Origin: Gemmatimonadales bacterium
GTDB taxonomy: Bacteria > Gemmatimonadota > Gemmatimonadetes > Gemmatimonadales > GWC2-71-9
Assembly (NCBI GenBank): GCA_035309945.1
Contig: DATGEQ010000035.1
Location: 4,292-68,291, forward strand
Length of the DNA stretch: 64,000 bases
Direction of reading: 5' to 3'
This document shows, piece after piece, positions 1-64,000 of the stretch. A program made the translations under genes and the position numbers. Below the pieces are notes generated by a model. That model made no database searches, was not told the origin of the DNA, and saw only the letters and a program-made list of their open reading frames with translations. The stretch's first letter is position 1. Each line of letters begins with the position of its first letter.

Positions 1-601
1 GCGCCGGCGCGAGCGCGCCCGGCAACGGCTCCGACCCCGCGCGTTGCGCGACAAACGGCAGGAAATGCGCCCAACTGCCGGCGCGCAGCACGAGAGCGAG
101 AATTGCGAGCAACGCCAGTGCGCCGACCTTGAGTGCGGTGAGCCACTGCATCAGCAGTGCGCCGCGGCGCACACCCGCGATACTGACGGCGGCCAGGATT
201 GCGATGGCTCCGATGGCGATCAGCTTCAGCACGACACCCGAAATGCCGAGCGCATAGCCGACGTAGCTCGCGAGTCCCATCGCCAGGGCGGCGGTGATAC
301 CGGGATCCATGACCAGCAGGCACTTCCAGCCATAGAGAAATGCGACGAGCGGGCCGAATGCTTCGCGGAGATAGACGTAGCCGCCGCCCGCCTCCGGGAA
401 GCGCGCGGCGAGCGCGCCATAGCACAGCGCGCCGCTCAGCGCCATCGCCCCCATGGCGAGCCACACGACGAGCAGCCAGAAGGGCGAACCCACCGCCCGC
501 GCCATGGTTGCAGGGGTAAGAAAGATCCCGATCGCAATCACCTCGCCGATCACGAGGGTGCTCAGGGCGCCGACGCCGAGGTCGCGGGACAGACGGTTCA
601 T
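1..601 (-). CDS. APC-family amino acid/polyamine permease, 5' part (runs off window edge)
   Basis: Manual translation from ATG at 601: MNRLSRDLGVGALSTLVIGEVIAIGIFLTPATMARAVGSPFWLLVVWLAMGAMALSGALCYGALAARFPEAGGGYVYLREAFG. This has the APC TM1 GIF motif and the P-x-AGG-Y-YL-EAFG motif. Confidence 0.88.
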   Translation of the reverse strand, partial: MNRLSRDLGVGALSTLVIGEVIAIGIFLTPATMARAVGSPFWLLVVWLAMGAMALSGALCYGALAARFPEAGGGYVYLREAFGPLVAFLYGWKCLLVMDPGITAALAMGLASYVGYALGISGVVLKLIAIGAIAILAAVSIAGVRRGALLMQWLTALKVGALALLAILALVLRAGSWAHFLPFVAQRAGSEPLPGALAPA

Positions 602-654
602 GAGTGGGCACTAAGCTCTAGGAACCGAGTGGCAACCGCCAGTCTCTTCGCCGC

Positions 655-693
655 TTAAAGACTCGCTCAAGCGTTTCTCAACCGATTTTCAGG
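655..693. promoter_or_regulatory. Four direct repeats at 11-bp period (TTAAag/CTCAag/CTCAac/TTCAgg), candidate OmpR/PhoB-family operator
   Basis: Repeat starts at 655, 666, 677 and 688, in an intergenic region. Confidence 0.45.
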
Positions 694-712
694 CGCCGGG
701 CCCGCGGATCCG

Positions 713-969
713 ATGCCGGTGCCATCCCCAAGCTGCGCGCGAGCCTCGCCGCGGCCATCGGCGCCGAATTCGAGATCTATACGCAGCCGCCGCGCGAGAT
801 GCTCATCCGCCGGCTCGGCCAGGCGCTCGCGCAGACCTCACGACAGGTGAACACGCTCGAGCGCCGGCTGGCGCCGGTGTTGCGCGGCACCGTGACCCGA
901 ATTCGCCGGGCCCTCGATGAGCGGGAGCGAGAAGAGCGGTTGCGCCTCAAGCGATTGAAAAGGCGTTAA
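713..969 (+). pseudogene. Small helical hypothetical ORF, apparently frameshifted near its start
   Basis: The frame ending TAA 967-969 reads IPKLRASLAAAIGAEFEIYTQPPREMLIRRLGQALAQ...KRLKRR with GC-rich third positions. It has no early in-frame start. ATG 713 is one base out of frame. Confidence 0.3.
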
Positions 970-1009
970 CAGCGCCTTCATGGAGGTTTTATCCCCTGGT
1001 CGTTATCCC
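966..1009 (+). promoter_or_regulatory. Candidate promoter of the cytochrome operon with 11-bp phased repeats
   Basis: TTAACA (966), TTCATG (977), TTTATC (988), then TATCCC at 1004, 16 nt after the last repeat start. SD GGAGG precedes ATG 1038. Confidence 0.4.
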
Positions 1010-1037
1010 TCTCCTACAGCACCCATAGGGAGGTGCA

Positions 1038-1667
1038 ATGCGTGGTCTCGTGATCGCGATGTTCGTCGGCGCTGTGTCGGTTAGCGGTGGCTGCCAGCAG
1101 GCGGCACCGAAGGAAAACGGGTCGCCTCCGGGACGGCCCGGCGGTTTGAACCGGCAGGACGAGCTGTTGCTCGCTGCCGCGAATGTCGCGCTGCCGCCTC
1201 CGGGCATTACGGCTTCCGATCTTCCCGAGCCGAATTCGATGGGTGCCAAGCTGGTGGCCACTTACTGCGGACAATGCCACAACATGCCGACGCCTCAGAT
1301 GCACAGCGCCACCGATTGGCCGGGCGTCGCGCGCCGGATGTGGCTGCGTATGGGACTTTTGTCGCCGTCGTTGGGGGTGAAGGTGCCGACGATGGCTGAT
1401 CGATTCGCGATGCTGGATTATCTCACGGCAAATGCTTTGAAGGTGAGCGGCGCGACGCTGCCCGCGGGCCGTGGTCGCGAGGCGTTCGCCGAGATCTGCA
1501 GCCGTTGTCACGCGCTGCCCGATCCGCGCGTGCACTCGAGCGCCGATTGGCCGACGGTGTTCGCGCGCATGGAGCAGAACATGATTCGGATGCAGGTGCC
1601 GCCACCGACGAGAGAGCAGACGTCCGACCTGTTGCTCTATCTGCAGACAGTTGCGTCACGCCCATGA
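1038..1667 (+). CDS. Diheme c-type cytochrome, probable lipoprotein
   Basis: Signal peptide ending VSGGC. Two CxxCH motifs (CGQCH, CSRCH) in two similar ~60-aa repeats. SD present. Confidence 0.85.
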   Translation: MRGLVIAMFVGAVSVSGGCQQAAPKENGSPPGRPGGLNRQDELLLAAANVALPPPGITASDLPEPNSMGAKLVATYCGQCHNMPTPQMHSATDWPGVARRMWLRMGLLSPSLGVKVPTMADRFAMLDYLTANALKVSGATLPAGRGREAFAEICSRCHALPDPRVHSSADWPTVFARMEQNMIRMQVPPPTREQTSDLLLYLQTVASRP

Positions 1668-1725
1668 AGACGGCGCGCTCGCTGGAATGTTCGATGACGT
1701 GTAGCATCGCGGCCGGGAGGAATCC

Positions 1726-3330
1726 ATGAAAGTTGCACGCTTCGCCATCGGTGCCCTTGTGTTGTTCGCGCTCGGCGCGTGTACCAACGACAAGATCGTC
1801 TACCGCGACCGGCCATCCTTCAATCCACCCCCCGACAGTGTCAACGGATTCCTCGGTTACTTCACGGTCTCGACGAAACAGACCAGCTGCGGCAACTGCC
1901 ACGTCGGGGTGCAGCAGGAGTGGGCGTCGACAAAGCACTCGCATGCGTGGGCCGATCTCCAGGGATCGGGACACGCCGCGAAGTACTGCAACTCTTGCCA
2001 CAGCGTGTCCGAGCTAGGCAATGCCGTTGGACACTCCGCGGGCTATTCGCTCAAGCCCGATTCCGCGTATCAGGACGTGCAGTGTGAAAGCTGCCACGGC
2101 CCGGGGTTCACGCACGCGGATAACCCCGACATCAACGCCAACTGGCCGCTTGCGCGGATTCACGTCGACACGGGCGTGACCACGTCGTGCAGCGGCTGTC
2201 ACTCGGGCGCTCACGATCCGTTCATCGAGCAGTGGAAGGAGTCCGGCCACGGCTCGGGTCCGGGGTTTGCCGTTGCCGCGACGAACGCGAGCTGCGCGCC
2301 CTGCCACGAAGGCCGGACCGCGATGGCGGTGAAGTTTGGCGAGAACGCGAACTTCGTGGAGAAGAGCAGCGCCACGCCCGAGCGGATCGGCTGCGTCACC
2401 TGCCACAATCCGCACGGCTCGCCGAACACCGCGCAGCTGCGCGCGCCGCTCGAGACCCCCACGCGCGACCAGTTGTGCGTCACGTGCCACTCGCGTAGCG
2501 GCACGCCGCCCTGGAGCGTGGCCGCGTCGGGTGGGACCTCACGCGGCGCCCACGGCGCGCAGGGACTCCTGCTGCTCGGCGAGAATGTGGGCTGGATCCC
2601 GCCGAACTTCACCTACGACACGAGCCAGATCGTGAGCACCCACGGGACCTCCGCAAATCCGAGGCTGTGCGCGACCTGTCACGTGGTGCGCGCGACGATC
2701 ACCGACAAGATCACGGGAGCGTTCACGTTCCAGAGCGTCGGACATACGTTCGACGCCATTCCGTGTCCCGACTCGTCCGGTATCCCGGGCCCATGCTCCA
2801 GCGCGGTCGCGCCCGACACCGTCCACGATTTCAGCGCCTGCGCGACCAGCGGCTGTCATAGCGCCGCCGCCACGGCGCGCAGCGCGTATGTCACGTTCAA
2901 AGGCCGGCTCGACAATCTGCTGGACCAAATCTGGACCGATAGCAACGGCAACGGCATCGTCGATTCGACCGACGGCGGGCTGATCCCGCAGCTGGTCGCC
3001 CGGACGCAGCGGCCCACCGCGACCGCGGCCGATACGGCGGCGATCAATTTCGGCACCACCACGACGACGGTGGCAAAGGGTGCGCTGTGGAATGCGGCGC
3101 TCGCGGCCACCGAAGACCGTCCATACTTCTTGAGCGGCAAGATCTTGAATAGAACCTTCGCCACGCACATGGCGTCGGGAAACGGCGTCCACAACCCGTT
3201 CCTGCTCGAGGCCCTGTTGACCTCGTCCATCGACGCGCTGCATTCGACCTACAGCCTGCCGACGCCGCCGATCAGTCTCCAGGTGCAGGCCATCCGGCCG
3301 CCCGGCGTCAAGACGCGGGCTGGACAGTAG
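1726..3330 (+). CDS. Multiheme c-type cytochrome lipoprotein (8 CxxCH + 1 CX4CH)
   Basis: Lipobox LGAC. Motifs CGNCH, CNSCH, CESCH, CSGCH, CAPCH, CVTCH x2, CATCH, CATSGCH. The VQCESCHGPG segment is c554-like. SD GGAGG. Confidence 0.92.
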   Translation: MKVARFAIGALVLFALGACTNDKIVYRDRPSFNPPPDSVNGFLGYFTVSTKQTSCGNCHVGVQQEWASTKHSHAWADLQGSGHAAKYCNSCHSVSELGNAVGHSAGYSLKPDSAYQDVQCESCHGPGFTHADNPDINANWPLARIHVDTGVTTSCSGCHSGAHDPFIEQWKESGHGSGPGFAVAATNASCAPCHEGRTAMAVKFGENANFVEKSSATPERIGCVTCHNPHGSPNTAQLRAPLETPTRDQLCVTCHSRSGTPPWSVAASGGTSRGAHGAQGLLLLGENVGWIPPNFTYDTSQIVSTHGTSANPRLCATCHVVRATITDKITGAFTFQSVGHTFDAIPCPDSSGIPGPCSSAVAPDTVHDFSACATSGCHSAAATARSAYVTFKGRLDNLLDQIWTDSNGNGIVDSTDGGLIPQLVARTQRPTATAADTAAINFGTTTTTVAKGALWNAALAATEDRPYFLSGKILNRTFATHMASGNGVHNPFLLEALLTSSIDALHSTYSLPTPPISLQVQAIRPPGVKTRAGQ

Positions 3331-3349
3331 ATCGAATAGCAGACATCTG

Positions 3350-5227
3350 TTGATCATGCTGGTGCTCCAGCAGACGGCAGTCGGCCCGCCGCCCTTACCG
3401 GGCGGCGTGGCTGCTGTTTTACGCTTCTTCTTCAATCTGCCGCAGTGGTTCCAGATCGGCGGGTTCTTTGTCGGCCTTGCGGTAGCAGCCTGGCTCATCG
3501 TGTACGTGTGGCGCCGCAGGCTGCTCATCGTCGGCTGGATCAAGACGCGGCAGCGGGGCGTGAAGATCGCGCTGGTATCGGTCGCGGCCGTCGCCGTCCT
3601 CGGCGGCACCGGCGTTGGCACCGTCAGCTGGAACTACATGCAACACGACAACGCGTTCTGCACCGGCTGCCACATCATGAAGGTGCCGTTTCAGCGGTTC
3701 ACCGGCTCGAAGCACGATTCGCTCAGCTGCCACTCGTGTCACCAGCAGTCGATCTTCGCGAGCATGCGGCAACTGTATCTCTGGGTCGCCGATCGTCCGC
3801 AGAGCATCAAGATGCACGCCAAGGTGCCGACCCCCGTTTGCGCCGCCTGCCACGTCCAGGGAGACAAAGAGAAGGAAAAGTGGAAGCGCATCGCGACGAC
3901 GGCGGGTCATCGCGTCCACCTGGAGTCTGATTCGAGCGCGTTGCGTAACGTGCAGTGCACCACCTGCCACGGCCTCGAGGTGCATCGCTTCGTGCCGGCG
4001 GATTCTACGTGCGGGCAATCAGGGTGCCACAGCAACGTGCAGATTCGCCTGGGCAAGATGGCGGGGCAGACAGGCTTCCATTGCATTGCCTGCCACCAAT
4101 TCACGGCCGAGGTGCCCCTGCTCGCCACGCGCGATTCGGCGGCGGGAACGCTGCGCCCCGGCGCGCACGAGTGTTTCAGCTGTCACCAGATGCGCGAGAA
4201 GCTGGCGGACTTCGATCCCTCGCGTGATCCGCACCGCCAGACCTGCGGCATGTGCCACAATCCGCACCAGCAGACCCGCCCGGCCGATGCGCTCAAGAGC
4301 TGCGCGTCGGCGGGGTGCCACGTCGACTGGCGCGACGAGCCCTTCCACACGGGCCAACCGCACAGCCGAGTCGCACAGCAGTGCGAGCTGTGCCACCAGC
4401 CGCACGCCGCCAGCGTCGACGCGAGCGACTGCGCCGGTTGTCACGCGGCGGTCAAGCAGCGCACACACGGGCACGTGAATCCGCCGCAGGCGTTCGACAC
4501 CACGCGGGCGTTGCGGCGAGTTTCCTTCAACGCGATTCCCGACGTGGAGCTCAAGGGCAAGGGCGATGCGAACCCACCGCGCGCCGCCCCCGCTTCCCGG
4601 CTCCCAACACCCGCCGACAGCTTCTCGCACGACCGTCATAAACAACTCGCCTGTCTCACTTGCCACGTCACCCGCCAGCCCAATGCCAGCCTCACATTCG
4701 CGCCGCCACGCGGGTGCCAGATCTGTCACCATCAGACCCCCGCCGCGAGCGATTGCGCCAAGTGCCATACGCCCGATCAACTCGCACCGGCGCACGCCGA
4801 GACCGTCGCAGTCGCCGTGGCGAACCATGCGGCGCGTGCGCGGGCTGTGGCATTCTCACATACGACGCATAGCCAGCTGCGCTGCACGCGCTGCCACACG
4901 ACGGCGGTTTCACTGGATCCCGCCGACTCCGTCAAAGGGTGTGCCGCCTGCCACGACGATCACCATGGCCCGCGACGGGACTGCGCGAGCTGTCACACCG
5001 GTGCCGATATCCAGGCTGCGCATCGTGACTCGGTCGACACGCATGCTGCCTGCGACGCCTGCCATCGCGAAGCTACCGTCGCGCGGCTCGTGCCGGATCG
5101 CGGACTGTGCATCACGTGTCACGCCAAGCAGCGCGATCACTACGCGGCGCGCGAATGCACAGCCTGTCATTTCCTCGCGACTCCTGACGAGTACCGTGCG
5201 CACTTGCGGAAGGTGGGGGGCGCGTGA
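3350..5227 (+). CDS. NapC/NirT-like membrane-anchored multiheme cytochrome c (18 CxxCH + 2 CX4CH)
   Basis: Two N-terminal hydrophobic helices, then NapC-like WNYMQHDNAFCTGCH, followed by 19 further heme motifs. Confidence 0.9.
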   Translation: MIMLVLQQTAVGPPPLPGGVAAVLRFFFNLPQWFQIGGFFVGLAVAAWLIVYVWRRRLLIVGWIKTRQRGVKIALVSVAAVAVLGGTGVGTVSWNYMQHDNAFCTGCHIMKVPFQRFTGSKHDSLSCHSCHQQSIFASMRQLYLWVADRPQSIKMHAKVPTPVCAACHVQGDKEKEKWKRIATTAGHRVHLESDSSALRNVQCTTCHGLEVHRFVPADSTCGQSGCHSNVQIRLGKMAGQTGFHCIACHQFTAEVPLLATRDSAAGTLRPGAHECFSCHQMREKLADFDPSRDPHRQTCGMCHNPHQQTRPADALKSCASAGCHVDWRDEPFHTGQPHSRVAQQCELCHQPHAASVDASDCAGCHAAVKQRTHGHVNPPQAFDTTRALRRVSFNAIPDVELKGKGDANPPRAAPASRLPTPADSFSHDRHKQLACLTCHVTRQPNASLTFAPPRGCQICHHQTPAASDCAKCHTPDQLAPAHAETVAVAVANHAARARAVAFSHTTHSQLRCTRCHTTAVSLDPADSVKGCAACHDDHHGPRRDCASCHTGADIQAAHRDSVDTHAACDACHREATVARLVPDRGLCITCHAKQRDHYAARECTACHFLATPDEYRAHLRKVGGA

Positions 5228-6714
5228 AGCGACTCGTCGCGCTCGTGGCTCTGCTCGCGGCTCCGCTGGCGGGGCAGGGGTATCGGCTCAAAGTCGATAA
5301 TCGCGTTCAGGCGATCAGCTACCGCGGGCTCGAGCTCGACAGCATCGCGGTGACCGATACCATATCGGGACCCAGCGGCGGTCCGACAACGCCTGACGGC
5401 TTCGCGGTCCGTTGCCCCAGCGGCGCGGCTTACTGCCTGTACTTCCGTCCCGGGCCCGTCAGGCACGGCGCGCCGCTTGTGACCACCGCTGACCTCTCAG
5501 TGTGGGGCTTCGGCGTAAGCGGCCTGAGCGCCCACGTGACGGCGCGTGGCGCCCGGGACCTGACCGGCGACAACGCGTGGCCCGGCTCGGATCCGGCGAT
5601 CCAGCTGCTCACCGGTTACGCGGAATACAACCGCGAGCGGATCACGGTCCGCTTGGGCCGCGACCTGAACTACAACCGGCTCGGCACGATCGGGTTCGAC
5701 GGCGGAAGCATTACGCTGCGCGATGGACGGCGCGGGCTCGACGCGTCGCTCTACGGCGGCTGGGGACTCGCGCGCGGCGCGGCGCTGCCGGTGACCAGTC
5801 CCGTCGTGAATCCGATCAACGACTTCCAGCCGAGCCAGCGCCAGCTGCTGCTCGGTGTCAGCGCCGGTTGGTCGGGCAGCCACGGCGATTTGCGTGGCGA
5901 GTACCTGCGCGAGGTGGATCCGCATACCGACTACTTCGTCTCGGAGCGCGTGGGTTTTTCGGGCGAGCTCCGGCCGGTGCCACGCTGGAGTCTGGCCGCC
6001 GGTGCCGATTATGACCTGGCCGCCGGATTGTGGGGCAGTGCCGAAGCGACGTTGGGGTACGCCACGCCTGCCGTGACGAGCGCGGTCGGCGTCCGCCGGT
6101 ACAGGCCGCATTTCGATCTTTGGACGATCTGGGGCGCGTTCAGTCCCGTGCCCTACAACGCCATTCAGGCGCAAGTCACGGTCAAGGCCATGCCGCACGT
6201 GGAGATCCGCGGGCGCGGCGAACGCTATCGCTTCGATGACGCCGGCGTGTCCACGCCGCTCGTTGAGGTCGAGCAATCGGGTTGGCGCGGCGAGCTGGGT
6301 CTCACGGCAACGCCGCGACCGGAATGGACGATCGACGCCGGCTACACGCGCGAATTCGGACCCGGGGCGGCCGTGGCGGGAACGAGCGCGAGCATCACGT
6401 ATCAGCCAAGCAAGTTGTATGCGATCACCGCACACGGCGCGGCAATGGACCGGCCGCTCGAGCTCCGCTTCAGTGAGTCGGTCCTGCATCTCTACGGGAT
6501 TGAAGGCCGCATCCAGCCGCAGCCGGGACTCGCGCTCGAGCTCGGCGCCGAGCGATATGCGGAACAGCGGCAGCGGCCCGATCCCGCGGCCATGGACTGG
6601 AGTCAGTGGCGCGTCACATTGCGCGCGGTGTTCTCAATTGGCAGCAGCGACGACGATCTCCGGAACCTGCCGCCGGCCACGCATCGGATGCCCGGCGGGC
6701 GGGCACAACGATGA
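5224..6714 (+). CDS. Outer-membrane beta-barrel (porin-like) protein
   Basis: Signal peptide. Many amphipathic strands with alternating hydrophobic/aromatic residues (e.g. WRGELGLTATP, WRVTLRAVF). GTGA/ATGA overlaps with both flanking cytochrome genes. Confidence 0.72.
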   Translation: MKRLVALVALLAAPLAGQGYRLKVDNRVQAISYRGLELDSIAVTDTISGPSGGPTTPDGFAVRCPSGAAYCLYFRPGPVRHGAPLVTTADLSVWGFGVSGLSAHVTARGARDLTGDNAWPGSDPAIQLLTGYAEYNRERITVRLGRDLNYNRLGTIGFDGGSITLRDGRRGLDASLYGGWGLARGAALPVTSPVVNPINDFQPSQRQLLLGVSAGWSGSHGDLRGEYLREVDPHTDYFVSERVGFSGELRPVPRWSLAAGADYDLAAGLWGSAEATLGYATPAVTSAVGVRRYRPHFDLWTIWGAFSPVPYNAIQAQVTVKAMPHVEIRGRGERYRFDDAGVSTPLVEVEQSGWRGELGLTATPRPEWTIDAGYTREFGPGAAVAGTSASITYQPSKLYAITAHGAAMDRPLELRFSESVLHLYGIEGRIQPQPGLALELGAERYAEQRQRPDPAAMDWSQWRVTLRAVFSIGSSDDDLRNLPPATHRMPGGRAQR

Positions 6715-7895
6715 TCGCCCCCGCCGCTCTTCTCGCGCTCGCGCTGCTGCAGCAGCCTGTGCAGGGCTTCGATCATCTGCAGCACAAGAACCTGTTCCCC
6801 TCGTGCAGGACGTGCCATGCCGGCGCGCTGCAGAACGGCGTGTCGCTCTGGCCCGATGCGCGTTCCTGCGCGACGTGCCACGACGGTACGATCCAAAAGA
6901 CCGTCAACTGGCAGCCGCCGCCACCGCGCCGGATGAATCTCCGCTTCGATCACGTCATTCACGCCACGAAGGCGAAAGACAAGGCGCCGGCGTGTGTCAC
7001 CTGTCACGCGCGCGCCGGCGAGCCGCGCATGGCCGTGCGCGAGCCTGTGGTGGAGCGGTGTCTCACCTGTCACGGGATTCAAACGGCCCATCTTGCGGCG
7101 CCGGACACCGCGTGCGCCACGTGCCACGTTCCACTCGTCCGTGCCGCCACGCTCACGCGCGACGATATCGCGCGCTTTCCGGCGCCGCCGTCGCATGCGA
7201 CGCCCGATTTCTTGAGCCGGGCCGGCCACGGCGCCGCCTCGCGGCAAACGATGGGCAACAGCTGCGCGACGTGCCACGCGCGCGAGTTCTGCTATCAATG
7301 CCACGCCGGCTCGGCGCCGCCACGGGCAATCGCGTGGCTCGCGTCCGACCTCCGCGCGACCGCAATCGGCGCGCGGGCGGCGCCCCCGAGCCACGGCGCC
7401 AATTTCGCCGATCGTCACGCGACCGAAGCAGCCGCGTCCACCGCCCGTTGCAGCGGTTGTCACGTGCGCGCCGACTGCCTGGAATGCCATCGACCGAGCG
7501 CCGGCTCGCGCGGCGCCGGCTACCATCCCGACGGATTCCTCGCGCGGCATCCGGCGTCGGCCTATGCGCGGCAAGCCTCCTGCAGCGACTGCCACAACGT
7601 CGGATCGTTTTGCACGAGCTGTCATGCGCGCGCCGGCCTCACGGCCAAGGGCGTATTGCGCGCGGGCTATCATGATGCGCGGAGCTTCTTCCTCGCGGGG
7701 CACGGCCAAGCCGCGCGGCAGGGACTCGAGTCGTGCGTCAGCTGTCACGCCGAGCGCGACTGCCTGACCTGTCACTCCGCGCTGGGCGGGCGGCGCTTCG
7801 ATCCCCACGGGCCCGGGTTCGACGCGGCGAAGCTTCGCCGCACCGCCTTCCCGATGTGCACCGTCTGCCACGGCGCGAGCGTCCCGACGCAGTAA
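6711..7895 (+). CDS. Secreted 14-heme c-type cytochrome (c3-like N-terminus plus repeated diheme modules)
   Basis: Start ATG 6711 overlaps the porin stop. Signal peptide MIAPAALLALALLQQPVQG. 14 CxxCH motifs. Confidence 0.9.
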   Translation: MIAPAALLALALLQQPVQGFDHLQHKNLFPSCRTCHAGALQNGVSLWPDARSCATCHDGTIQKTVNWQPPPPRRMNLRFDHVIHATKAKDKAPACVTCHARAGEPRMAVREPVVERCLTCHGIQTAHLAAPDTACATCHVPLVRAATLTRDDIARFPAPPSHATPDFLSRAGHGAASRQTMGNSCATCHAREFCYQCHAGSAPPRAIAWLASDLRATAIGARAAPPSHGANFADRHATEAAASTARCSGCHVRADCLECHRPSAGSRGAGYHPDGFLARHPASAYARQASCSDCHNVGSFCTSCHARAGLTAKGVLRAGYHDARSFFLAGHGQAARQGLESCVSCHAERDCLTCHSALGGRRFDPHGPGFDAAKLRRTAFPMCTVCHGASVPTQ

Positions 7896-7899
7896 AGAT

Positions 7900-7943
7900 C
7901 TCACACGCGTTTCACGCCGGCTTCAAGGCGGCGGTCGTAATTT
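7900..7943 (+). promoter_or_regulatory. Candidate promoter: three 11-bp phased repeats plus -10 TAATTT
   Basis: CTCACA 7900, TTCACG 7911, TTCAAG 7922. TAATTT at 7938-7943. Confidence 0.5.
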
Positions 7944-7949
7944 CTACGC

Positions 7950-8094
7950 GGTCACCGGATGGGTGGCCGATGCGGGATCCGACGCAAAGTCTTCGGCCGC
8001 ATGTTCACCGGGCCTGAACCGGTATGGGAACGCGAAATCCGAAGACCTCCAGCCCTCGCTCGTCTCCAACTATGAGCGGGGGCTGACGTTTTTT
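7950..8094 (+). ncRNA. Candidate ~145-nt structured small RNA or cis-regulatory leader (family not recognised)
   Basis: Predicted +1 near 7950 coincides with hairpin 7950-7968. Long hairpin 7989-8046. Ends in an intrinsic terminator. Confidence 0.4.
8050..8094 (+). terminator. Intrinsic terminator
   Basis: 12-bp stem CAGCCCTCGCTC/GAGCGGGGGCTG (one G-U), followed by ACGTTTTTT. Confidence 0.75.
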
Positions 8095-8136
8095 CACGCA
8101 CGATTCAACGGCAATTCACGGCCCAGGTGCGAGGTT
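8093..8136 (+). promoter_or_regulatory. Candidate hsp20 promoter with three 11-bp phased TTCA repeats
   Basis: TTCACG 8093, TTCAAC 8104, TTCACG 8115. GAGGTT (xAxxxT) at 8131, the same offset as at 7938. Confidence 0.45.
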
Positions 8137-8181
8137 TGATCGGCTGCAGAACCTGCCCGATTCTCACAAGGAGGTAACATC

Positions 8182-8661
8182 ATGTTCGGAGTTACTCGCA
8201 GAACCCGCGACCCCTGGGCCGAGCTGCTCTTCAATCTTGAGCGCCGCATGGGTCGTATGCTCAACGAGCCGCTCACGGGGTATGAGTGGCCGCTGGGCGA
8301 GGTGACCACCGCCTGGACGCCGGTGGTGGACATCTTTGAGGAGCCGGAGCACGTGCGCATCGTCGCGGAGATCCCGGGTGTGAAACCCGAGGCCGTGAAG
8401 ATCCTCGTCGAGAACAATGTGCTCACGATCCAGGGGACCAAGGAGCAGTTCGCCGAGGAGAAGGCCGAGAAGATCCATCGCTATGAGCGGACCTACGGAG
8501 CCTTCGAGCGGAGCTTCACGCTCCCCACCACGGTTGATGCGGAGCACATCAAGGCCAGCTACGAGGCTGGCGTGCTCACGCTGATTCTCCCCAAAGTGGA
8601 GAAGGCGAAACCGCGGGAGGTGAAGCTCGAGGTTGTGCCCGAAAAGAAGCTGAAAGCCTGA
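8182..8661 (+). CDS. Hsp20/alpha-crystallin small heat shock protein
   Basis: PVVDIFE..AEIPGV, ER.YGAFERSFTLP, ASYEAGVLTLILPK. Strong SD AAGGAGG. Confidence 0.95.
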   Translation: MFGVTRRTRDPWAELLFNLERRMGRMLNEPLTGYEWPLGEVTTAWTPVVDIFEEPEHVRIVAEIPGVKPEAVKILVENNVLTIQGTKEQFAEEKAEKIHRYERTYGAFERSFTLPTTVDAEHIKASYEAGVLTLILPKVEKAKPREVKLEVVPEKKLKA

Positions 8662-8681
8662 TCACCCGCGGGCACAAGACA

Positions 8682-8716
8682 GCCCCCGCCGCGCAAGCGA
8701 CGGGGGCGCTGTGTTT
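8682..8716. terminator. Hairpin terminator between convergent hsp20 and DUF2892 genes
   Basis: GCCCCCG-c-CGC-GCAA-GCG-a-CGGGGGC stem with a GCAA tetraloop. Confidence 0.65.
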
Positions 8717-8722
8717 GACGCT

Positions 8723-8920
8723 TCAGCAGCTGCTGATACCGAATAGCGTGTATAACGGGCACATCCGAAACAGCGCGGTGCCGAGGAAAATCAGGCCGAT
8801 GAAGCCGACGGCGAGAGCAACGAGCGGGCGGTCTTGCATGGCCGCCGAGTTCAGCAGCAGGACGATGCCGACGAAGCCACGAACGCGCGCATCGCGTAAT
8901 CCGACGTTTCTGGATGACAT
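8723..8920 (-). CDS. DUF2892/YgaP-like small membrane protein
   Basis: MSSRNVGLRDARVRGFVG...GTALFRMCPLYTLFGISSC (N.G..D..R and CPLY motifs). Confidence 0.85.
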   Translation of the reverse strand: MSSRNVGLRDARVRGFVGIVLLLNSAAMQDRPLVALAVGFIGLIFLGTALFRMCPLYTLFGISSC

Positions 8921-8926
8921 GGGGGC

Positions 8927-8970
8927 AATGTCGCATCGGCACTGTGAACCACGCCGCAATGGATGATGAA
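8927..8970 (-). promoter_or_regulatory. Candidate promoter of the DUF2892 gene with 11-bp phased repeats
   Basis: Minus strand: TTCATC (8970), TTGCGG (8959), TTCACA (8948). GACATT 16 nt after the last repeat start, then 6 nt to the ATG. Confidence 0.45.
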
Positions 8971-9179
8971 TTCCTCTTCACGTCCCGGACGCGCCTACGC
9001 GTTATGCGAGCAGCTACAGTGATGCCGAGCTCGACGACTGGGCGGCGCGGATTCGGCGGGGGCTGGAACACGGACGCGACGTCTACGTTTATTTTGACAA
9101 CGACCCACTCGCACACGCGCCGCGGAACGCCCGCGCGCTCTCGACTCGCCTGGGAATCGTCACCGATGGAAGAACGTAA
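8970..9179 (+). pseudogene. C-terminal remnant of a DUF72 (YecE-like) gene
   Basis: Frame not in the ORF track: LHVPDAPTRYASSYSDAELDDWAARIRRGLEHGRDVYVYFDNDPLAHAPRNARAL...TAA 9177-9179. It is bounded upstream by in-frame TGA 8967-8969 and has no start codon. Confidence 0.75.
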
Positions 9180-9600
9180 CGCAACCGTTGCCTGTCCATT
9201 CTGCCAGACGCTGAACCGCGTGGATCTCGCGCGGCTCGAACAGCACCCCAAGTGCGGCAACTGCGGCAGGCCGATCCTGCTCGACCGTCCTGTCGCGGTA
9301 TCGGACGAGAACTTCCAAACGGTTACGACCGACACGACCGTGCCGGTGCTCGTCGATTTCTATGCGGATTGGTGCGGGCCCTGCAAGATGATGGCGCCGT
9401 TGCTCGACGATGTCGCGCATCGCCGCGCGGGCGAGATGCTCGTGCTCAAGCTCGATACCGACCGCAATCCCGCCACCCAACAGCGCTTCGGGGTGCGCGG
9501 CATTCCGACGCTGATCGTCTTTCGGGGCGGCAAGGAAGTGGCACGCCGCGTCGGCGCCGTCCCGCCGGCCGAGCTCGACGCCTTCCTGAAGGAGATCTAA
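9166..9600 (+). CDS. trxC: Thioredoxin 2 with N-terminal zinc finger
   Basis: CPFC...CGNC zinc-finger pairs and WCGPC active site. Start placed at ATG 9166. Confidence 0.92.
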
Positions 9601-12344
9601 CCGGCGAGCTGCCGCAGCACGTACTCCAGAATCCCGCCGTGCTTGTAGTACTGCAGCTCCTGCGGTGTGTCGATACGCACGAGCACCCGGAACGGCGTCG
9701 CTTTCCCTTCATCCGACGTCGCCGTCACGCTCAGCTCCTTCGGCATGTCGCTCAAGCCCACGATGTCAAAGCGCTCCTTTCCGGTGAGCCCGAGCGCGGC
9801 CGCGTTCTGACCCGGCATGAACTGCAGCGGCAGAATTCCCATGCCGACGAGGTTGGAGCGATGGATGCGTTCGAAGCTCTCGGCGATCACCGCGCGCACG
9901 CCCAAGAGCCGCGGACCTTTCGCCGCCCAGTCGCGTGACGAGCCGGAACCGTACTCCTTTCCGGCCAACACGATCAGCGGCGTCCCGTCCGCGGCATACT
10001 TGAGCGACGCGTCGTAGATCGTCATCACCTCGCCCGCGGGCAGATGGGCCGTGAACGGCCCCTCGGTTCCCGGCGCGAGTTGGTTCTTGAGCCGGACGTT
10101 GGCAAACGTGCCGCGCACCATGACTTCGTGATTGCCGCGGCGCGCGCCGTAGGAGTTGAAGTCGAGCGGTTGCACGCCATGATCGATCAGATACTGGCCC
10201 GCCGGACTCGTCTTGCGAATCGAACCCGCGGGCGAGATGTGGTCCGTGGTGATGCTGTCGGCCAGCAGGCACAGCACCCGCGCGCCACGAATGTCGCGCA
10301 CTGGCCCGGGCTGCGCCGGCATGCCGTCGAAGTACGGGGCGCGCCGGATGTACGTCGACGCCGGCTCCCACGCGAAACGATCGCCCTCGGGCACCGGCAG
10401 GGCGCGCCAACGCTCGTCGCCATCGAACACCCGGGCGTAGCTCTTGCGGAACATCCCCGATTGAATCGAGCGGCCGATGACGTCGGCCACTTCTTTCGTG
10501 GAGGGCCAGATGTCGCGCAGGAATACCGGCTTGCCGTCCTTCCCTTTGCCCAGCGGCTCGTTATGGAAGTCGATGTCGATCCGGCCGGCGAGCGCGTATG
10601 CCACCACGAGCGGCGGCGACGCGAGATAGTTCGCGCGGACTTCCTGCTGAATCCGTCCTTCGAAGTTGCGGTTCCCCGACAGCACGGAGCACACGACCAG
10701 CTCGCACTCGCTGATGGCATTGCTGACGACTTCGGGCAGCGGCCCCGAGTTGCCGATGCACGTCGTGCAGCCGTAACCGACGAGATGGAAACGCAGCGCC
10801 TCGAGCGGCTTCATCAGGCCCGCCTGCTCGAGATAGTCCGTCACCACCTTCGAACCGGGGGCGAGGCTCGTCTTCACCCACGCCTGCGTGTGCAGGCCGC
10901 GCTCGACCGCCTTCTTGGCCATCAGCCCCGCGGCCACCATCACGGAGGGGTTCGACGTATTCGTGCAGCTCGTGATCGCGGCGATGACGACCGACCCGTG
11001 CTTGAGCACGTGGTCGACGTCGTCGATCCGGATGTTCGCATGCGAGGGACGCGGCGGCATCAATCCCGCCTGTCCGCCCTCGCCCTCCCAGCGGCCGAGC
11101 GGCGCCGCGCCTGCCGAAGCCGCCGCGACGACCGCCGGCGGCGTGGTCGGCTTCATCAAGGTAGGGAGTGCTTCGGCGAACGTGGGCGGGACTTCGCGAA
11201 GACCGACACGATCTTGTGGCCGTCGCGGTCCCGCCATGCTGGGCTCCACAGTGGCGAGATTCAGCTCGAGCGTGTCGGTATAAACGGGATCCGGGGCATC
11301 GGGCGTGTGGAAGAGTCCTTGTTCCTTCATATAGGCCTCGACCAGCCGCACATGCTCGGCTGGGCGCCCGGTGAATTCGAGATAGCGCAGCGTCTCCTGA
11401 TCGACCGGAAAGACGCCGATCGTCGCGCCGTACTCGGGCGCCATGTTGCCGATCGTGGCGCGATCGGCGAGCGGCAGAGTGGCGACGCCGGGACCGAAGA
11501 ACTCGACGAACTTCCCGACGACTCCCTTCGCCCGCAGCATTTGCGTCACGGTCAGGACGAGGTCGGTTGCGGTCGCGCCTTCGGTGAGACGGCCGTTCAG
11601 CCGGAATCCGATGACCTGCGGAATGAGCATCGAGACGGGCTGGCCGAGCATCGCTGCTTCCGCCTCGATGCCGCCGACGCCCCAGCCGACGACGCCGAGA
11701 CCGTTGATCATCGTGGTGTGAGAGTCGGTGCCAACAAGCGTATCGGGATAGGCCTGGGAATCGTTGGTGAACACGACACGCGCGAGATATTCGAGATTCA
11801 CCTGGTGTACGATGCCGGTGTCGGGCGGCACGACCTTGAATCCCGTGAACGCTTTTTGCGCCCAGCGTAGCAGCGCGTAGCGCTCGCGATTGCGCTGGAA
11901 CTCGAGATCGGCATTGACCTGGAACGCGCGCGGCGTGCCGAACTCGTCCACGATCACCGAATGGTCGATCACCAGCTCCGCGGGCAGCAGCGGATTCACG
12001 CGCCTGGGATCGCCCCCCATTTTTGCGATGGCGTCGCGCATCGCCGCGAGATCGACCACCGCGGGAACGCCCGTGAAGTCCTGCAGCAGCACCCTGGCGG
12101 GCATGAACGCGATTTCCTCGTCGGGGAGCTTCAGCGGCTCCCACCGCGCGAGTTTCTCGACATCCTCGGCACGCACGACCCGGCCATCTTCGCGGCGCAA
12201 GAGGTTCTCGAGCAAAATCCTGAGTGAATAGGGCAGGCGGGCGATGGACAAGCCGCGTCGCTCGAGGGCATCGACTCTGAAGATCTCGTAGGAACGCGCC
12301 CCTGATTTGAGCGTGGCGCGACTGCCGAAGCTGTTCGTACTCAT
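9597..12344 (-). CDS. acnA: Aconitate hydratase AcnA
   Basis: [63 protein letters not shown]. Confidence 0.98.
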
Positions 12345-12733
12345 TGTTGCAGCACCTTCACGGCGACAATGAAGTACTCGGTTTCACCGAAGCAGGTCGT
12401 CGGGACGCCCACGTGCTGTTGATAGGTCAATGCGACGCGCCTGCCCAGCGACTGATTGATCTGCTGCGCCACCACGTCGTCTCGCACGGTGAAGTAGAAC
12501 TTCTCGGGATTGGTTCCGGGCATGGACACCATCGCCAACTCCCCTTCCCAGGTCTTACACAGCCATCCCTTCTTCGAAAACTTCTGCACAAAGCCGGCGC
12601 GTTCCCCTTCGGAGTAAGTCCAGTTGAGGGCCGACCAGGTGTACACCACAAAGATCAAAATTGGCGTCAGCAGGATGCCGGCGAGGATGAGCTTGCGCTT
12701 GCGGGTGAACTGAAAGTTCAGTTTGAAATTCAC
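12341..12733 (-). CDS. Conserved hypothetical protein with one TM helix
   Basis: N-terminal TM segment, then [27 protein letters not shown]. Stop overlaps the acnA start. Confidence 0.75.
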
Positions 12734-13257
12734 GGACGGGAATCTACCTCGTACGTTTCAGTGCGATAAGGCGTGAAGCCGCGCGCGAGGTAATTCGGGA
12801 GCGCGTTGGGATGATCGAGCGTGCAGGTGTGCAGCCACACGCGCCTGGGATCCAACGCCCACGCATCTCGCACGGCGCTCGACAGCAGATGCTTCCCGAA
12901 GCCGCGCCCGAATTCCGCGGCGACGATGCCGAAGTAAGCGATCTCGACGGAATCATCCTCTGCCACGCGCCGCAGCTCGTACCAGCCGGCGAGATGGTCC
13001 TGCGCGCGCCCGCGCCCCCTCTGGTTCGCGACGAAGAGCTGAATGGCTGGATCCGCGAGATGCTGCGCGATCTGCTCGTCGGACCAGTCCCAGCGGTCGA
13101 ACCAGTGAAACGCCTCGCCGACCGCGCGATAGCACGTGCGGTAGAGGTCCGGTGAGGGGTCCGGAACCGGGGCGATCGCGATGTCCGGAAAACTCCCGAA
13201 TGCGGCCTTGAACTGATCGCGATCCTTGAGTTCTAGATACGTTCGAGTCGCTTGCAT
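12730..13257 (-). CDS. GNAT-family N-acetyltransferase
   Basis: EIAYFGI...GRGFGKHLL (acetyl-CoA motif A), VWLHTCTLDHPNALPNY. Start placed at ATG 13257. Confidence 0.88.
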   Translation of the reverse strand: MQATRTYLELKDRDQFKAAFGSFPDIAIAPVPDPSPDLYRTCYRAVGEAFHWFDRWDWSDEQIAQHLADPAIQLFVANQRGRGRAQDHLAGWYELRRVAEDDSVEIAYFGIVAAEFGRGFGKHLLSSAVRDAWALDPRRVWLHTCTLDHPNALPNYLARGFTPYRTETYEVDSRP

Positions 13258-13269
13258 ATCTTTTGCACC

Positions 13270-13629
13270 ATGACCTTCAATAAACCGGGCACCGTCCCCC
13301 TGCCGCTCGCGCTCCACCTCGCAACATACACCGTGATTGGCCTGTTCTGCGCCTTCGCGGGTGGACTGAATCTGATCGATCCGACGAAAATCATTCCCAA
13401 CGCGGTCATCTTCCTCGGCCTCACGGTCTTCAGCTGGGGATACGTATTTGGGATCCTGATGGCCCGGAAGGAAGCGCTCGCGCTCGGATTCGTGGCGAGC
13501 ATCGCGTACATCGCCGCCGGGCTGTGGCAGCTCGGCCCGCATTGGGCACTGGGGGCGCTCCTGCTCGCCATCGGCGTGTATGGACTCGCCGCCCTGGCGC
13601 TCTACCGCCGGCAGATCCTGGAAGCTTAG
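13270..13629 (+). CDS. Small 4-TM membrane protein
   Basis: Four hydrophobic segments, coding-like codon use. Confidence 0.6.
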   Translation: MTFNKPGTVPLPLALHLATYTVIGLFCAFAGGLNLIDPTKIIPNAVIFLGLTVFSWGYVFGILMARKEALALGFVASIAYIAAGLWQLGPHWALGALLLAIGVYGLAALALYRRQILEA

Positions 13630-15557
13630 CCGATCACGTCGTCGCGGACGGGCGCCGCCGGCAGCTCGACGACGAAGCGGGCGCCGCCCAGCGTTCCGGA
13701 GTCTTCCAGCCAAATCCGCCCGCCGACCTCCGCCACCACGCGCTGACAGATCGAGAGCCCGAGCCCCGAGCCCTCGTCGGGGCTTTTGGTCGTAAAGAAC
13801 GGATCGAAGATCCGGCTCCGGACGTCCGCCGGAACGCCCGGACCCGAATCCTCGACGGTCAGGCGCACCCAGTCGCCGCGCGCTTCCGTCGCGAGCTCGA
13901 TCACGGCGTTGGGCCGCCCACGCACGGCGTGCTCCGCGTTGGTCACGAGATTGATGACGACCTGTTGGAGCTCCTGGCCGAGGCCGAGTACCGATTCCGC
14001 CGCCTGGTCCATGCGCGTGCGCACTTCGATGTTGTCGGCGCGCAGCACGCGCTGGCGAATCTCGGCGACGTCGCGCACGAGCTCGTTGAGCTGAATCCGC
14101 ACGGGTGTGATGTCGGCGCGCCGGGCGAGGCGCAATAGGCTGCGGACAATGCGGGCGGCGCGATCGACTTCCCGCACGATCGTGGCGGCGGCGGTGCTGG
14201 CTTCCTCGTCCTTGGTCGAACGGCCCAGCAGCTCCGCCTCCATGCGGATCGCGGCGAGCGGGTTGTTCACTTCATGCGCCACGCCGCTCGCAATTTCACC
14301 GACCGTGGCGAGCTTCTCGCGCGCGATCAGCTCGCGCTGCGCGCGCAATTCGTCCGTGCGATCGTAGAGCGCCACCAGCAAATCCTGCGAACCCAGCCCC
14401 CGCAGGTCGGTGACCGTGCAGTCGCAGATCCGGCGATCGCTGTGCTCGCGGGGCTGCGTGACGAGCACGCGTCCGTGCCACGGCTGGCCACCCTGGCGTC
14501 CCGCCAGCATGAGACGGACGGTCAGGCCACTCGGCGACAGGCCGAGTTTTTCCAGATGGTGGCCGATCGCGGCTTCTTTGTTCTCGAGTCCAAAGATGTG
14601 GATCGCCGCCTCATTGACCTGGCGTACCATCCCGCCGGTATCCACCAGTGCCATCGGCAGGGGGCTGGCGTCGACCATCGCCCGCGCGCGATCGGCCGCA
14701 GCGCGCGTGGCGGCCACAGCTTCCGAGAGCTCGATACCGCCGGCTATGTGCGCGGCCACCGCCGACACATAGTGCAGGTCCTGGAGACTGAATGGCGGGA
14801 CGGTCGCCGCGTCCGCGCCCTGATAGCGAAGCAAGCCGACCGCTCCGACCGTCCCCTGCGAGATCCGCAGCGGTGCCATCAAGGCGGCGCGGACGCCTTC
14901 CGACATCTGCAGCGCGATGGGGCTCGCGTCCTCTTCGGTGCGGAGATCGGCCGTTACCAGTGGCTCGCCGGTGCGCACGACTCGCCCTGTCGCACTGTTT
15001 TCGATTCCGAGGATCATGCCATTTACGGCAGACGCGTCGCCGAGGGCGGGTGAGATGAGCAGATTCTGGCCGTCCGGCTGCTTGAGTGCGACAAACGCTC
15101 CTTGCGCCTCGACCAGCTCCATCAAGCTCTGGAGCGTGTAGCGCAGCAACAGCTGTGTCTCCGGCGCCGCGAGCAGCCAGCGCGCGAGCTCGACGACGAA
15201 GCTGCCGAGCCGGCGCTCGCGTTCGAGCGCGGCGCGCCGGCCCACCATGACGGCGAGGCGGGAGGAGAACTCGATCGCGGCCTCGAGCTCGGAAGCGGGA
15301 AGCGCCGGCGGGGCACCGGCGAGATGCGCTTCGACGTGGCGACCCTCGGGATCGCGCCACTCGACGGTCAGGCTCCGGCCCGTCCGGTCATCCGCGCCGG
15401 CGCTGACGCTGCCGCCTTCGTTGATCCCCTGGTAGCGAATGGCGAGTCGAGCGCCCCCCGCCCAATCGCTCAAAATACGGGCGGCGGCGCCCCAAAACTG
15501 CGCCGATCGCTTCGCGTCACTGGCTTCGCGCAAGAGCGCCTGCAAGGCATCGCGCAT
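13626..15557 (-). CDS. Cytoplasmic GAF/PAS sensor histidine kinase
   Basis: H-box GVAHEVNNPL, N-box QVVINLVTNA, DSGPGV, FDPFFTTK, GSGLGLSI. Upstream GAF- and PAS-like segments. Confidence 0.93.
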   Translation of the reverse strand: MRDALQALLREASDAKRSAQFWGAAARILSDWAGGARLAIRYQGINEGGSVSAGADDRTGRSLTVEWRDPEGRHVEAHLAGAPPALPASELEAAIEFSSRLAVMVGRRAALERERRLGSFVVELARWLLAAPETQLLLRYTLQSLMELVEAQGAFVALKQPDGQNLLISPALGDASAVNGMILGIENSATGRVVRTGEPLVTADLRTEEDASPIALQMSEGVRAALMAPLRISQGTVGAVGLLRYQGADAATVPPFSLQDLHYVSAVAAHIAGGIELSEAVAATRAAADRARAMVDASPLPMALVDTGGMVRQVNEAAIHIFGLENKEAAIGHHLEKLGLSPSGLTVRLMLAGRQGGQPWHGRVLVTQPREHSDRRICDCTVTDLRGLGSQDLLVALYDRTDELRAQRELIAREKLATVGEIASGVAHEVNNPLAAIRMEAELLGRSTKDEEASTAAATIVREVDRAARIVRSLLRLARRADITPVRIQLNELVRDVAEIRQRVLRADNIEVRTRMDQAAESVLGLGQELQQVVINLVTNAEHAVRGRPNAVIELATEARGDWVRLTVEDSGPGVPADVRSRIFDPFFTTKSPDEGSGLGLSICQRVVAEVGGRIWLEDSGTLGGARFVVELPAAPVRDDVIG

Positions 15558-15604
15558 GCGGGCTCGAATATAGGGAATTGGGAACCACGCGGCGTTGCAA
15601 AGGC

Positions 15605-16609
15605 ATGACTACGACTACCAGCCCGCAGCCGTCTCCCGCTCCCATGACCAATTCCCCCGACAGTGAGCTGCTCGACGCCTACTCCCGCGCAGTCAGCGGC
15701 GTCGTTGATCGCGCCGCTCCCGCCGTCGTCAGCGTAGAGGTGCACCATCGCCGTCGCGGCGCACCCGCGTCTCGCACCGAGCAGGGCCACGGCTCGGGAT
15801 TCGTCTTCACACCCGACGGCTTCATTCTCACGAACAGCCACGTGGCCCACGGCACCGTGAGGACCGATGTGGCATTTCCGGACGGCCGCCGCCTGCGTGC
15901 CGAGCTCGTCGGCGACGATCCGGAAACTGATCTCGCGGTGCTGCGCGTGGACGCGTCATCGCTGGTCGCCGTGCCCCTCGGTGATTCGGCGGTGCTGCGG
16001 GTCGGGCAGCTCGTCATCGCCATCGGCAATCCGCTCGGATTTCAGAGCACGGTGACCGCTGGCGTCGTCAGCGCGCTCGGCCGCTCGTTCCGGTCCGTGT
16101 CGGGGCGCCTGATCGACAACGTCATTCAGACCGATGCGGCGCTCAATCCCGGCAATTCCGGTGGGCCGCTGCTCGACTCGCGCGGCAACGTCATCGGCGT
16201 CAACACCGCGGTGATTCTTCCGGCTCAGGGCATTTGTTTTGCCGTCGCGGTGAACACCGTGAAGCTCGTCGCCGGCCAGCTGATCGCGCACGGGCACGTG
16301 CGGCGCGCGCGCATCGGCGTGGGCGGTCAGAACGTCGCGCTGCCGCGCCTCGCGGTGCGCGCGCACCGCCTGATCCAGCCGAGCGGCGTGCTCATCACGA
16401 CGGTCGAGAGCGGCAGTCCCGCGGCGCGCGCCGGTCTCGCGCCGGGCGACATCATCGTCGCGTTCGACGGTCAGCCGGTGCACGGCATCGACGATTTGCA
16501 CCGCTTGCTCACCGGCGAGCGGATCGGTGCGGCCACGACCATCGCCGCCGTGCGCAAAGCGGAACGGCTCGAGCTGCCGATTACGGCGGCAGAGAGCGCG
16601 AAACCGTAG
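15605..16609 (+). CDS. HtrA/DegP-family S1C serine protease with PDZ domain
   Basis: [30 protein letters not shown]-terminal PDZ. Confidence 0.95.
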
Positions 16610-16637
16610 CTGTGACGCACGCGTGACACGGCAGGTG

Positions 16638-16667
16638 TTGACCTGGAACGACCGCTGTTTGTACCAT
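16638..16667 (+). promoter_or_regulatory. Sigma70-like promoter
   Basis: TTGACC-N18-TACCAT. Predicted +1 falls on ATG 16675. Confidence 0.5.
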
Positions 16668-16674
16668 TCGTGCC

Positions 16675-16755
16675 ATGACGAGCTGCGCCTGCAATCGCAA
16701 GATCAACATGCTCCACACCCGGAACGGGACGTGGGAGGGGGAGGGCGGGCGCTAG
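16675..16755 (+). CDS. Candidate 26-aa leaderless leader peptide ([26 protein letters not shown])
   Basis: ATG 7 nt after the -10. It lies upstream of a terminator and the HAD gene, and its last codons are complementary to the terminator 5' arm. Confidence 0.4.
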
Positions 16756-16790
16756 CTGAAACGATGCACGTTGTTGTAAACGCACAGAGC

Positions 16791-16820
16791 GGCCCGCGGC
16801 ACAATGCAGCGGGCCTTTTT
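16791..16820 (+). terminator. Intrinsic terminator/attenuator upstream of the HAD gene
   Basis: GGCCCGC-g-GCA-caa-TGC-a-GCGGGCC followed by TTTTT, 30 nt before ATG 16851. Confidence 0.65.
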
Positions 16821-16850
16821 GTTGCGCGGCCGTCAACGAAGGGAGCTGGG

Positions 16851-17672
16851 ATGAAGCGGCATTACCTGCTGGCAAGCGACTTCGATCAGACGTTGAGCTT
16901 CAACGACTCGGGACTCGTGCTGAGCGAGATGTTGGAGATCGCGTCGTTCCCGGAGCGCGTCGCGGCGTTGTCACGTCTCAATCTCGTGCAGCAAGGCGCG
17001 GAGCTCGCGTACCTGCTCGCGCACGACCCCGATTTTCGGCGTGTGACCCGCAACGATCTGCTCGAAGTCGGGCGCCGCGTGCGCCTCAAGCGCAACGTCG
17101 AACTGCTCGGTCGGCTGCTGGGTCAGGGCATCGACGGGCACCGCTTCGATTTCTACGTGATTTCCGCCGCTCCCGAAGAGGTCGTGCTTTCGGCGCTCGA
17201 GGGGATCGTGCCCGGCAGTCATGTCGTCGGGACGCGCTTTGCTTTCGATCCGGCTACCGGCCAGATCGGCTCGCTCGCGCGCGTGGCCGCGGGGTACGGC
17301 AAGGTCGCTGCGGTCGAGGAAATCCGGACGCGGCACGCGATCCCGCGCGATCAGGTCATCTACATGGGCGATGGGCAGTCCGACATCCCGGTCATGCTTC
17401 ACGTGAATCGTGGCGACGGCTTCACGATCGCCGCGTCGGAAGCGCGTGAAATCGCCCAGATCGCCAAGCGTACCGTGATCAGCGACGACGCGCTCTCCGT
17501 CCTCGTCCCGATTCTCGAGGAGATTGCCGGGTTTGGACCGAGCCAGATTCGCGCCCTGTTCGAAGGCCAGGGGCTCGTGATTCAGGAATGGGACCGCGTC
17601 CGCACCGACTGGTTGACGATCCGGGACGGGGCGAGCGACGGCGTGATTCGATTGAACCAGGCTACCGCGTAG
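16851..17672 (+). CDS. HAD-superfamily (IB-like) phosphatase
   Basis: Motif I DFDQT, motif II SAAP, motif IV GDGQSD. SD-like GGGAG before ATG 16851. Confidence 0.85.
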
Positions 17673-17690
17673 TTCAAGCGGCGCGCCTGG

Positions 17691-18947
17691 TTACGATCGA
17701 ATAGCTCCGACGAACTTCCCTGGATCAAGCGAAAAGCCCGGGAACACGGCGCTCAGATCGGTCGCGCCCAGGTGCCGCGCGAGGATTTCGCCGAACAGAT
17801 CGCGGAAATCGGTCGTTACGGCGACGTCGCGCCCTTCGAAACGTTGCTCCATCGCGAGCCCCGGCCACCGACCGAGCACTCGGCCACCGTTGACAGGGCC
17901 GCCGAGCACCAGCATGGCGGTCGCGTGACCGTGATCGGTGCCGCTGTTGCCGTTCTCACGTATCGTGCGGCCGAACTCCGACATCGTCAGCAGCACCACG
18001 TTCCGCATCCGGTCGCCGAGATCCCTGTTGAAAGCGGCGAGCGCAAGACCGAGCTCCTTGAGCCGAGCGGCAAGTTGGCCGTCGCTCGACCCTTGGTTCA
18101 CGTGCGTGTCCCAGCCGCTGCAGTCGGCGAACGCGATTTCCAGTCCCACATCGGCTTTGATGAGCTGCGCGATTTCCAACAGCGTCTTGCCGAGCCTGCC
18201 GGGTGGATAGTCGGCGCCGTGCTCGGGGCGATACTGCATCGGATTCGCGCGCTTCAGCAGCTGCACCGCCTCGAAGCCCTCCTGCGACGATGAGGCAAGC
18301 AGGCCGGTCCCCGCGCCCTCATAGAGCTCTTCGAATGCCCGAGTCAACCGGTCGCGCGCCGCGTCCTGTGGCGCGCGGATGCCGAAGGCCTGCAGGTCGT
18401 CGATCGCGAGCGAGGGTGCGCTGCCCGCCAGAATTCGCGGCAGCTGCGGCCCGAACCCGACCGCGCGGAACGGCGTGTCGGCGTGCTCGCGATCGTGCTG
18501 GCAGTAGCGGTTAACCCAGCCATCGGCAGTGCTCTTCACGCCGGGTGTGCCGCTTTCCATGTAGTCCTGCGCGTCGAAGTGGCTGCGCGTCGAGTCGGGC
18601 GAGCCGATTGCGTGAATCGCCGCGAGGCTCTTGTTGTCCCACAGCTCCTTCAGCGACGCGAGACCGGGGTGTAGACCGAAATGGCCATCCAGATCCACGA
18701 CGTCCGTCGCCGGTATGGCGATGCGCGGCCGGTCGTCGTAATAGGTGCGCTCGCCGTGGGGGACGATCATGTTGAGGCCATCGACGGCGCCGCGCTGAAA
18801 GAGGCACACCAAAATCGGGCGAGTGGTCGGGCTGCCGGGCCGGGGGGCGGCCGCAAATGCCGCGCGCGCCAAGAACAACGGATCGAGGCCCAGGCTCACG
18901 AGCGCCAGGCCGCCGGCTTTGACGAAAACACGTCTCGAGATGGTCAT
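17691..18947 (-). CDS. DUF1501-domain protein with Tat signal
   Basis: SRRVFVK twin-arginine signal, FQRGAVDGLN, RSHFDAQD, GWDTHVNQ, SEFGRT..ENG..GTDHG. Confidence 0.9.
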   Translation of the reverse strand: MTISRRVFVKAGGLALVSLGLDPLFLARAAFAAAPRPGSPTTRPILVCLFQRGAVDGLNMIVPHGERTYYDDRPRIAIPATDVVDLDGHFGLHPGLASLKELWDNKSLAAIHAIGSPDSTRSHFDAQDYMESGTPGVKSTADGWVNRYCQHDREHADTPFRAVGFGPQLPRILAGSAPSLAIDDLQAFGIRAPQDAARDRLTRAFEELYEGAGTGLLASSSQEGFEAVQLLKRANPMQYRPEHGADYPPGRLGKTLLEIAQLIKADVGLEIAFADCSGWDTHVNQGSSDGQLAARLKELGLALAAFNRDLGDRMRNVVLLTMSEFGRTIRENGNSGTDHGHATAMLVLGGPVNGGRVLGRWPGLAMEQRFEGRDVAVTTDFRDLFGEILARHLGATDLSAVFPGFSLDPGKFVGAIRS

Positions 18948-20572
18948 TGTTTTTGGAAGTCCGGCCCGCCCAGCGCGAGTCCGACGGCCATCGCTCGCGC
19001 CTGCATGGGGTCGCTGATGTCCACGATTTGCTCGAGGATGACGTCGCGTGTGTGCGCCGACATCGTACCGCCGAGCAGCTGCTGATTGATCGCCTCGACC
19101 AGCCGCGCGTGATCGGGCAGCGGCTGCACGCTCGAGCATTCTCGCGCGATCACCATGGCCGCATTCATGCGCGCGAGCAGCGCGCCGCTGTTCACCCAGT
19201 GCTCTTCCGTCTCGGCGTAGCCCGTCGGCGCCGGCTGCTGATACAGCGGCTCGCCGAGCCGGGCCACCAATCCCGCGAGCCGGGGGGTCGTGTCGGGATC
19301 GACCCCGGCGGCGCGGACCGCGCTCACCACGAACTCGAGCGGCGTCTTCACCTTCGTCTGGAATGCCTGCGGCGCCCAGAAATCAGGCGACGTGAAAATG
19401 GCGCGCAGCACGGCGCGGATGTCGCCATTGGTCTTCTGCCACGCCGCCACCGCCGCGTCGATGCAGCCGTCGGGCGGGTCATCGGCCACGAAGCGCGTGC
19501 AGAGCTTCGCGCTCACGTGGTGCATCGTGGCCCGCTGGTTCGCGAGGAATTTGAGCAGCCGGATGCCCTCGTCCTCGCCCGCGTCTTTGAAGGTCTGTCC
19601 CAGCACGATCTTGTTGCCGCGATCGTGCGCCCAATCGCGGAACACAAAGCCGGAGCCGCGCTCGGGCGACTCGATGCTCCAGCCGGTGAAGACGCGGGCG
19701 ACGTTGATCACGTCCTGCTGCGTGTAGCCGCCATCGACACCTAGTGTGTGCAGCTCCATGAGCTCACGGGCGTAGTTCTCGTTGATGCCCGTTGGCTGGC
19801 GCTGCCGCTGGCGCTGGCGGTCCGCATCGTTCATGCCGAACCGGCGTCCAAATGGATCACCACCGAATCGCGGCCGTCCAAACGGCCCGAACGTGATGGG
19901 CGGCGGGCGGCGCTGCGGCGGCATAGATCCGGGCGCCACGCTCTGCGCGTTGTCGAGATAGAACAGCATCGCGGGACTGCGCGCCGTCGCGATGAGCAGG
20001 TCTTCGAACCGGCCGAGCGCGTGAGGGCGGATCGTTTCCTCTATATAGGAGGGCAGCAGGAACCGATCCTGCCCCTTGCCGACGAACACGTTGAAATGGT
20101 TGGTCCAGAAGTCGACCATCACCTCGCGAAGCTGGCGCTCCGACACCGCCGCCCGCACCACCGCGAGCTGTTGCAGCTCACCGCCCAGATCTCGGAGCTC
20201 GCGCATCGGCCCGGGGGAACGCATGACAATCGAATCAGGCGTGTCCCGCCCTTCGCGCTGCATGCGCTGCCGCTCGCGCACCGCATCGCGATAACGGCCG
20301 GCCAGATCGGAGCGGTTGTAGTCGAGAATCTTGAATTGCTTTTCACGCTCGGCGAGGCCCGGATCGGGAACGTGATCGGGGTCGAGCTGCTGGTCGATCC
20401 AGCGCATCACGCCCGCTTTGGCGAGGCTATCGGCCTCACCGGCGCGGGGGCCATACGCGAGGCGGTTCAGCACATGAAACGCCGAATCGCGCGCAGTCAG
20501 CGCCGGCGCAGGCGCCGCCGGCGGCGCCTGAACGGTCTGGAGACAAAGTATCGCTATCACGGTTAAAGGCAT
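18944..20572 (-). CDS. DUF1800-domain protein
   Basis: HVLNRLAYGP, QLREVMVDFWTNHFNV, MLFYLDNA, INENYARELMELHTLG, VKTPLEFVVS. Confidence 0.92.
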   Translation of the reverse strand: MPLTVIAILCLQTVQAPPAAPAPALTARDSAFHVLNRLAYGPRAGEADSLAKAGVMRWIDQQLDPDHVPDPGLAEREKQFKILDYNRSDLAGRYRDAVRERQRMQREGRDTPDSIVMRSPGPMRELRDLGGELQQLAVVRAAVSERQLREVMVDFWTNHFNVFVGKGQDRFLLPSYIEETIRPHALGRFEDLLIATARSPAMLFYLDNAQSVAPGSMPPQRRPPPITFGPFGRPRFGGDPFGRRFGMNDADRQRQRQRQPTGINENYARELMELHTLGVDGGYTQQDVINVARVFTGWSIESPERGSGFVFRDWAHDRGNKIVLGQTFKDAGEDEGIRLLKFLANQRATMHHVSAKLCTRFVADDPPDGCIDAAVAAWQKTNGDIRAVLRAIFTSPDFWAPQAFQTKVKTPLEFVVSAVRAAGVDPDTTPRLAGLVARLGEPLYQQPAPTGYAETEEHWVNSGALLARMNAAMVIARECSSVQPLPDHARLVEAINQQLLGGTMSAHTRDVILEQIVDISDPMQARAMAVGLALGGPDFQKQ

Positions 20573-20613
20573 GCGTCTGGTCTGACGTTGTGGTCTGAGC
20601 CAAGTTAATGCCC

Positions 20614-22491
20614 ATGGCTGGTGGGAAACGACGGCTGTATCGCGCAGCACGCGTCGCACAGGGCGCGAGTCCGGACACGCCTCCCACCTGGGGCGAACGG
20701 CTCGGTGCCTTAAAACACGTTCCGCCCCTCATAAGACTCGTCTTCCAGACGCATCGCGGCTACACGTTGTCCATCCTCGTCCTGCGACTCGTGCGCTCGT
20801 TTGTACCGGTCGCGGTGCTCTGGATCGGCAAGCTCATCATCGACGCCGTCATCAGCGGCGTCGCGACCGTCCGTGCGGGCGGCAAGCCGGACTGGTGGTA
20901 TCTCGCCGGATTGGTCGGACTCGAGCTCGCCATCGCGGTTGTAGGCGAGGGATTGGCGCGACTCTCGTCGCTGCTCGAGAGCCTGCTCGGCGATCTGTTC
21001 GCGAATCGCCTGAGCGTCCGTCTCATGCGTCACGCCGCCACGCTCGACCTCGCGCAATTCGAGGACGCGGAAATTTACGATCACCTCGAGCGCGCCCGCC
21101 GGCAGACGGTCGGCCGGATCGGCTTGCTCACGTTGCTGCTCGGAACCGCGCAGGACCTCATCACGCTCACCTCACTCGCGAGCGTCCTGCTCGTGCAGCT
21201 GCCGTGGCTGCTCCTGCTGCTCACCGTCGCGGTACTACCCGCGTTTCTTGGCGAGGCGCATTTCGCCTCGCTCGGGTACTCGCTGCTGTTCAAGTGGACG
21301 CCGGAGCGGCGGCTGCTCGATTATCTGCGCTTCATGGGCGCGTCCGACGAGTCCGCCAAGGAAGTCAAGCTGTTTGGATTATCGGACTTTCTGGTGGGCC
21401 GCTACGCGGCCCTCTCGGACAAGTTCTACGACGAGAACAAGCGACTGTCGATCAAGCGCAACGTCGTCTCGACGTTGCTCGTCACGGTCGGGACGCTGGG
21501 CTATTACGCCGCGTACGCGGTCATCATCTATCGCACCGTGATCGGATACTTCACCGTCGGCACGCTGACTTTCCTCGCCGGCTCGTTCCGTCAAAGCAGG
21601 AGTCTTATCCAAAGCGTGCTGATCTCGCTGTCATCGATTTACGAGCAGAGCCTGTATCTCAGCGATCTCTTCACGTTCTTCGACGTGAAACCGACCGTCG
21701 TCACCAAGCCCGGGGCGCGCGCGGTGCCACGGCCGATCGCGTCTGGTTTCCGGTTCGAGAACGTGGGATTTCGTTATCCGGGATCGGAGCGTTGGGCGGT
21801 GCGCGGGCTGTCGTTCGCGCTGGACCCGCACGAGCGGATCGCGCTCGTCGGAGAGAACGGGGCGGGGAAGACCACGCTGGTGAAACTGCTGGCCCGTCTC
21901 TACGACCCCGACGAGGGGCGCGTTCTGCTGGATGGAATGGATTTGCGCGACTACGACCTGGACAGCCTGCGCACGAATATCGGCATCATCTTCCAGGACT
22001 TTGTGCGTTACGATTTCCTCCTGCGCGAGAACATCGGCATCAGTCAGGTCGAGGCGATGAGCGACGACGCGCGCATTCGTGACGCCGCGCAGCGCAGCCT
22101 TGCCGACTCGGTCGTGAAGCGCGTGCCGCAGGGTTACGATCAGATGTTGGGCAAGCGGTTCGACAACGGCGTCGAGCTTTCGGGCGGGGAGTGGCAGAAG
22201 GTGGCGCTCGCCCGCGCGTACATGCGTGAGGCGCAGGTGCTGATTCTCGACGAACCGACCGCCGCGCTCGACGCACGCGCCGAGTACGAAGTGTTTGTCC
22301 GCTTTTCCGAGCTGACCAAGGGTCGCATGGCGGTGCTGATCTCGCACCGTTTCTCCACCGTGCGGATGGCTGACCGCATCCTCGTCCTCAAGGGCGGCGA
22401 GCTGGTGGATGACGGCACGCACGAAGAGCTGATCGAGCGCGGCGGGTTGTATGCCGAGTTGTTCAGTCTCCAGGCGGCGGGGTATCGCTAG
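20614..22491 (+). CDS. ABC exporter, fused permease/ATPase
   Basis: TM domain plus Walker A GENGAGKT, signature LSGGEWQK, Walker B LILDEPT. Alternative start at 20608. Confidence 0.93.
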   Translation: MAGGKRRLYRAARVAQGASPDTPPTWGERLGALKHVPPLIRLVFQTHRGYTLSILVLRLVRSFVPVAVLWIGKLIIDAVISGVATVRAGGKPDWWYLAGLVGLELAIAVVGEGLARLSSLLESLLGDLFANRLSVRLMRHAATLDLAQFEDAEIYDHLERARRQTVGRIGLLTLLLGTAQDLITLTSLASVLLVQLPWLLLLLTVAVLPAFLGEAHFASLGYSLLFKWTPERRLLDYLRFMGASDESAKEVKLFGLSDFLVGRYAALSDKFYDENKRLSIKRNVVSTLLVTVGTLGYYAAYAVIIYRTVIGYFTVGTLTFLAGSFRQSRSLIQSVLISLSSIYEQSLYLSDLFTFFDVKPTVVTKPGARAVPRPIASGFRFENVGFRYPGSERWAVRGLSFALDPHERIALVGENGAGKTTLVKLLARLYDPDEGRVLLDGMDLRDYDLDSLRTNIGIIFQDFVRYDFLLRENIGISQVEAMSDDARIRDAAQRSLADSVVKRVPQGYDQMLGKRFDNGVELSGGEWQKVALARAYMREAQVLILDEPTAALDARAEYEVFVRFSELTKGRMAVLISHRFSTVRMADRILVLKGGELVDDGTHEELIERGGLYAELFSLQAAGYR

Positions 22492-23561
22492 CGAAACAGC
22501 AACCGATCGGCGATGCGCTCCACGATGGCGGCCGGCTCGCCGCTCGAGCGATTCGTCAGCACGATGATCGTCAGGCCGCGGCGCGGAAACCGCTGGATCG
22601 CGTTGCGAAAGCCGCTCGTCTCGCCGGTATGACGCCAGCGCGGCTCGCCCCGATACTGATCGACCCACCAGCCGAAGCCGTACTGGGTCTCGGCGCCGCC
22701 CGGTAACGAAGGCGGCGTGGTGGCGAGTTGCAGGGTCGCGGAATCGACGAGCGACCCCTCGCGCAGCGCGCGATCCCATTTCACCAGGTCGTCCACATTC
22801 GTGTAAATCCCGCCGTCGCCGAGCGTCGCGCTGGTGACACTCTGGTCAGTCTGGACGAACGTGCCGCCTTGCGCTGAGTAACCGTAGGCGCGCTGCGGGA
22901 TCGTGTCCCGGCCTTCGACGTGCATGACGCTGGACCGCATGCCGAGCGGGGCGAAGATGCGGGCGTGAAGAAAATCGGGAAGCGACATGCCCGCTACACG
23001 GGCCACGATCAGGCCGAGCAGCACGTAGCCGGAGTTGCTGTAGCGATATTGGCTGCCCGCCGGAAAGTATACGGAGTCTTTGGCCGCGAGCAGCGCGAGC
23101 ACGTCCCGATCGTCGAGCTGCGCGGTGCGGCTCGCGGGGATCAGATCTTCGTAGTCCACCAGCCCTGACGTGTGGTTCAGTAAATTCCGGACTGTAACCG
23201 CGGCCGCGGTGGCCGGCAGCTCAGGCAGGAAATCGCGCACCGGTTGGTCGTAGCGGAGCTTGCCGTCTCGGGCGAGCAGCATGATGCACATCGCCGTGAA
23301 CTGCTTGGTCAATGACGCCAGGCGATAGTCGGTCTCCGGTGTCGCCGGAACGTGATGCTCGAGGTCGGCGGTGCCGTACGCGGCTCGGATGATCACCGCA
23401 CCGTCTTGGATCACGACCACGCTCGCGCCGGGCATCGCCGCGCCGCTATAGGCCGTGAAGAGGTCGTCCACTGTCACGCGAGGTGTTCGGCCGCTAGCCG
23501 TCGCGCAGGCCGCGCATGCGGCGAAGATCAGGACCTGGAGGCGGCGTACCACGCGTTCCAC
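22488..23561 (-). CDS. Serine hydrolase, beta-lactamase class C/PBP family, probable lipoprotein
   Basis: SxxK (ASLTK), LLNHTSGL, YxN (YSNSGY), HTG. Confidence 0.9.
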   Translation of the reverse strand: MERVVRRLQVLIFAACAACATASGRTPRVTVDDLFTAYSGAAMPGASVVVIQDGAVIIRAAYGTADLEHHVPATPETDYRLASLTKQFTAMCIMLLARDGKLRYDQPVRDFLPELPATAAAVTVRNLLNHTSGLVDYEDLIPASRTAQLDDRDVLALLAAKDSVYFPAGSQYRYSNSGYVLLGLIVARVAGMSLPDFLHARIFAPLGMRSSVMHVEGRDTIPQRAYGYSAQGGTFVQTDQSVTSATLGDGGIYTNVDDLVKWDRALREGSLVDSATLQLATTPPSLPGGAETQYGFGWWVDQYRGEPRWRHTGETSGFRNAIQRFPRRGLTIIVLTNRSSGEPAAIVERIADRLLFR

Positions 23562-23890
23562 GTTGCTTCCGCGGGGCCGCCGCCGATCGTGAGCTGTTGC
23601 TGATAGCGCACGAGCGGCATGCGGAGCAGCGATGGTTCGAGGCTGAGCTTCTCGAGCCAGCGCTCGTCGCTGAGCATGGCGCTGCGCAACCCCAGCTCCG
23701 CAAAGCGGCGCGACTCGCGATCGAGCAGCGCCGCGATCCCAAACTTCTGCGCGAAGCGCCGCAGCTCGCCCACCGACGGATTCCGCTCATTGAGGTCGAC
23801 GAAGTGCACCTTGATCCGCCGCTCCGCGAAGAATCGCAGCGCCGCGCGCGTCTCGGCGCTCTTACGCACCCCAAAGATCTGGACTTCCAA
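23528..23890 (-). CDS. ArsC/Spx-family protein lacking cysteines
   Basis: TTG start. EVQIFGVRKSAETRAALRFF..., ELRRF, PSLLRMPLV fit the ArsC/Spx pattern. Confidence 0.75.
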   Translation of the reverse strand: MEVQIFGVRKSAETRAALRFFAERRIKVHFVDLNERNPSVGELRRFAQKFGIAALLDRESRRFAELGLRSAMLSDERWLEKLSLEPSLLRMPLVRYQQQLTIGGGPAEATWNAWYAASRS

Positions 23891-23901
23891 ATGTCCCGCC
23901 G

Positions 23902-24294
23902 CTAGCGCGGAACCGTGGTCACGTCGATGGCGCCGAGGACATTCCCCTGGCCGAAACGCGCGGTCGCGTCGCCGGCTGAGTAGTAGCGCAGCGACGCAAC
24001 GGAGCGCAGCGGCAGCGTTCGCAGCCCCTCGATCCCGACGCCGTAGCGGATCCCATCGAGGTAGATGGCGACGTCTTGCCCGTTCTGAATCACGGTGCTC
24101 GGCCGTCCACGCATGATCCAGGCGGGACGAAGCTGCTGCACCGCGTCGTACGCGGTCGCGCCTCTGACCTGGGAGAACTCCTCCGCGGTAAGCAGGTTGG
24201 GATCGTGACCCGGACCGGTGTCGCGCGCCGCGCGAGTGCGATGCGCGCAGCCGATCACCAGCACCAGGGCCGCGGCGATGATGGGGAGTCTCAT
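23902..24294 (-). CDS. Small lipoprotein with TonB-plug-like domain
   Basis: Lipobox VIGC. TAYDAVQQLRPAW, DATARFGQGNVLGAIDV. Confidence 0.65.
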   Translation of the reverse strand: MRLPIIAAALVLVIGCAHRTRAARDTGPGHDPNLLTAEEFSQVRGATAYDAVQQLRPAWIMRGRPSTVIQNGQDVAIYLDGIRYGVGIEGLRTLPLRSVASLRYYSAGDATARFGQGNVLGAIDVTTVPR

Positions 24295-24337
24295 CGGCCA
24301 CAAGCTAGCCTATATTCCTCGCTCCCGGCGAGGTGCC

Positions 24338-25195
24338 ATGAGTCCCCGATCGAAAATCATCGCGGCTGCCGTCCTGTTTTCGACGGGCGGCGCCGCCATC
24401 AAGTGGTGCGCCTTCGGCGCGTGGCAGCTCGCGGCCTTCCGGGCGACATTCGCGGCCCTCACCATCCTCGTGTTGCTGCCGGAGTCGCGTCGCGGCTGGA
24501 CCTGGCGTACGGTCGTCGTCGGGTTCGCGTACGCCGCGACCACGCTGCTGTACGTGCAGGCGAACAAACACACGACCGCTGCGAGCGCCATCTTCCTGCA
24601 GTCCACGGCGCCGCTCTTCATTCTCCTGCTCGCGCCACTGCTGCTGGGTGAGCACGCCACGCGCCGCGACGTCACGCAGATGGCCGTGATGGGCGTGGGC
24701 ATGGTCCTGTTCCTCTTCGGTCTCGATCAACCGTCGGCGACGGCGCCGAATCCCGCGCTCGGCAACGCGCTCGCCGCGATCTGCGCCGTGACGTGGGCCA
24801 TCACGGTGATCGGCTACCGGTGGCTCGCGCGACGCGGCGCGTCGGTCGCCGCAGCCGCCGTGTCGGGCAACATCACGGCCGCGACGGTCGCGCTCGTAAT
24901 GGCGCAGTCTCTCGTTTCGGGCCGTCCGGGCGATTGGGCGGTCGTTGTCCTACTCGGCGTCTGCCAGCTCGGCATTCCCTATTTGTTCCTGGCGCGTGCC
25001 GTGCCCCGGGTGCGGGCGCTCGAGGTTGGCCTCTTCCTCCTTATTGAGCCGGTACTGAATCCGATCTGGGCCTGGCTGGTGCACGGCGAGAAGCCTGGCG
25101 CCAGTACGCTTGTCGGCGGAGCGCTGATCCTCGGTGCGACAGCCACGCGGATGGTTCTCGACGTCCGGCAACCGGGCGAGCCGGTGGCGGCGTAA
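24338..25195 (+). CDS. EamA/DMT-family transporter
   Basis: About 10 TM segments in two repeats; AIFLQSTAP and LIEPVLNPIWAWL motifs. Confidence 0.9.
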   Translation: MSPRSKIIAAAVLFSTGGAAIKWCAFGAWQLAAFRATFAALTILVLLPESRRGWTWRTVVVGFAYAATTLLYVQANKHTTAASAIFLQSTAPLFILLLAPLLLGEHATRRDVTQMAVMGVGMVLFLFGLDQPSATAPNPALGNALAAICAVTWAITVIGYRWLARRGASVAAAAVSGNITAATVALVMAQSLVSGRPGDWAVVVLLGVCQLGIPYLFLARAVPRVRALEVGLFLLIEPVLNPIWAWLVHGEKPGASTLVGGALILGATATRMVLDVRQPGEPVAA

Positions 25196-25213
25196 GACTA
25201 TATTCTCCCGCCG

Positions 25214-26461
25214 ATGACCGCATCCCGGTCGCGCTACGCCATCATCTTTTTCACCGTCCTGATCGATCTGATCGGGTTCGGCATCATCCTGCCGATCTTG
25301 CCGTTTTACGCGCAGCGTTTCGGCGCGAGCGGCCTCGCGTACGGCGCCGTGCTTGGCGTGTACTCGTTCATGCAGTTCATCGCGACGTCGTTGCTCGGCA
25401 AATTGTCCGACCGCATCGGTCGCCGGCCGGTGCTGCTTGCCACGATGCTGTTCAATGCGGCGGGCTACACACTGTTCGTGTTCGCCGGATCGTACTGGGT
25501 GCTGTTTCTCGCGCGCATGGTATCGGGATTCGCCGGCGGCAACATCTCCGTCGCGCAGGCGTACATGGCCGACATCACGACACCGGTGGAGCGCTCTCGC
25601 GGTATGGGGATCGTGGGCGCGGCGTTCGGCATCGGGTTCAGCGCCGGACCCGCGATCGGCGGCCTGGCCGAGTACTTCCTGGGCCACATGGCTCCGGGCC
25701 TCATCGCCGGCATTCTGTCTCTCGCCAACTTCGTGTCGGCATACCTGGTCCTGCCGGAGTCGCTCGGACACGACCTGCGGGTCAAGCGGCCGATGTTCGA
25801 TGTTGGCCACATCGTCGACGCCTTTGCTCGCCCCACCCTTCGCCCACTCATGCTGGTCTGGGCGCTGGTGCCGCTCGGCTTCGCGGGGTACACGGCCGCC
25901 TTGCCGTATTGGGCGATCGATGCGCTGCATTGGCAGCAGTTGCAGATGAATTTTCTGTTCATCCTCATCGGCGTGACCGCGGCCGCGGTGCAGGGCTTTT
26001 TCTTCGGGAAGATTGTGCGGCATACCGGGGAACGGAGCCTGGTCATCGCGGGGGCGTTCGGCATGGCGGTGACGATCGGGATCGCCCCGCTGATCTCCAG
26101 TTCCGCCGTGTTGTATGTGTGGACATTCCTGCTGGCGGTGGCCAACAGTGTGTTTGCGCCGGCAGCGACCGGGCTGGTGTCGATCTATGCCGACCCCAAC
26201 GAGCAGGGAACGATGCTCGGCGCGGCACAATCGATCAGCGCGCTGGGGCGCACGGCCGGTCCGCCGTTGATCGGGACTATCTACGACGTGAGCCCGGTCA
26301 CGTCATTCGTGCTCGCGGGGGCGTTCATGGCCCTCGCTTCCCTCGTCGCGTTTCGTCTGGCGCCTCGCTCGCAGCATCCGGCGTCCGAGCGTGCGTCCGA
26401 CGCTGCCGCGGTTCAGGTTGCGCCGTTACCTGAACCCCCTTCGTCGGACTCTTTAACGTGA
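25214..26461 (+). CDS. MFS transporter (TetA/DHA1-like)
   Basis: Motif A GKLSDRIGRRP, LARMVSGFAGG, ~12 TM segments. Confidence 0.92.
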   Translation: MTASRSRYAIIFFTVLIDLIGFGIILPILPFYAQRFGASGLAYGAVLGVYSFMQFIATSLLGKLSDRIGRRPVLLATMLFNAAGYTLFVFAGSYWVLFLARMVSGFAGGNISVAQAYMADITTPVERSRGMGIVGAAFGIGFSAGPAIGGLAEYFLGHMAPGLIAGILSLANFVSAYLVLPESLGHDLRVKRPMFDVGHIVDAFARPTLRPLMLVWALVPLGFAGYTAALPYWAIDALHWQQLQMNFLFILIGVTAAAVQGFFFGKIVRHTGERSLVIAGAFGMAVTIGIAPLISSSAVLYVWTFLLAVANSVFAPAATGLVSIYADPNEQGTMLGAAQSISALGRTAGPPLIGTIYDVSPVTSFVLAGAFMALASLVAFRLAPRSQHPASERASDAAAVQVAPLPEPPSSDSLT

Positions 26462-26503
26462 TCTGCGCTTCAACGTCCTAGCACCAGATTTCCCACGGAG
26501 CAT

Positions 26504-27151
26504 ATGATGCAGAAACGCTTGACCGTCGCAGTCGCCGCGCTGGTTTTTGCCGCGGCCTGCCAACACGAACCTACCGCAGCCCTAACCTCGAACGAGCTGG
26601 TACTCGCCCAAAACGGGCAAATCATCGCCGACAACGTGGCCGCATCGACGACGGGTGGAACCAACTTCGAAGGCTGGTTCCGCCGCGCGCTCGATACGCT
26701 GCGCACCACCGATGATCCGGTCGCCAAGGCCTACCTCGATTCCGCGGCGATCAATCGTGACTCGGCCTTCGCCGCGCGGATGCGCGGTGACACCGCGGCC
26801 GCGCGTGCGTTCCTGCGCGCTGCGTTCCGCGACGTGCTCTCGGCGGTGATCGAGCTGTTCCCCAACGCGCCGCAGCAGACGGGCGCCGCGGTTGATTCGG
26901 TCGTAGCCAAGATCGACAGTCTCATCGGTAGTCAGCCCGCGCCACGCATTCGGCGGTTGCTGGCGCACATCGACACGCTGCGTGCCAGCGCCGATTCGGC
27001 ATTGAAGGCGGGCGACAAAGTCACGGCGCTCGCGCTCAATCTGCGAAGTATGCAGATCCTCCATCGGCTCGTGGAGCACGTGGAGCATGCCGAGGACTCA
27101 GGCCGGGATCATGACGAGATGGCCGATCATGAGATGGAAGACGGCGACTAA
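26504..27151 (+). CDS. Hypothetical alpha-helical lipoprotein
   Basis: Lipobox AAAC, Ala/Arg-rich helices, followed by a terminator. Confidence 0.65.
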   Translation: MMQKRLTVAVAALVFAAACQHEPTAALTSNELVLAQNGQIIADNVAASTTGGTNFEGWFRRALDTLRTTDDPVAKAYLDSAAINRDSAFAARMRGDTAAARAFLRAAFRDVLSAVIELFPNAPQQTGAAVDSVVAKIDSLIGSQPAPRIRRLLAHIDTLRASADSALKAGDKVTALALNLRSMQILHRLVEHVEHAEDSGRDHDEMADHEMEDGD

Positions 27152-27171
27152 AGCGCCGTAAAGAGTCACAA

Positions 27172-27215
27172 AAGGGGGGTCGGGACATGAAGAAGTCCCG
27201 ACCCCCTGTTGTTTT
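27172..27215 (+). terminator. Intrinsic terminator
   Basis: 12-bp stem GGGGGTCGGGAC/GTCCCGACCCCC followed by TGTTGTTTT. Confidence 0.75.
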
Positions 27216-27284
27216 CACGTAGCCTAGCCATCCGCGCGCACACTCGGGCATATTTATTTCCCCCCAGCTGGAGTGTAGCGCCCT

Positions 27285-29381
27285 ATGCGCGTGTACAAGA
27301 CGAACGAAATCCGCAATGTGGCCGTAGTCGGCCACGGCGCGAGCGGCAAGACCTCCCTGGTCGATGCGCTGGCGTTCGTGGCCGGAACGAGCAAACGGCA
27401 CGGCTCAGTCAAGGATGGCACCGCCCTCACCGATTACACCGCCGACGAAATCGAACGCAAGTACTCCATCAACCTGGCGCTGGCCGTGGCCGAGTGGATG
27501 GACACCAAGCTCAACCTGATCGACACCCCCGGATACCTGGACTTCACCGGCGACGCGCTCGCGGGCGTCTACGCGGCAGACTCCGCCGTCGTCGTGCTGT
27601 CCGCCACGTCCGGCGTCGAGGTCGGGACCGAGAAGGTGTGGGACTACTGCGAGCGTCGCGCGTTACCGCGCATGTTCTTCGTGTCGCTCATGGACAAGGA
27701 GCACGCCAACTTCGAGCGCGTCTTCAACCAGATCAAGGAGCAGCTCACGTCGAAGGTGATCCCGGTGGAGATTCCGGTCGGCGAAGGACTGGAGTTCCAC
27801 GGGATCATCAACCTGTTCTCGAAGCAGGCGCATCTCTACAAGAAGGGCACGAAGGCCGGCGAGTACGATGAGGTCGACGTCCCGGACGAATACAAAGACC
27901 GCTTCGACAAATACTCGCAGGAGCTGATCGAGAGTATCGCCGCGACCGACGACACGCTGCTCGAGCGCTACCTCGGCGGCGAGGAGATCGGTCGCGACGA
28001 GGCGATCGCCGCGATGAAGGCCGGCATGGCAAAGGGGGAGCTGTTCCCGCTGTTCTGTGGGGCCGCCGAGCTGACCTACGGCACGCGCGCGTTGCTGAAC
28101 AAGCTCGTCGAGCTCTGCCCGGCGCCGCAGGAGCGACCGGCGGTCGACGCACAGCGTTGGGGCAGCGCCGAACGGCTGACGCTCAAAGCCGACGACGCGG
28201 GCCCGCTCGTCGCCCAGGTTTTCAAGACCGTGTCGGAGCCGCATGTCGGCGACGTGACGTTGTTTCGTATCTATTCCGGTTCCGTCAAGAACGGCCAGGA
28301 CGTCTACAACGCGCCGCGCGACGCGAGCGAGAAACTGAATCACCTCTGCGTCGCCGTCGGCAAGGAACGGATCGAAGTGCCGGAGCTGCACTCCGGCGAC
28401 ATCGGCGTCGTCGCGAAGTTGCGCGATACGCACACCAACGACACCCTGTCGACCAAGGACAGGGGGCTGGTGCTTCCGAAGATTCCGTTCCCCGAGCCCG
28501 TGATCACCGTCGCCGTGGAAGTCAAACAGCGAGGCGAGGAGGACAAGCTCTCGACCGGGCTGCACAAGCTGCACGAGGAGGATCCCACCTTCCATCACGA
28601 GTACAACGGCGAGCTGGGCCAGACGCTGATCCGTGGCCTCGGCGAGCGGCATCTCGAGATCGTCGTGGGGCGGCTCGCGCGGAAATTCGGCGTGCACGCG
28701 CAGACCGCGAAGCCCAAGGTCGCCTACCGCGAGACCTTCCGCGGCAAAAATGAAGGCCAGGGCAAGCACAAGAAGCAGTCCGGCGGCCGGGGACAATACG
28801 GCGACTGCTGGATCCGCATCGCGCCGCTACCACGCGGCTCAGGCATGCAGTTCGTGGACGAGATCGTCGGCGGCGTGATTCCTCGCCAGTACATCCCGGC
28901 GGTCGAGCGCGGCGTGCAGGAAGCCGCAAGCAAGGGCCCCGTGGCGGGTTATCCGGTCGTGGATTTCAAGGTGGAGCTCTACGACGGCTCCTATCACGAC
29001 GTGGACTCGAACGAAATGTCGTTCAAGATGGCCGGCATTCTCGCGTTTCGAAACGTGAGCCCCGGCTGTCGGCCGGTGCTGCTCGAGCCGATCCAGGAAG
29101 TCGAGGTCTGGACGCCGGACGAATACCAGGGCGCCGTAATGGGTGACCTCTCGTCACGTCGCGGGCACATCGTCGGCACGGACAAAGACGGCAAGCTCAC
29201 CAAGATCAAGGCCATGGTGCCGGAGGCCGAGCTCGACCGTTACGCGACGACGCTGCATTCGCTGACGCACGGACGCGGGACGTACAAGATGAAGTTCCAT
29301 GTGTACCAGGACGCGCCGCCGGACGTCGCCGCGCGGGTGACGGAAGCGCGCAAGAAAGAGGTGGAAGAAGCGAAGGCCTGA
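27285..29381 (+). CDS. Elongation factor G paralog (EF-G2-like)
   Basis: Five-domain EF-G length. GHGASGKT, DTPGYLDF, KHKKQSGGRGQYG, DGSYHDVDSNE. Stands alone, not in an rpsL-rpsG-tuf operon. Confidence 0.92.
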   Translation: MRVYKTNEIRNVAVVGHGASGKTSLVDALAFVAGTSKRHGSVKDGTALTDYTADEIERKYSINLALAVAEWMDTKLNLIDTPGYLDFTGDALAGVYAADSAVVVLSATSGVEVGTEKVWDYCERRALPRMFFVSLMDKEHANFERVFNQIKEQLTSKVIPVEIPVGEGLEFHGIINLFSKQAHLYKKGTKAGEYDEVDVPDEYKDRFDKYSQELIESIAATDDTLLERYLGGEEIGRDEAIAAMKAGMAKGELFPLFCGAAELTYGTRALLNKLVELCPAPQERPAVDAQRWGSAERLTLKADDAGPLVAQVFKTVSEPHVGDVTLFRIYSGSVKNGQDVYNAPRDASEKLNHLCVAVGKERIEVPELHSGDIGVVAKLRDTHTNDTLSTKDRGLVLPKIPFPEPVITVAVEVKQRGEEDKLSTGLHKLHEEDPTFHHEYNGELGQTLIRGLGERHLEIVVGRLARKFGVHAQTAKPKVAYRETFRGKNEGQGKHKKQSGGRGQYGDCWIRIAPLPRGSGMQFVDEIVGGVIPRQYIPAVERGVQEAASKGPVAGYPVVDFKVELYDGSYHDVDSNEMSFKMAGILAFRNVSPGCRPVLLEPIQEVEVWTPDEYQGAVMGDLSSRRGHIVGTDKDGKLTKIKAMVPEAELDRYATTLHSLTHGRGTYKMKFHVYQDAPPDVAARVTEARKKEVEEAKA

Positions 29382-29387
29382 AAAGAG

Positions 29388-29423
29388 CGAGGCCCGGTCG
29401 CGATCGTCTGCGGCCGGGCCTCG
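29388..29423. terminator. Hairpin between convergent genes
   Basis: CGAGGCCCGG...CCGGGCCTCG 10-bp stem, flanked by AAAAG and TTCTTCTT. Confidence 0.65.
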
Positions 29424-29431
29424 AGTTCTTC

Positions 29432-30982
29432 TTACCGCGGAATTGATCTCACCACGAATACGTCGAAGTCAGGTCCCGTTTGCGGCGGAGAGTGTGGCGC
29501 GCCACCCACGACAGCCGGCGGCGCGACGCCACCCATCGGGATCGAAATGGCGCCGCCGCTGTAAGTGCCGCTCGCCACCGGATCGCCGAACCAGTTCTGC
29601 ACGTTGCGGATTTCATAAGGACCAGCGGGCAGGATCCCCGAGAGATCGACCGCGACATTCGCCATGTTGCCCCAGTTGTACACCACGATCACGGCACGCC
29701 CCGGATCGCGCGAGCTCGCCCGCACGAAGACTTGCGGGGTGCTCGGCGCGCCCGACGATGCCTGGTCGCTACTGCCCAGGCCGGTGTTCGCCTTCCAGGT
29801 CGCGAACGAGTAGTCCGTGCCGTTGTACGTCCAGCCCGACGCGGCGGGATCGCGGCGGTACGAATTGTTGGACCAGGAGTAGCCGCCCAGCGCCGTGTCT
29901 TCGACCTGAACGACGCGGCTCGAGCCGATCAACTGGTTGCCGCTGGCCGTCACCTGACTCCAGTAGCCCGTCGTCAACACGTATTGCCCGCCGACCGCGT
30001 AGTTGTTCTGCATCGTCACATCGGCGTTGGCGAACGTGCTGTAGCCGATCATCAGGTTGTTGATCCCGATTCCCGGCGACAGATACGTCATGTTGTTCAC
30101 CATCCGGGCCGCCGAGACGGGTTCTTCTCCACCGATCAGGATGTTGGCGGTCCCGGTGCTGTTGTACTGCGTCGCCAGTGAGCCGTTGTTAAACGCGACG
30201 TTCCCGTCGAGCGTCACGTTGATGAGCTCTCCGGCCCCAGAGTCCGTGTACTCGTGGATGCCGTACCCGAACTGATTGAACATGACATTGTCGCGGAGGA
30301 CGACGGGACCTGTCGCGCTCTTGATGTACAGCGCGTGGCCGCCGCCGCGGACGGAGGTCTGCCAGCCGTTGTTGTAGATGATGTTGCCGTTGAACTCGAC
30401 GTTCGACGCTGACGGGTAATTGTAGAAGCCGATGCCGCCGTCGTGGATCACGAGGTCGACGTACTTTGTGTTCGACGCGTCGTTGACCATCATGTTGGGG
30501 CGGGTCGTGGTGTAGCGGTTGGGATCCGAGCTCATCATCTCGAAGTCCCACCACTCCGTCCACTGGCCCTGGACCACAAAGGCGTCGCCACGAGAAGTCG
30601 TCGAGGTAGCGCCCGCGACGTCGATGGTGGCGCGTTCGCCCGGAAACTCGCGAAATACGATCGGATGTCCGGGCGTGCCGGCGACCGACGTATAGTATTG
30701 TCCGGTGTAGGTGCCGCCGTGCAGCCAAACGGTATCGCCGGGTTGAATGTGACCGGATGCGCCAGTCACCGCATATCCCAGCGACCACGGGTGGTCAGCG
30801 GAGCCGTCGTTGCTGGAGCTGCCGGCGGGCGAGACATGCCAGCCGGAATGCGAGAGCGGGGGGGCGGGCGGATTGGGATTCGTGATGTTTTTCTCGACCG
30901 TGCACGCCGAGAGCAAACCCCCGAGCACCACTCCTATGACGGCAAGACGTCTTGCAATCTTGTACGTGAAGGGCATGCTCAC
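29432..30982 (-). CDS. Right-handed parallel beta-helix lipoprotein (pectate lyase-like fold, function unknown)
   Basis: Lipobox LSAC. W.VSPAGS..NDGS..HPW, PGDTVWLHGGTY, repeated Asn-ladder strands. Confidence 0.8.
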   Translation of the reverse strand: MSMPFTYKIARRLAVIGVVLGGLLSACTVEKNITNPNPPAPPLSHSGWHVSPAGSSSNDGSADHPWSLGYAVTGASGHIQPGDTVWLHGGTYTGQYYTSVAGTPGHPIVFREFPGERATIDVAGATSTTSRGDAFVVQGQWTEWWDFEMMSSDPNRYTTTRPNMMVNDASNTKYVDLVIHDGGIGFYNYPSASNVEFNGNIIYNNGWQTSVRGGGHALYIKSATGPVVLRDNVMFNQFGYGIHEYTDSGAGELINVTLDGNVAFNNGSLATQYNSTGTANILIGGEEPVSAARMVNNMTYLSPGIGINNLMIGYSTFANADVTMQNNYAVGGQYVLTTGYWSQVTASGNQLIGSSRVVQVEDTALGGYSWSNNSYRRDPAASGWTYNGTDYSFATWKANTGLGSSDQASSGAPSTPQVFVRASSRDPGRAVIVVYNWGNMANVAVDLSGILPAGPYEIRNVQNWFGDPVASGTYSGGAISIPMGGVAPPAVVGGAPHSPPQTGPDFDVFVVRSIPR

Positions 30983-31177
30983 TCCTTTCGATTAATTCCG
31001 TGGAATTAGCATCCCCACCCTAATGGTCTAATTCTGGAGTAACAAGAGGATTAGCCCAAAGTCAGATGCGCAGGAATTGGAAATTTTTGCGAGTCGCAGG
31101 GAGCGCGTGTCGCGCGTCACCGGCGCAATGCTCACGCGAGTCGCCAGTGAGCGCGACGCGATCCATATTTCGCGCCG

Positions 31178-32533
31178 ATGCTAGCCCGCTGGGTGCGGCT
31201 GTGGTTTGGATTCCGCGATCCCGTGAATCGCGGCACGTACTTCCGCCACGGCGTGGGCCTGATGGCGCTCAAGTACGCGATCGACGCGGCTCTCATCTGG
31301 CGGTTCGCCGGCCGGGTCTGGACGCCGCTGACCTACCTGTCGCCGCTGCTGAGTGCGCGCACCGAGCTGCTGCGGAGCGCTCCGGCGTGGTTGTTGCCCC
31401 TGCTCGTCACTATCGCGCTGCCGTTCCTGTGGATCGGCGTGAGCATGACGATGCGGCGCGCAGTCGACGCGGGGTTCTCGCCGTGGGTCGCGCTGCTGTT
31501 CTTTCTCCCCGCGATCAACTACATCGTGATGCTGTGGCTTTCCGCGCTGCCGTCGCGCGGCGTGCCGTGGCCTGTCGAAGCCCCGTCACCGCTCGTGGAC
31601 GACCGCCTCGCGAGCGCGATGCTCGGTGTCGCGGCCGCGTTGGGCATCACGCTGCTCACCGTCGGCGTCGGCGTTTACCTGCGGCGCACCTACTCGGCGG
31701 GGCTGTTTCTCGGAGTGCCGTTCACGGTGGGATACATCAGCTCCTACATCTACAATCACGGCCACGACCGGCCGGCCGGTCAGTCGATCATCGTTGCACT
31801 GGCGAGCGTGAGCATCGCCGCCGGCGCACTCGTCATTTTTGCGCTCGAAGGTGCCGTGTGCACGGTCATGGCACTCCCGATTGCGCTGCTGATCGCCTTT
31901 CCGGGTGCGGTACTGGGGCGGATCGTCGCGCGGCGGGGCGTGCAGGCAGCGACCGGCGCCGGGTTCGCGCTCATCGTGCCGCTGTTCGTCGGCGTCGAGC
32001 CTCGTCCGGCACCGCCAGTACAGGAGGTCGTGACCGTCCTGGACATCGCGGCTGCGCCCGAAGTCGTGTGGCGGCGCGTCATCAGCTTCCCCGACCTCGC
32101 ACCGCCGACCGAGTTCCTGTTTCGCGCCGGCGTTGCAGCGCCACTGCGCGCGCGAATCGAGGGGCACGGCAGCGGCGCGACCCGCTACTGCGACTTCACG
32201 ACCGGCAGCTTCGTCGAGCCGATTACGGCTTGGGATGAGAACCGCCTCCTCGCGTTCGACATCGCCGCGCAGGCGCCGCCGATGAACGAGTTGAGTCCGT
32301 ATCCGAACGTGCATCCGCCCCATCTCGATGGATATTTCCGCGCCGTGCAGGGCGAGTTCAGATTGACCGTGCTGCCCGGCGGTCATACGCGCCTGGAAGG
32401 GCGCACGCAATACGTCGTCGACATGTTTCCGCAGGCGTATTGGACATTGCCCGCGCGCGCGATCGTGAGCGCGATCCATGCGCGAGTGCTGCACCACATT
32501 CAAACGCTGGCCGAGGAGGAAGGGCACCGATGA
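31178..32533 (+). CDS. DUF805-like membrane domain fused to a C-terminal SRPBCC/START-like domain
   Basis: N-terminal F.DPVNRGTYF and MRRAVDAG.SPW. About 8 TM segments. C-terminal TVLDIAAAPEVVWRRV...EPITAWDENR. Confidence 0.7.
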   Translation: MLARWVRLWFGFRDPVNRGTYFRHGVGLMALKYAIDAALIWRFAGRVWTPLTYLSPLLSARTELLRSAPAWLLPLLVTIALPFLWIGVSMTMRRAVDAGFSPWVALLFFLPAINYIVMLWLSALPSRGVPWPVEAPSPLVDDRLASAMLGVAAALGITLLTVGVGVYLRRTYSAGLFLGVPFTVGYISSYIYNHGHDRPAGQSIIVALASVSIAAGALVIFALEGAVCTVMALPIALLIAFPGAVLGRIVARRGVQAATGAGFALIVPLFVGVEPRPAPPVQEVVTVLDIAAAPEVVWRRVISFPDLAPPTEFLFRAGVAAPLRARIEGHGSGATRYCDFTTGSFVEPITAWDENRLLAFDIAAQAPPMNELSPYPNVHPPHLDGYFRAVQGEFRLTVLPGGHTRLEGRTQYVVDMFPQAYWTLPARAIVSAIHARVLHHIQTLAEEEGHR

Positions 32534-33420
32534 GCAAAAGAAGAGTTTGGGCGGTGGTGGCGATCGTCTGCGCGTGCAAGCCGGCGAGCAAGGCTCCGGC
32601 GAATGCGAGCGGGGCCAACCCGTTTCGCGTGGCGACGATCAACGGCTTCAAGACGCCCGAGTCCGTCAAATGGGATTCGGCACAGGACGTCTACTTCGTG
32701 TCGAACATCAACGGCAATCCCGCCGATAAGGACGGCAACGGCTACATCAGCCGCGTCAACCCGGATGGCACAGTGCGGGACAGCGTGTTCATCAAGGGAC
32801 TCGATGCTCCCAAAGGGCTGGCGTTGGTCCACGACACGCTGTGGGTAGCCGACATCGATCAGGTGCGCGCCTACAATGCACGCACCGGCGCGTCCGTCGC
32901 GACGCTCAAGGCTCCCGGCGCGGTGTTCCTCAACGACATCGACGCGGCGCCCGACGGCTCACTGTACATCACCGACACGGCGATCAAGTTCGGCGCGAAG
33001 GGCCCCGAGCACGTCGGCACAGACCGGATCTTCCGCATCGCGCCCGATCACAAAGTCACCGTAGCGGTCGCGAACGAAGCGCTGGGCCGGCCGAACGGCA
33101 TCACGTGGGATGCGGCCAACCAGCGCTTCGTCGTGGTACCGTTCGGGGGGGACACGCTCGTGGCTTGGAAGCCCGGCGACAAAAACGTGACGGCACTCGG
33201 CACGGGTCCGGGGCAGTTCGACGGCGTCGAAATCGTGCACGGCGCCATCGTTGTGTCGAGCTGGGCCGACTCCTCGGTCCATCGCTATGAGAACGGGCAA
33301 GGCACCACGATCATCAAAGGCGTACCGAGCCCGGCGGACATTGGCTATGACGCGAAGCGGAATCGCCTGCTGATTCCCATTTTCACCGGGAATCGTGTGG
33401 AGATTTGGCAGCTCCAGTAG
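32530..33420 (+). CDS. SMP-30/gluconolactonase-like beta-propeller lipoprotein
   Basis: GFKTPES, YFVSNING, FLNDI, PNGI, FDGV, SPADIGYD. Confidence 0.8.
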   Translation: MSKRRVWAVVAIVCACKPASKAPANASGANPFRVATINGFKTPESVKWDSAQDVYFVSNINGNPADKDGNGYISRVNPDGTVRDSVFIKGLDAPKGLALVHDTLWVADIDQVRAYNARTGASVATLKAPGAVFLNDIDAAPDGSLYITDTAIKFGAKGPEHVGTDRIFRIAPDHKVTVAVANEALGRPNGITWDAANQRFVVVPFGGDTLVAWKPGDKNVTALGTGPGQFDGVEIVHGAIVVSSWADSSVHRYENGQGTTIIKGVPSPADIGYDAKRNRLLIPIFTGNRVEIWQLQ

Positions 33421-34414
33421 GTTCTTGTTGAGTGAGACAATGAATTGTGCCGAGGCCCCAAACGAGGTCCACGGCGTGGATGCCGACGACGGAGCGATTG
33501 GGGAAACACTCCGCGAGAATGCCCAGGGCGATGCGGTCCTTCGGATCGTTGAATGTGGGCACGAGCACGGCGGCATTCGCGATGTAGAAGTTCGCGTAGC
33601 TCGCGGGCAGCCGAACGCCATCGAAGTACAGCGGGGCGGGCATCGGGAGATCGATGACTTCGATGCCCGCCCCTTTCAGTCGGTCGCGATTTTCGGCGAG
33701 CGGTTTGTAGTTCACGTCCTTCGGGTTGTCCTCGCGACAGAGCACCACCGTGTCGGACTTCACGAATCGGCACAGGTCATCGACGTGGCCGTGCGTGTCG
33801 TCACCGGCGATGCCTTTGCCGAGCCAGATGGTCCGCGTGACGCCTAAGACGTCCCGGAAGACGTTTTCGATCTCGTAACGCGACACACCCGGATTCCGGG
33901 TCTGCACCTGGGGATCGAGCAGGCACTCTTCGGTGGTGAGCAGCGCGCCGCCGCCGTTGACGTCGATGCTGCCGCCTTCGAGGACGATTTTCCCGTCAAT
34001 CAAGGGAAGCTGGAATCGCTTCGCGGCGCGCTCGGCGATGGCCGCGTCCTTTTTCCAGTCTTTGTATTTGGCCCAGGCGTTGAAGTGAAAACGCGCAATC
34101 GCCAGGGCTTTGGGGCTGCGGACAAAGATGGGCCCGAAGTCGCGCGTCCAGCCGCGATTGGTGGGGAAGCGCAAGAAATCCACGCGCGCGGTGTCGACGC
34201 CGACCCGGGCGAGCACGCGCGTAGCCTGCGCCTGATGTGCCGCTGAGTTGACGAGGATGCGGACGGTTTCGCCGGGGGAGAGCGCGCGGACGATTTCGCC
34301 GTAGATCCACGGTATCGGTGGGAATTTGCCCGGCCAGTCCGAGACGTTGTGCGGCCACCCGATCCAGGTGGCCGCATGCGGCTCCCACTCCGCCGGCATC
34401 CGGTATTCAGTCAA
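33383..34414 (-). CDS. aguA: Agmatine deiminase (PPAD family)
   Basis: RMPAEWEPH, WTRDFGP, LEGGSID, DDTHGHVDD, ASYANF, GTIHCLTQQ. Confidence 0.93.
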   Translation of the reverse strand: MTEYRMPAEWEPHAATWIGWPHNVSDWPGKFPPIPWIYGEIVRALSPGETVRILVNSAAHQAQATRVLARVGVDTARVDFLRFPTNRGWTRDFGPIFVRSPKALAIARFHFNAWAKYKDWKKDAAIAERAAKRFQLPLIDGKIVLEGGSIDVNGGGALLTTEECLLDPQVQTRNPGVSRYEIENVFRDVLGVTRTIWLGKGIAGDDTHGHVDDLCRFVKSDTVVLCREDNPKDVNYKPLAENRDRLKGAGIEVIDLPMPAPLYFDGVRLPASYANFYIANAAVLVPTFNDPKDRIALGILAECFPNRSVVGIHAVDLVWGLGTIHCLTQQEPTGAAKSPHDSR

Positions 34415-35307
34415 TCGGTCAGAAAACGATGCTGGATGTCTGCGTACGCATCCGTGCGACGGTCACGCAGAAACGGCCAGTTCCGGCGGACTTCCTCGAT
34501 GCGCGTCAGATCCACGTCCGCCAACACGAGCGCCTCATCCTCCCCAGCTTCGGCGACGACGATGCCGAACGGATCGCACACGAACGAGTGGCCCCAGAAC
34601 TCGATACCGGCTCCCTCTCCACCAAGCTGCTCGAAGCCGACCCGGTTGCCGGCGGCCACCCAGCAGCCGTTTGCGATCGCGTGACTGCGCTGGATCGTCT
34701 TCCAGGCGTCAAGCTGCTGTTCGCCGTACTTCTCTTTTTCCGCGGGATGCCAGCCGATCGCGGTCGGATACAGCAGGATGTTCGCGCCCTGCAGCGCGGT
34801 GAGACGCGCGCCTTCGGGATACCACTGATCCCAGCAGACCAGCGCGCCGATCGGGCCGACCTTCGTGTCGAACGCGCGAAACCCCAGATCGCCGGGCGTG
34901 AAGTAGAACTTTTCGTAATACGCGGGATCGTCGGGGATGTGCATCTTGCGGTAAATGCCCTTGACCTTGCCGTCGGCGTCGATGACCGCCGCCGTGTTGT
35001 GATAGAGGCCGGCAGCGCGTCGCTCGAACAGCGAGGCAATCACGACGACGCCGTTCTCTTTCGCGATCTTCCCCAGCGTTTCCGTCGTGGGCCCCGGCAC
35101 CGCCTCGGCCAAATCGAAGAGCGCGTGGTCCTCGCGCTGGCCGATGTAGTGGGTCCGAAACAGCTCAGGTAGGCAGACGAGTCCCGCTCCCGCCTTCGCG
35201 GCCTCGCGGACCCGCGCGACGGCCTTGCCGAGATTCGCCGCGGGGTCGTCGCTCATGCTCATCTGCACGAGCCCGATCTTGAATTTGGACGGCGGGGAGG
35301 CGGCCAT
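34411..35307 (-). CDS. aguB: N-carbamoylputrescine amidase (nitrilase family)
   Basis: LPELF, YRKMHIPDDP.YYEKFYF, VCWDQWYPE. Adjacent to aguA. Confidence 0.88.
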   Translation of the reverse strand: MAASPPSKFKIGLVQMSMSDDPAANLGKAVARVREAAKAGAGLVCLPELFRTHYIGQREDHALFDLAEAVPGPTTETLGKIAKENGVVVIASLFERRAAGLYHNTAAVIDADGKVKGIYRKMHIPDDPAYYEKFYFTPGDLGFRAFDTKVGPIGALVCWDQWYPEGARLTALQGANILLYPTAIGWHPAEKEKYGEQQLDAWKTIQRSHAIANGCWVAAGNRVGFEQLGGEGAGIEFWGHSFVCDPFGIVVAEAGEDEALVLADVDLTRIEEVRRNWPFLRDRRTDAYADIQHRFLTD

Positions 35308-35351
35308 TGCAGGGAACGGTACTACGATTCGTCACAGGCTGAAAGCACCCT

Positions 35352-38300
35352 TCAGGGTGTCGAAGTGATCGGAGCCGCAGCAGAACGTTCTTCGACCTCG
35401 GCCATTGCCGGCGGCGCGACCTTGCGAAACAGCGTCCGATAGGTCTCCCACTGCGCGAGAATGCGGCGCGCCCGCGCGCTGCCGGTCTTATGGAAGTGCT
35501 GCTGGATGAGTTTGCGCAGCACCCGTTCGTCCATGGTATTGAGTCCGGTCACGGCGACCATCTCGAGGTTGCAACGCGACTCGAGGGCGGCGCGCTCGTC
35601 GAGCACGTAGGCGATGCCGTTCGACATGCCGGCGGCGAAGTTGCGGCCGACGGCCCCCAGCACCACGACGATCCCGCCCGTCATGTACTCGCAGCAATGG
35701 TCGCCGGCGCCTTCCACGACGGCGACCGCGCCGGAGTTGCGGACGGCGAAGCGATCGCCGGCGCTGCCGGCGGCGAACAGACGTCCCGAGGTTGCGCCGT
35801 AGAGAGCCGTGTTCCCGAGCACGACGTGCGAGCTCCCGCCGTTGGCGTAGGCCGCGCCGCGGAACGGGCGGATCACGATCTCCCCGCCGCACAGTCCCTT
35901 GCCGACGTGGTCGTTCGCTTCTCCTTCGAGATGCAGGTGCATCCGGGGCAATGTGAACGCACCGAAGCTCTGCCCGGCGCTGCCTTTGAACCGCAGCTTG
36001 AGCGGCGTGCCCGGGCCGCCTCCGCCGTACAGACGCGCCAGCTCGCCCGCGATGCGTGCGCCGACCGTCAAATGATGATTCCCGATGTCGATCACGCGCG
36101 GTGCCGTGCCGCGATCTCGCCGCTCGAGCATTTCGGCGTCGAGCGAGACGAGACCAGGCCGGACGTTGCGGTCCACCATGCGGCGGCGCGGCTCGGCTCT
36201 GCTCGCCGCGGGCGTGAGAACCATGGAGAGATCGAGGAGGCCGGCGCGCGGCGCTTCCGGCCGATCGATGCGTTTGAGCAGCTCGACCCGGCCGATGAGA
36301 TCGTCCATGCGTCGCACGCCCAGCGAGGCCATGATGCGGCGAACGTCTTCCGCGATGTGCGTGAAGTATGCAATGACCTGCTCCGGCGTCCCGCGGAACT
36401 TGGCCCGGAGCTCGGGGCGCTGCGTCGCAATGCCGGTCGGGCAGGTGTTGAGGTGGCATTGGCGCGCCATGGCGCAGCCGAGCGCCACGACTGTCGCCGT
36501 CCCGAACCCGAACGATTCGGCACCGAACAATGCGGCGATGACGACATCGCGGCCCGTGCGCAGCCCGCCGTCGACGCGCACCTCGATGCGCTGCCGCAGC
36601 TTGTTGCGCATCAGAATCGCCTGCGTTTCCGCGAGGCCGAGCTCCCAGGGCGAGCCGGCATGCTTGATCGACGACAGCGGGGACGCGCCGGTGCCGCCGT
36701 TGTGGCCGGAAATCAGGACATAGTCGGCGTACGCTTTGGCGACGCCGGCCGCGACGGTGCCGACGCCCGCTTCGGCGACCAGTTTCACGCCGACCCGGGC
36801 CGCGGGATTGACCTGCTTCAGGTCGTGAATGAGCTGCGCGAGATCTTCGATCGAATAGATGTCGTGATGTGGCGGCGGCGAAATCAGGGGAATGCCGACC
36901 ACGGCATGCCGCAGCCGCGCGATGAGGTCGGTGACTTTGTGGCCGGGCAGCTGCCCGCCTTCTCCCGGTTTCGAGCCCTGCGCGATCTTGATCTCGAGCT
37001 CATCGGCGCGCACGAGGTACGCCGTCGTTACGCCGAAGCGGCCGGACGCGACCTGCTTGATCCGGTTGTCGGAGCGATCCACAGCGTCGATCGCGCTTGC
37101 GTACGTCGCGGGATCCTCGCCGCCTTCCCCCGAGTTCGACCGCGCGTGCATCCGGTTCATCGCGATGGCGAGCGTCGCGTGCGCTTCGGGCGACAAGGCG
37201 CCGAGTGACATGGCGCTCGAGATGAAGCGGCGGCGGATCTCCGCCGCAGGCTCGACCTCGTCGAGCGGCACCGGAGTCTGCTCCTGGAAGTCGAGCAGGT
37301 CGCGCGGGCCCGCGGGGGCGCGCGAGCGCGCGCGCTCGTCGAAGCCGGCGTACTCCCCATTTTGCAGGGCGCGAACGAGCGGCGGCGACCAGCCGTGGTC
37401 CTCGCCGTCGCGGCGGTAGCGTACCCGGCCGTGATCGGGAAGCGGTCCGCCGGCCGCCGTTTCGTGACGCTTCAGCACGTCTTCCGCGATTTCCCTGAAG
37501 CCAATGCCGCCGATGACGGAAGCGGTTCCAGTCATGCAGACATCGATGACTTCCTGACCCAGCCCGATCGCCTCGAAGATTTGCGCGCCGGCGTACGACT
37601 GCAGCGTCGAGATTCCCATCTTCGACAGGATCTTGAGCAGCCCCTTCTCGGCGGCGCTCCGGAATTTCTCGCTCGACCACTCGGCATCGCGCAGGCATTG
37701 CAGCGCCAACCATGGATGGACCGCCTCGGCGCCAAAACCGAACAGTGCGGCAAAGTGGTGAACATCCCATGCGTCGCCCGCCTCGGCGACGAGGCCGACG
37801 CGAATGCGCTGCCCGGCTTGCACGAGCCGCTGGTGCACGGCACCGATCGCGAGCAGCATCGGGATGGGCGCGCGCGTCTTGTCGGCGTCGCGATCGCTGA
37901 TCACGAGAATCGTAGCGCCGCCGCGCTGCCGCACGGCTTTTACCGCGTCGCGACTCAGCCGCTCGATCGCCCGCGCCAGCTCGGCGGGACCCGCGGCGGC
38001 TTCCCACAGGGCGCTCAGCGTGACGAGCTCGGCGCCGCCGAAGCGGCGGAGCGCCGCCATTTCCTCCGCGAGCAGCACCGGATGCTCGAGTCGCAACAAC
38101 GCCCGGCCGCCGGGGCGTTGCGCGAGCAGCGAACCGCGGCGGCCGAGATGCATGACGAGCGACATGACCAGCTCTTCGCGCAGCGGATCGATCGCGGGAT
38201 TCGTGACCTGGGCGAACCGCTGGCGCACGTACGAGTACAGGCTCTGCGGCAGCTTGGAGAGCGGCGCGATCGGCGTGTCGTCACCCATGCTCCAAATCGC

Positions 38301-39767
38301 GTCTTTGCCTTCAGCGGCCATCGGCGAGATGACGTAGCGCAGATCTTCGTGGCTGTATCCAAATGCGTGCTGGCGCGCCCCGAGCTCATCGGGCGGCAGC
38401 GCCGGTCCGACGGCCGGCACCGCTGTCGGCAGTTTCCGGACGACGCGTTCGGTCCAGCGGCGATACGGGCAGCGCTGTGCGACTTCCAGCTTTGCGTCGT
38501 TGCTCCGCAGGACGACGTTACGGAGTGTGTCCACGACCAGCAGCTCGCCGGGGCCGAGCCGGCCCGACTCGACGACGTGCGCGGGATCGAGATCGACGAT
38601 CCCGACTTCCGACCCCGCGACGACCACGTTATCGCGCGTGATCTTGTAGCGGCATGGCCGGAGCCCGTTGCGATCGAGCGCCGACCCCGCGACCACGCCG
38701 TCGCTGAACGCGAGCGCGGCCGGGCCGTCCCACGGCTCCATCAGTCCCGCGTGATACTCGTAGAAGCTCTTGAGCGCGGGATGCATGTCGGGGACGCGCT
38801 CCCACGCTTCCGGCAGCAGCATCATCAAAGCGTGGACCGGATCGCGCCCCGAGCGCACGAGCAGCTCGAACGCGTTGTCCAGGCTGGTCGAGTCACTGCC
38901 GTCCGTCCAGATCACCGGCTTCAGCAGCTCGACGTCACGATCCCACGCCGGCGCGGCGAGCGCGGGTTCGCGCGCGAGCATCGCGTTGCGATTGCCCCAG
39001 AGCGTGTTGATCTCGCCGTTGTGGGCGAGGAGACGGAACGGCTGGGCCAGCGGCCAGCTCGGCAGCGTGTTGGTCGAGTACCGCTGGTGGAACACGGCGA
39101 TACCGGTCTCGAACAGCGGCGAGCGCAGGTCGGCATAGAAGCTGGGAAGCTCGGTCCCGACGAGCAGCGCCTTGTAGACCACGGTCCGGCAGGACAGCGA
39201 ACACACGAATACCGGTAAACCGGCCTCGGCCGCGCGGCGCTCGATGACGCGCCGCGCGAGGTAGAGCCGCCGTTCCCAGACCTGCGCGTTGGCCGGACCC
39301 GACGGCGGGCCGATGAACAGCTGGCGAATCGCCGGCTGGCTCTGAGCGGCGAGCGGGCCAAGCACGTCGGTGTCGACCGGCACCACGCGCCAGCCCAGCA
39401 CCGACATGCCCAGGCCGACCACGACGGTTTCGATCAGGTCGATCGCGATGTCGCGGGCCGGCCCGGCTTGCGGCAGGAAGAACATGCCGAGCGCGACGCG
39501 CTCGACCGGCCCGACGCCGAGCAGGCGATGCGGGATTTGCGTCAGGACTCCGGCGCCGTCGCCGGAGCGGTCGGTGGACGCGGCGCCACGGTGCGCGAGT
39601 CGCGCGACGGCCGTGAGCGCCATGGCGAGCATCTCGTGATCGCGCCGGCCGTCGGCGCGCGCGACGAAACCGACGCCGCAGGCGTCGCGCTCGCGCCAGG
39701 GATCCAGATAACGAAAAGCCCGCTCTGCTGAGGGAGCGGGCTGGCTGGGTTTCGTTCGTTTCGGCAC
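35352..39767 (-). CDS. gltB: Glutamate synthase large subunit
   Basis: ERDACGVGF (Ntn Cys), HQRYSTNT, HNGEINT, SNSGEGG, KPGEGGQLPG, CAMARQCHLNTC 3Fe-4S motif. Confidence 0.98.
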   Translation of the reverse strand: MPKRTKPSQPAPSAERAFRYLDPWRERDACGVGFVARADGRRDHEMLAMALTAVARLAHRGAASTDRSGDGAGVLTQIPHRLLGVGPVERVALGMFFLPQAGPARDIAIDLIETVVVGLGMSVLGWRVVPVDTDVLGPLAAQSQPAIRQLFIGPPSGPANAQVWERRLYLARRVIERRAAEAGLPVFVCSLSCRTVVYKALLVGTELPSFYADLRSPLFETGIAVFHQRYSTNTLPSWPLAQPFRLLAHNGEINTLWGNRNAMLAREPALAAPAWDRDVELLKPVIWTDGSDSTSLDNAFELLVRSGRDPVHALMMLLPEAWERVPDMHPALKSFYEYHAGLMEPWDGPAALAFSDGVVAGSALDRNGLRPCRYKITRDNVVVAGSEVGIVDLDPAHVVESGRLGPGELLVVDTLRNVVLRSNDAKLEVAQRCPYRRWTERVVRKLPTAVPAVGPALPPDELGARQHAFGYSHEDLRYVISPMAAEGKDAIWSMGDDTPIAPLSKLPQSLYSYVRQRFAQVTNPAIDPLREELVMSLVMHLGRRGSLLAQRPGGRALLRLEHPVLLAEEMAALRRFGGAELVTLSALWEAAAGPAELARAIERLSRDAVKAVRQRGGATILVISDRDADKTRAPIPMLLAIGAVHQRLVQAGQRIRVGLVAEAGDAWDVHHFAALFGFGAEAVHPWLALQCLRDAEWSSEKFRSAAEKGLLKILSKMGISTLQSYAGAQIFEAIGLGQEVIDVCMTGTASVIGGIGFREIAEDVLKRHETAAGGPLPDHGRVRYRRDGEDHGWSPPLVRALQNGEYAGFDERARSRAPAGPRDLLDFQEQTPVPLDEVEPAAEIRRRFISSAMSLGALSPEAHATLAIAMNRMHARSNSGEGGEDPATYASAIDAVDRSDNRIKQVASGRFGVTTAYLVRADELEIKIAQGSKPGEGGQLPGHKVTDLIARLRHAVVGIPLISPPPHHDIYSIEDLAQLIHDLKQVNPAARVGVKLVAEAGVGTVAAGVAKAYADYVLISGHNGGTGASPLSSIKHAGSPWELGLAETQAILMRNKLRQRIEVRVDGGLRTGRDVVIAALFGAESFGFGTATVVALGCAMARQCHLNTCPTGIATQRPELRAKFRGTPEQVIAYFTHIAEDVRRIMASLGVRRMDDLIGRVELLKRIDRPEAPRAGLLDLSMVLTPAASRAEPRRRMVDRNVRPGLVSLDAEMLERRDRGTAPRVIDIGNHHLTVGARIAGELARLYGGGGPGTPLKLRFKGSAGQSFGAFTLPRMHLHLEGEANDHVGKGLCGGEIVIRPFRGAAYANGGSSHVVLGNTALYGATSGRLFAAGSAGDRFAVRNSGAVAVVEGAGDHCCEYMTGGIVVVLGAVGRNFAAGMSNGIAYVLDERAALESRCNLEMVAVTGLNTMDERVLRKLIQQHFHKTGSARARRILAQWETYRTLFRKVAPPAMAEVEERSAAAPITSTP

Positions 39768-39835
39768 TATCGCGCCCCGCCGCTCCCTATGAAGGGTCCG
39801 CCGGTAATATTTGCCAGCAGCGAGGCCATCGTATG

Positions 39836-39883
39836 TTTATGCATTGGTCAACATAAATATACGACTGGGTTCGAAACGTGCAA
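39836..39883 (-). promoter_or_regulatory. gltB promoter with an overlapping inverted repeat (candidate operator)
   Basis: TTGCAC-N16-TATATT on the minus strand. TTTATG-N10-CATAAA at 39836-39857 spans the predicted start site. Confidence 0.5.
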
Positions 39884-39887
39884 GTAC

Positions 39888-40952
39888 CTACGGTGTCCTG
39901 AAGGTGATGCGGGTGATGCGCCCGCGGGGCCCGACCGCCCAGCAGGCTTCGCGCGTAGTACAGTCCACGGCCCAATAGGCTGAGCCGCTCAGGTTGGTCC
40001 ACGAACGGCCGTCGTTCGCCGTCCAGTCCAGTCCTTTAGGTCCCGCAACGATGTACCCCGGCATGCCGGTGAGTGCGTCGGCGCCATAGACCGCGCCGCT
40101 GAACGTCGGGCGGCTCACCAGCGTCCACGTCGCGCCGCCATCACTCGTCACGGCCGCCACACTATCGCTGCGGTCGTCGGGCTTGAGGAGGCGGCCGCCC
40201 AGCGCCATGCCGTGCAGCTCGTCACGGAACGCCAGCGTGGCGACGCCACTGTTTTCGCCGGACACGATCGGCGTCGTCACCACGGACCAGTGCTGACCGC
40301 GATCCGCGGAGCGGTAGACGCGCGCTTGGGGCTCGGTCCCGAACCATGCCCGGGCTTGCCCGCGTACGATCAAGCACGTGCCGCCCGCGGCGGGCGATCC
40401 CTCGTGCGGCAAAGCCGGCGGCATCCCATCCGCGGCGACCGCGCTCCAGTGCTCGCCGTCTGCGGTGCGGATCACGATCATCTTGCCGTGCGCCGCGTCG
40501 CTCACGGCAATGCCATGCGTCGCGTCCCAGAAATCGAAGCAGTCGTAGAAGGCGGCCGAGTCGCGGTTGATGAACTGCAACTGCCAGCTCTGTCCGGCGT
40601 CGGTCGTCTTGTAGATCCGCGAGCTGTCGCCGGGTCCCGCGGCCAGCAGATACGCGGTGGTGGCGCTCACCGCCGCGACGTCGCGGCACTGCAGGGTGGA
40701 ATCGGGGCCTGTCATCGCACCCGGCACCCAGGTGCGGCCGCCATCAACCGTGCGGACCCAGGTCGCTGTGTGACCCGAGACCCAGATCACGCTGTCGTCG
40801 ATCGCGCTCACGGCCTGCAGCAGCGCGGTGGTATGGCTCTCTTGCTCGGTAATGGTACCGACCAGCGCGGGATGGAGATCAGCCTGAGGGCGGGTCCGAT
40901 GGGCGCAGCCCGCGATAAACACGAGCGGCACGAAAAATCGGATCCGGATCAT
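39888..40952 (-). CDS. BNR/Asp-box repeat beta-propeller lipoprotein (YCF48-like)
   Basis: Lipobox IAGC. Repeated Asp-boxes (RTVDGGRTW, KTTDAGQSW, RSADRGQHW, TSDGGATW, TANDGRSW). ATGA overlap with the kamA stop. Confidence 0.85.
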   Translation of the reverse strand: MIRIRFFVPLVFIAGCAHRTRPQADLHPALVGTITEQESHTTALLQAVSAIDDSVIWVSGHTATWVRTVDGGRTWVPGAMTGPDSTLQCRDVAAVSATTAYLLAAGPGDSSRIYKTTDAGQSWQLQFINRDSAAFYDCFDFWDATHGIAVSDAAHGKMIVIRTADGEHWSAVAADGMPPALPHEGSPAAGGTCLIVRGQARAWFGTEPQARVYRSADRGQHWSVVTTPIVSGENSGVATLAFRDELHGMALGGRLLKPDDRSDSVAAVTSDGGATWTLVSRPTFSGAVYGADALTGMPGYIVAGPKGLDWTANDGRSWTNLSGSAYWAVDCTTREACWAVGPRGRITRITFRTP

Positions 40953-42022
40953 CCGACGAGAATCGGCTCGATGGGTTGGCGATACCGATAAGTCTTTCCG
41001 GCGTAATTGCGGAGCACGATTTCCTTATCAGTGAGCTTCACGACGTATTCAGGCAGCAACGGGATCTTCCCGCCGCCGCCCGGGGCGTCGATGACGAAGT
41101 GCGGCACGGCCAGCCCCGACGTCCAGCCGCGGAGCGCCTGGATGATCTCCAGGCCCTTCTCCACTGTCGTCCGAAAGTGCTCCGCGCCCGCCACCTGGTC
41201 GCACATATAGATGTAGTAGGGGCGTACCCGCGCGGCGAGCAGGCGCTGCATCAACAGCTTCATCACCTCCGGGTCGTCGTTCACGCCCTTGAGCAGCACG
41301 GTCTGGCAGCCAAGCGGAATGCCCGCATCCGCGAGCATGCCGAGCGCCGTGACGGCGGCTGGAGTGAGCTCGGCGGGGTGATTGAAGTGTGTGTTGATGT
41401 AAAGCGGATGGTATCGCTTGAGGATCGCGCACAAGGCCGGCGTCACGCGTTCGGGCAGATGGCAGGGTACGCGGCTGCCGATCCTGAGGACCTCGATGTG
41501 CGGAATGGCGCGCAGGCGGCTGCAGATCTCGTCGATGCGCCGGTCCGACAGGAGCAGGGGATCGCCGCCCGACATGATGACGTCGCGGATCTCCTCGTGC
41601 TCCTCGAGGTAGCGAAACGCCGACTCGAGCTGCGCCAGTGGAATCTTCTCGGGATCGCCAACTTTGCGGCGGCGCGTGCAGAAGCGGCAGTACGAGGCGC
41701 ACACCGGCGAAACGAGGAACAGCGCGCGGTCGGGATAGCGATGCGTGATATTCGGGACCGGCGAATTGGCGTCTTCGGCAAGCGAGTCGACGATGCCGTC
41801 TTGTACCTCGAGCTCTTGCACCGTGGGGACGTATTGCCGCCAGATCGGGTCGCCGGGGGATTGGATGAGGTCGACCATGGCGGGCGAGATGCGAAACTCG
41901 AAGTTTGCGGCGGCCTGACGGAGACGGGCGATCTCCCCGACGTGCTCCGGACCGAAACGCGCGGCCAGGGCGTCGAGCGATGCGATGCTCTTCTTACGAA
42001 GTAGCTCTTGCCAGGTCTCCAG
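40949..42022 (-). CDS. kamA: Lysine 2,3-aminomutase-like radical SAM/PLP enzyme (KamA family), probable CTG start
   Basis: THRYPDR, CASYCRFC, SGGDPL, QTVLLKGVND, DAPGGGGK. The frame is open to CTG 42022 (ETWQELLRKKSIASL), with AAGGA 8 nt upstream. Confidence 0.9.
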   Translation of the reverse strand: METWQELLRKKSIASLDALAARFGPEHVGEIARLRQAAANFEFRISPAMVDLIQSPGDPIWRQYVPTVQELEVQDGIVDSLAEDANSPVPNITHRYPDRALFLVSPVCASYCRFCTRRRKVGDPEKIPLAQLESAFRYLEEHEEIRDVIMSGGDPLLLSDRRIDEICSRLRAIPHIEVLRIGSRVPCHLPERVTPALCAILKRYHPLYINTHFNHPAELTPAAVTALGMLADAGIPLGCQTVLLKGVNDDPEVMKLLMQRLLAARVRPYYIYMCDQVAGAEHFRTTVEKGLEIIQALRGWTSGLAVPHFVIDAPGGGGKIPLLPEYVVKLTDKEIVLRNYAGKTYRYRQPIEPILVG

Positions 42023-42494
42023 TAGTCAGATCCTTGATGTAGATCACCAGATCGTCGTCCGGCGCGTAATAGCCCGGAATGGTCGCGGTTCTGGTGTACC
42101 CGCGTGCCTCGTAGAACGCTCTCGTCGACTCGTAATCGGCGCGGGAGCTGGTCTCCACGACGACTAATCGTGCGTCGCGCGTCGTGAGCCGTTGCTCCAC
42201 TGCGTCGAGCAGCTGCGTGCCGATTCCCCGACCCTGATGCGCGCGATCCACGACGATCCAGTAGAGGTCGTAGGTCGCGTCCGTCCCGGGCGTCGGTCCC
42301 CAGCACGCGTAGCCGAGCAGCTGCTCGCCGTCGAATGCGCCGGCGAAGCGATAGTCGTCATCGCCGTCAAGGCTCTCATCCAGCAGCTCGAGCGCGGTCG
42401 CGACCTCTTCCTCGCGGAAGACGCCGGTCCCGCGCGTCAGCTGCTCAAACCGTGCGCGGTGCGCGCGCGCGAGGGGGCGCAGCGAGCAGCTCAC
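41994..42494 (-). CDS. GNAT-family N-acetyltransferase
   Basis: YDLYWIVV...HQGRGIGTQLL, VVETSS..DYESTRAFYE.RGY. GTG start at 42494. Confidence 0.88.
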   Translation of the reverse strand: MSCSLRPLARAHRARFEQLTRGTGVFREEEVATALELLDESLDGDDDYRFAGAFDGEQLLGYACWGPTPGTDATYDLYWIVVDRAHQGRGIGTQLLDAVEQRLTTRDARLVVVETSSRADYESTRAFYEARGYTRTATIPGYYAPDDDLVIYIKDLTTGDLARATS

Positions 42495-43464
42495 GCGCGG
42501 CCTTCGTGCCCTGTGCCTCTCGCAGCGCGAGCTCGGCGATGCGGCGGATGAGCTCGGCGTAATCCCAGCCCGCGGCCTTCGCCATGCGCGACAGACCCGC
42601 GGCATCAGTGAGATCGGGGTTGGGATTTACCTCGAGGATCCAGGGCCTGCCGGCATCGTCGAGGCGGAGATCGACGCGGCCATAGCCCTTGCCTTGCATC
42701 GTGCGCCAGGCGATCTCGGCGAGCCGGCACAGCCGGTCGTTGAGACGCTGCGGGAGTTGTGCCGGACAGACGGGCCGGCTGCCGAGGTCTTCGGGCGAGC
42801 CGGCGTGCCACTTGGCCGCGTACGTGAGAATGGGCCAGACCCCTTCGGGCATGGCGCTGAAATCGATCTCGGCGACGGGCAAAATGCGGTCGCCGACAAA
42901 GCCGACGTTGAACTCGCGGCCGGCGATGTACTGTTGCACGAGCACTTCGTCGAACTGCTCGGTCATCGCCGCGATGCGCGCTTTCAGGCTCTTGCGATCG
43001 ACGACGACGGATTGCCGATCCAGGCCGGCACTCGCGTCTTCGGCCGCGGGCTTCACGATGGCTGGCAGCGGAAAGTCGTCGTCGATCTTCCCTTGCGCGA
43101 TGGTCCAGCGCGGAATCGGCAACCCCGCGCGCTCGAGCATCGTGTTCGCCACCGCCTTGCGGCGGCAGGCGGCCGTCGTCCAGGACCCGCAGCCCGTGTA
43201 CGGGATTCCCGCCAGCTCGAGCGCCCCGACGACGTGGTCCTCCCACTGCGCAACGCCGCGCACCCCTTCGCACAGATTGAAGACGAGGTCGGCCCGCTTG
43301 CATACGTTGAACCAGCGCATATCGTGCCGCACGGGGACGCGCTGTACCTGATGGCCTCGCGAATTGAAAATGCGCGCGATGTCGTCGACCGCCTCCATAA
43401 CTCCCGCGACATCCTCGGCCGTCCAATCTTCCGCGCCGGGATCGTACAGAATGACGACCCTCAT
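42445..43464 (-). CDS. D-Ala-D-Ala ligase-like ATP-grasp protein (copy 2)
   Basis: DLVFNLCEG, IVKPAAEDASAG, VLVQQYIAGREFNV, TYAAKW, YGRVDLR, LEVNPNP. Confidence 0.88.
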   Translation of the reverse strand: MRVVILYDPGAEDWTAEDVAGVMEAVDDIARIFNSRGHQVQRVPVRHDMRWFNVCKRADLVFNLCEGVRGVAQWEDHVVGALELAGIPYTGCGSWTTAACRRKAVANTMLERAGLPIPRWTIAQGKIDDDFPLPAIVKPAAEDASAGLDRQSVVVDRKSLKARIAAMTEQFDEVLVQQYIAGREFNVGFVGDRILPVAEIDFSAMPEGVWPILTYAAKWHAGSPEDLGSRPVCPAQLPQRLNDRLCRLAEIAWRTMQGKGYGRVDLRLDDAGRPWILEVNPNPDLTDAAGLSRMAKAAGWDYAELIRRIAELALREAQGTKAARELLAAPPRARAPRTV

Positions 43465-44531
43465 GCCGAGACAGCGGCTGGTCGGGGTAGGGGCGCGGCA
43501 TGCTGCCCACCTACCGCAACTTCTACTTCGCTCCCGGTAATCCGCCTCCAGGCAATCCGAACGACCTCCTGAATCAACCCGTCGTAGGTGTAGCCGGCGA
43601 CGCGCGCCGCTTTGGGGAAACAGGAGTTCATCGCGGGATCGGGGATGATTCCGGGCAGCGGGTTCAGCTCGACGACGTTGGGAACCCCGAAGCGGTCGAC
43701 GCGGACGTCGATGCGGCACCAATCACGGCAGCCGAGGGCGCGATACGCGTCGAGCGCGACGCGCTCCGTCTCGCGACAGAGTGATTCCGCGACGTCCGTC
43801 GGCGGACACTGAAAGATCGCGAGCGGATGCTCGCGCGTGTCCCAGATCCATTTCGCCTCGTACCCATATACGGGCGGCGCGCCCGCCGGCAGCGTGGCGA
43901 AATCGAATCCGACGACGGGCAGGCAGCGCATGTCGCCGTTGTTGCCGAGGATCGCGACCGTGAACTCGGGACCCGGCAGATAGGTCTCGACCAGCACCGG
44001 CTGGCTGTATCGCTCCAAGAGGAACGGCACGCGCTCGGCGAGCTGCGCCGGCGTCTCGCATAAGTTATTGACAAATATCCCCTTACCAGACCCCTCCGCG
44101 ACCGGCTTCACGAATAGGGGGTAGGGCAGCGGCATGCGCTCGATGTCTTCGACCCGTTCGAGCACACGGAACGGCGCGGTCGGCACGCCGCGATACGCGA
44201 GAACTTCTTTGGTGCGTCCCTTGTGCAGGGTCAGCGCCAGGGTGAGCGGGTCCGAGCCGGTGTACGGGATGTTCAGGTACTCGCACAGTGCCGGCACGTG
44301 CGACTCGCGGCAGGGACCGTGCAATCCCTCGGCCATGTTGAACACGACGTCGGGTTGTGCGAGCGAAAGTTTTTGCGGAAAGAACTGGTCGGCTTCGAGG
44401 CGAACGACGGTGCCGAAGAGACCAAGGGCTTGTTCGACCGCGTCTATCGTCGACGGGTCATCCCATTCTGCGTAGGCATCAGACGCGTCGATCGCGTCGG
44501 GCTTCTCGTTGTACGCGAGGCCTATTCGCAT
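43461..44531 (-). CDS. D-Ala-D-Ala ligase-like ATP-grasp protein (copy 1)
   Basis: VFNMAEG, IPYTGSD, FVKPVAEGSGKGI, VETYLPGPEFTV, YGYEAKW, CRIDVR, ELNPLPG. Confidence 0.88.
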   Translation of the reverse strand: MRIGLAYNEKPDAIDASDAYAEWDDPSTIDAVEQALGLFGTVVRLEADQFFPQKLSLAQPDVVFNMAEGLHGPCRESHVPALCEYLNIPYTGSDPLTLALTLHKGRTKEVLAYRGVPTAPFRVLERVEDIERMPLPYPLFVKPVAEGSGKGIFVNNLCETPAQLAERVPFLLERYSQPVLVETYLPGPEFTVAILGNNGDMRCLPVVGFDFATLPAGAPPVYGYEAKWIWDTREHPLAIFQCPPTDVAESLCRETERVALDAYRALGCRDWCRIDVRVDRFGVPNVVELNPLPGIIPDPAMNSCFPKAARVAGYTYDGLIQEVVRIAWRRITGSEVEVAVGGQHAAPLPRPAAVSA

Positions 44532-44541
44532 TCTGCAAACC

Positions 44542-44570
44542 AGAATACGAAATGGTTTTCAGATGCGCAA
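44542..44570 (-). promoter_or_regulatory. Sigma70-like promoter of the ATP-grasp/GNAT/kamA operon
   Basis: TTGCGC-N17-TATTCT, 10 nt before ATG 44531, preceded by a T-run after the thyX stop. Confidence 0.55.
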
Positions 44571-44580
44571 GAGAAAAAAA

Positions 44581-45333
44581 TCAAACTTTGTGGTAGGTGA
44601 CGCGTGCCGCTTCCTGTTTGTCGTCCGCGAGGTAGATCTCGAAATCCGAAAACAGCGCGCCCGCTTCCCGCTGCAGCAGTCGCAAGACCGCGATCGCCAT
44701 ACGACGGATTTCCAGCTCGGCGCCCTCGCCGCACCGCAGCTCGAGCATCGTGCGCCACGCGCGCGCGTTGCCCGAGACGACGATCTTCACCTCGGTCGCG
44801 TTCGGGAGCACGCTCCGCGCCGCTTCGCGCGCCATCTTGCGACGGTGGACTTTGTCGGCGACCCACTCGTACCGCTGCATCAGTCCTTCCACCGCGCGCA
44901 CGTAGGCGGCCTGCGCCTCGCTCACTTGCTGCTGCCATTCGTCTTCGAGCTTGGGATCGCCGATGATCGCCGGCGGCATGACGAACGCGGCATGCGATTC
45001 GTCGACGTAGCGCTGCGAGATCTGGGAATACCCGAAACCGGCGCGGTGGCGCACCAGCTCGTGCGAGCAGGAGCGCGAAATCCCTTCGATCAGCAACACA
45101 TACACGGCATGCTCCAGCACCGAGCCGTGGCCCTGCTTCTTGATGTTCTCGAGGTATTCGGCCGTGGAGCGATTGATCGGGTTTTGCTGGCTCATGTAGC
45201 ACAGCCGCCCCGCGTACTCGGCGAGCTTCTCGCCGTCGCTCGCTTCGCCGCGCCACTTGACGGCCAGATGCGGCGGCTCGAGAAACTGCGGGCGAGCGAG
45301 CAGCGAGATACGGGGAGCGCGAAAGATTTCCAC
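44581..45333 (-). CDS. thyX: FAD-dependent thymidylate synthase
   Basis: GHGSVLEH, SRSCSHELVRHR.GF.YSQISQRY, REAARSVLPNA, ELEIR. GTG start at 45333. Confidence 0.95.
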   Translation of the reverse strand: MEIFRAPRISLLARPQFLEPPHLAVKWRGEASDGEKLAEYAGRLCYMSQQNPINRSTAEYLENIKKQGHGSVLEHAVYVLLIEGISRSCSHELVRHRAGFGYSQISQRYVDESHAAFVMPPAIIGDPKLEDEWQQQVSEAQAAYVRAVEGLMQRYEWVADKVHRRKMAREAARSVLPNATEVKIVVSGNARAWRTMLELRCGEGAELEIRRMAIAVLRLLQREAGALFSDFEIYLADDKQEAARVTYHKV

Positions 45334-45350
45334 GACGGTGGACGAAGTCT

Positions 45351-46886
45351 CTAGCGTGCCAGCTCGGCTTTCGGTGTGTCCCATGCGGCGCTGCGCTCCA
45401 CGTCGCGAAGTCGTGTTGCGATGTCGTCCGGAATTGCCGCCGCGCCTGCTCCAACCTTCAGCGCCGCGACGGGCGACCAATCGGTCGCGGGAATGATAAC
45501 ACCGGGGTTGAAGATGGACAGCGGGTCGTAGGCCTGTTTGACCTGGCGGAACAGGTCCATCACCTCGGGACCGTAGAATCGCTCGAGCACCCCGGCGCGC
45601 AGTCGTCCGATGCCGTGCTCGCCTGCCGGCACGCCGTGATACGCCAGCACCAACGCGGTGACGTCATCGAACAACGCGCCGAGCGCCTCGCGCCAACCGC
45701 CCCGCGTCGTGTCGGGCAAGGCGTTGACGTGCACGTGACCGTCACCAGCGTGTCCGAACACGGCGACCGGAATGCCGCGGCGCTCGGCGGCCGCTCGCAG
45801 GCCGGTGATGTATGCCCCCAAAGCCGCGAGCGGCACGCAACCGTCTTCGATGACCTGGAGCGAGCGCTGCGTCGCCGGAAGACGCGCGAGGGCGGGGGAC
45901 GCGAGCCGGCGTATGGTCCACAGCTGCTCCAGTCCGGCGCGGTCCACCGCGGTTTCGACGTGCGTGGCCGAATCTTTGAGCTCGCGCACGGCATCGCCCA
46001 CGGCACCGCGCGCCGCGGCGGCCGACTCCCGCTCGAACTCGACGAGCAGCAGGCAGGCGACCTTCGGCGCGTCCGGGATGAACCGCAGCAGAGTTTCATC
46101 GAGCAGCTCCACCGCCGACGGTTGGAGCGAAGCCAGGTATGGCACGGCCTCGGTCAGCGCCGCGACCTCGGCGAAGCCGAGCGCGACGCCGGCGATGTCC
46201 GAGGGGATGGGATCGAGCCGCCAGTGCACCTCCGTCACGATGCCGAGCGTGCCCTCCGAGCCGACCAGGAGATCGACTTCATCGCCGGTCTCAGCGAAGC
46301 GATCGAGCGCGTAGCCTGACGAATTCTTACGGGTCTCGGGAAATCGGTCGGCGATCAGCCGCCTGCCATCTGGCGTCAGCATGAAACGGTCGCTGTCCTG
46401 ACCGCGATCGATGAACGTTACGTCGCCGTCCGCATCGACGACTTCGAGCCCCTCGATCCACTGACGTACGCTGCCGTAGCGCACGGTACGCGGGCCGGCG
46501 GCGTTGGTCATTGCCATCCCGCCGCTCGTCGCGAACGCACCGGACGAGGGATCGGGCGGCAGGCGGAGGCCGTAGGTCCGCGCGGCCGCGTTCAGCCGCG
46601 CCCACGTTACCGACGCGCCGGCCCGGGCGACGCGGGCCTGCGGATCGATGGACAATTGGGCAAAACCGAGGCTCAGATCCACCACGATGTCGGAACCGAC
46701 GTTGCCACCCGGCATGCCACTCCCCGCCCCGCGGGGAATCAATGCTCGGCGCGAGTGTGTCGCCTTGCGCACGAGCGCGACGACATCGTCGACGGTTTCG
46801 GGTATGGCGACGGCCGCGGGGACGATGCGATACGGGCCCGCGCCCTCGGCATAAGCCGCGCGGACGCGAGAGTCGGTGATGAGCAC
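45351..46886 (-). CDS. FAD-binding oxidoreductase (GlcD/D-lactate dehydrogenase-like, VAO family)
   Basis: PRGAGSGMPG, PPDPSS, GSEGTLGIVT, GHAGDGHVH, GEHGIG, DPLSIFNPG. Start placed at GTG 46886. Confidence 0.88.
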   Translation of the reverse strand: MLITDSRVRAAYAEGAGPYRIVPAAVAIPETVDDVVALVRKATHSRRALIPRGAGSGMPGGNVGSDIVVDLSLGFAQLSIDPQARVARAGASVTWARLNAAARTYGLRLPPDPSSGAFATSGGMAMTNAAGPRTVRYGSVRQWIEGLEVVDADGDVTFIDRGQDSDRFMLTPDGRRLIADRFPETRKNSSGYALDRFAETGDEVDLLVGSEGTLGIVTEVHWRLDPIPSDIAGVALGFAEVAALTEAVPYLASLQPSAVELLDETLLRFIPDAPKVACLLLVEFERESAAAARGAVGDAVRELKDSATHVETAVDRAGLEQLWTIRRLASPALARLPATQRSLQVIEDGCVPLAALGAYITGLRAAAERRGIPVAVFGHAGDGHVHVNALPDTTRGGWREALGALFDDVTALVLAYHGVPAGEHGIGRLRAGVLERFYGPEVMDLFRQVKQAYDPLSIFNPGVIIPATDWSPVAALKVGAGAAAIPDDIATRLRDVERSAAWDTPKAELAR

Positions 46887-46934
46887 GCTCCAAACTTGAC
46901 ACCGGCAGACGGCAACGTGAAGCTTCGATTCCCG

Positions 46935-47750
46935 ATGGCAAAAGCACAGCTCATTCACATTGAAGTCGACCGGCGGCTCGGTCACGAGTGGGACGAGTGG
47001 AACGGCCGGCCCCTCCCCAACGGCGGCGACTTCTCCGCGGGTCCCGGGCTCTTCTTTGCCTTTAGCGCACTGACCGTTACCGCGGCGATGGTGGCCGCCG
47101 CTCTTCTACTTTATCTGACTGGCCCGCGGCTCGCCGGATTGTGGGCAGGGATGCCGACCGTGCTATGGCTCGGGCTTGGAGGCCTCGCTGTTTTGCTCTG
47201 GGCGTATCTCGGCGCGCTGGTGGTGTCGTTCTACAGTCGCAGGAATCTGCTTCCGGAAGCCCTGCTCGAGCGCGGGCCATACTTACAGCTGATGAGTTAC
47301 GCTTCGCTCATCGCGCGGGCATTCGGCAAGCGTGATTGGGTGGAGCACGCGGCAATCGATGTCTACAACACAATGGCCGAGCGCCGCGGGCGCAAGGTCA
47401 ACAAGGGCGAGCTGCTGGTGTTGATTCCGCGCTGTCTCTCGAAGCAGGCGCTGGACGGCGTGCTCGAGATCGCGGGCCGCTACGAAGTGCCGGTGTTCGT
47501 CGCTACGCGCGGCCAGCTCGCGCGCCGCGTGATTCGGGAGCGTCGGCCCCGTGCCGTCGTCGCGGTGGCGTGCGAGCGCGACATGATGACCGGCCTGCGG
47601 GACGTTGCCGGCAAACTTCCGGTCCTGGGCCTCACCATGCAGCTGCCCAACGGTCCGTGTCGCGACGCGTCGATCGACCTGCGCCAGATGGAGAAGTGGG
47701 TGCAGGGCCTAGTGGCGGAGCAGCAGCCCGAGCAGGCCCCAGCCTCCTAA
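46935..47750 (+). CDS. DUF116-domain membrane protein
   Basis: Two TM segments, then LVLIPRCL, FVATRG..AR, AVACERDM..G, NGPCRD. Confidence 0.85.
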   Translation: MAKAQLIHIEVDRRLGHEWDEWNGRPLPNGGDFSAGPGLFFAFSALTVTAAMVAAALLLYLTGPRLAGLWAGMPTVLWLGLGGLAVLLWAYLGALVVSFYSRRNLLPEALLERGPYLQLMSYASLIARAFGKRDWVEHAAIDVYNTMAERRGRKVNKGELLVLIPRCLSKQALDGVLEIAGRYEVPVFVATRGQLARRVIRERRPRAVVAVACERDMMTGLRDVAGKLPVLGLTMQLPNGPCRDASIDLRQMEKWVQGLVAEQQPEQAPAS

Positions 47751-49043
47751 CGCGGCCCACTCCGCGAGCCGGAAGCTTCCCGGCACGGCCGGCGTCACCT
47801 TCATCACAAGGATCGCCGCACTCACCAGCGCGCCAGCCACCGCGAGCGCGACGCCCTTCTGCGCCTTGTTCCCGCGGGCCAGCGCGACGAAGGCCAGGCA
47901 TGACGCGCCCCAGCCGATCGCCGCCACGGCAGAGCCGACCTCGGTGATCGGCACGAGCAGAGCGTCGCCAAGAAAGGCCGCAGCGGCTGTCAGCACCGTG
48001 ATGAGAAGAATCGCGACCGACGGCGTCCCAAACCGCGCGTCGATCGTCCCGAGTGCCGGGTGCACGAGCCCCCGGCGCCCGAGCGCATAGAGGAGCCGTG
48101 TAGCAGCGACCAGGTTCCCGTTGAAGATCTTGAACAGCGACAGCAACGCTCCGGCCAGGATGAGGCGGGCAATCCACACCGTACCGAACGCGCGCGCGAA
48201 TGCCGCCTCCGTGCCCAGATGGTGCGTGACGAGCTCGGTCCAGGGATAGACCCAGGCGACGACCGCGATCACGAGCACGTAGAACAATCCTCCGGCGACG
48301 ACCGCGAGCGTGATGGTCCGGCCGAGCGTGCCGGCGGGGAGATCGGGGCGCGCTTCCTCGGAGGCCTTGGGGATCGATTCGAATCCGGTCATGAAGTACG
48401 GCACGATCTGGGCGACGAGCAGGACCGAGACGAACGGCCCCGATGTGGCAAAGAGCGGCTGCAAGTTGGCGGGGCTGCCGTGAGCGAACCCGAGGATCGC
48501 GAAGACCGCGAAGCAGGCGAGCAGCCCAATCGTGGTGAAGTCCTGAAACCGGCCGCTCGTGCGAATGCCGCGAAGATTGATGACGCCAATCACCGCCGTG
48601 AGGCCCAGGCCCGCGACGACGCGCGGCAATGTGATGACTTTTCCCGCAACGGCGTACAGCGGTACGGCGTTCATCGCCGGAAAAATTCTCGCGAGCAGAT
48701 TGCCGATCGCCACCGCTTCCCATGGGCACACGATCGCGTAGGCAAGTACCATCATCCAACCGGCGGCGAAGCTCGCGCTCCGGGGGAACACGCGCTCGGT
48801 GTAGGCGATCTCGGCGCCGGCGTCGGGAATGGCGCGCACGAGTCGTCCATAGGTCAGCGCGATCGGCACGAGCAATACCGCTCCGGCCAGGAAGCCGAGC
48901 ATGGCGCCGGCGGATCCGCCGCGGCCGAGCCAGTCGTCCATGATGACGAGCCAGCCCACGCCGACCATACTGCCGAAGCCGAAAGTGAAGTACTCGAGGG
49001 CGCCGAGCGTGCGGCGCAAGCTGCTAGTAGACAGTGACTCCAA
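47709..49043 (-). CDS. APC-family amino acid permease
   Basis: FGSMVGVGW, PDAGAE.AY, GFESIP..SEEA, ~12 TM segments. Confidence 0.88.
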   Translation of the reverse strand: MESLSTSSLRRTLGALEYFTFGFGSMVGVGWLVIMDDWLGRGGSAGAMLGFLAGAVLLVPIALTYGRLVRAIPDAGAEIAYTERVFPRSASFAAGWMMVLAYAIVCPWEAVAIGNLLARIFPAMNAVPLYAVAGKVITLPRVVAGLGLTAVIGVINLRGIRTSGRFQDFTTIGLLACFAVFAILGFAHGSPANLQPLFATSGPFVSVLLVAQIVPYFMTGFESIPKASEEARPDLPAGTLGRTITLAVVAGGLFYVLVIAVVAWVYPWTELVTHHLGTEAAFARAFGTVWIARLILAGALLSLFKIFNGNLVAATRLLYALGRRGLVHPALGTIDARFGTPSVAILLITVLTAAAAFLGDALLVPITEVGSAVAAIGWGASCLAFVALARGNKAQKGVALAVAGALVSAAILVMKVTPAVPGSFRLAEWAALGGWGLLGLLLRH

Positions 49044-49467
49044 GCTTGTCTTTCAACGCCGCGAGGAGCTGTATGGCGCGGAGCTGACCTGGCGAGCCTG
49101 CCGGTGACGCGCGCTCGAGGTCGCGCCGCGTGCGCGACGGGTCTTCGAACGGTACGTATACCGCCTCGATCGTTACGCGCGACTTGCCGGGTACGTCAGG
49201 ATCAGCCCACAGTCGGACGCGCTGCGTGCCCGCAAATTCGCCCGATTCGAGATAGGCGTCCCGCAGGTTGAAGAAACGCACCGGAATGGTATCGGCCCTG
49301 AGCATGTCGCGCGCTGCCTGCGTGACGTCGGCCGGTCGCGCGTTGATCACGGCGTGAAGCGCTTCGGGCATCGGCGCGAATGGCGGGCGGGTGGTAGCGG
49401 GCGTGCACGCACCAAGCACGAGCGCGCACGCCCACGCACCACGCACGACGCGCGACGCAGGCATCAA
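49024..49467 (-). CDS. Hypothetical lipoprotein
   Basis: Lipobox LGAC. Lies within the operon run. Confidence 0.6.
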   Translation of the reverse strand: MMPASRVVRGAWACALVLGACTPATTRPPFAPMPEALHAVINARPADVTQAARDMLRADTIPVRFFNLRDAYLESGEFAGTQRVRLWADPDVPGKSRVTIEAVYVPFEDPSRTRRDLERASPAGSPGQLRAIQLLAALKDKLGVTVY

Positions 49468-50039
49468 TGCGTGTGCGGCGGCGTCCCAGGCGGGTCAACG
49501 TGTGGCGCGGCCTTGGCCGTATCCGCCCCTCCGTGCCCGTGCTCTTCGTCTTCGTCATGTTCGTGGCCCGCAGCCCGCTCCGGGATCTCAGTTTGTAGTG
49601 TGCGTGTGGGAATTCCCGCCGCGTGCTCGAACATCAGCTTGCCGCCGAGTACTCCAGTCCACACAAGTCCCACGAGTCCGGCGATGCTCAACGCCCGCGT
49701 GAGCACCAGCTCTTGGGACGGCATTCGGAAACGCCGCACCATCTTCCACACGAGCACGACGGTGAAGACGCCCATCGTGAGCAACGCCATCGTCTCGTGC
49801 TTCTCCATGATCTCATGAGCCGCTTGGCCATGCTCGATTACGTCGGAGGCAAGCTCGCCGGCGACGACCGCCGCCCATCCCCCGATGACGCCGGCCCACA
49901 GCGTCCAGATGGCGGCCCACATGAGCGATTCGCGCTTCGTCACGAGCGCGCCGAGATCGAACAGCACCGCGACGGTGAGCAAGGCGGCGGGAAAATCGTT
50001 GAGGAGCGCGTGCCAGCGAGCGGCGTCGTAACCGAGCAT
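49464..50039 (-). CDS. DUF2231-like membrane protein with His/acidic C-terminal tail
   Basis: WHALLNDFPAAL, four TM segments, GGKLMFEH, tail GHEHDEDEEHGHGG. Confidence 0.75.
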   Translation of the reverse strand: MLGYDAARWHALLNDFPAALLTVAVLFDLGALVTKRESLMWAAIWTLWAGVIGGWAAVVAGELASDVIEHGQAAHEIMEKHETMALLTMGVFTVVLVWKMVRRFRMPSQELVLTRALSIAGLVGLVWTGVLGGKLMFEHAAGIPTRTLQTEIPERAAGHEHDEDEEHGHGGADTAKAAPHVDPPGTPPHTH

Positions 50040-50926
50040 TAGAGTCCCAGGTTGCAGACGATGGGTGGATTGGACGAGTAGTCGTAGAAACCCTTACCGG
50101 ATTTGCGACCGTGCATTCCCGCGAGAACCATGCGCTTGAGCAACGGCGGCGGTGCATAGCGCGCCTCGCGGTACTCCTTGAACATGATTTCCGCGATGTG
50201 GTGCGTCGTGTCGAGGCCCACGAAGTCGAGCAGCGTGAGCGGCCCCATGGGGTAGCCGCAGCCGAGCTGCATCGCCTTGTCGATGTCGGGGACGCTACCG
50301 ACGCCGCGCTCCACGGCGCGAATGGCGTCGAGCAGATACGGCACGAGCAACAGATTCACGATGAAGCCGGAGTTGTCCTTGGCGGCGATCGGCTCTTTGC
50401 CGAGTGAGGCGGCGAACGCGTAGGCGCGCTTGAACGTCTCTTCCGAGGTCGTCACCGTGCGCACGACTTCCACCAGCGCCATCAGCGGCACCGGATTGAA
50501 GAAGTGCAGCCCGACGAATCGGTCCGCCCGCTTCGTGGCGCCGGCCATCTCGGCGATCGTGAGGCTGGAGGTGTTGGAAGCGAAGATCGTGCCCTGGCCG
50601 CACAAACCGTCCAGCTCCTTGAAGAGCGCGTTCTTGAGGCCGAGGTCTTCCGTGATGGCTTCGATAACGATGTCGACCGGCCTCAAGTCGGCAACGGTTG
50701 TGGTGAACGTCAGCCGCTTGAGGGCGGCGTCACGATCGGCGGCGGGGAGCTTTCCCTTTTCGACGAACTTCGCGAGCGATTTCTCGATGCCGGCGCGGCC
50801 GCGATCCAGCACTTCCCTGGAGACGTCGCGCACGATCGTGTCGTAGCCCGATGCGGCGGCCACCTGCGCGATACCGCTCCCCATGAGCCCACATCCGAGC
50901 ACGCCCACGCGTTTGATGTCGGTCAT
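50039..50926 (-). CDS. hbd: 3-hydroxybutyryl-CoA dehydrogenase
   Basis: GCGLMGSGIA, EAITE, ASNTSSL, GLHFFNP, GYPMGPL, GRKSGKGFY. Confidence 0.92.
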   Translation of the reverse strand: MTDIKRVGVLGCGLMGSGIAQVAAASGYDTIVRDVSREVLDRGRAGIEKSLAKFVEKGKLPAADRDAALKRLTFTTTVADLRPVDIVIEAITEDLGLKNALFKELDGLCGQGTIFASNTSSLTIAEMAGATKRADRFVGLHFFNPVPLMALVEVVRTVTTSEETFKRAYAFAASLGKEPIAAKDNSGFIVNLLLVPYLLDAIRAVERGVGSVPDIDKAMQLGCGYPMGPLTLLDFVGLDTTHHIAEIMFKEYREARYAPPPLLKRMVLAGMHGRKSGKGFYDYSSNPPIVCNLGL

Positions 50927-50935
50927 AGTTCTGAA

Positions 50936-51766
50936 CTAACCGCGAGGCTTGGGGCGCGGAGTTTCCAGCGCCTTGCGCACCTCTTCGGCGATGCGCACGA
51001 ATGGATGGACGCTCGACCCAGAGGCAAGCTCACGAATCTCACTGCGCTCGAGCCGGTCGAGAACCTGCTCCAGCGAGACCTGTATGCGCTCGTTGTCGAC
51101 GCGGTGATGGCGGGTGATCGCCATCGCGACCGGCACGATGACGGCTAAGGGGATCAGACCAATGGGGCCGAAGAGTGCGGCGACGGGGGCTGTCCCCACC
51201 GCTCCGAGTGCCAGGAACGCTGCACTGCCTTCAATGCGTCGAACGCGACGGGGCCCGATGTTGGCGCTGAGGCCGACGTGGCAGAAACCGGGTTCGAGCT
51301 GCGTCACCTGTCCTGCGATTTCTTCAGCGTTGGCCAGTGCGTAGCGACGTCCCCGTTTGCCGAGCGCGCGCTGGATGCTCGCGAGCGCGCCAGCCTTTGG
51401 TTCCCAGCTCGTGCGATCGGGATAGCGACGCTTGACCTGCAGCGACTCCTCGTCCTCCATCCACCGCGTGAGCGCGCGCTCCACCGTCGCGCGCTCGCCG
51501 GGCACGACGCGTTGCGCGCTCAGCATCCGCGGTCCCGTCAACCATGCCCAGAAGCCATGACTCGTTTCGACGAGCGTCCGCGTTTGCTCTTCCAGCATTG
51601 CCTGCCGCAGGTAGCGGTCCGGAATGCCGACGTCCTTGCCGAGCGCGAGCACTTCGCTGCTCGTGAGACCTTCTCCGATGTCGCGCTCGGCGGCCTGCAG
51701 CTCGGCGGCGCGTTGGATGATGCGCTCCAGCGCGTCGCGGCTGATCAGATCCTTGCCGCCGGCCAT
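50936..51766 (-). CDS. Conserved hypothetical membrane protein
   Basis: ISRDALERIIQRAAELQ N-terminus, two C-terminal TM helices. Coupled to the SPFH gene. Confidence 0.65.
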   Translation of the reverse strand: MAGGKDLISRDALERIIQRAAELQAAERDIGEGLTSSEVLALGKDVGIPDRYLRQAMLEEQTRTLVETSHGFWAWLTGPRMLSAQRVVPGERATVERALTRWMEDEESLQVKRRYPDRTSWEPKAGALASIQRALGKRGRRYALANAEEIAGQVTQLEPGFCHVGLSANIGPRRVRRIEGSAAFLALGAVGTAPVAALFGPIGLIPLAVIVPVAMAITRHHRVDNERIQVSLEQVLDRLERSEIRELASGSSVHPFVRIAEEVRKALETPRPKPRG

Positions 51767-52593
51767 CAGGCTTTGGCCTTTCCTCTATTGCGCGCCGCGG
51801 GGATGTGCTCGCCGGACGTGGCGGCTGGGAGCGATCGATTGGCGGCCGGCGCGACCTTTTCGAGGATGCCTTTGAACAAATCGATGGGGATGGGGAAGAT
51901 CGTGGTGGAGTTGTTTTCGGACGCGATCTCGTTCACGGTCTGCAGATAGCGCAGCTGAATGGCGGCCGGCTCGGACCCGATGATGTGCGCCGCCTGCGCC
52001 AGCTTCTCCGACGCCTGCAGCTCGCCCTCGGCATTGATCACCTTGGCGCGTCGCTCGCGCTCGGCTTCGGCCTGGCGCGCCATGGCGCGCTTCATCTCCG
52101 GCGGCAAGTCGACGTCCTTCACTTCGACGGCCGACACCTCGATGCCCCAGTCCTCGGTGCGCTTGTCGATGATCTGACGCAAGATCGCGTTGATTTTGTC
52201 GCGATCGGCGAGCAACTGGTCCATTTCGGTTTCGCCGAGCACCGAGCGCAACGTCGTTTGCGCCAGCTGGCTCGTGGCGTAGAGGTAGTTCTCCACGCCC
52301 ACGACGGCCTTCTCCGGCGTCTTCACGCGCATGTACAGCACGGCGTTGACTTTGATCGAAATGTTGTCGCGCGTAATCACGTCTTGCGGCGGGATGTCGA
52401 TCGCCATCACGCGCAGCGAGACCTTTTGCATCTTGGCGAGCAACGGCGGCAGGAAGATCAGCCCGGGCCCTTTGGTCGGTCGCAAATGGCCCAGGAGGAA
52501 GTACACGCCGCGCTCGTACTCGCGCAGGACGCGGAGCCCCGCGAACAGATAGAGCGCGATGACTCCGAGCGCCGTGACGAGAATGTCGCTCAT
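51766..52593 (-). CDS. SPFH/band-7 (slipin/stomatin) protein
   Basis: [49 protein letters not shown]. Confidence 0.93.
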
Positions 52594-53786
52594 AATGCCT
52601 CGACGATGACGGCCGCGCCCTGCCCGCCTCCGATGCAAGCCGACCCCAGCCCGAAACGCTTCTTCTCGCGTTTGAGCGTGTGCAGTAAATGAATCGTGAT
52701 GCGCGTGCCGCTCGCCGCCAGCGGGTGCCCGATCGCGATGGCGCCGCCACAGGTGTTCGTGCGATTGCGATCGAGCCCCAGCTCCCGCTCGACGGCCAGA
52801 TACTGCGGCGCAAACGCTTCGTTCACTTCGACGAGATCCATCTGCTCGAGTTTCATCCCGGCCTTCTGCAGCGCCTTGCGGGCCGCGGGCGCGGGCCCGA
52901 TCCCCATGTACTTCGGCTCGACGCCGGCAACCGCCCAGGCCACCAACCGGCCGAGCGGCTCGAGCCCATGCGTCCTGGCATACTCATCGCTGGCCAGCAC
53001 CGTGGCCGCGCCGCCGTCGGAAATCCCGGACGCGTTGCCGGCGGTCACGAGGCCATCCTTTCTGAAATAGGGCTTCAAGGTGCTGAGGATTTCGAGCGTG
53101 GTCTCGGGCCGCATGTGCTCATCGGCGCGAAATTCGACGTCTTTCCCTTTCACTTTGATCGGCACCGGGATGACTTCATCCTGGAATGCGCAGGCATCCC
53201 ATGCCTGTTTCGCGCGCCGCTGCGATGCGACGGCCACTTCGTCCACTTCTTTGCGGGTAAGGTTGTACTTCTCGGCGAGACCTTCGGCGGTTTCGGCCAT
53301 CGAGAGGCCGCACTGCGGATCCTTCAGCGCCTCCCACAGCAGGTCTTCGAGCGGCGCGGGTCCGAGACGCAATCCCCAGCGCGCGCCACGCACGACGTGC
53401 GGCGCCTGGCTCATCGATTCGGCGCCGCCGGCGAGCACGACGTCTGTTTCATTCAGTAGAATCAGCTGCGCGCCCTGCGTGATCGCTTCGAACCCCGAGC
53501 CGCACAAGCGGTTCACGGTCACTGCGGGTGTTTCGATCGGGAGCCCGGCTTTGAGCCCGACGTGCCGGGCCATGTAGATCGCGTCGGCCGACGTTTGCAG
53601 TGCGTTGCCGAACACGGTATGACCGAAGTCGCCGGCGGGAACACCGGAGCGCTGAATGGCGTACCGGGCGGCGACCGCGCCCAAATCGATGGCCGACAAA
53701 TCCTTCAAAGAGCCACCAAACGAGCCGAACCCCGTCCGCACGCCGGACAGGAAGACGACGTCTTTGGAGGCGCCCTGGGTCTTCAT
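52590..53786 (-). CDS. Acetyl-CoA C-acyltransferase (thiolase)
   Basis: [41 protein letters not shown]. Confidence 0.95.
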
Positions 53787-53828
53787 GGAATGACTCCGCT
53801 ACGAGACTCGGGGGAATATAGCGGTGCT

Positions 53829-54860
53829 TTACACCAGCGCTGAAATGCGTGCCGCGACGGCATCGGTCCCTGCGCGCCCGCCCAGATCGGGGCTGCGGAC
53901 GCCCTCCTGCAACGTCTGTTCGACCGCTCTCACCAAGTCTCGTGCCGCGTCCTGAGACCCGAGATGTTCGAACAGCAGCGCGCCCGTGAGGACCGCGGCC
54001 ATCGGATTCGCAATCTTCTTGCCCGCGATCGCCGGTGCGGACCCGTGGACCGGCTCGAAGAGTCCGACGCGTCGTCCCGGATGCAAATTGGCACTTGCCG
54101 CAACGCCCAACCCGCCGACGAGCCCGGCGCCGAGGTCGGACAGGATGTCGCCGTAGAGGTTGTTCGTAACGATGACCTGGAACCGTTCGGGCTCGCGGAC
54201 CAGCTCCATGGCGAGCGCGTCGACATAGCGATGCTCCGCGGTGATGCCTGGATACCGCGCGGCGACCGCCTTGAATTTGTCCTGCCAGATTTTGTGGGCA
54301 GCGATCGCGTTCGACTTATCGCTCATCGTGACGCGCGTCTTCCCATGCAGCTTCGCCCACTCGAATGCGGCGCGAACGATCCGCTCGACTCCAGCCGCCG
54401 TGTTCACTTCTTCGGAGATGAACTCGTCACCCGTGGCTCGGCCGCGCCCGATGTACTGCCCTTCGGTATTTTCGCGGAAGATGACAAAGTCGATCGGCTT
54501 GCCGTTCTTGAGTGGCGTCAAGTCGGGATGCAGCAGCTTCACGGGGCGAAAATTCACGTAGAGGTCGAGCCGAAATCGCAGACCGAGCAAAATGTCACGG
54601 GCGTGCTCATTGCCGGGCACTCGAGGATCGCCGAGGGCGCCGAGGAAGATCGCATCGACGTCGTCACGAAGATGTTCGAAGGCTTTAGCGGGGAGCGTCT
54701 CGCGGGTCCTGAGATAGTGATCGGCGGAATACGGGAGTCGCTGCCAAGACAGTGCGAAACCGTGCTTCGCTGCGGCTCGATCGAGGATGGGAATGGCGGC
54801 GTCAATCACCTCTGGTCCGATGCCGTCACCGGCGATCACCGCGATTCTGAATTCGGTCAT
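53829..54860 (-). CDS. Isocitrate/isopropylmalate/tartrate dehydrogenase family protein
   Basis: IAGDGIGPEV, RENTEG, NNLYGDILSD, FEPVHGSAP.IAGK..ANP. Confidence 0.9.
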   Translation of the reverse strand: MTEFRIAVIAGDGIGPEVIDAAIPILDRAAAKHGFALSWQRLPYSADHYLRTRETLPAKAFEHLRDDVDAIFLGALGDPRVPGNEHARDILLGLRFRLDLYVNFRPVKLLHPDLTPLKNGKPIDFVIFRENTEGQYIGRGRATGDEFISEEVNTAAGVERIVRAAFEWAKLHGKTRVTMSDKSNAIAAHKIWQDKFKAVAARYPGITAEHRYVDALAMELVREPERFQVIVTNNLYGDILSDLGAGLVGGLGVAASANLHPGRRVGLFEPVHGSAPAIAGKKIANPMAAVLTGALLFEHLGSQDAARDLVRAVEQTLQEGVRSPDLGGRAGTDAVAARISALV

Positions 54861-55525
54861 TCGAATCCGGTGGCGCGTCCGCAACTGAGGCAATACGCCC
54901 AGCCGACGTCCAACTCGCTGCCACAGCCGGGACATTTGAGCTCCCCTTCCTGCGGTTGACCGCAGTGGGGGCAGAACGCGGCTTTGCGGTTTGCGGGCAA
55001 GACGCCGCCGCAGTACTCACACTGGTTCGGCGCCAACGGCTCCTTGGGGCGGGAGCCGAAGGAAGATGGCGTCGGTCGAAACTGCATGGGCGGAACGAAG
55101 GGCACCGGGACGGGATTTTCCCCCGTCGTATCGACGAGCTCGTCGTCCTCTTCGGCACCGGAACGAGGAGGCGCGTAGGCGTGATCGGCTTGCAGCACGC
55201 GCTCCGCGGCGCGGCCGTTCACCATCACCTGCGCGTCCGGGAAGCTGCGAAAGTATGCCGGATCGGGGTTGATGGTCGCGATTTCGCGCTGCATCGCTTC
55301 GCGTACGTTGTCGGGCTCGAGCTGTACGTAGTTGCGCTCGCCGGCGAGCAGTCGCAGCACCGTCATCTCGTAGTCCTGATGCGTCGCGACGTTCAGGCGC
55401 GAGCGATTCGAGCGATACGGTACGAGTCGTTCGTAGAGATCGGCCGCGGGGAAGGGAACCGCGACACGAGCGTCACGCGCGAGGGCGCCGACGAGCAGGG
55501 CAAATAGGCGATCGAGCTCGTCCAT
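54857..55525 (-). CDS. Double zinc-ribbon domain protein
   Basis: C-terminal CEYC, CPHC, CPGC, CLSC. Confidence 0.75.
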   Translation of the reverse strand: MDELDRLFALLVGALARDARVAVPFPAADLYERLVPYRSNRSRLNVATHQDYEMTVLRLLAGERNYVQLEPDNVREAMQREIATINPDPAYFRSFPDAQVMVNGRAAERVLQADHAYAPPRSGAEEDDELVDTTGENPVPVPFVPPMQFRPTPSSFGSRPKEPLAPNQCEYCGGVLPANRKAAFCPHCGQPQEGELKCPGCGSELDVGWAYCLSCGRATGFE

Positions 55526-56038
55526 CTATGCGCCGTTTCTCCACGCATTGATCCACTTGTCATAGAGCACCGGTACTACGCCGCCTTGCTGGAGCACTTC
55601 GACGCCCGATGGATCGCGGTACGCCTTGCGATAGAAGACGTGCGTCACGCCGGAATTGATGATGAGCTTGGCGCACATGACGCAGGGCGACGCGCTCACG
55701 AACACGACCTTGTCGCGGACGCTGCCGGGCGCCTTGACCAGCGCGTTCATCTCGGAGTGGATACAGCCGCAGTTTCCCGGAACCGCCGAGTCACACTTGT
55801 TGGGCAAGCCACGCGCGTTGCCGTTGTAGCCGATCGCTAAGACGTTCTCGAGCAGTTGATCGGTAACGACCGTGCCGACTTGGAGCCGCACGCAGGTCGA
55901 GCGCTTGGCCAATTCCTCCGCCATGCGCATGTACACCTCGTACAGCGGTATACGGTCAACTGGTGGGACCGACACACCGCCGGTCAACAGGTTGGCGGGA
56001 TGCGTGTTCGCCGCAACGCCGTCCTTAGGCGCGCTCAT
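55526..56038 (-). CDS. dCMP deaminase / ComEB-like zinc deaminase
   Basis: AKRSTC.R.QVG, GYNG, HSEMNA, PCVMC. Confidence 0.88.
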   Translation of the reverse strand: MSAPKDGVAANTHPANLLTGGVSVPPVDRIPLYEVYMRMAEELAKRSTCVRLQVGTVVTDQLLENVLAIGYNGNARGLPNKCDSAVPGNCGCIHSEMNALVKAPGSVRDKVVFVSASPCVMCAKLIINSGVTHVFYRKAYRDPSGVEVLQQGGVVPVLYDKWINAWRNGA

Positions 56039-56603
56039 GTAACTCCTTGTCGGGATCGAAGTCCATGTACTTGCGCCGGGCCTGTTGTTGCGCGAGCCAG
56101 GTGTCGAAGCCGGACGGAATGAGGCCATTGGTGCGCTCCTGCTGCTCCGCCGCCCGAATCGCGAGGATGTTGGCGTATTCGTTCTTGACGTGCTCGTTGT
56201 GCCCGCGTACCCACCGCCAATCGAGAGTATGCGCAGCCGCAACCTGCACCAGCTTTTGCCACAGCTCGGTGTTCTCGAGCGCGCCGGTCTTCCGGCGCCA
56301 GCCGCGCGCTTGCCAGCTTTGCACCCACTCGGTCATGCCCTTGATCAGATACTCCGAATCGGAGACAAACCGTACGTGCGCGTGTCCCCATTGGCGCCGC
56401 ACCCACTCGAGCGCCGCGATGGCGCCGGCAAGCGCCATCTTGTTGTTCGTGGTCTGGGGCGAGCATTCGTAGAAGTCCCAGCGCGCCACGCTGTCCCCCG
56501 CCGGCGCCTCGATCAGCGCCGCATTGCCGCCACGACTGGGCTTGGTCGAATCGTTGCCGAGGCAGCTCTCGTCGGCGTGCACCAGCACAAACCGGCCCGT
56601 CAC
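56025..56603 (-). CDS. rnhA: Ribonuclease HI
   Basis: ADESCLGN, TTNNKMAL, SDSEYL.KG, NTELWQ, WVRGHN.H..NE.A. GTG start at 56603. Confidence 0.9.
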   Translation of the reverse strand: MTGRFVLVHADESCLGNDSTKPSRGGNAALIEAPAGDSVARWDFYECSPQTTNNKMALAGAIAALEWVRRQWGHAHVRFVSDSEYLIKGMTEWVQSWQARGWRRKTGALENTELWQKLVQVAAAHTLDWRWVRGHNEHVKNEYANILAIRAAEQQERTNGLIPSGFDTWLAQQQARRKYMDFDPDKELHERA

Positions 56604-57346
56604 GGTTGAATCACCACCGGAATGTCGGTGTGCAGCAGAATCTCCTCCGCGTGTGAAACCGTCACGTTGTTGCGGCCGACGTGCGCGCCGACGAACAGCG
56701 CGTCGCACTGCGTCTGCTGGATAACCCGCGCCACCGCCTCTCCGGGTGCGCCGTGCTCGAGGTGCGTCACGAACGACACGCCTTGCAGCGATAACACCGC
56801 CTCGGCCTCCCCGACCACCATCGTGCCCATCGCCGGGTCGATCGTCGCATGAATCACGTGCACCGTGCTGTCAGTGACGCTCGCGAACCGCGCCACCAGC
56901 TCCAGGGCGCGTTGCGCCGTTTCGCGGCCGTCGTAGGCGATGGCGCACGCCTTCATCGGCGATGGCTTGCTCGCGCAGACGATGACGGCGCGTTCAGCGA
57001 TCCGGATCAACGAGCTGACGGTCTTTCCCAGCACGTCGCTGCTCGAGGACCGGCCGCGCCGGCCGACGAGTACGGTATCGACGTCGCGCGCCAGCGCCGC
57101 GAGCTCACCGTCGGGACTTCCATGCCGCAGCACCGTCTCGACCTTCAGGCCGGCGTCTGTGACTCGCTCCTCAGCGCGCTGCAGCAGGACTCCGGAGTCC
57201 GAGGCGCGGCGGCTGAGCGCGAGCGTTTCCTTTATATGCGCGACGATCACTCTGGCCTTGAAGCGGAGCGCGAGCTGCACGGCTTGCTCCAGCGCTTCGT
57301 CGGCATTGGGACTGCCGTCCAAACCTACGAGCAGACTGGTGAACAC
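56600..57346 (-). CDS. Universal stress protein (tandem USP domains)
   Basis: LLVGLDGS, LVGRRG...LGKTV, IAYDGRETA, SHAEEIL..TDIPV. Confidence 0.9.
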   Translation of the reverse strand: MFTSLLVGLDGSPNADEALEQAVQLALRFKARVIVAHIKETLALSRRASDSGVLLQRAEERVTDAGLKVETVLRHGSPDGELAALARDVDTVLVGRRGRSSSSDVLGKTVSSLIRIAERAVIVCASKPSPMKACAIAYDGRETAQRALELVARFASVTDSTVHVIHATIDPAMGTMVVGEAEAVLSLQGVSFVTHLEHGAPGEAVARVIQQTQCDALFVGAHVGRNNVTVSHAEEILLHTDIPVVIQP

Positions 57347-57364
57347 GGCCGGATATGGTGCCGC

Positions 57365-57607
57365 TCAGGGCAGCACCGCGAAGCTCTCCAGATCGCGTAG
57401 CCGGAACGTGAGCGACTCGCCGGTCATCGGCAGCCGTCCCGCGAGGACATCGTCACGTCCCATGGTTTCGAGGCGCTCGGCCACCACGACATATTCGGTC
57501 CCGCGGCGCCGCAGCGCTACCCGCCGATGTTCGCGCACCGCGCGCTCCAGCGCATCAAGCGCGTCGGGCGTGAGCGAACGATACTCCGGGATCTTGGGCG
57601 CAGTCAT
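57365..57607 (-). CDS. Small hypothetical protein
   Basis: 80-aa ORF in the operon run, coding-like. Confidence 0.6.
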   Translation of the reverse strand: MTAPKIPEYRSLTPDALDALERAVREHRRVALRRRGTEYVVVAERLETMGRDDVLAGRLPMTGESLTFRLRDLESFAVLP

Positions 57608-57613
57608 GCGGAT

Positions 57614-58660
57614 TCAACTCACCCGGATGGTACCCGCTACGCCGCGCACGAGCCGGCCGATGCGCGCCGCGGCGGGCGTTCCCTCGCGCTCGAGCGCCGC
57701 GATCAGCGTATTGGCGCGATCGTTATCCACCGCGATCAGGAGCCCGCCCGATGTCTGCGCGTCGAACAACAGCGTACGCACGGGGGCCGGCACTTCAGCG
57801 GCGATCTGCACGTGCGGTGATAACGCTTCCTGATTTCGCTTGGTCCCACCGGGGATAGCGCCGCGCTCGACCAGCTCGACGGCTTTGGGGAGCAGGGGGA
57901 CCGCCGCCGCATCGATCTCGGCGGCCACGCCGCTGGCGAGGACCATGTTATGCAGGTGGCCGAGGAGTCCAAAGCCCGTGACGTCGGTGGCGGCGTGCAC
58001 GCCACCACCCGTCGCGCGCATCGCGCGCGCGGCGCCGGCGTTGAGCGTGGTCATCGACTGCACGGCCGGCGCGATGTCGGCCGCGGTCGCGAGGTCGCGC
58101 TTGAGTGCGGTGGTCAGGATGCCGGTACCGATCGGCTTGGTGAGAACGAGGGCATCACCCACCCGCGCGCGCGCCAGCGTCACGATGCGATGCGGATGCA
58201 CTTCACCGACCGCGACCATGCCGTACTTGGGCTCGGGGTCGTCCACGGAATGGCCGCCGAGGATGAACGCCCCCGCCTCCTTGGCGATGTCCGCGCCGCC
58301 GCGCAGCACCTCGCCGAGCAGCTCGTAGGGAAGCTTGTCGCGGGGCCAGCCGACGAGGTTCAGCGCGAGCAGCGGCGTCGCCCCCATCGCGTAGATGTCG
58401 GAGAAGGCGTTCGCGGCGGCAATGCGGCCGAAGTCGTATGGATCGTCGACGAGGGGCGTGAAGAAATCGACGGTCGCCACGATCGCGCGGTCCGGCGTCA
58501 ATTGGTACACGCCGGCGTCATCCCGCGTCGAAGCATCGACCAGGATGCGTGGATCCGAGATGGTCGGCACGTGGCGCAAGACCTGCGCCAGCTCGGCGGG
58601 GCCGAGCTTGCAGGCTCAGCCGGCGCCGTGCGAGAGCGCGGTCAGGCGAACAGTCGTCAT
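57614..58660 (-). CDS. selD: Selenide, water dikinase (selenophosphate synthetase) containing selenocysteine at codon 15
   Basis: From ATG 58660: MTTVRLTALSHGAG-UGA-ACKLGP. DDAGVY, TVDFFTP, GGHSVDD, TDVTGFGLLGH, DAQTSGGLL. Confidence 0.95.
58581..58615 (-). promoter_or_regulatory. SECIS-like hairpin immediately 3' of the selD UGA
   Basis: mRNA GCCUGC...GCAGGU outer stem and AGCUCGGC/GCCGAGCU inner stem. Confidence 0.65.
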
Positions 58661-58676
58661 TGTGCAGCGAAGATAG

Positions 58677-59057
58677 CTACGAAAGGCGCCAGGCGAGCAG
58701 GGCTCCGGCGACGACGCAACGCGCGAGATCACACACCGTATCGGCGACGTTCACCTTCGTCGGCAACGGGTCCGGTCCCTTCATGAACCATTTCGCGGAC
58801 GTCATCAGGGCCCCAATCAAAAGAAACAGCAGCCACCATCCACCGCTGCCGAGTGAATCGAACCACAGGGATGCAAGGAGCGTAAGCAGCAAAGCCTGAA
58901 CGATCCGTCGTGCGATGAGATGAGTCGGCATGCCGGTGTACACGGTGGCACCGGGAGGAATTGCCAGCTTGGTGACGACGTAGTTCTGGGCGTACGCGGC
59001 GATTTCGAACCATGCCGCGACGACGATCCACCCAATGACGAGTCGGCCGATGGTCAC
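58677..59057 (-). CDS. Small membrane protein
   Basis: Four hydrophobic segments. Confidence 0.55.
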   Translation of the reverse strand: MTIGRLVIGWIVVAAWFEIAAYAQNYVVTKLAIPPGATVYTGMPTHLIARRIVQALLLTLLASLWFDSLGSGGWWLLFLLIGALMTSAKWFMKGPDPLPTKVNVADTVCDLARCVVAGALLAWRLS

Positions 59058-60764
59058 TCAGCGCGACCCGGTGTAACCTGGCCCCCGGAGCCCGCGACCC
59101 GGACGCGCGCTCGTGATCTGGCCCTTGTTCAGCACCATCTGCCCGTTCACGAACACGTACTCGATTCCCACGGACGTCTGGTGCGGCTGCTCGAACGTCG
59201 CGCGATCGATGACCGTGGCGGGATTGAAGACGGTGATGTCGGCGTACATGCCCGGCTTCACGAGCCCGCGATCGGCGAGGCTGACGCGCTGGGCGGCGAG
59301 CGATGTCATCTTCCGCACCGCGAACTCGAGCGGGAAGAGCTTCAGATCGCGCGCGTAGTGGCCGAGGATGCGCGGGAACGTGCCGTAAGCGCGCGGATGT
59401 GCGGATTGGGCGCCGAAGGGACCATCGGGCGCGACGCCGCCGAAGTCGGTGTTCACCGCGACCCACCACTCCTTCATCGCGGCCCGGACGTCGTCCTCTC
59501 GCATGATCGCATACACGGCGTCGGTGCGATGTCCGCGCTCGGCTTCCACGATCTCGAAAATGGTTTCGATCGGATCCTTGTGTCGCAGTGCGGCGATCTG
59601 GGCGACCGTCTTGCCTTGCATGTAGCGCAGCGAATCCTGGAACGTCCCCGTGATGAGAATGCCGGCGCCGCCTCCCGCGGCGGAGTAGAACGCTTCGCCG
59701 GTAATCGGACTCGCCATTTCGCGGTGCAAGCGGGCGCGGGTCGCGCGATTGCGCAGCCGGATCAGTAGCGAGTCCATACCGCCGCTCTCGGCCCACGTTG
59801 GAATCGAAGCATCGAGCGACGTCGCCGCGCGAATGTACGGGTACTGATCGGCCGTGACGTCGAGCCCTGCCGCGCGCGCGGAATCGATGCGCGCCAGAAT
59901 GCGGGGCATCTGGCCCCACGTCCTCCGCCCCGAAACCTTGAGATGCGACACTTCGGCCGGGATCTGGGCCTCTCTGGCGATGGTGAACAGCTCGTTCAGC
60001 GCCGCGTCGATGTGCTCGCCTTCGTTGCGCATGTGCGACGCGTAGATGCCGCCGTGGCGCCTGGCGGCGCGCGCCAAAGCGATGAGCTCGTCGATCTTGG
60101 AGTAGCTCGCCGGCGCGTATTCGAGCGCCGTCCAGACGCCGAGCGCGCCTTGCTCCATCATCGTGTCCACGAGCGCCGTCATGTGCGCGAGCTCGTCGGG
60201 TGTGGGCGCGCGGTTCTCCTTGCCGACGACAGCCAGGCGCACCTGGGTGGCGCCGACGAATGTCGCGATGTTGAGCGACGAGCCTTGCTTCTCGAGCTGG
60301 GCGAAGTAGCCGTTCAGATCGCGCCAATCCTCGCGGAAGTGCCACTTCTTCATCGCATCGGAGTCGTCGAGCACGAGCTTGTCGGTGAGCGGCGCGACCG
60401 AGCCGCCCTCGCCCGTCACTTCGGTCGTAATGCCCTGCGTGATCTTCGACAGTACGCGGTTGTCGATCAGGACGTTGGTTTCCGACTGGCCCATCATGTC
60501 GATGAACCCGGGCGCGACGACCAGGCCGCTCACGTCCAGCGTTTCCCGCGCGGCCGCGTTGCCGAGGAAGCCGACGGCGACGATGCGGTCGCCGCGCAGC
60601 GCGACGTCGCCGCGATAGCGCGGGTTACCGCTGCCGTCGATGATCCAGCCGTTCTTGAGCACGACGTCGTATGGGCCGTCGTCACGCGCCGGCGGGGCCA
60701 TCCCACACGCGGTCAGCAATGAGAGGAATACCAGATAGCCGATAGCCGATAGCCGATAGGTCAT
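59058..60764 (-). CDS. N-acyl-D-amino-acid deacylase (D-aminoacylase) family, lipoprotein
   Basis: Lipobox LTAC. VVAPGFID, ASHMRNEG, SHLK, DQYPY, AHPRAYGTFPR, GMYADI.VF. Confidence 0.9.
   Translation of the reverse strand: MTYRLSAIGYLVFLSLLTACGMAPPARDDGPYDVVLKNGWIIDGSGNPRYRGDVALRGDRIVAVGFLGNAAARETLDVSGLVVAPGFIDMMGQSETNVLIDNRVLSKITQGITTEVTGEGGSVAPLTDKLVLDDSDAMKKWHFREDWRDLNGYFAQLEKQGSSLNIATFVGATQVRLAVVGKENRAPTPDELAHMTALVDTMMEQGALGVWTALEYAPASYSKIDELIALARAARRHGGIYASHMRNEGEHIDAALNELFTIAREAQIPAEVSHLKVSGRRTWGQMPRILARIDSARAAGLDVTADQYPYIRAATSLDASIPTWAESGGMDSLLIRLRNRATRARLHREMASPITGEAFYSAAGGGAGILITGTFQDSLRYMQGKTVAQIAALRHKDPIETIFEIVEAERGHRTDAVYAIMREDDVRAAMKEWWVAVNTDFGGVAPDGPFGAQSAHPRAYGTFPRILGHYARDLKLFPLEFAVRKMTSLAAQRVSLADRGLVKPGMYADITVFNPATVIDRATFEQPHQTSVGIEYVFVNGQMVLNKGQITSARPGRGLRGPGYTGSR
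60734..60760. repeat. Heptamer tandem repeat (GATAGCC)x3 plus a partial copy
   Basis: gatagcc gatagcc gatagcc gatagg, inside the first codons of the D-aminoacylase gene. Confidence 0.85.
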
Positions 60765-62110
60765 TTCCATGATGCCCTCAGAGAGTCAGGCCGGATCAGG
60801 CGTCCCCGGATCATGACCATCGCGATGTTGCGGGTCGCGGCGATGTTGTTCGCGGGGTTGGCATTGAGCACGACGAGATCCGCGACCTTCCCGCTCGCCA
60901 GCATTCCCAGGGAATCGGCGGCGAGCAGCTGCGCGCCACGGCGCGTCGCCGCCGTGATCGCCTCGAGTGGGGTCAGGCCGGCGGCGACGAGGAGCGCCAT
61001 CTCCTCGTGGAGTGAATAGCCGGGGATCAGCAGTTGGTTCGCGGCATCCGTGCCCGCCACGATGGCGCCGCCGGCGCGCTTGTACTCGCGCACGAATTGA
61101 TCCTGACGGCGCCGGGAGCGTCGGAACGCATCGAAGTCGGCCGCGCGCCAGCCGGTGCGCTGCAGCAAACTCGGGACGCTGCGCACGCTTGCCGCGCTGT
61201 TCGGGACGTCTTCCATGCCGGGGCGCGTCAGCAGAATCGGATCGTCGAGTCGAGACAGCATGTCGTGCACGATGAGCGTCGGGACTATCGCCACGCGGGT
61301 CTGCGCGAGCGCGCGGGCCGTCCGGGCGACAGCCGCCGAATCGAGCGTCGCCCAGCCTTTTTCTTCGGCCGTCCAGCCGGCGAGGAAGTTGTTGTGCGCG
61401 TTGGCGTAGCTTGGATCGCCGGTTGCGGCTTGGACGATGCCCGACATGTGTTCGATCGAGACGACGCCGGCCCGCGCCGCGGTCAGCGCGTCGGTCTTTC
61501 CGAGATGTGCGGCGACCGGAAGCTTGAGCTTCTGGGCTTCATCGATGAGCGGCCGGAGCAGAGCCGGCGTGATCTTCGTGTAGACCTTCAGGTAATCCAC
61601 GCCCGCGACCGCGTGCTGGTCGACGGCACGCCGCGCTTGATCGGGCGTCGCGACGCCGGTCGCATTGGCATAGGTGGGCGGCACGCCGTCGATCATCGCG
61701 CCGGCGCTGAACATCCGCGGTCCGAACACCGAGCCGAGGTTCAGGTCTTTGCGAAGCGCGAGGACGGAGTCGGTGCCGCCGTGCAGATCGCGCACGGTCG
61801 TCACGCCCCACGCGACGTAGCGCGCCGCCGCCCAGCGCTCCACGTGGGCATGCGCGTCGATCAGACCCGGGATGATCGTTTTCCCCACCACGCTGATCTC
61901 TTGAGCGCCCCGCGGGATGGGAATTTCGTTGACGCGGGCGATCGACTCGATGTGACCGTTCCGAATGATGATGACGGCGTCCTGCTTGGGAGGTCCGCCG
62001 CTGCCATCGATCAACGTCGCGCCTTCGAGCGCGATGAGTTGATCTTTGGGCGGAAGGAGCTTGCTGCAACCAACGAGACCGAGAAGCAGCAACCACGCTG
62101 AGCGGTTCAC
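60761..62110 (-). CDS. Secreted amidohydrolase-family protein
   Basis: Lipobox LVGC. IIPGLIDAHAH, GVTTVRD, AGTDA, GKVADLVVL.ANP. Confidence 0.88.
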   Translation of the reverse strand: MNRSAWLLLLGLVGCSKLLPPKDQLIALEGATLIDGSGGPPKQDAVIIIRNGHIESIARVNEIPIPRGAQEISVVGKTIIPGLIDAHAHVERWAAARYVAWGVTTVRDLHGGTDSVLALRKDLNLGSVFGPRMFSAGAMIDGVPPTYANATGVATPDQARRAVDQHAVAGVDYLKVYTKITPALLRPLIDEAQKLKLPVAAHLGKTDALTAARAGVVSIEHMSGIVQAATGDPSYANAHNNFLAGWTAEEKGWATLDSAAVARTARALAQTRVAIVPTLIVHDMLSRLDDPILLTRPGMEDVPNSAASVRSVPSLLQRTGWRAADFDAFRRSRRRQDQFVREYKRAGGAIVAGTDAANQLLIPGYSLHEEMALLVAAGLTPLEAITAATRRGAQLLAADSLGMLASGKVADLVVLNANPANNIAATRNIAMVMIRGRLIRPDSLRASWK

Positions 62111-62559
62111 TTCGTATCGGCTGAGGTGTGATCGTGGAGAATCCGCCACCGATCGCCTTGCTTTTGGAGAACCAGCGTGAACGGACCGCTGGCTACCACC
62201 GAGTCTCGCCGCGAGAGCTTGAATCGAGCCGTTGCGTAGGCGAAATCCGGCGTGAGCACCCGCACGTGCAGCTCGTCGAACGACAGCGAGTCGCGCGACT
62301 TGCCGGGCGCGAAGTAGTTCTTTTGGTAGCGATCGTAGAGCGCCTGCCAACCGTACTGGACGTGGCCATTCGACATGTAGCTCGTGAGCGAGTCGCGAGC
62401 GTAGTCGCTCATGAAACCGGCGAGGTCGCCGTGATTCCAGTCCGACGCGGACCGCTGCAGCATCGCCGCGATCTCTTGCGGCGGATTGCCGAGGTTCTCA
62501 CGCGGCGCGGAACAGGCCATTGCCGCCGAGATTAAAACGACGCACGACGCACGTCGCAC
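62107..62559 (-). CDS. NTF2-like (DUF4440/YybH) lipoprotein
   Basis: WNHGDLAGFM..Y, SGPFTLV...GDRWRILHDHTS. SD AAGGAG. Confidence 0.85.
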   Translation of the reverse strand: MRRASCVVLISAAMACSAPRENLGNPPQEIAAMLQRSASDWNHGDLAGFMSDYARDSLTSYMSNGHVQYGWQALYDRYQKNYFAPGKSRDSLSFDELHVRVLTPDFAYATARFKLSRRDSVVASGPFTLVLQKQGDRWRILHDHTSADTK

Positions 62560-62578
62560 CGTTGTCTCCTTAACGTAG

Positions 62579-62611
62579 CCGCGGGAGCGTCTCGTCGAGA
62601 CGCTCCCGCGG
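62579..62611. repeat. Perfect 16-bp inverted repeat (terminator or stabilising hairpin)
   Basis: CCGCGGGAGCGTCTCG-T-CGAGACGCTCCCGCGG. Confidence 0.8.
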
Positions 62612-62629
62612 ATGTTCTAGCGAATGGTC

Positions 62630-62875
62630 CTAGCGGCGGCGTTTTTTCTTGGCTGCCTTTTTCTTTTTCGCCGGTTTCTTTTTCGCCTTGGGCCGGGCCT
62701 TCTTCGCGGCTTTCTTCTTCTTCCTCGCCTTTGGCTTGGAAGACGGGCGCGGCGACGACTCTTCCATCGGCTCCGACGATGGCATGGGCGAGGGCGTGGG
62801 CATCGACGGGAATGTCGGCTCCATGAACCCCGGTCCAGGCCAACTGCTCTCCGGTACGTCCGTCTGCTCAAGCAT
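62630..62875 (-). CDS. Small bipartite protein: acidic Pro-rich N-terminus, Lys/Ala-rich histone-H1-like tail
   Basis: SD AGGAG before the ATG. Tail KPKARKKKKAAKKARPKAKKKPAKKKKAAKKKRRR. Confidence 0.7.
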   Translation of the reverse strand: MLEQTDVPESSWPGPGFMEPTFPSMPTPSPMPSSEPMEESSPRPSSKPKARKKKKAAKKARPKAKKKPAKKKKAAKKKRRR

Positions 62876-63049
62876 CGGATCTTCTCCTATGCTGATAGGT
62901 GCGGGGGCGTCGTGGGTGGCCTATAGCTTACCCCGGGATTCTGACCTCGCAAGTGATAGGGACTACCACGGTTTCGGTCTCGCGAGTGACGGCATGCTGT
63001 GACAAGTTGGCTTGACAACGCCATTTAGCCGGACACACATTCGCGAGCC

Positions 63050-64000
63050 ATGACTAGACGGGGATTCGTCGCGGCGCTCGCGCTGTCTGTCCCATGCACG
63101 GCTACGGCGCAAAGTGTCGCCGAGGTGCAGGTCGCACCGCCAACGGTGTCGATCCGCGTGGGCGAGCGCACCGGTCTGCTCGCGACTGCCTTCGATCGCA
63201 TCGGCAATGTTGTGCCCACGGTGCGGATCATCTGGTCGTCGAACAACGTGAACATCGCGAAGGTCGACAACAACGGCACCGTCACCGGCGTCGCCAACGG
63301 CGTGGCGATCATCGAAGCCCGCGTCGGCGTGCGTCGCGGGCAAGCCGCCGTCCAGGTTACGGGTGGCAGCGGCCCTGCCCAGCCGCCTCCAGCGCCGCCC
63401 CCGCCCCCGCCGCCCGCGGGACCTGATCCCTTCGCCGGTCAGCCACCCGGCACTGGACCGGCCGCGGCGCTGCGACTCGAGCCCGCCGTCGTCTATCTGT
63501 TGCCATCCGAGAACACCCGCGTATCGCCGCGCGCCCTGAAAGAGGACGGCTCGGCGGCGGCGCCGGTTGCCGTCACGTGGACATCGCTGCGGGCGGATGT
63601 CGCGAGCGTGGACCAGAGCGGCAACGTCGTCGCCCTCGCTCCCGGACAAGGCACCATCCAGGCAACCGCCTCAGGCGCTGCCGGCCTGACCGCGACGGCG
63701 CCGGTCGTGGTCCAACAGGCGGAATTCTCGGTGCGCGAGGGCTCTCCGGTGATGCTGTCGCCGGGAGACGTCGATACGCTGCACGTGATCGTCGCGACGC
63801 AGAACAACCGCACGGTGAATCCGCTCGTGCTGCAGTGGTCGTCCAACGATCAGAGCGTCGCGCGCGTGAGCCTGGCGGGCGTGGTCACCGCTGTCGGTCC
63901 GGGGAAGGCGATTCTGACCGTCTCCGGATTGCTCCAGAACAAGAACGTCGACGTGTCTGTCCATAAAGTCGTGGACAAGCTGGCCGTCGTGCCGCGGTCA
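63050..64000 (+). CDS. Secreted protein with tandem Ig-like (Big_2) domains, 5' part (runs off window edge)
   Basis: Manual translation: MTRRGFVAALALSVPCTATAQ, WSSNNVNIAKVD..GTVTGVANG, WTSLRADVASVD.SG, WSSNDQSVARVS..GVVTAVGPG, poly-Pro linker. Promoter TTGACA-N18-CACATT upstream. Confidence 0.88.
   Translation, partial: MTRRGFVAALALSVPCTATAQSVAEVQVAPPTVSIRVGERTGLLATAFDRIGNVVPTVRIIWSSNNVNIAKVDNNGTVTGVANGVAIIEARVGVRRGQAAVQVTGGSGPAQPPPAPPPPPPPAGPDPFAGQPPGTGPAAALRLEPAVVYLLPSENTRVSPRALKEDGSAAAPVAVTWTSLRADVASVDQSGNVVALAPGQGTIQATASGAAGLTATAPVVVQQAEFSVREGSPVMLSPGDVDTLHVIVATQNNRTVNPLVLQWSSNDQSVARVSLAGVVTAVGPGKAILTVSGLLQNKNVDVSVHKVVDKLAVVPRS

What the first reader, a model, noticed from the sequence alone, without database searches (positions are those of the whole stretch)
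655..8970. Shared 11-bp-phased YTHA repeat promoter architecture links the cytochrome operon, a candidate sRNA, hsp20 and DUF2892
Seen: triplets of repeats exactly 11 bp apart at 966/977/988, 7900/7911/7922, 8093/8104/8115 and, on the minus strand, 8970/8959/8948 (middle copy degenerate). In each case a -10-like hexamer (TATCCC, TAATTT, GAGGTT, GACATT) starts 16 nt after the last repeat start. Known: OmpR/PhoB-family regulators bind direct repeats one helical turn apart that replace the -35 element, e.g. Bacillus PhoP TT(A/T/C)ACA. Inference: one response regulator, possibly redox/anoxia-responsive, co-controls the electron-transfer operon and the stress genes. The motif is short and I found it by eye.
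Basis: partly seen in the sequence, partly recalled or inferred. Interest (0 to 1): 0.62.

Follow-up and report, generated by a model that had tools for sequence, protein, structure and literature searches.

The report
Phased TTCA promoter boxes, stress regulon
Five promoters in this soil Gemmatimonadales genome share three TTCA boxes spaced one DNA turn apart in place of a -35 element. They belong to a family-wide stress and low-oxygen-type regulon, most likely switched on by an OmpR-type regulator that is partnered with a haem sensor kinase resembling the one that controls dormancy in the tuberculosis bacterium.

Summary
[C/T]TCA triplets at an exact 11-bp period give 5 matches in the window against 0.07 expected. 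The whole genome has 15 at period 11 and 0-5 at other periods that are not multiples of 3. In 412 kb of related loci the count is 38 at period 11 and 0-1 at every other period.

A -10 element (TAnnTT) sits 16 nt after the last box, and there is no -35. In 26 of 125 arrays an ATG lies exactly at +50/+51. These are leaderless genes, and they place the transcription start about 7 nt after the hexamer.

The arrays before the cytochrome operon, the small RNA, hsp20 and DUF2892 are conserved in orthologous positions.

The likely binder is an OmpR-family regulator on another contig. Its own leaderless promoter carries the array in about 25 genera. Arrays occur only in the family that has this regulator, and they vanish in genomes that lost it (p = 1e-5).

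The regulator's upstream partner is a kinase whose GAF domain matches the haem domain of M. tuberculosis DosT/DosS, with the haem ligand residues kept.

Other targets are USPs, a CBS protein, a nitroreductase, a flavodoxin and a NirK-like protein, so the regulon looks dormancy-like.

Binding and the signal are inferred, not shown. The small RNA is new to Rfam.

The parts
655..698 (+). Four-unit array (TTAA, CTCA, CTCA, TTCA at 655/666/677/688) with a decayed -10 (GCGGAT, 704-709). Probably a relic promoter.
   Evidence: It is homologous to the arrays L008:2517 and L004:2445. In L008 and L010 that array drives a leaderless flavodoxin-domain gene. In the window only a start-less 3' remnant of V-ATPase subunit D follows.
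966..1009 (+). Promoter of the multihaem cytochrome operon. Units at 966/977/988, with a weak extra unit TTGA at 955. The -10 is TATCCC at 1004-1009 and the predicted TSS is near 1016. SD GGGAGG lies at 1027-1032 and the ATG at 1038.
   Evidence: 22.5 bits. Orthologous arrays with -10 TATCCC/TATTCC/TATCTC occur in L001, L003, L004, L006 and L010.
1038..7895 (+). Target operon of five genes: cytochrome c (1038-1667), multihaem cytochromes (1726-3330 and 3350-5227), a protein with no Pfam match (5224-6714), and a multihaem cytochrome (6606-7895).
   Evidence: Pfam. The array lies upstream of the first or second gene in 10 related loci.
7900..7943 (+). Promoter of the small RNA. Units CTCA/TTCA/TTCA at 7900/7911/7922 and -10 TAATTT at 7938-7943. 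It is the best-scoring array in the genome (31.4 bits).
   Evidence: Conserved in L002, L004, L006, L007, L009, L010, L012, L023, L029, L030 and L034.
7944..8095 (+). Conserved small RNA of about 145 nt, with a predicted TSS near 7950. It has a 5' hairpin, a long stem whose internal loops are invariant (CCGCAUGUUCA / GAACGCGAAAU), an unpaired CCUCC, and an intrinsic terminator with a T-run at 8089-8094.
   Evidence: Alignment and fold (6 pairs with compensatory changes in 12 sequences). The covariance model finds one copy per genome in 6 of 9 sampled genomes of the genus, and the core stem in other genera. There is no Rfam match.
8093..8136 (+). hsp20 promoter. Units TTCA x3 at 8093/8104/8115 and -10 GAGGTT at 8131-8136, with a predicted TSS near 8143. 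The first unit overlaps the T-run of the small RNA terminator.
   Evidence: 29.9 bits. An array lies upstream of an hsp20 homolog at 24 array positions in the related loci and this genome.
8182..8661 (+). hsp20 (alpha-crystallin family), a target gene.
   Evidence: Pfam PF00011, E 1e-24.
8927..8970 (-). DUF2892 promoter. Units TTCA/TTGC/TTCA at 8970/8959/8948 and -10 GACATT at 8932-8927. The ATG is at 8920, which is +50, so the gene is leaderless.
   Evidence: 18.6 bits. There are 13 orthologous DUF2892 genes with arrays, many with the ATG at +50.
8723..8920 (-). YgaP-like transmembrane protein (DUF2892), 65 aa, a target gene.
   Evidence: Pfam PF11127, E 2e-14.

Best explanation
The arrays are the operator and promoter elements of one regulon that is specific to a family of Gemmatimonadales. 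Each promoter has three [C/T]TCA units at an exact 11-bp period. They lie at about -50, -39 and -28 relative to the start. A -10 TAnnTT begins 16 nt after the last unit. There is no -35 and no extended -10, so RNA polymerase should need an activator bound on one face of the helix.

The most likely activator is the OmpR-family response regulator encoded at contig C47:25686-26369 of this genome. It is made from its own array-bearing leaderless promoter, which would give positive autoregulation.

Two kinases flank it. Upstream is a soluble kinase whose GAF domain is homologous to the haem-binding GAF-A of M. tuberculosis DosT/DosS. Downstream is a membrane HAMP kinase with no sensor domain.

Inferred logic: loss of O2, or binding of NO or CO, or a redox change at the haem, leads to phosphorylation of the regulator. 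The regulator then binds in tandem to the three units and recruits polymerase.

The genes switched on in this genome are the multihaem cytochrome operon, a new small RNA, hsp20, DUF2892, tandem universal stress proteins, a CBS protein, a NirK-like copper protein, an AhbD-like radical SAM enzyme and a sigma-54 activator. In relatives the targets also include nitroreductase, flavodoxin, YceI, BON and HypB genes.

Shown: the arrays, their phasing, the -10, their conservation, the leaderless geometry, and the phyletic link to the regulator and kinase. Inferred: binding, activation, and the signal.
For: - Non-random phasing.
- Independent -10 at +38 to +43, and no -35 or TGn.
- An ATG spike at +50/+51 in 26 of 125 distinct arrays.
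- Arrays conserved upstream of hsp20 (24), the regulator (22), DUF2892 (13), the cytochrome operon (10) and the small RNA (about 10).
- The regulator has an ortholog at 72-95% identity in about 85% of genomes in the family.
- Its upstream region in about 25 genera reads TTCA-N7-TTYA-N7-TTCA-N12-TAnnnT-N6/7-ATG.
- Arrays run at 0-16 per genome inside the family and at control level (0-2) in all other families of the phylum. The reversed-pattern control is about 0.
- Of 72 family genomes, 53 of 61 with the regulator have arrays, against 2 of 11 without it (Fisher p = 1.2e-5). The losses are independent, in five genera.
- Genomes without the regulator keep hsp20, but with no array. Some have a sigma-54-like promoter instead.
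- The other array-linked regulator (contig C23) has no ortholog in the 60 other genomes searched.
- The GAF kinase matches DosT 2vzw (E 3e-41) and DevS 2w3d. His115 and Tyr137 align with DosT His147 and Tyr169.
- That kinase lies directly upstream of the regulator in 28 of 30 loci.
- The Pho system is separate and has no arrays.
- Three direct repeats at 11-bp spacing are documented for the OmpR-family regulators ArcA (PMC4173790) and Streptomyces PhoP (PMC2275107).
Against: - No binding or expression data exist.
- Only four bases per unit carry information, which is fewer than the 6-7 typical of OmpR-family half-sites.
- An odd number of units does not fit a simple dimer.
- Eight of 61 family genomes with the regulator show no array under the strict pattern.
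- Joint loss of regulator and arrays could reflect loss of a whole gene island rather than a regulator-site dependency. The hsp20 genes that survive without arrays argue against that only in part, because they may be paralogs.
- The window's own -10 hexamers for hsp20 (GAGGTT) and DUF2892 (GACATT) are weak.
- The GAF domain's haem binding is inferred from homology and two aligned residues.
Confidence: 0.7

Rival explanations
1. The arrays are real operators, but a different DNA-binding protein binds them. It could be another of the eight OmpR-type regulators or an unrelated winged-helix protein. The C47 regulator would then be only one more target gene.
For: - No binding data exist.
- The genome has eight OmpR-family regulators.
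- The regulator gene carrying an array shows only that it is a target.
- Co-loss could be island loss.
Against: - The C23 regulator has no orthologs in the 60 other genomes searched.
- The PhoB-like regulator sits with pstSCAB and has no arrays nearby.
- Only the C47 regulator was shown to track the arrays across 72 genomes and five independent losses.
- Autoregulation of the cognate regulator is the usual pattern in this family (general knowledge).
Confidence: 0.15
2. The protein bound at the arrays is a repressor rather than an activator. The sites cover -50 to -18 and would occlude polymerase until a signal releases the protein.
For: - ArcA, which also uses three direct repeats at 11-bp spacing, acts at icdA as a repressor (PMC4173790).
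- The array position overlaps the polymerase footprint.
Against: - The promoters have only a -10, with no -35 and no TGn, so they should be weak on their own.
- The arrays sit at one fixed distance upstream of the -10, as in class II activator sites. They do not lie over the -10 or the TSS, where the ArcA sites at icdA lie (-12 to +21, PMC4173790).
Confidence: 0.1
3. The TTCA units are the recognition element of an alternative sigma factor (a -35-like element with upstream copies), or they are a chance or compositional pattern.
For: TTCA resembles the start of TTGACA. The motif is short and was found by eye.
Against: - The spacers from unit to -10 are 12 and 23 nt from the ends of the last two units. 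Neither fits a 16-19 nt sigma-70-type spacer.
- The units carry similar information; the first is the weakest because its first base is C or T about equally.
- Shuffles, other periods and the reversed pattern all give about zero matches.
Confidence: 0.03

Closest known systems
PHO boxes of PhoB/PhoP, especially Streptomyces coelicolor PhoP direct repeat units (G(G/T)TCAYYYR(G/C)G, 11 nt; class II operators have three units) (PMC2275107)
   Same: Both use an OmpR-family regulator and head-to-tail repeats at an exact 11-nt period. Both have a TCA core, sites with three units, and sites that lie at or replace the -35 of activated promoters.
   Different: This is not the phosphate regulon. This genome has a separate phoB-phoR-pstSCAB locus without arrays. 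Only four bases per unit are conserved here. The number of units is almost always exactly three, and the distance to the -10 is fixed.
ArcA direct-repeat sites of E. coli (PMC4173790)
   Same: ArcA is an OmpR-family regulator of the aerobic-to-anaerobic switch. Sites with three repeats at 11-bp centre-to-centre spacing predominate, and binding to the third repeat is cooperative.
   Different: The ArcA core is TGTTA. ArcA acts at icdA as a repressor over -12 to +21. It is driven by the quinone-sensing ArcB, not by a haem-GAF kinase.
DosS/DosT-DosR (DevSR) dormancy system of Mycobacterium tuberculosis (PMC4082495)
   Same: The sensor GAF domain is homologous (E 3e-41), with the proximal His and distal Tyr aligned. 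The target gene classes found here are an alpha-crystallin Hsp20, several universal stress proteins, a nitroreductase, a CBS protein and the regulator itself. From general knowledge, these match the classes in the DosR regulon.
   Different: The output regulator here is OmpR-type (winged helix, direct repeats). DosR is NarL/LuxR-type and, from general knowledge, binds a palindrome. The kinase here has one GAF domain and a HisKA dimerisation domain. A second, membrane HAMP kinase and a respiratory oxidase are in the same locus. The regulon also covers a multihaem cytochrome operon and a small RNA.
CusRS/CopRS heavy-metal two-component systems (NCBIfam TIGR01387/TIGR01386)
   Same: These are the best-scoring named subfamilies for both the regulator (231 bits) and the membrane kinase (234 bits).
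   Different: Both scores fall below the curated cut-offs (279 and 293 bits). The kinase aligns only from position 165 of the model, so it lacks the periplasmic metal-sensing domain. No metal-efflux genes are among the targets.

Membership tests
OmpR/PhoB-family class II activator site | Direct (head-to-tail) repeats spaced one helical turn apart (10-11 bp) | tested here: met
   The period is exactly 11 bp. Other periods give background counts.
OmpR/PhoB-family class II activator site | The site overlaps or replaces the -35, and the promoter keeps a -10 but lacks a -35 consensus | tested here: met
   TAnnTT lies at +38 to +43. There is no information at the -35 or TGn positions. The ATG spike at +50/+51 fixes the TSS.
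OmpR/PhoB-family class II activator site | A cognate regulator with receiver and winged-helix domains is present and linked to the sites | tested here: met
   The C47 regulator matches OmpR-family models over its full length. Its closest solved structures are PrrA, DrrD and MtrA. It is autoregulated and its presence tracks the arrays.
OmpR/PhoB-family class II activator site | Phosphorylation-dependent binding of the regulator to the repeats, and activation of transcription | not testable with these tools
   This needs EMSA or DAP-seq and reporter assays.
Pho regulon (PhoB/PhoP PHO box) | The boxes precede pstS and other phosphate-scavenging genes, and the regulator is the one encoded with phoR and pst | tested here: not met
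   The phoB-phoR-porin-pstSCAB locus on C30 has no array of 8 bits or more within 12 kb. The C47 regulator scores 209.7 bits against the PhoB cut-off of 296.
DosS/DosT-type haem GAF sensor kinase | A GAF-A domain homologous to DosS/DosT, with the proximal His and distal Tyr | tested here: met
   E 3e-41 to 2vzw and 1e-35 to DevS. His115 and Tyr137 align with DosT His147 and Tyr169.
DosS/DosT-type haem GAF sensor kinase | Binds haem and responds to O2, NO or CO | not testable with these tools
   This needs expression of the protein and spectroscopy.
DosR (DevR) regulon | A NarL/LuxR-type regulator that binds a palindromic Dos box | tested here: not met
   The regulator is OmpR-type, and the sites are direct repeats.
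Bacterial small RNA gene | Its own promoter, a conserved structure with covariation, an intrinsic terminator, and no conserved reading frame | tested here: met
   Loop indels are not multiples of 3, and an in-frame stop occurs in L012. Expression was not tested.

The most novel reading that the evidence does not exclude
A DosS/DosT-type haem gas sensor has been wired to an OmpR-type regulator. The regulator reads a strict three-unit, 4-bp-core operator, which would mean an odd-numbered oligomer on DNA. This creates a dormancy and anoxia regulon in soil Gemmatimonadales. The regulon turns on a multihaem outer-surface electron conduit, a NirK-like enzyme and a previously unknown small RNA when oxygen falls. 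It would be an independently evolved analogue of the mycobacterial dormancy switch, and it would give the first regulatory handle on anaerobic respiration in this uncultured group.
Probability: 0.4. Interest if true: 0.7.

Novelty: new variant of a known kind. Interest (0 to 1): 0.58.

Why it matters
Gemmatimonadales are abundant in soil and almost entirely uncultured. I found no paper on their promoters or regulons.

This work gives a testable operator, a candidate regulator with two kinases, and a list of about 17 promoters in one genome. The promoters connect a large multihaem cytochrome operon to classic dormancy genes.

If the haem-GAF kinase is the input, the cytochrome conduit would be predicted to be an anoxia-induced respiratory route.

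It would also show that the DosS/T sensor module can be coupled to a different output family while controlling a similar set of genes.

The strict three-unit architecture is a clean system for asking how OmpR-family proteins occupy an odd number of sites. The small RNA is a new family that is co-regulated with hsp20.

Tried and rejected
- Chance or compositional origin was rejected by shuffles, other periods and reversed-pattern controls.
- The Pho regulon was rejected. There is a separate phoBR-pst locus without arrays.
- The C23 regulator as binder was rejected. It has no orthologs in the 60 other genomes searched.
- A copper or heavy-metal sensor reading of the regulator and kinase was not adopted. 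Scores are below the family cut-offs and the periplasmic domain is missing.
- A sigma-factor -35 reading was rejected on spacing.
- A fourth unit was looked for on either side of the triplet and is not present in general.
- A coding reading of the small RNA (an MFTG... reading frame) was rejected. The frame is not conserved.
- Rfam gave nothing for the small RNA.
- Target prediction for the small RNA was not attempted beyond noting the conserved unpaired CCUCC.
- My ORF-based gene caller is crude (79% coverage), so downstream gene assignments for a few low-scoring arrays (C94, C80, C113 70236) are unreliable.


Full report
**Organism and genes**

The window is C35:4292-68291 of a 3.07-Mb, 65.8% GC assembly in 120 contigs, 95% complete. 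Relatives fetched with the last cytochrome of the operon are almost all soil Gemmatimonadales MAGs.

Genes in the finding's range, from Pfam:
- An amino-acid permease starts at 601 on the minus strand.
- A five-gene cytochrome operon spans 1038-7895.
- hsp20 is at 8182-8661.
- A 65-aa YgaP-like/DUF2892 membrane protein is at 8920-8723 (minus strand).
- A thioredoxin 2 gene follows at about 9166-9600.

**Observation**

The stated hexamers lie 16 nt after the last unit. The four-unit array at 655-691 is also present.

The pattern is far beyond chance:
- In the window there are 5 matches against 0.07 in shuffles.
- In the genome there are 15 arrays at period 11. Other periods not divisible by 3 give 0-5.
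- A weight-matrix scan at 18 bits or more gives 17 hits at period 11 and 1-3 at control periods.
- In 412 kb of related loci there are 38 arrays at period 11 and 0-1 at every other period.

Within the 64-kb window no other site reaches 10 bits.

**Anatomy**

I built a matrix from 52 distinct arrays.
- Information is confined to [C/T]TCA in each of exactly three units. The first unit is C or T about equally. The second and third are T.
- There is no fourth unit on either side.
- A -10 element TAnnTT sits at +38 to +43. It was not part of the search pattern, so it is independent evidence that these are promoters.
- The positions where a -35 or a TGn extension would lie carry no information.

Across 125 distinct arrays the ATG trinucleotide spikes at +50/+51 (26 cases) against a background of 0-3 per position nearby. 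A second broad hump lies at +69 to +74.

The spike corresponds to leaderless genes. In this genome these are the response regulator, the radical SAM gene and DUF2892. In L008 a flavodoxin gene is another example. This is indirect evidence.

**Conservation at the four named targets**

- Arrays with -10 TATCCC, TATTCC or TATCTC precede the cytochrome operon in L001, L003, L004, L006 and L010.
- The pair of arrays about 200 nt apart after the operon is kept in L004, L006, L009, L012 and L023. It is also kept in L029 and L030, where the upstream gene is different.
- Clustering the genes downstream of 135 array hits scoring 18 bits or more gives these counts: Hsp20 24, the response regulator 22, DUF2892 13, first or second cytochrome gene 10, tandem USP 3. 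There are also smaller sets for flavodoxin, nitroreductase, YceI, DUF5661, BON and HypB-like genes. About ten hits have no ORF downstream and correspond to the small RNA.

**The regulon in this genome**

The targets are:
- the small RNA;
- hsp20;
- the cytochrome operon;
- DUF2892;
- two tandem-USP genes 3.8 kb upstream of the window;
- a CBS protein;
- a NirK-like copper protein;
- a TIGR04053 radical SAM/SPASM protein related to haem b synthase AhbD;
- a sigma-54 activator;
- a lipoprotein;
- a small membrane protein followed by a second OmpR-type regulator on contig C23;
- the regulator-kinase pair on C47.

**The regulator**

The gene at C47:25686-26369 encodes a 228-aa OmpR-family regulator. 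Its closest solved structures are PrrA, DrrD and MtrA.

In this genome the array ends so that TACTCT is followed by six bases and then the ATG. The same layout recurs upstream of its orthologs in about 25 genera: (C)ATGAAG, then three units, then TAnnnT, then an ATG at +49 to +53.

Orthologs at 72-95% identity occur in 61 of 72 sampled genomes of the family. Outside the family only weaker homologs (61-70% identity) occur, in a few genomes.

A strict array pattern gives 0-16 matches per genome inside the family. In all eleven other families of the phylum it gives 0-2, which is the level of the reversed-pattern control.

Inside the family, 53 of 61 genomes with the regulator have at least one array (mean 4.5). 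Only 2 of 11 genomes without it do (mean 0.36). Fisher p is 1.2e-5. The regulator-less genomes lie in genera that also contain regulator-positive, array-positive genomes (g1, g3, g9, g10, g21). The association therefore does not rest on a single event.

G005, from the window's own genus, lacks the regulator, the arrays, the small RNA and hsp20.

G035, G131, G077 and G101 lack the regulator but keep hsp20 homologs. Their upstream regions contain no array (best score 6 bits or less). G077 and G101 carry a sigma-54-like TGGCAC-N5-CTGC instead.

The C23 regulator has no ortholog in the 60 other genomes searched, so it cannot be the general binder. The PhoB-like regulator sits in a phoB-phoR-porin-pstSCAB locus with no arrays.

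**The sensor**

Prompted by earlier scan notes on related genomes, I examined the gene upstream of the regulator. C47:24390-25628 encodes a soluble GAF-HisKA-HATPase kinase.

Its GAF domain matches the haem GAF-A domain of M. tuberculosis DosT (2vzw, E 3e-41) and of DevS/DosS (2w3d, 2y79, 4ynr). His115 and Tyr137 align with DosT His147 (proximal ligand) and Tyr169 (distal). Residue roles are from PMC4082495.

This kinase lies directly upstream of the regulator in 28 of 30 regulator loci. The other two loci are cut by contig ends.

Downstream of the regulator lie a HAMP-HisKA-HATPase membrane kinase without a sensor domain and a haem-copper oxidase subunit II.

The inferred signal is therefore O2, NO, CO or redox state. 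This fits the target list, which reads like the DosR regulon in its gene classes.

**The small RNA**

Downstream of the 7900 array, conservation begins at about the predicted TSS (7948-7951).

Twelve full-length homologs fold into three elements:
- a 5' hairpin;
- a long stem with invariant internal loops;
- an intrinsic terminator.

Six pairs show compensatory changes. An unpaired CCUCC precedes the terminator. The U-tract of the terminator abuts or overlaps the first unit of the hsp20 array.

A covariance model finds one copy per genome in 6 of 9 sampled genomes of the genus. The central stem alone occurs in four genomes of other genera. There it is also preceded by a TAGGTT/TAGGCT -10, and it carries an inserted CCCCUGAGGAGGGG hairpin.

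Rfam has no match. Its function is unknown. Occlusion of the ribosome binding site through the CCUCC is a guess.

**The 655 array**

Its units align with the arrays at L008:2517 and L004:2445. In L008 and L010 that array drives a leaderless flavodoxin-domain gene.

In the window the -10 is GCGGAT. What follows (619-969) is an open frame without a start codon that matches only the last 53 residues of V-ATPase subunit D. A fuller homolog lies next to the cytochrome operon in L018.

I read this as a deletion scar with a relic promoter. Read-through into the operon is possible.

**Comparison with what is known**

Mechanistically this is an OmpR/PhoB-type class II site. Three repeats at 11-bp spacing are documented for ArcA (PMC4173790) and for class II PHO operators of Streptomyces PhoP, whose unit also contains TTCA (PMC2275107).

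It is not the Pho regulon. It is not a DosR regulon in the strict sense either, because the regulator family and site type differ.

I found no paper on Gemmatimonadota promoters, this regulator or this small RNA.

An earlier report of this scan on another Gemmatimonadales genome reached the same reading. That is a lead, not independent proof. The tests here were made on this genome and on newly fetched loci.

**Verdict**

It is a new variant of a known kind of system. Binding, the direction of control and the signal remain to be shown.

Noticed in passing
window 619-969 (+): An open frame without a start codon matches only the C-terminal 53 residues of V-type ATPase subunit D (PF01813 positions 144-196 of 196). 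It looks like a deletion remnant. L018 has a homolog adjacent to its cytochrome operon.
   Followed up: partly
window ~8960-9179 (+) and ~9166-9600 (+): The long ORF 8914-9600 appears to be two things. From memory, a C-terminal piece resembles DUF72 (...DVYVYFDND...); this was not scanned on its own. A thioredoxin 2 with an N-terminal zinc ribbon follows (Pfam residues 93-228). A weak CcsR1 Rfam hit (E 0.05) at 9222-9301 lies inside the thioredoxin gene and is probably spurious.
   Followed up: no
G000 C47:24328-24390: One array on the minus strand (24371) sits 19 nt from the ATG of the haem-GAF kinase gene on the plus strand. That ATG is preceded by TAGGTT-N6. A single array may therefore serve two divergent promoters, one of them leaderless. 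In relatives the divergent array drives a USP gene. Here about 145 nt of non-coding sequence follow before the convergent CBS gene.
   Followed up: partly
loci L040-L068, upstream of the regulator gene: A conserved (C)ATGAAG lies 10-12 nt before the first unit. It forms an inverted half-site (TGAAG...CTTCA) with that unit. The DUF2892 promoter of the window has the same GTGAAG (8981-8976, minus strand).
   Followed up: no
L073, L076, L079 (genome G035): In a genome that lacks the regulator, three hsp20 paralogs share a different conserved upstream element (TTGACAA-N6-GTACAT...TCTTG). It appears to be another operator.
   Followed up: no
G000 C86:1137, C27:2760, C85:10936, C12:99214: AT-rich GATC-containing repeat runs (ATCATTGATCA...) turned up as low-scoring false positives of the matrix scan. 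They match the 21-bp GATC-rich arrays that another report of this scan described in this genome.
   Followed up: no
L013:8051 (-), L029/L030 upstream of the small RNA, L035/L038 downstream of it: Secreted Met/Gln-rich proteins (MQQM... repeats) repeatedly neighbour the small RNA, and one of them has its own array.
   Followed up: no
G129:C85:87-130 kb, G147:C9:12-51 kb, G137:C5:247-339 kb: In some relatives 7-10 arrays cluster within 40-90 kb. The regulon is therefore often organised as a genomic island. In this genome there are six arrays in C35:384-13261 and five on C47.
   Followed up: no
G000 contig C23 (3046 bp): A short contig carries an array, a Gly/Phe-rich small membrane protein and an OmpR-type regulator that has no ortholog in the 60 other genomes of the family searched. 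It may be a recent acquisition or a binning stray.
   Followed up: partly

What the first reader, a model, noticed from the sequence alone, without database searches (positions are those of the whole stretch)
39888..44570. Two ATP-grasp ligases + GNAT + lysine 2,3-aminomutase + BNR lipoprotein: candidate beta-lysine peptide pathway
Seen: one promoter (TTGCGC-N17-TATTCT) and five overlapping genes. The KamA keeps CxxxCxxC, the PLP lysine (GGGGK) and both Asp residues that bind the lysine side chain in true LAM (MCDQ, IDAP), unlike EpmB or glutamate aminomutase. Known: KamA plus the AblB acetyltransferase makes the osmolyte N-epsilon-acetyl-beta-lysine, and Ddl-like ATP-grasp enzymes form amide bonds. 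Inference: adding two divergent ligases and a short GNAT points to an acetylated beta-lysine di/tripeptide or a non-canonical cell-wall precursor. I know no characterised product for this gene set. The co-transcribed propeller lipoprotein could bind or process it outside the cell.
Basis: partly seen in the sequence, partly recalled or inferred. Interest (0 to 1): 0.75.

Follow-up and report, generated by a model that had tools for sequence, protein, structure and literature searches.

The report
Conserved beta-lysine ligase operon
Four overlapping genes (a lysine 2,3-aminomutase, two enzymes shaped like D-alanine ligase, and a small acetyltransferase) form a unit kept together in many bacterial phyla that probably builds an acetylated beta-lysine amide nobody has described; the fifth gene, a propeller lipoprotein, is a local insertion and not part of it.

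Summary
On the minus strand, AG1 (43461-44531), AG2 (42445-43464), a GNAT (41994-42494, GTG start), KamA (40949-42022, CTG start) and a BNR lipoprotein (39888-40952) overlap one another. They lie behind TTGCGC-N17-TATTCT. That promoter keeps its fixed spacing in 65 related Gemmatimonadales loci.

KamA keeps every lysine 2,3-aminomutase signature of the solved Clostridium enzyme.

Both ligases keep all Ddl catalytic residues but fail the curated Ddl cut-offs, and neither groups with canonical Ddl in a tree (AG2 clade well supported, AG1 clade moderately). The genome has a true Ddl elsewhere.

AG1-AG2-GNAT-KamA recurs in the same order in Ignavibacteria. It recurs in permuted order in Myxococcia, Victivallales, Dehalococcoidales, Desulfovibrionales and Planctomycetota. 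KamA-AG1 and AG2-GNAT also occur as fused proteins.

The BNR gene follows KamA in only 2 of about 75 related loci, so it is not a member.

Some lineages add an HDAC-type deacetylase. This suggests the acetyl group sits on a terminal amine and can be removed.

I found no EpmA, no AblB, no riboswitch and no paper on this gene set.

Best reading: a cytoplasmic pathway from lysine to beta-lysine to an amide with two new bonds, acetylated at some stage. Product and role are unknown. It is a new variant of known ATP-grasp small-molecule pathways.

The parts
44565..44570 (-). -35 hexamer TTGCGC of the cassette promoter
   Evidence: Read. TTG(C/T)G with a fixed 17-nt spacer to the -10 is conserved in 65 related loci.
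44542..44547 (-). -10 hexamer TATTCT. It ends only 10 nt before the AG1 start codon, so the transcript is leaderless or nearly so.
   Evidence: In the window's clade the -10 lies 8-10 nt from the ATG. In other Gemmatimonadales a 71-101-nt leader lies between them.
43461..44531 (-). AG1, a Ddl-like ATP-grasp ligase of 356 aa. Probably the ligase that takes beta-lysine directly.
   Evidence: PF07478 at 97.6 bits. NF002378 at 163 bits against a 243-bit cut-off. All Ddl catalytic residues are kept, Y216 is W, and the N-terminal motif AE[WF]D is invariant. AlphaFold model pLDDT 86.9; best PDB matches are all Ddl, TM 0.72/0.81. Fused to KamA in L097, P0143, P0178 and P0244.
42445..43464 (-). AG2, a second and paralogous Ddl-like ATP-grasp ligase of 339 aa
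   Evidence: PF07478 at 97.6 bits. NF002378 at 155 bits, below the cut-off. Catalytic residues are kept. S150 is A, Y216 is W and L282 is G in every orthologue compared; G149 is D in 8 of the 10 AG2 orthologues. It forms its own clade with 100/99 support. Fused to the GNAT in L099 and P0268.
41994..42494 (-). Small GNAT acetyltransferase of 166 aa with a GTG start
   Evidence: PF00583 at 52.7 bits. The start codon is conserved in 59 of 75 relatives. It is 45% identical to PDB 2R7H, a structural-genomics entry named 'putative D-alanine N-acetyltransferase'. A protein 99% identical to 2R7H sits in a KamA-AG-AG-GNAT cassette.
40949..42022 (-). KamA-family lysine 2,3-aminomutase of 357 codons, starting at the near-cognate codon CTG
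   Evidence: 366 bits to 2A5H, with CxxxCxxC, R134, D293, D330 and K337 conserved. TIGR00238 at 282 bits against a 199-bit cut-off; TIGR03820 at 437 against 525. Start position and selection on the N-terminal 48 codons. It is the only KamA-family gene in the genome.
39888..40952 (-). BNR/Ycf48-like propeller lipoprotein of 354 aa. It is translationally coupled here but is a lineage-specific insertion, not a cassette member.
   Evidence: Lipobox FIAGC; weak PSII_BNR, Sortilin and BNR matches. Absent after KamA in all but 2 of about 75 related loci and in all other phyla.

Best explanation
This is a cytoplasmic four-enzyme pathway.

Proposed steps:
1. KamA converts L-lysine to (3S)-beta-lysine.
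2. AG1 takes up the beta-lysine. AG1 is the ligase found fused to KamA elsewhere.
3. AG1 and AG2 are both catalytically competent Ddl-type ATP-grasp ligases. Each forms one amide bond through an acyl-phosphate.
4. The small GNAT, which is fused to AG2 elsewhere, acetylates an amine of the substrate or product. The most likely site is the terminal N-epsilon of the beta-lysyl unit.

The product would be an N-acetylated beta-lysine-containing di- or tripeptide-like amide built from common metabolites, because the unit encodes no other biosynthetic enzyme and no exporter. Its role is probably physiological, as a compatible solute or organic cation, rather than antibiotic.

Shown:
- Gene structure, conservation and fusions.
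- Catalytic residues.
- The ligases are not Ddl.
- EpmA and AblB are absent.

Inferred:
- Substrate order.
- Site of acetylation.
- Identity of the co-substrates.
- Physiological role.

The BNR lipoprotein is a passenger gene.
For: Conservation:
- The four genes are adjacent in about 75 of 80 Gemmatimonadota loci.
- They lie in the same order in about 60 Ignavibacteria/Melioribacter loci.
- They lie in the order KamA-AG1-AG2-GNAT in Myxococcia, Victivallales, Dehalococcoidales, Desulfovibrionales and Planctomycetota.
- No flanking gene family is shared across phyla.

Fusions:
- KamA-AG1.
- AG2-GNAT.

Enzymes:
- KamA keeps the lysine-binding Asp pair and the PLP lysine.
- Both ligases keep K97, K144, E187, K215, R255, D257 and N272 in every phylum compared; E180 and E270 show conservative changes in a few AG2 sequences (E180 is Q in the window's own AG2).
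- AG1 and AG2 are separate clades, and neither groups with canonical Ddl.
- The GNAT has the acetyl-CoA motif and a solved orthologue.

Deacetylase: an HDAC/acetylpolyamine-amidohydrolase-type gene lies inside or directly after the cassette in 4 of 7 KamA-first places. Enzymes of this family remove acetyl from terminal aliphatic amines.

Exclusions:
- A canonical Ddl lies elsewhere in this genome and in 5 of 6 other carriers.
- There is no EpmA and no AblB.

Precedents:
- Ngg, which both acetylates and ligates to make the osmolyte NAGGN (PMC8070244).
- HsvB and HsvC, two ATP-grasp ligases that assemble phevamine A (PMC6187163).
Against: - No product has been observed, and every chemical step is inference from family membership.
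- KamA scores below the AblA equivalog cut-off and lacks the C-terminal region of the solved enzyme, so another basic amino acid cannot be strictly excluded as substrate.
- Some relatives have AG1-AG2-GNAT with only a divergent KamA-like gene 3-4 kb away (L076-L078).
- Myxococcota have tandem-fused AG proteins with KamA unlinked. The ligase-GNAT core may therefore accept other amino acids.
- The near-cognate start codon of KamA in this clade argues for low KamA expression, which fits a bulk osmolyte poorly.
- The unit is present in only 73 of 146 good Gemmatimonadota genomes, so it is dispensable.
- Where a deacetylase is co-encoded, the final product may not be acetylated at all.
Confidence: 0.6

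Rival explanations
1. The ligases build an oligo- or poly-beta-lysine chain, a polycation analogous to the beta-lysine chain of streptothricins or to epsilon-poly-lysine. One ligase would start the chain and the other would extend it. Acetylation would act as a reversible masking or self-protection step.
For: - Beta-lysine is the only dedicated building block encoded.
- There are two distinct ligase clades.
- AG2 has conserved extra acidic residues near the Ddl substrate sites, at Ddl positions 149 and 276.
- GNAT and HDAC-type deacetylase occur together in some cassettes.
- From general knowledge, small GNATs inactivate streptothricin by acetylating its beta-lysine.
Against: - No exporter or immunity gene is conserved with the unit.
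- Ddl-type enzymes are not known to act iteratively.
- Vertical, housekeeping-like inheritance next to thyX and gltB in Gemmatimonadales is not typical of an antibiotic cluster.
Confidence: 0.13
2. The enzymes modify a protein or ribosomal peptide after translation, attaching beta-lysine. This would replace the EpmA/EpmB modification of EF-P or resemble RimK tailing of ribosomal protein S6, with the RimI-like GNAT acetylating the same target.
For: - The genome has KamA but no EpmA.
- The GNAT's best curated match is RimI, at 46 bits and below the cut-off.
- ATP-grasp enzymes of other families do modify proteins (general knowledge).
Against: - No conserved small ORF or target gene accompanies the unit.
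- The ligases are of Ddl type, not RimK type.
- Half of Gemmatimonadota lack the unit, which does not suit a translation-factor modification.
- KamA is of the LAM type, not the EpmB type (230 bits against a 369-bit cut-off).
Confidence: 0.08
3. The ligases make a non-canonical peptidoglycan precursor, such as a dipeptide or cross-bridge containing beta-lysine. The BNR lipoprotein would handle it outside the cell.
For: - Family resemblance to Ddl.
- ATGA coupling of the BNR gene to KamA in this window.
Against: - A canonical Ddl exists in this genome and in 5 of 6 other carriers.
- The unit occurs in a Dehalococcoidales genome with no canonical Ddl, and that group is known to lack peptidoglycan.
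- No mur or dcw genes are nearby.
- The BNR gene is absent from nearly all other copies.
Confidence: 0.04
4. [quoted passage not shown]
For: - KamA is closest to AblA/LAM.
- A GNAT is adjacent.
- Some Desulfovibrionales carriers are, from my recollection, species of marine or saline habitats (names).
Against: - The GNAT is not AblB-like, and no TIGR03827 match exists anywhere in the genome.
- Fusions tie KamA to AG1 and the GNAT to AG2.
- The four genes travel together across phyla.
Confidence: 0.05

Closest known systems
AblA/AblB (KamA/YodP) pathway to N-epsilon-acetyl-beta-lysine, the compatible solute of methanogens and some bacteria
   Same: A LAM-type lysine 2,3-aminomutase is encoded next to a GNAT. 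The product is probably an acetylated beta-lysine derivative, and it is cytoplasmic.
   Different: The GNAT is a 166-aa protein unrelated to the AblB model. Two obligatory ATP-grasp ligases are added. KamA lacks the C-terminal 45-55 residues and scores below the AblA equivalog cut-off.
NAGGN pathway (Ngg/AsnO) of Sinorhizobium and Pseudomonas
   Same: One system combines N-acetylation with ATP-dependent peptide-bond formation to make a small acetylated peptide solute from common amino acids (PMC8070244). The AG2-GNAT fusions found here echo the bifunctional Ngg.
   Different: There is no AsnO-type amidotransferase. A radical-SAM aminomutase supplies a beta-amino acid. There are two separate Ddl-type ligases. 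Homology to Ngg was not tested.
Phevamine A pathway (HsvA, HsvB, HsvC) of Pseudomonas syringae
   Same: A compact operon in which one enzyme prepares a cationic building block and two different ATP-grasp ligases add amide bonds in sequence (PMC6187163).
   Different: The building-block enzyme there is an amidinotransferase acting on spermidine, not an aminomutase. It has no acetyltransferase. It is a narrowly distributed virulence trait, whereas this unit spans many phyla.
D-alanine-D-alanine ligase (Ddl) and the Van ligases
   Same: The fold and the complete ATP/Mg catalytic residue set are shared.
   Different: Scores fall below the curated cut-offs. Both ligases fall outside the canonical Ddl clade. 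The substrate triad is altered. There is no cell-wall gene context. A true Ddl exists elsewhere.
EpmA/EpmB beta-lysylation of EF-P
   Same: It uses a KamA-family enzyme to supply beta-lysine for an amide bond.
   Different: There is no EpmA in the genome. KamA is of the LAM type (DAPGGGGK) and not the EpmB type (REIGGEPSK).

Membership tests
D-alanine-D-alanine ligase (Ddl) | Three-domain ATP-grasp fold of the Ddl type | tested here: met
   PF07478 matches for both ligases. AG1 model pLDDT 86.9; the top 50 PDB matches are all Ddl, TM 0.72/0.81.
D-alanine-D-alanine ligase (Ddl) | ATP/Mg and catalytic residues (E. coli DdlB K97, K144, E180, E187, K215, R255, D257, E270, N272) | tested here: met
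   Kept in AG1 and AG2 of all phyla compared, apart from conservative E180Q (the window's AG2) and E270D (three AG2 sequences).
D-alanine-D-alanine ligase (Ddl) | Score above the curated family cut-off (NF002378, 243 bits; TIGR01205, 245.65 bits) | tested here: not met
   On NF002378, AG1 scores 163 bits and AG2 155 bits. The genome's 240-aa canonical Ddl fragment scores 264 bits.
D-alanine-D-alanine ligase (Ddl) | Substrate-site residues E15, S150 and Y216, and S281/L282 | tested here: not met
   Y216 is W. In AG2, S150 is A and L282 is G. The E15 segment is replaced by an AE[WF]D motif in AG1.
D-alanine-D-alanine ligase (Ddl) | Groups with canonical Ddl in a tree | tested here: not met
   E. 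coli DdlB and the genome's own Ddl form a clade with 100/99 support. AG2 forms a separate 100/99 clade and AG1 a separate 82/71 clade.
D-alanine-D-alanine ligase (Ddl) | Makes D-Ala-D-Ala | not testable with these tools
   Needs an enzyme assay.
Lysine 2,3-aminomutase (KamA/LAM) | Radical-SAM CxxxCxxC motif, PLP lysine, and the residues that bind lysine (R134, D293, D330 of 2A5H) | tested here: met
   CASYCRFCTRRR, MCDQ and IDAPGGGGK align residue for residue with 2A5H.
Lysine 2,3-aminomutase (KamA/LAM) | Score above the KamA family cut-off (TIGR00238, 199.2 bits) | tested here: met
   281.9 bits.
Lysine 2,3-aminomutase (KamA/LAM) | Score above the AblA equivalog cut-off (TIGR03820, 525.4 bits), with the full C-terminal domain | tested here: not met
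   437 bits. The match ends at model position 361 of 417, and the protein ends near residue 373 of 2A5H.
AblA/AblB acetyl-beta-lysine pathway | AblB-type acetyltransferase (TIGR03827) | tested here: not met
   No match anywhere in the genome. The cassette GNAT matches only generic GNAT models.
EpmA/EpmB EF-P modification | EpmA (GenX) ligase present, and an EpmB-type aminomutase | tested here: not met
   The best TIGR00462 match is 256.7 bits against a 286.9-bit cut-off, in a 636-aa open frame that I take to be LysRS (inferred, not checked). TIGR03821 scores 230 against 369. The motif differs from E. coli EpmB.
GNAT acetyltransferases | Pfam GNAT domain above the cut-off, with the acetyl-CoA loop | tested here: met
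   PF00583 scores 52.7 bits against 20.7. The HQGRGIG loop is present in the sequence. It is 45% identical to the solved GNAT 2R7H.
NAGGN (Ngg/AsnO) pathway | AsnO-type amidotransferase beside a GNAT/ligase protein | tested here: not met
   No such gene lies in or next to the unit in any phylum examined. Sequence relation to Ngg was not tested.

The most novel reading that the evidence does not exclude
The cassette makes a so far unrecognised, widely distributed class of beta-lysine-based amide metabolites, acting as organic cations or compatible solutes. The acetyl group would be a removable protecting or on/off group, written by the small GNAT and erased by the HDAC-type deacetylase that some cassettes carry. 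In Gemmatimonadales, production would be controlled by a conserved promoter plus a leader attenuator, which this clade has lost.
Probability: 0.35. Interest if true: 0.8.

Novelty: new variant of a known kind. Interest (0 to 1): 0.62.

Why it matters
Beta-lysine has few known fates: lysine fermentation, the acetyl-beta-lysine osmolyte, EF-P modification and a few antibiotics. This would be another.

The route is encoded by one compact unit in soil Gemmatimonadales, in about 60 sampled Ignavibacteria and Melioribacter loci, in several named Desulfovibrionales species, and in Planctomycetota and other phyla. A common microbial metabolite is therefore probably still unidentified.

The unit is easy to test:
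- It has four small genes.
- Cultured carriers exist (Stygiobacter electus, Desulfovibrio mangrovi, and relatives of the 2R7H source organism).
- One member already has a crystal structure.

Automatic annotation currently mislabels the ligases as D-alanine-D-alanine ligase. In this clade it would also truncate KamA by 48 residues.

Tried and rejected
- Riboswitch or known RNA element upstream: no relevant Rfam match in the window, in nine loci from other phyla (only group II intron domains in L106, well upstream of its cassette), or in a Gemmatimonadales leader.
- A link to the genome's third Ddl-like gene (contig C89, with a Peptidase_Mx/zinc-ribbon protein and an MFS transporter): it is present in 64 of 146 genomes of the phylum but does not track the cassette, so it is a separate system.
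- A link to the genome's stand-alone HDAC-like gene: that family is in 135 of 146 genomes, so there is no specific co-occurrence.
- Conserved extra genes around the unit across phyla: none found.
- Further fusion partners among 20 odd-length homologues: only KamA, ATP-grasp and GNAT domains.
- Fitness data for Desulfovibrio alaskensis G20: no supplementary files are held. My guessed locus tags found nothing.
- Literature on the gene set: ten searches found no description of it (one search failed on syntax and was not counted).
- EF-P role and plain AblAB role: rejected as above.
- The tandem-fused Myxococcota proteins first looked like AG1-AG2 fusions, but both halves fall with the AG1 type.

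Full report
**Anatomy**

The window comes from a Gemmatimonadales genome of 3.07 Mb in 120 contigs, 95% complete. Between thyX (44581-45480) and the gltB leader, five genes lie head to tail on the minus strand:

- AG1, 43461-44531.
- AG2, from ATG 43464 to 42445, in an ATGA overlap with AG1.
- A GNAT, 42494-41994.
- KamA, ending at 40949.
- A lipoprotein with BNR repeats, 40952-39888, in an ATGA overlap with KamA.

Two starts needed work.

The GNAT starts at GTG 42494, 50 nt inside AG2. That GTG is conserved in 59 of 75 relatives.

The KamA frame is open from 42025. Its first ATG, GTG or TTG is at 41878, which would remove 48 residues that align with the N-terminal region of KamA enzymes.
- In 51 of 71 related loci an ATG stands exactly where the window has CTG 42022.
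- Seven close relatives also have CTG there, and five have ACG; all but one of these (L005, with a GTG one codon upstream) have no canonical start upstream.
- Among these 14 genomes the 48 codons differ at 1518 synonymous and 398 non-synonymous codon positions. Nucleotide differences run 183/203/1724 by codon position.
- The stretch is therefore translated, and initiation must be at the near-cognate codon. A gene caller would truncate this protein.

**Promoter**

They are a weak consensus match and the scan missed them.

Comparison rescues them. TTG(C/T)G(C/T)-N17-TAT(T/A)(C/G)T occurs at fixed spacing upstream of AG1 in 65 related loci, down to 57% protein identity, while the spacer varies freely.

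In the window's clade the -10 ends 8-10 nt before the ATG. That implies a leaderless or near-leaderless transcript.

In all other Gemmatimonadales a 71-101-nt leader follows the promoter. It contains:
- a conserved GACAACGC box;
- a short hairpin (GGACCGC...GCGGCC) with a run of six or seven U;
- a strong AGGAGG.

No Rfam family matches it. This looks like an attenuator that the window's clade has deleted.

**The enzymes**

KamA:
- It aligns with the solved Clostridium subterminale lysine 2,3-aminomutase at 366 bits.
- It has the CxxxCxxC cluster motif, Arg134, both Asp residues that hold the lysine epsilon-ammonium, and the PLP lysine in GGGGK.
- It passes the KamA family cut-off but not the AblA equivalog cut-off, because it ends about 45-55 residues early.
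- E. coli EpmB keeps the first Asp, has Glu for the second, and reads GEPSK.
- It is the only KamA-family gene in the genome.

AG1 and AG2:
- Both match the Ddl C-terminal domain. They score 163 and 155 bits where the curated Ddl model needs 243.
- A 240-aa fragment at a contig edge scores 264 bits, so the genome has a true Ddl.
- Twenty-two cassette ligases from several phyla, and a third paralogue from this genome (AG3), were aligned with E. coli DdlB. Both ligase types keep the ATP, Mg and catalytic residues in every lineage, apart from conservative E180Q and E270D changes in a few AG2 sequences.
- The substrate-site residues differ. Y216 becomes W. AG2 has Ala for S150 and Gly for L282. 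AG2 also has an acidic residue at Ddl positions 149 and 276 in most lineages. AG1 has an invariant AE[WF]D motif where Ddl has E15.
- In a maximum-likelihood tree the two canonical Ddl sequences form one clade (100/99). AG2 sequences form another (100/99). AG1 sequences form a third (82/71, with strongly supported subclades).
- The AG1 model is confident (pLDDT 86.9). Its nearest solved folds are all Ddl.

GNAT:
- It has the acetyl-CoA loop.
- It is 45% identical to PDB 2R7H, a structural-genomics entry called 'putative D-alanine N-acetyltransferase'.

**Conservation and fusions**

AG1-AG2-GNAT-KamA lie together in about 75 of 80 Gemmatimonadota loci. They lie in the same order in about 60 Ignavibacteria and Melioribacter loci, including the isolate Stygiobacter electus.

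The order KamA-AG1-AG2-GNAT occurs in:
- Myxococcia, Victivallales/Lentisphaerae and Dehalococcoidales;
- the Desulfovibrionales, including a locus encoding a protein 99% identical to 2R7H, plus Desulfovibrio mangrovi and Oceanidesulfovibrio indonesiensis;
- a Planctomycetota genome and a further metagenome contig.

No flanking gene family is shared between phyla.

Natural fusions join KamA to AG1 (an 821-aa protein in L097; P0143, P0178, P0244). They also join AG2 to the GNAT (a 586-aa protein in L099; P0268).

In the phylum itself the unit is present in 73 of 146 good genomes, mostly in the window's own family and order.

**The BNR gene**

In nearly all related loci the KamA stop is followed directly by the conserved gltB upstream region. 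A BNR homologue appears in only two loci, 400-800 nt downstream, and in no other phylum. In this genome it has been inserted exactly between KamA and the gltB promoter. It is probably co-transcribed, but it is not part of the conserved system.

**Context clues**

- In Desulfovibrionales a sigma-54 enhancer-binding protein sits directly upstream.
- In 4 of the 7 KamA-first places examined, a protein of about 580-600 aa with an HDAC/acetylpolyamine-amidohydrolase domain lies inside or just after the cassette. It often has a weak GNAT-like N-terminus and overlaps the GNAT gene.
- That family removes acetyl groups from terminal aliphatic amines. This points to N-epsilon of the beta-lysyl unit as the acetylation site. 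It also suggests the acetyl group may be a protecting or switching group.
- The window's genome has only a stand-alone HDAC-like gene, and that family is near-universal in the phylum.

**What it is not**

- It is not Ddl (see above).
- It is not a cell-wall system. Five of six carriers from other phyla have their own canonical Ddl. The exception is a 1.4-Mb Dehalococcoidales genome, whose only Ddl-like genes are the cassette pair. That group is known to lack peptidoglycan, though the completeness of this genome is unknown.
- It is not the EF-P system, because there is no EpmA.
- It is not the plain AblAB osmolyte pathway, because there is no AblB-type enzyme.

**Mechanism proposed**

Lysine is converted to (3S)-beta-lysine by KamA. 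AG1 and AG2 each form one amide bond through an acyl-phosphate. The GNAT acetylates an amine, probably N-epsilon. No other biosynthetic gene and no exporter belongs to the unit, so the co-substrates should be common metabolites and the product should be intracellular.

The fusion pattern (KamA with AG1, AG2 with GNAT) and the permuted gene order fit the sequence KamA, AG1, AG2, GNAT. They do not prove it.

The closest working analogues are:
- Ngg of the NAGGN osmolyte pathway, which both acetylates and ligates (PMC8070244);
- the two ATP-grasp ligases of the phevamine pathway (PMC6187163).

A physiological role as a solute or organic cation is an inference from the broad, mostly vertical distribution. 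From my own recollection, several Desulfovibrionales carriers come from saline habitats and Gemmatimonadota are adapted to dry soils. The low-efficiency start codon of KamA in this clade argues against bulk production here.

**Literature and earlier notes**

Ten full-text searches found no paper on this gene set. Earlier notes from this scan describe the same cassette in many other genomes and reach the same general reading. I treated them as leads. Here I re-derived the conservation, the fusions, the overlaps and the deacetylase association. I did not test their claims about archaea and Chlamydiae.

**Verdict**

This is a real, conserved and apparently undescribed beta-lysine ligation pathway, and a new variant of known ATP-grasp small-molecule pathways. 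The product is unknown.

Noticed in passing
window 41879-42022 (minus strand): KamA begins at a near-cognate codon. It is CTG here and in 7 close relatives, ACG in 5 others, and ATG in 51 of 71 relatives. The 48 codons before the first canonical ATG are under clear purifying selection. Automatic annotation would truncate the protein to 309 aa.
   Followed up: yes
L021-L078, about 70-100 nt upstream of AG1 (for example L032:6929-7000): In Gemmatimonadales outside the window's clade, the same promoter is followed by a conserved leader. It has a GACAACGC box, a terminator-like hairpin GGACCGC..GCGGCC with U6-7, then AGGAGG and a conserved spacer CCCGAGACCAC. There is no Rfam match. The window's clade has lost this leader, so its -10 abuts the start codon.
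   Followed up: partly
window 39700-39885 (minus strand): The conserved gltB upstream region looks like an attenuator of glutamate synthase. It has a promoter-like CTTGCA-N17-TATTTAT. A GGGAGCGG segment can pair with the 5' arm of a strong terminator-like hairpin (39742-39717) followed by a short U-rich stretch (UUUUCGUU). The hairpin overlaps the first listed gltB start (GTG 39767), so the true start is probably further downstream. Rfam gives only sub-threshold matches (Trp_leader, 19.5 bits against 41).
   Followed up: partly
own genome contig C89 (locus L082:491-3579, minus strand): A third Ddl-like ATP-grasp gene (332 aa, with a PEWDD N-terminal motif) is translationally coupled to a protein with multiple zinc ribbons and a Peptidase_Mx domain. 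An MFS transporter precedes it. It is present in 64 of 146 genomes of the phylum, independently of the cassette.
   Followed up: partly
L189:8629-10386, L190:5211-7004, L191:5265-7004, L193:5250-7004: An HDAC/acetylpolyamine-amidohydrolase-type protein of about 580-600 aa, often with a weak GNAT-like N-terminus, is a recurrent fifth gene of KamA-first cassettes in Desulfovibrionales, Planctomycetota and a metagenome contig.
   Followed up: partly
L076, L077, L078 and their genomes (G001-G003): Some Gemmatimonadota have AG1-AG2-GNAT without the usual KamA. They do have a divergent KamA-family gene (165-176 bits, below the family cut-off); in L076 and L077 it lies 3-4 kb downstream on the same contig (the L078 genome's copy was not placed). 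In L077 the next ORF (474 aa) was not identified. The ligase core may work with a different beta-amino acid there.
   Followed up: partly
L090-L096 (Myxococcota): These loci carry tandem-fused double ATP-grasp proteins of about 650-720 aa. Both halves group with the AG1 type. In L090 and L096 a convergent GNAT plus AG2-type gene lies alongside. KamA is encoded elsewhere in these genomes.
   Followed up: partly
L001, L004, L006, L017, just after the KamA stop: A GC-rich palindrome (GGTAGGGGCGCAGCATGCTGCGCCCCTAC) sits between KamA and the gltB promoter in several close relatives but not in the window. It may be a repeat element or a terminator without a U run.
   Followed up: no
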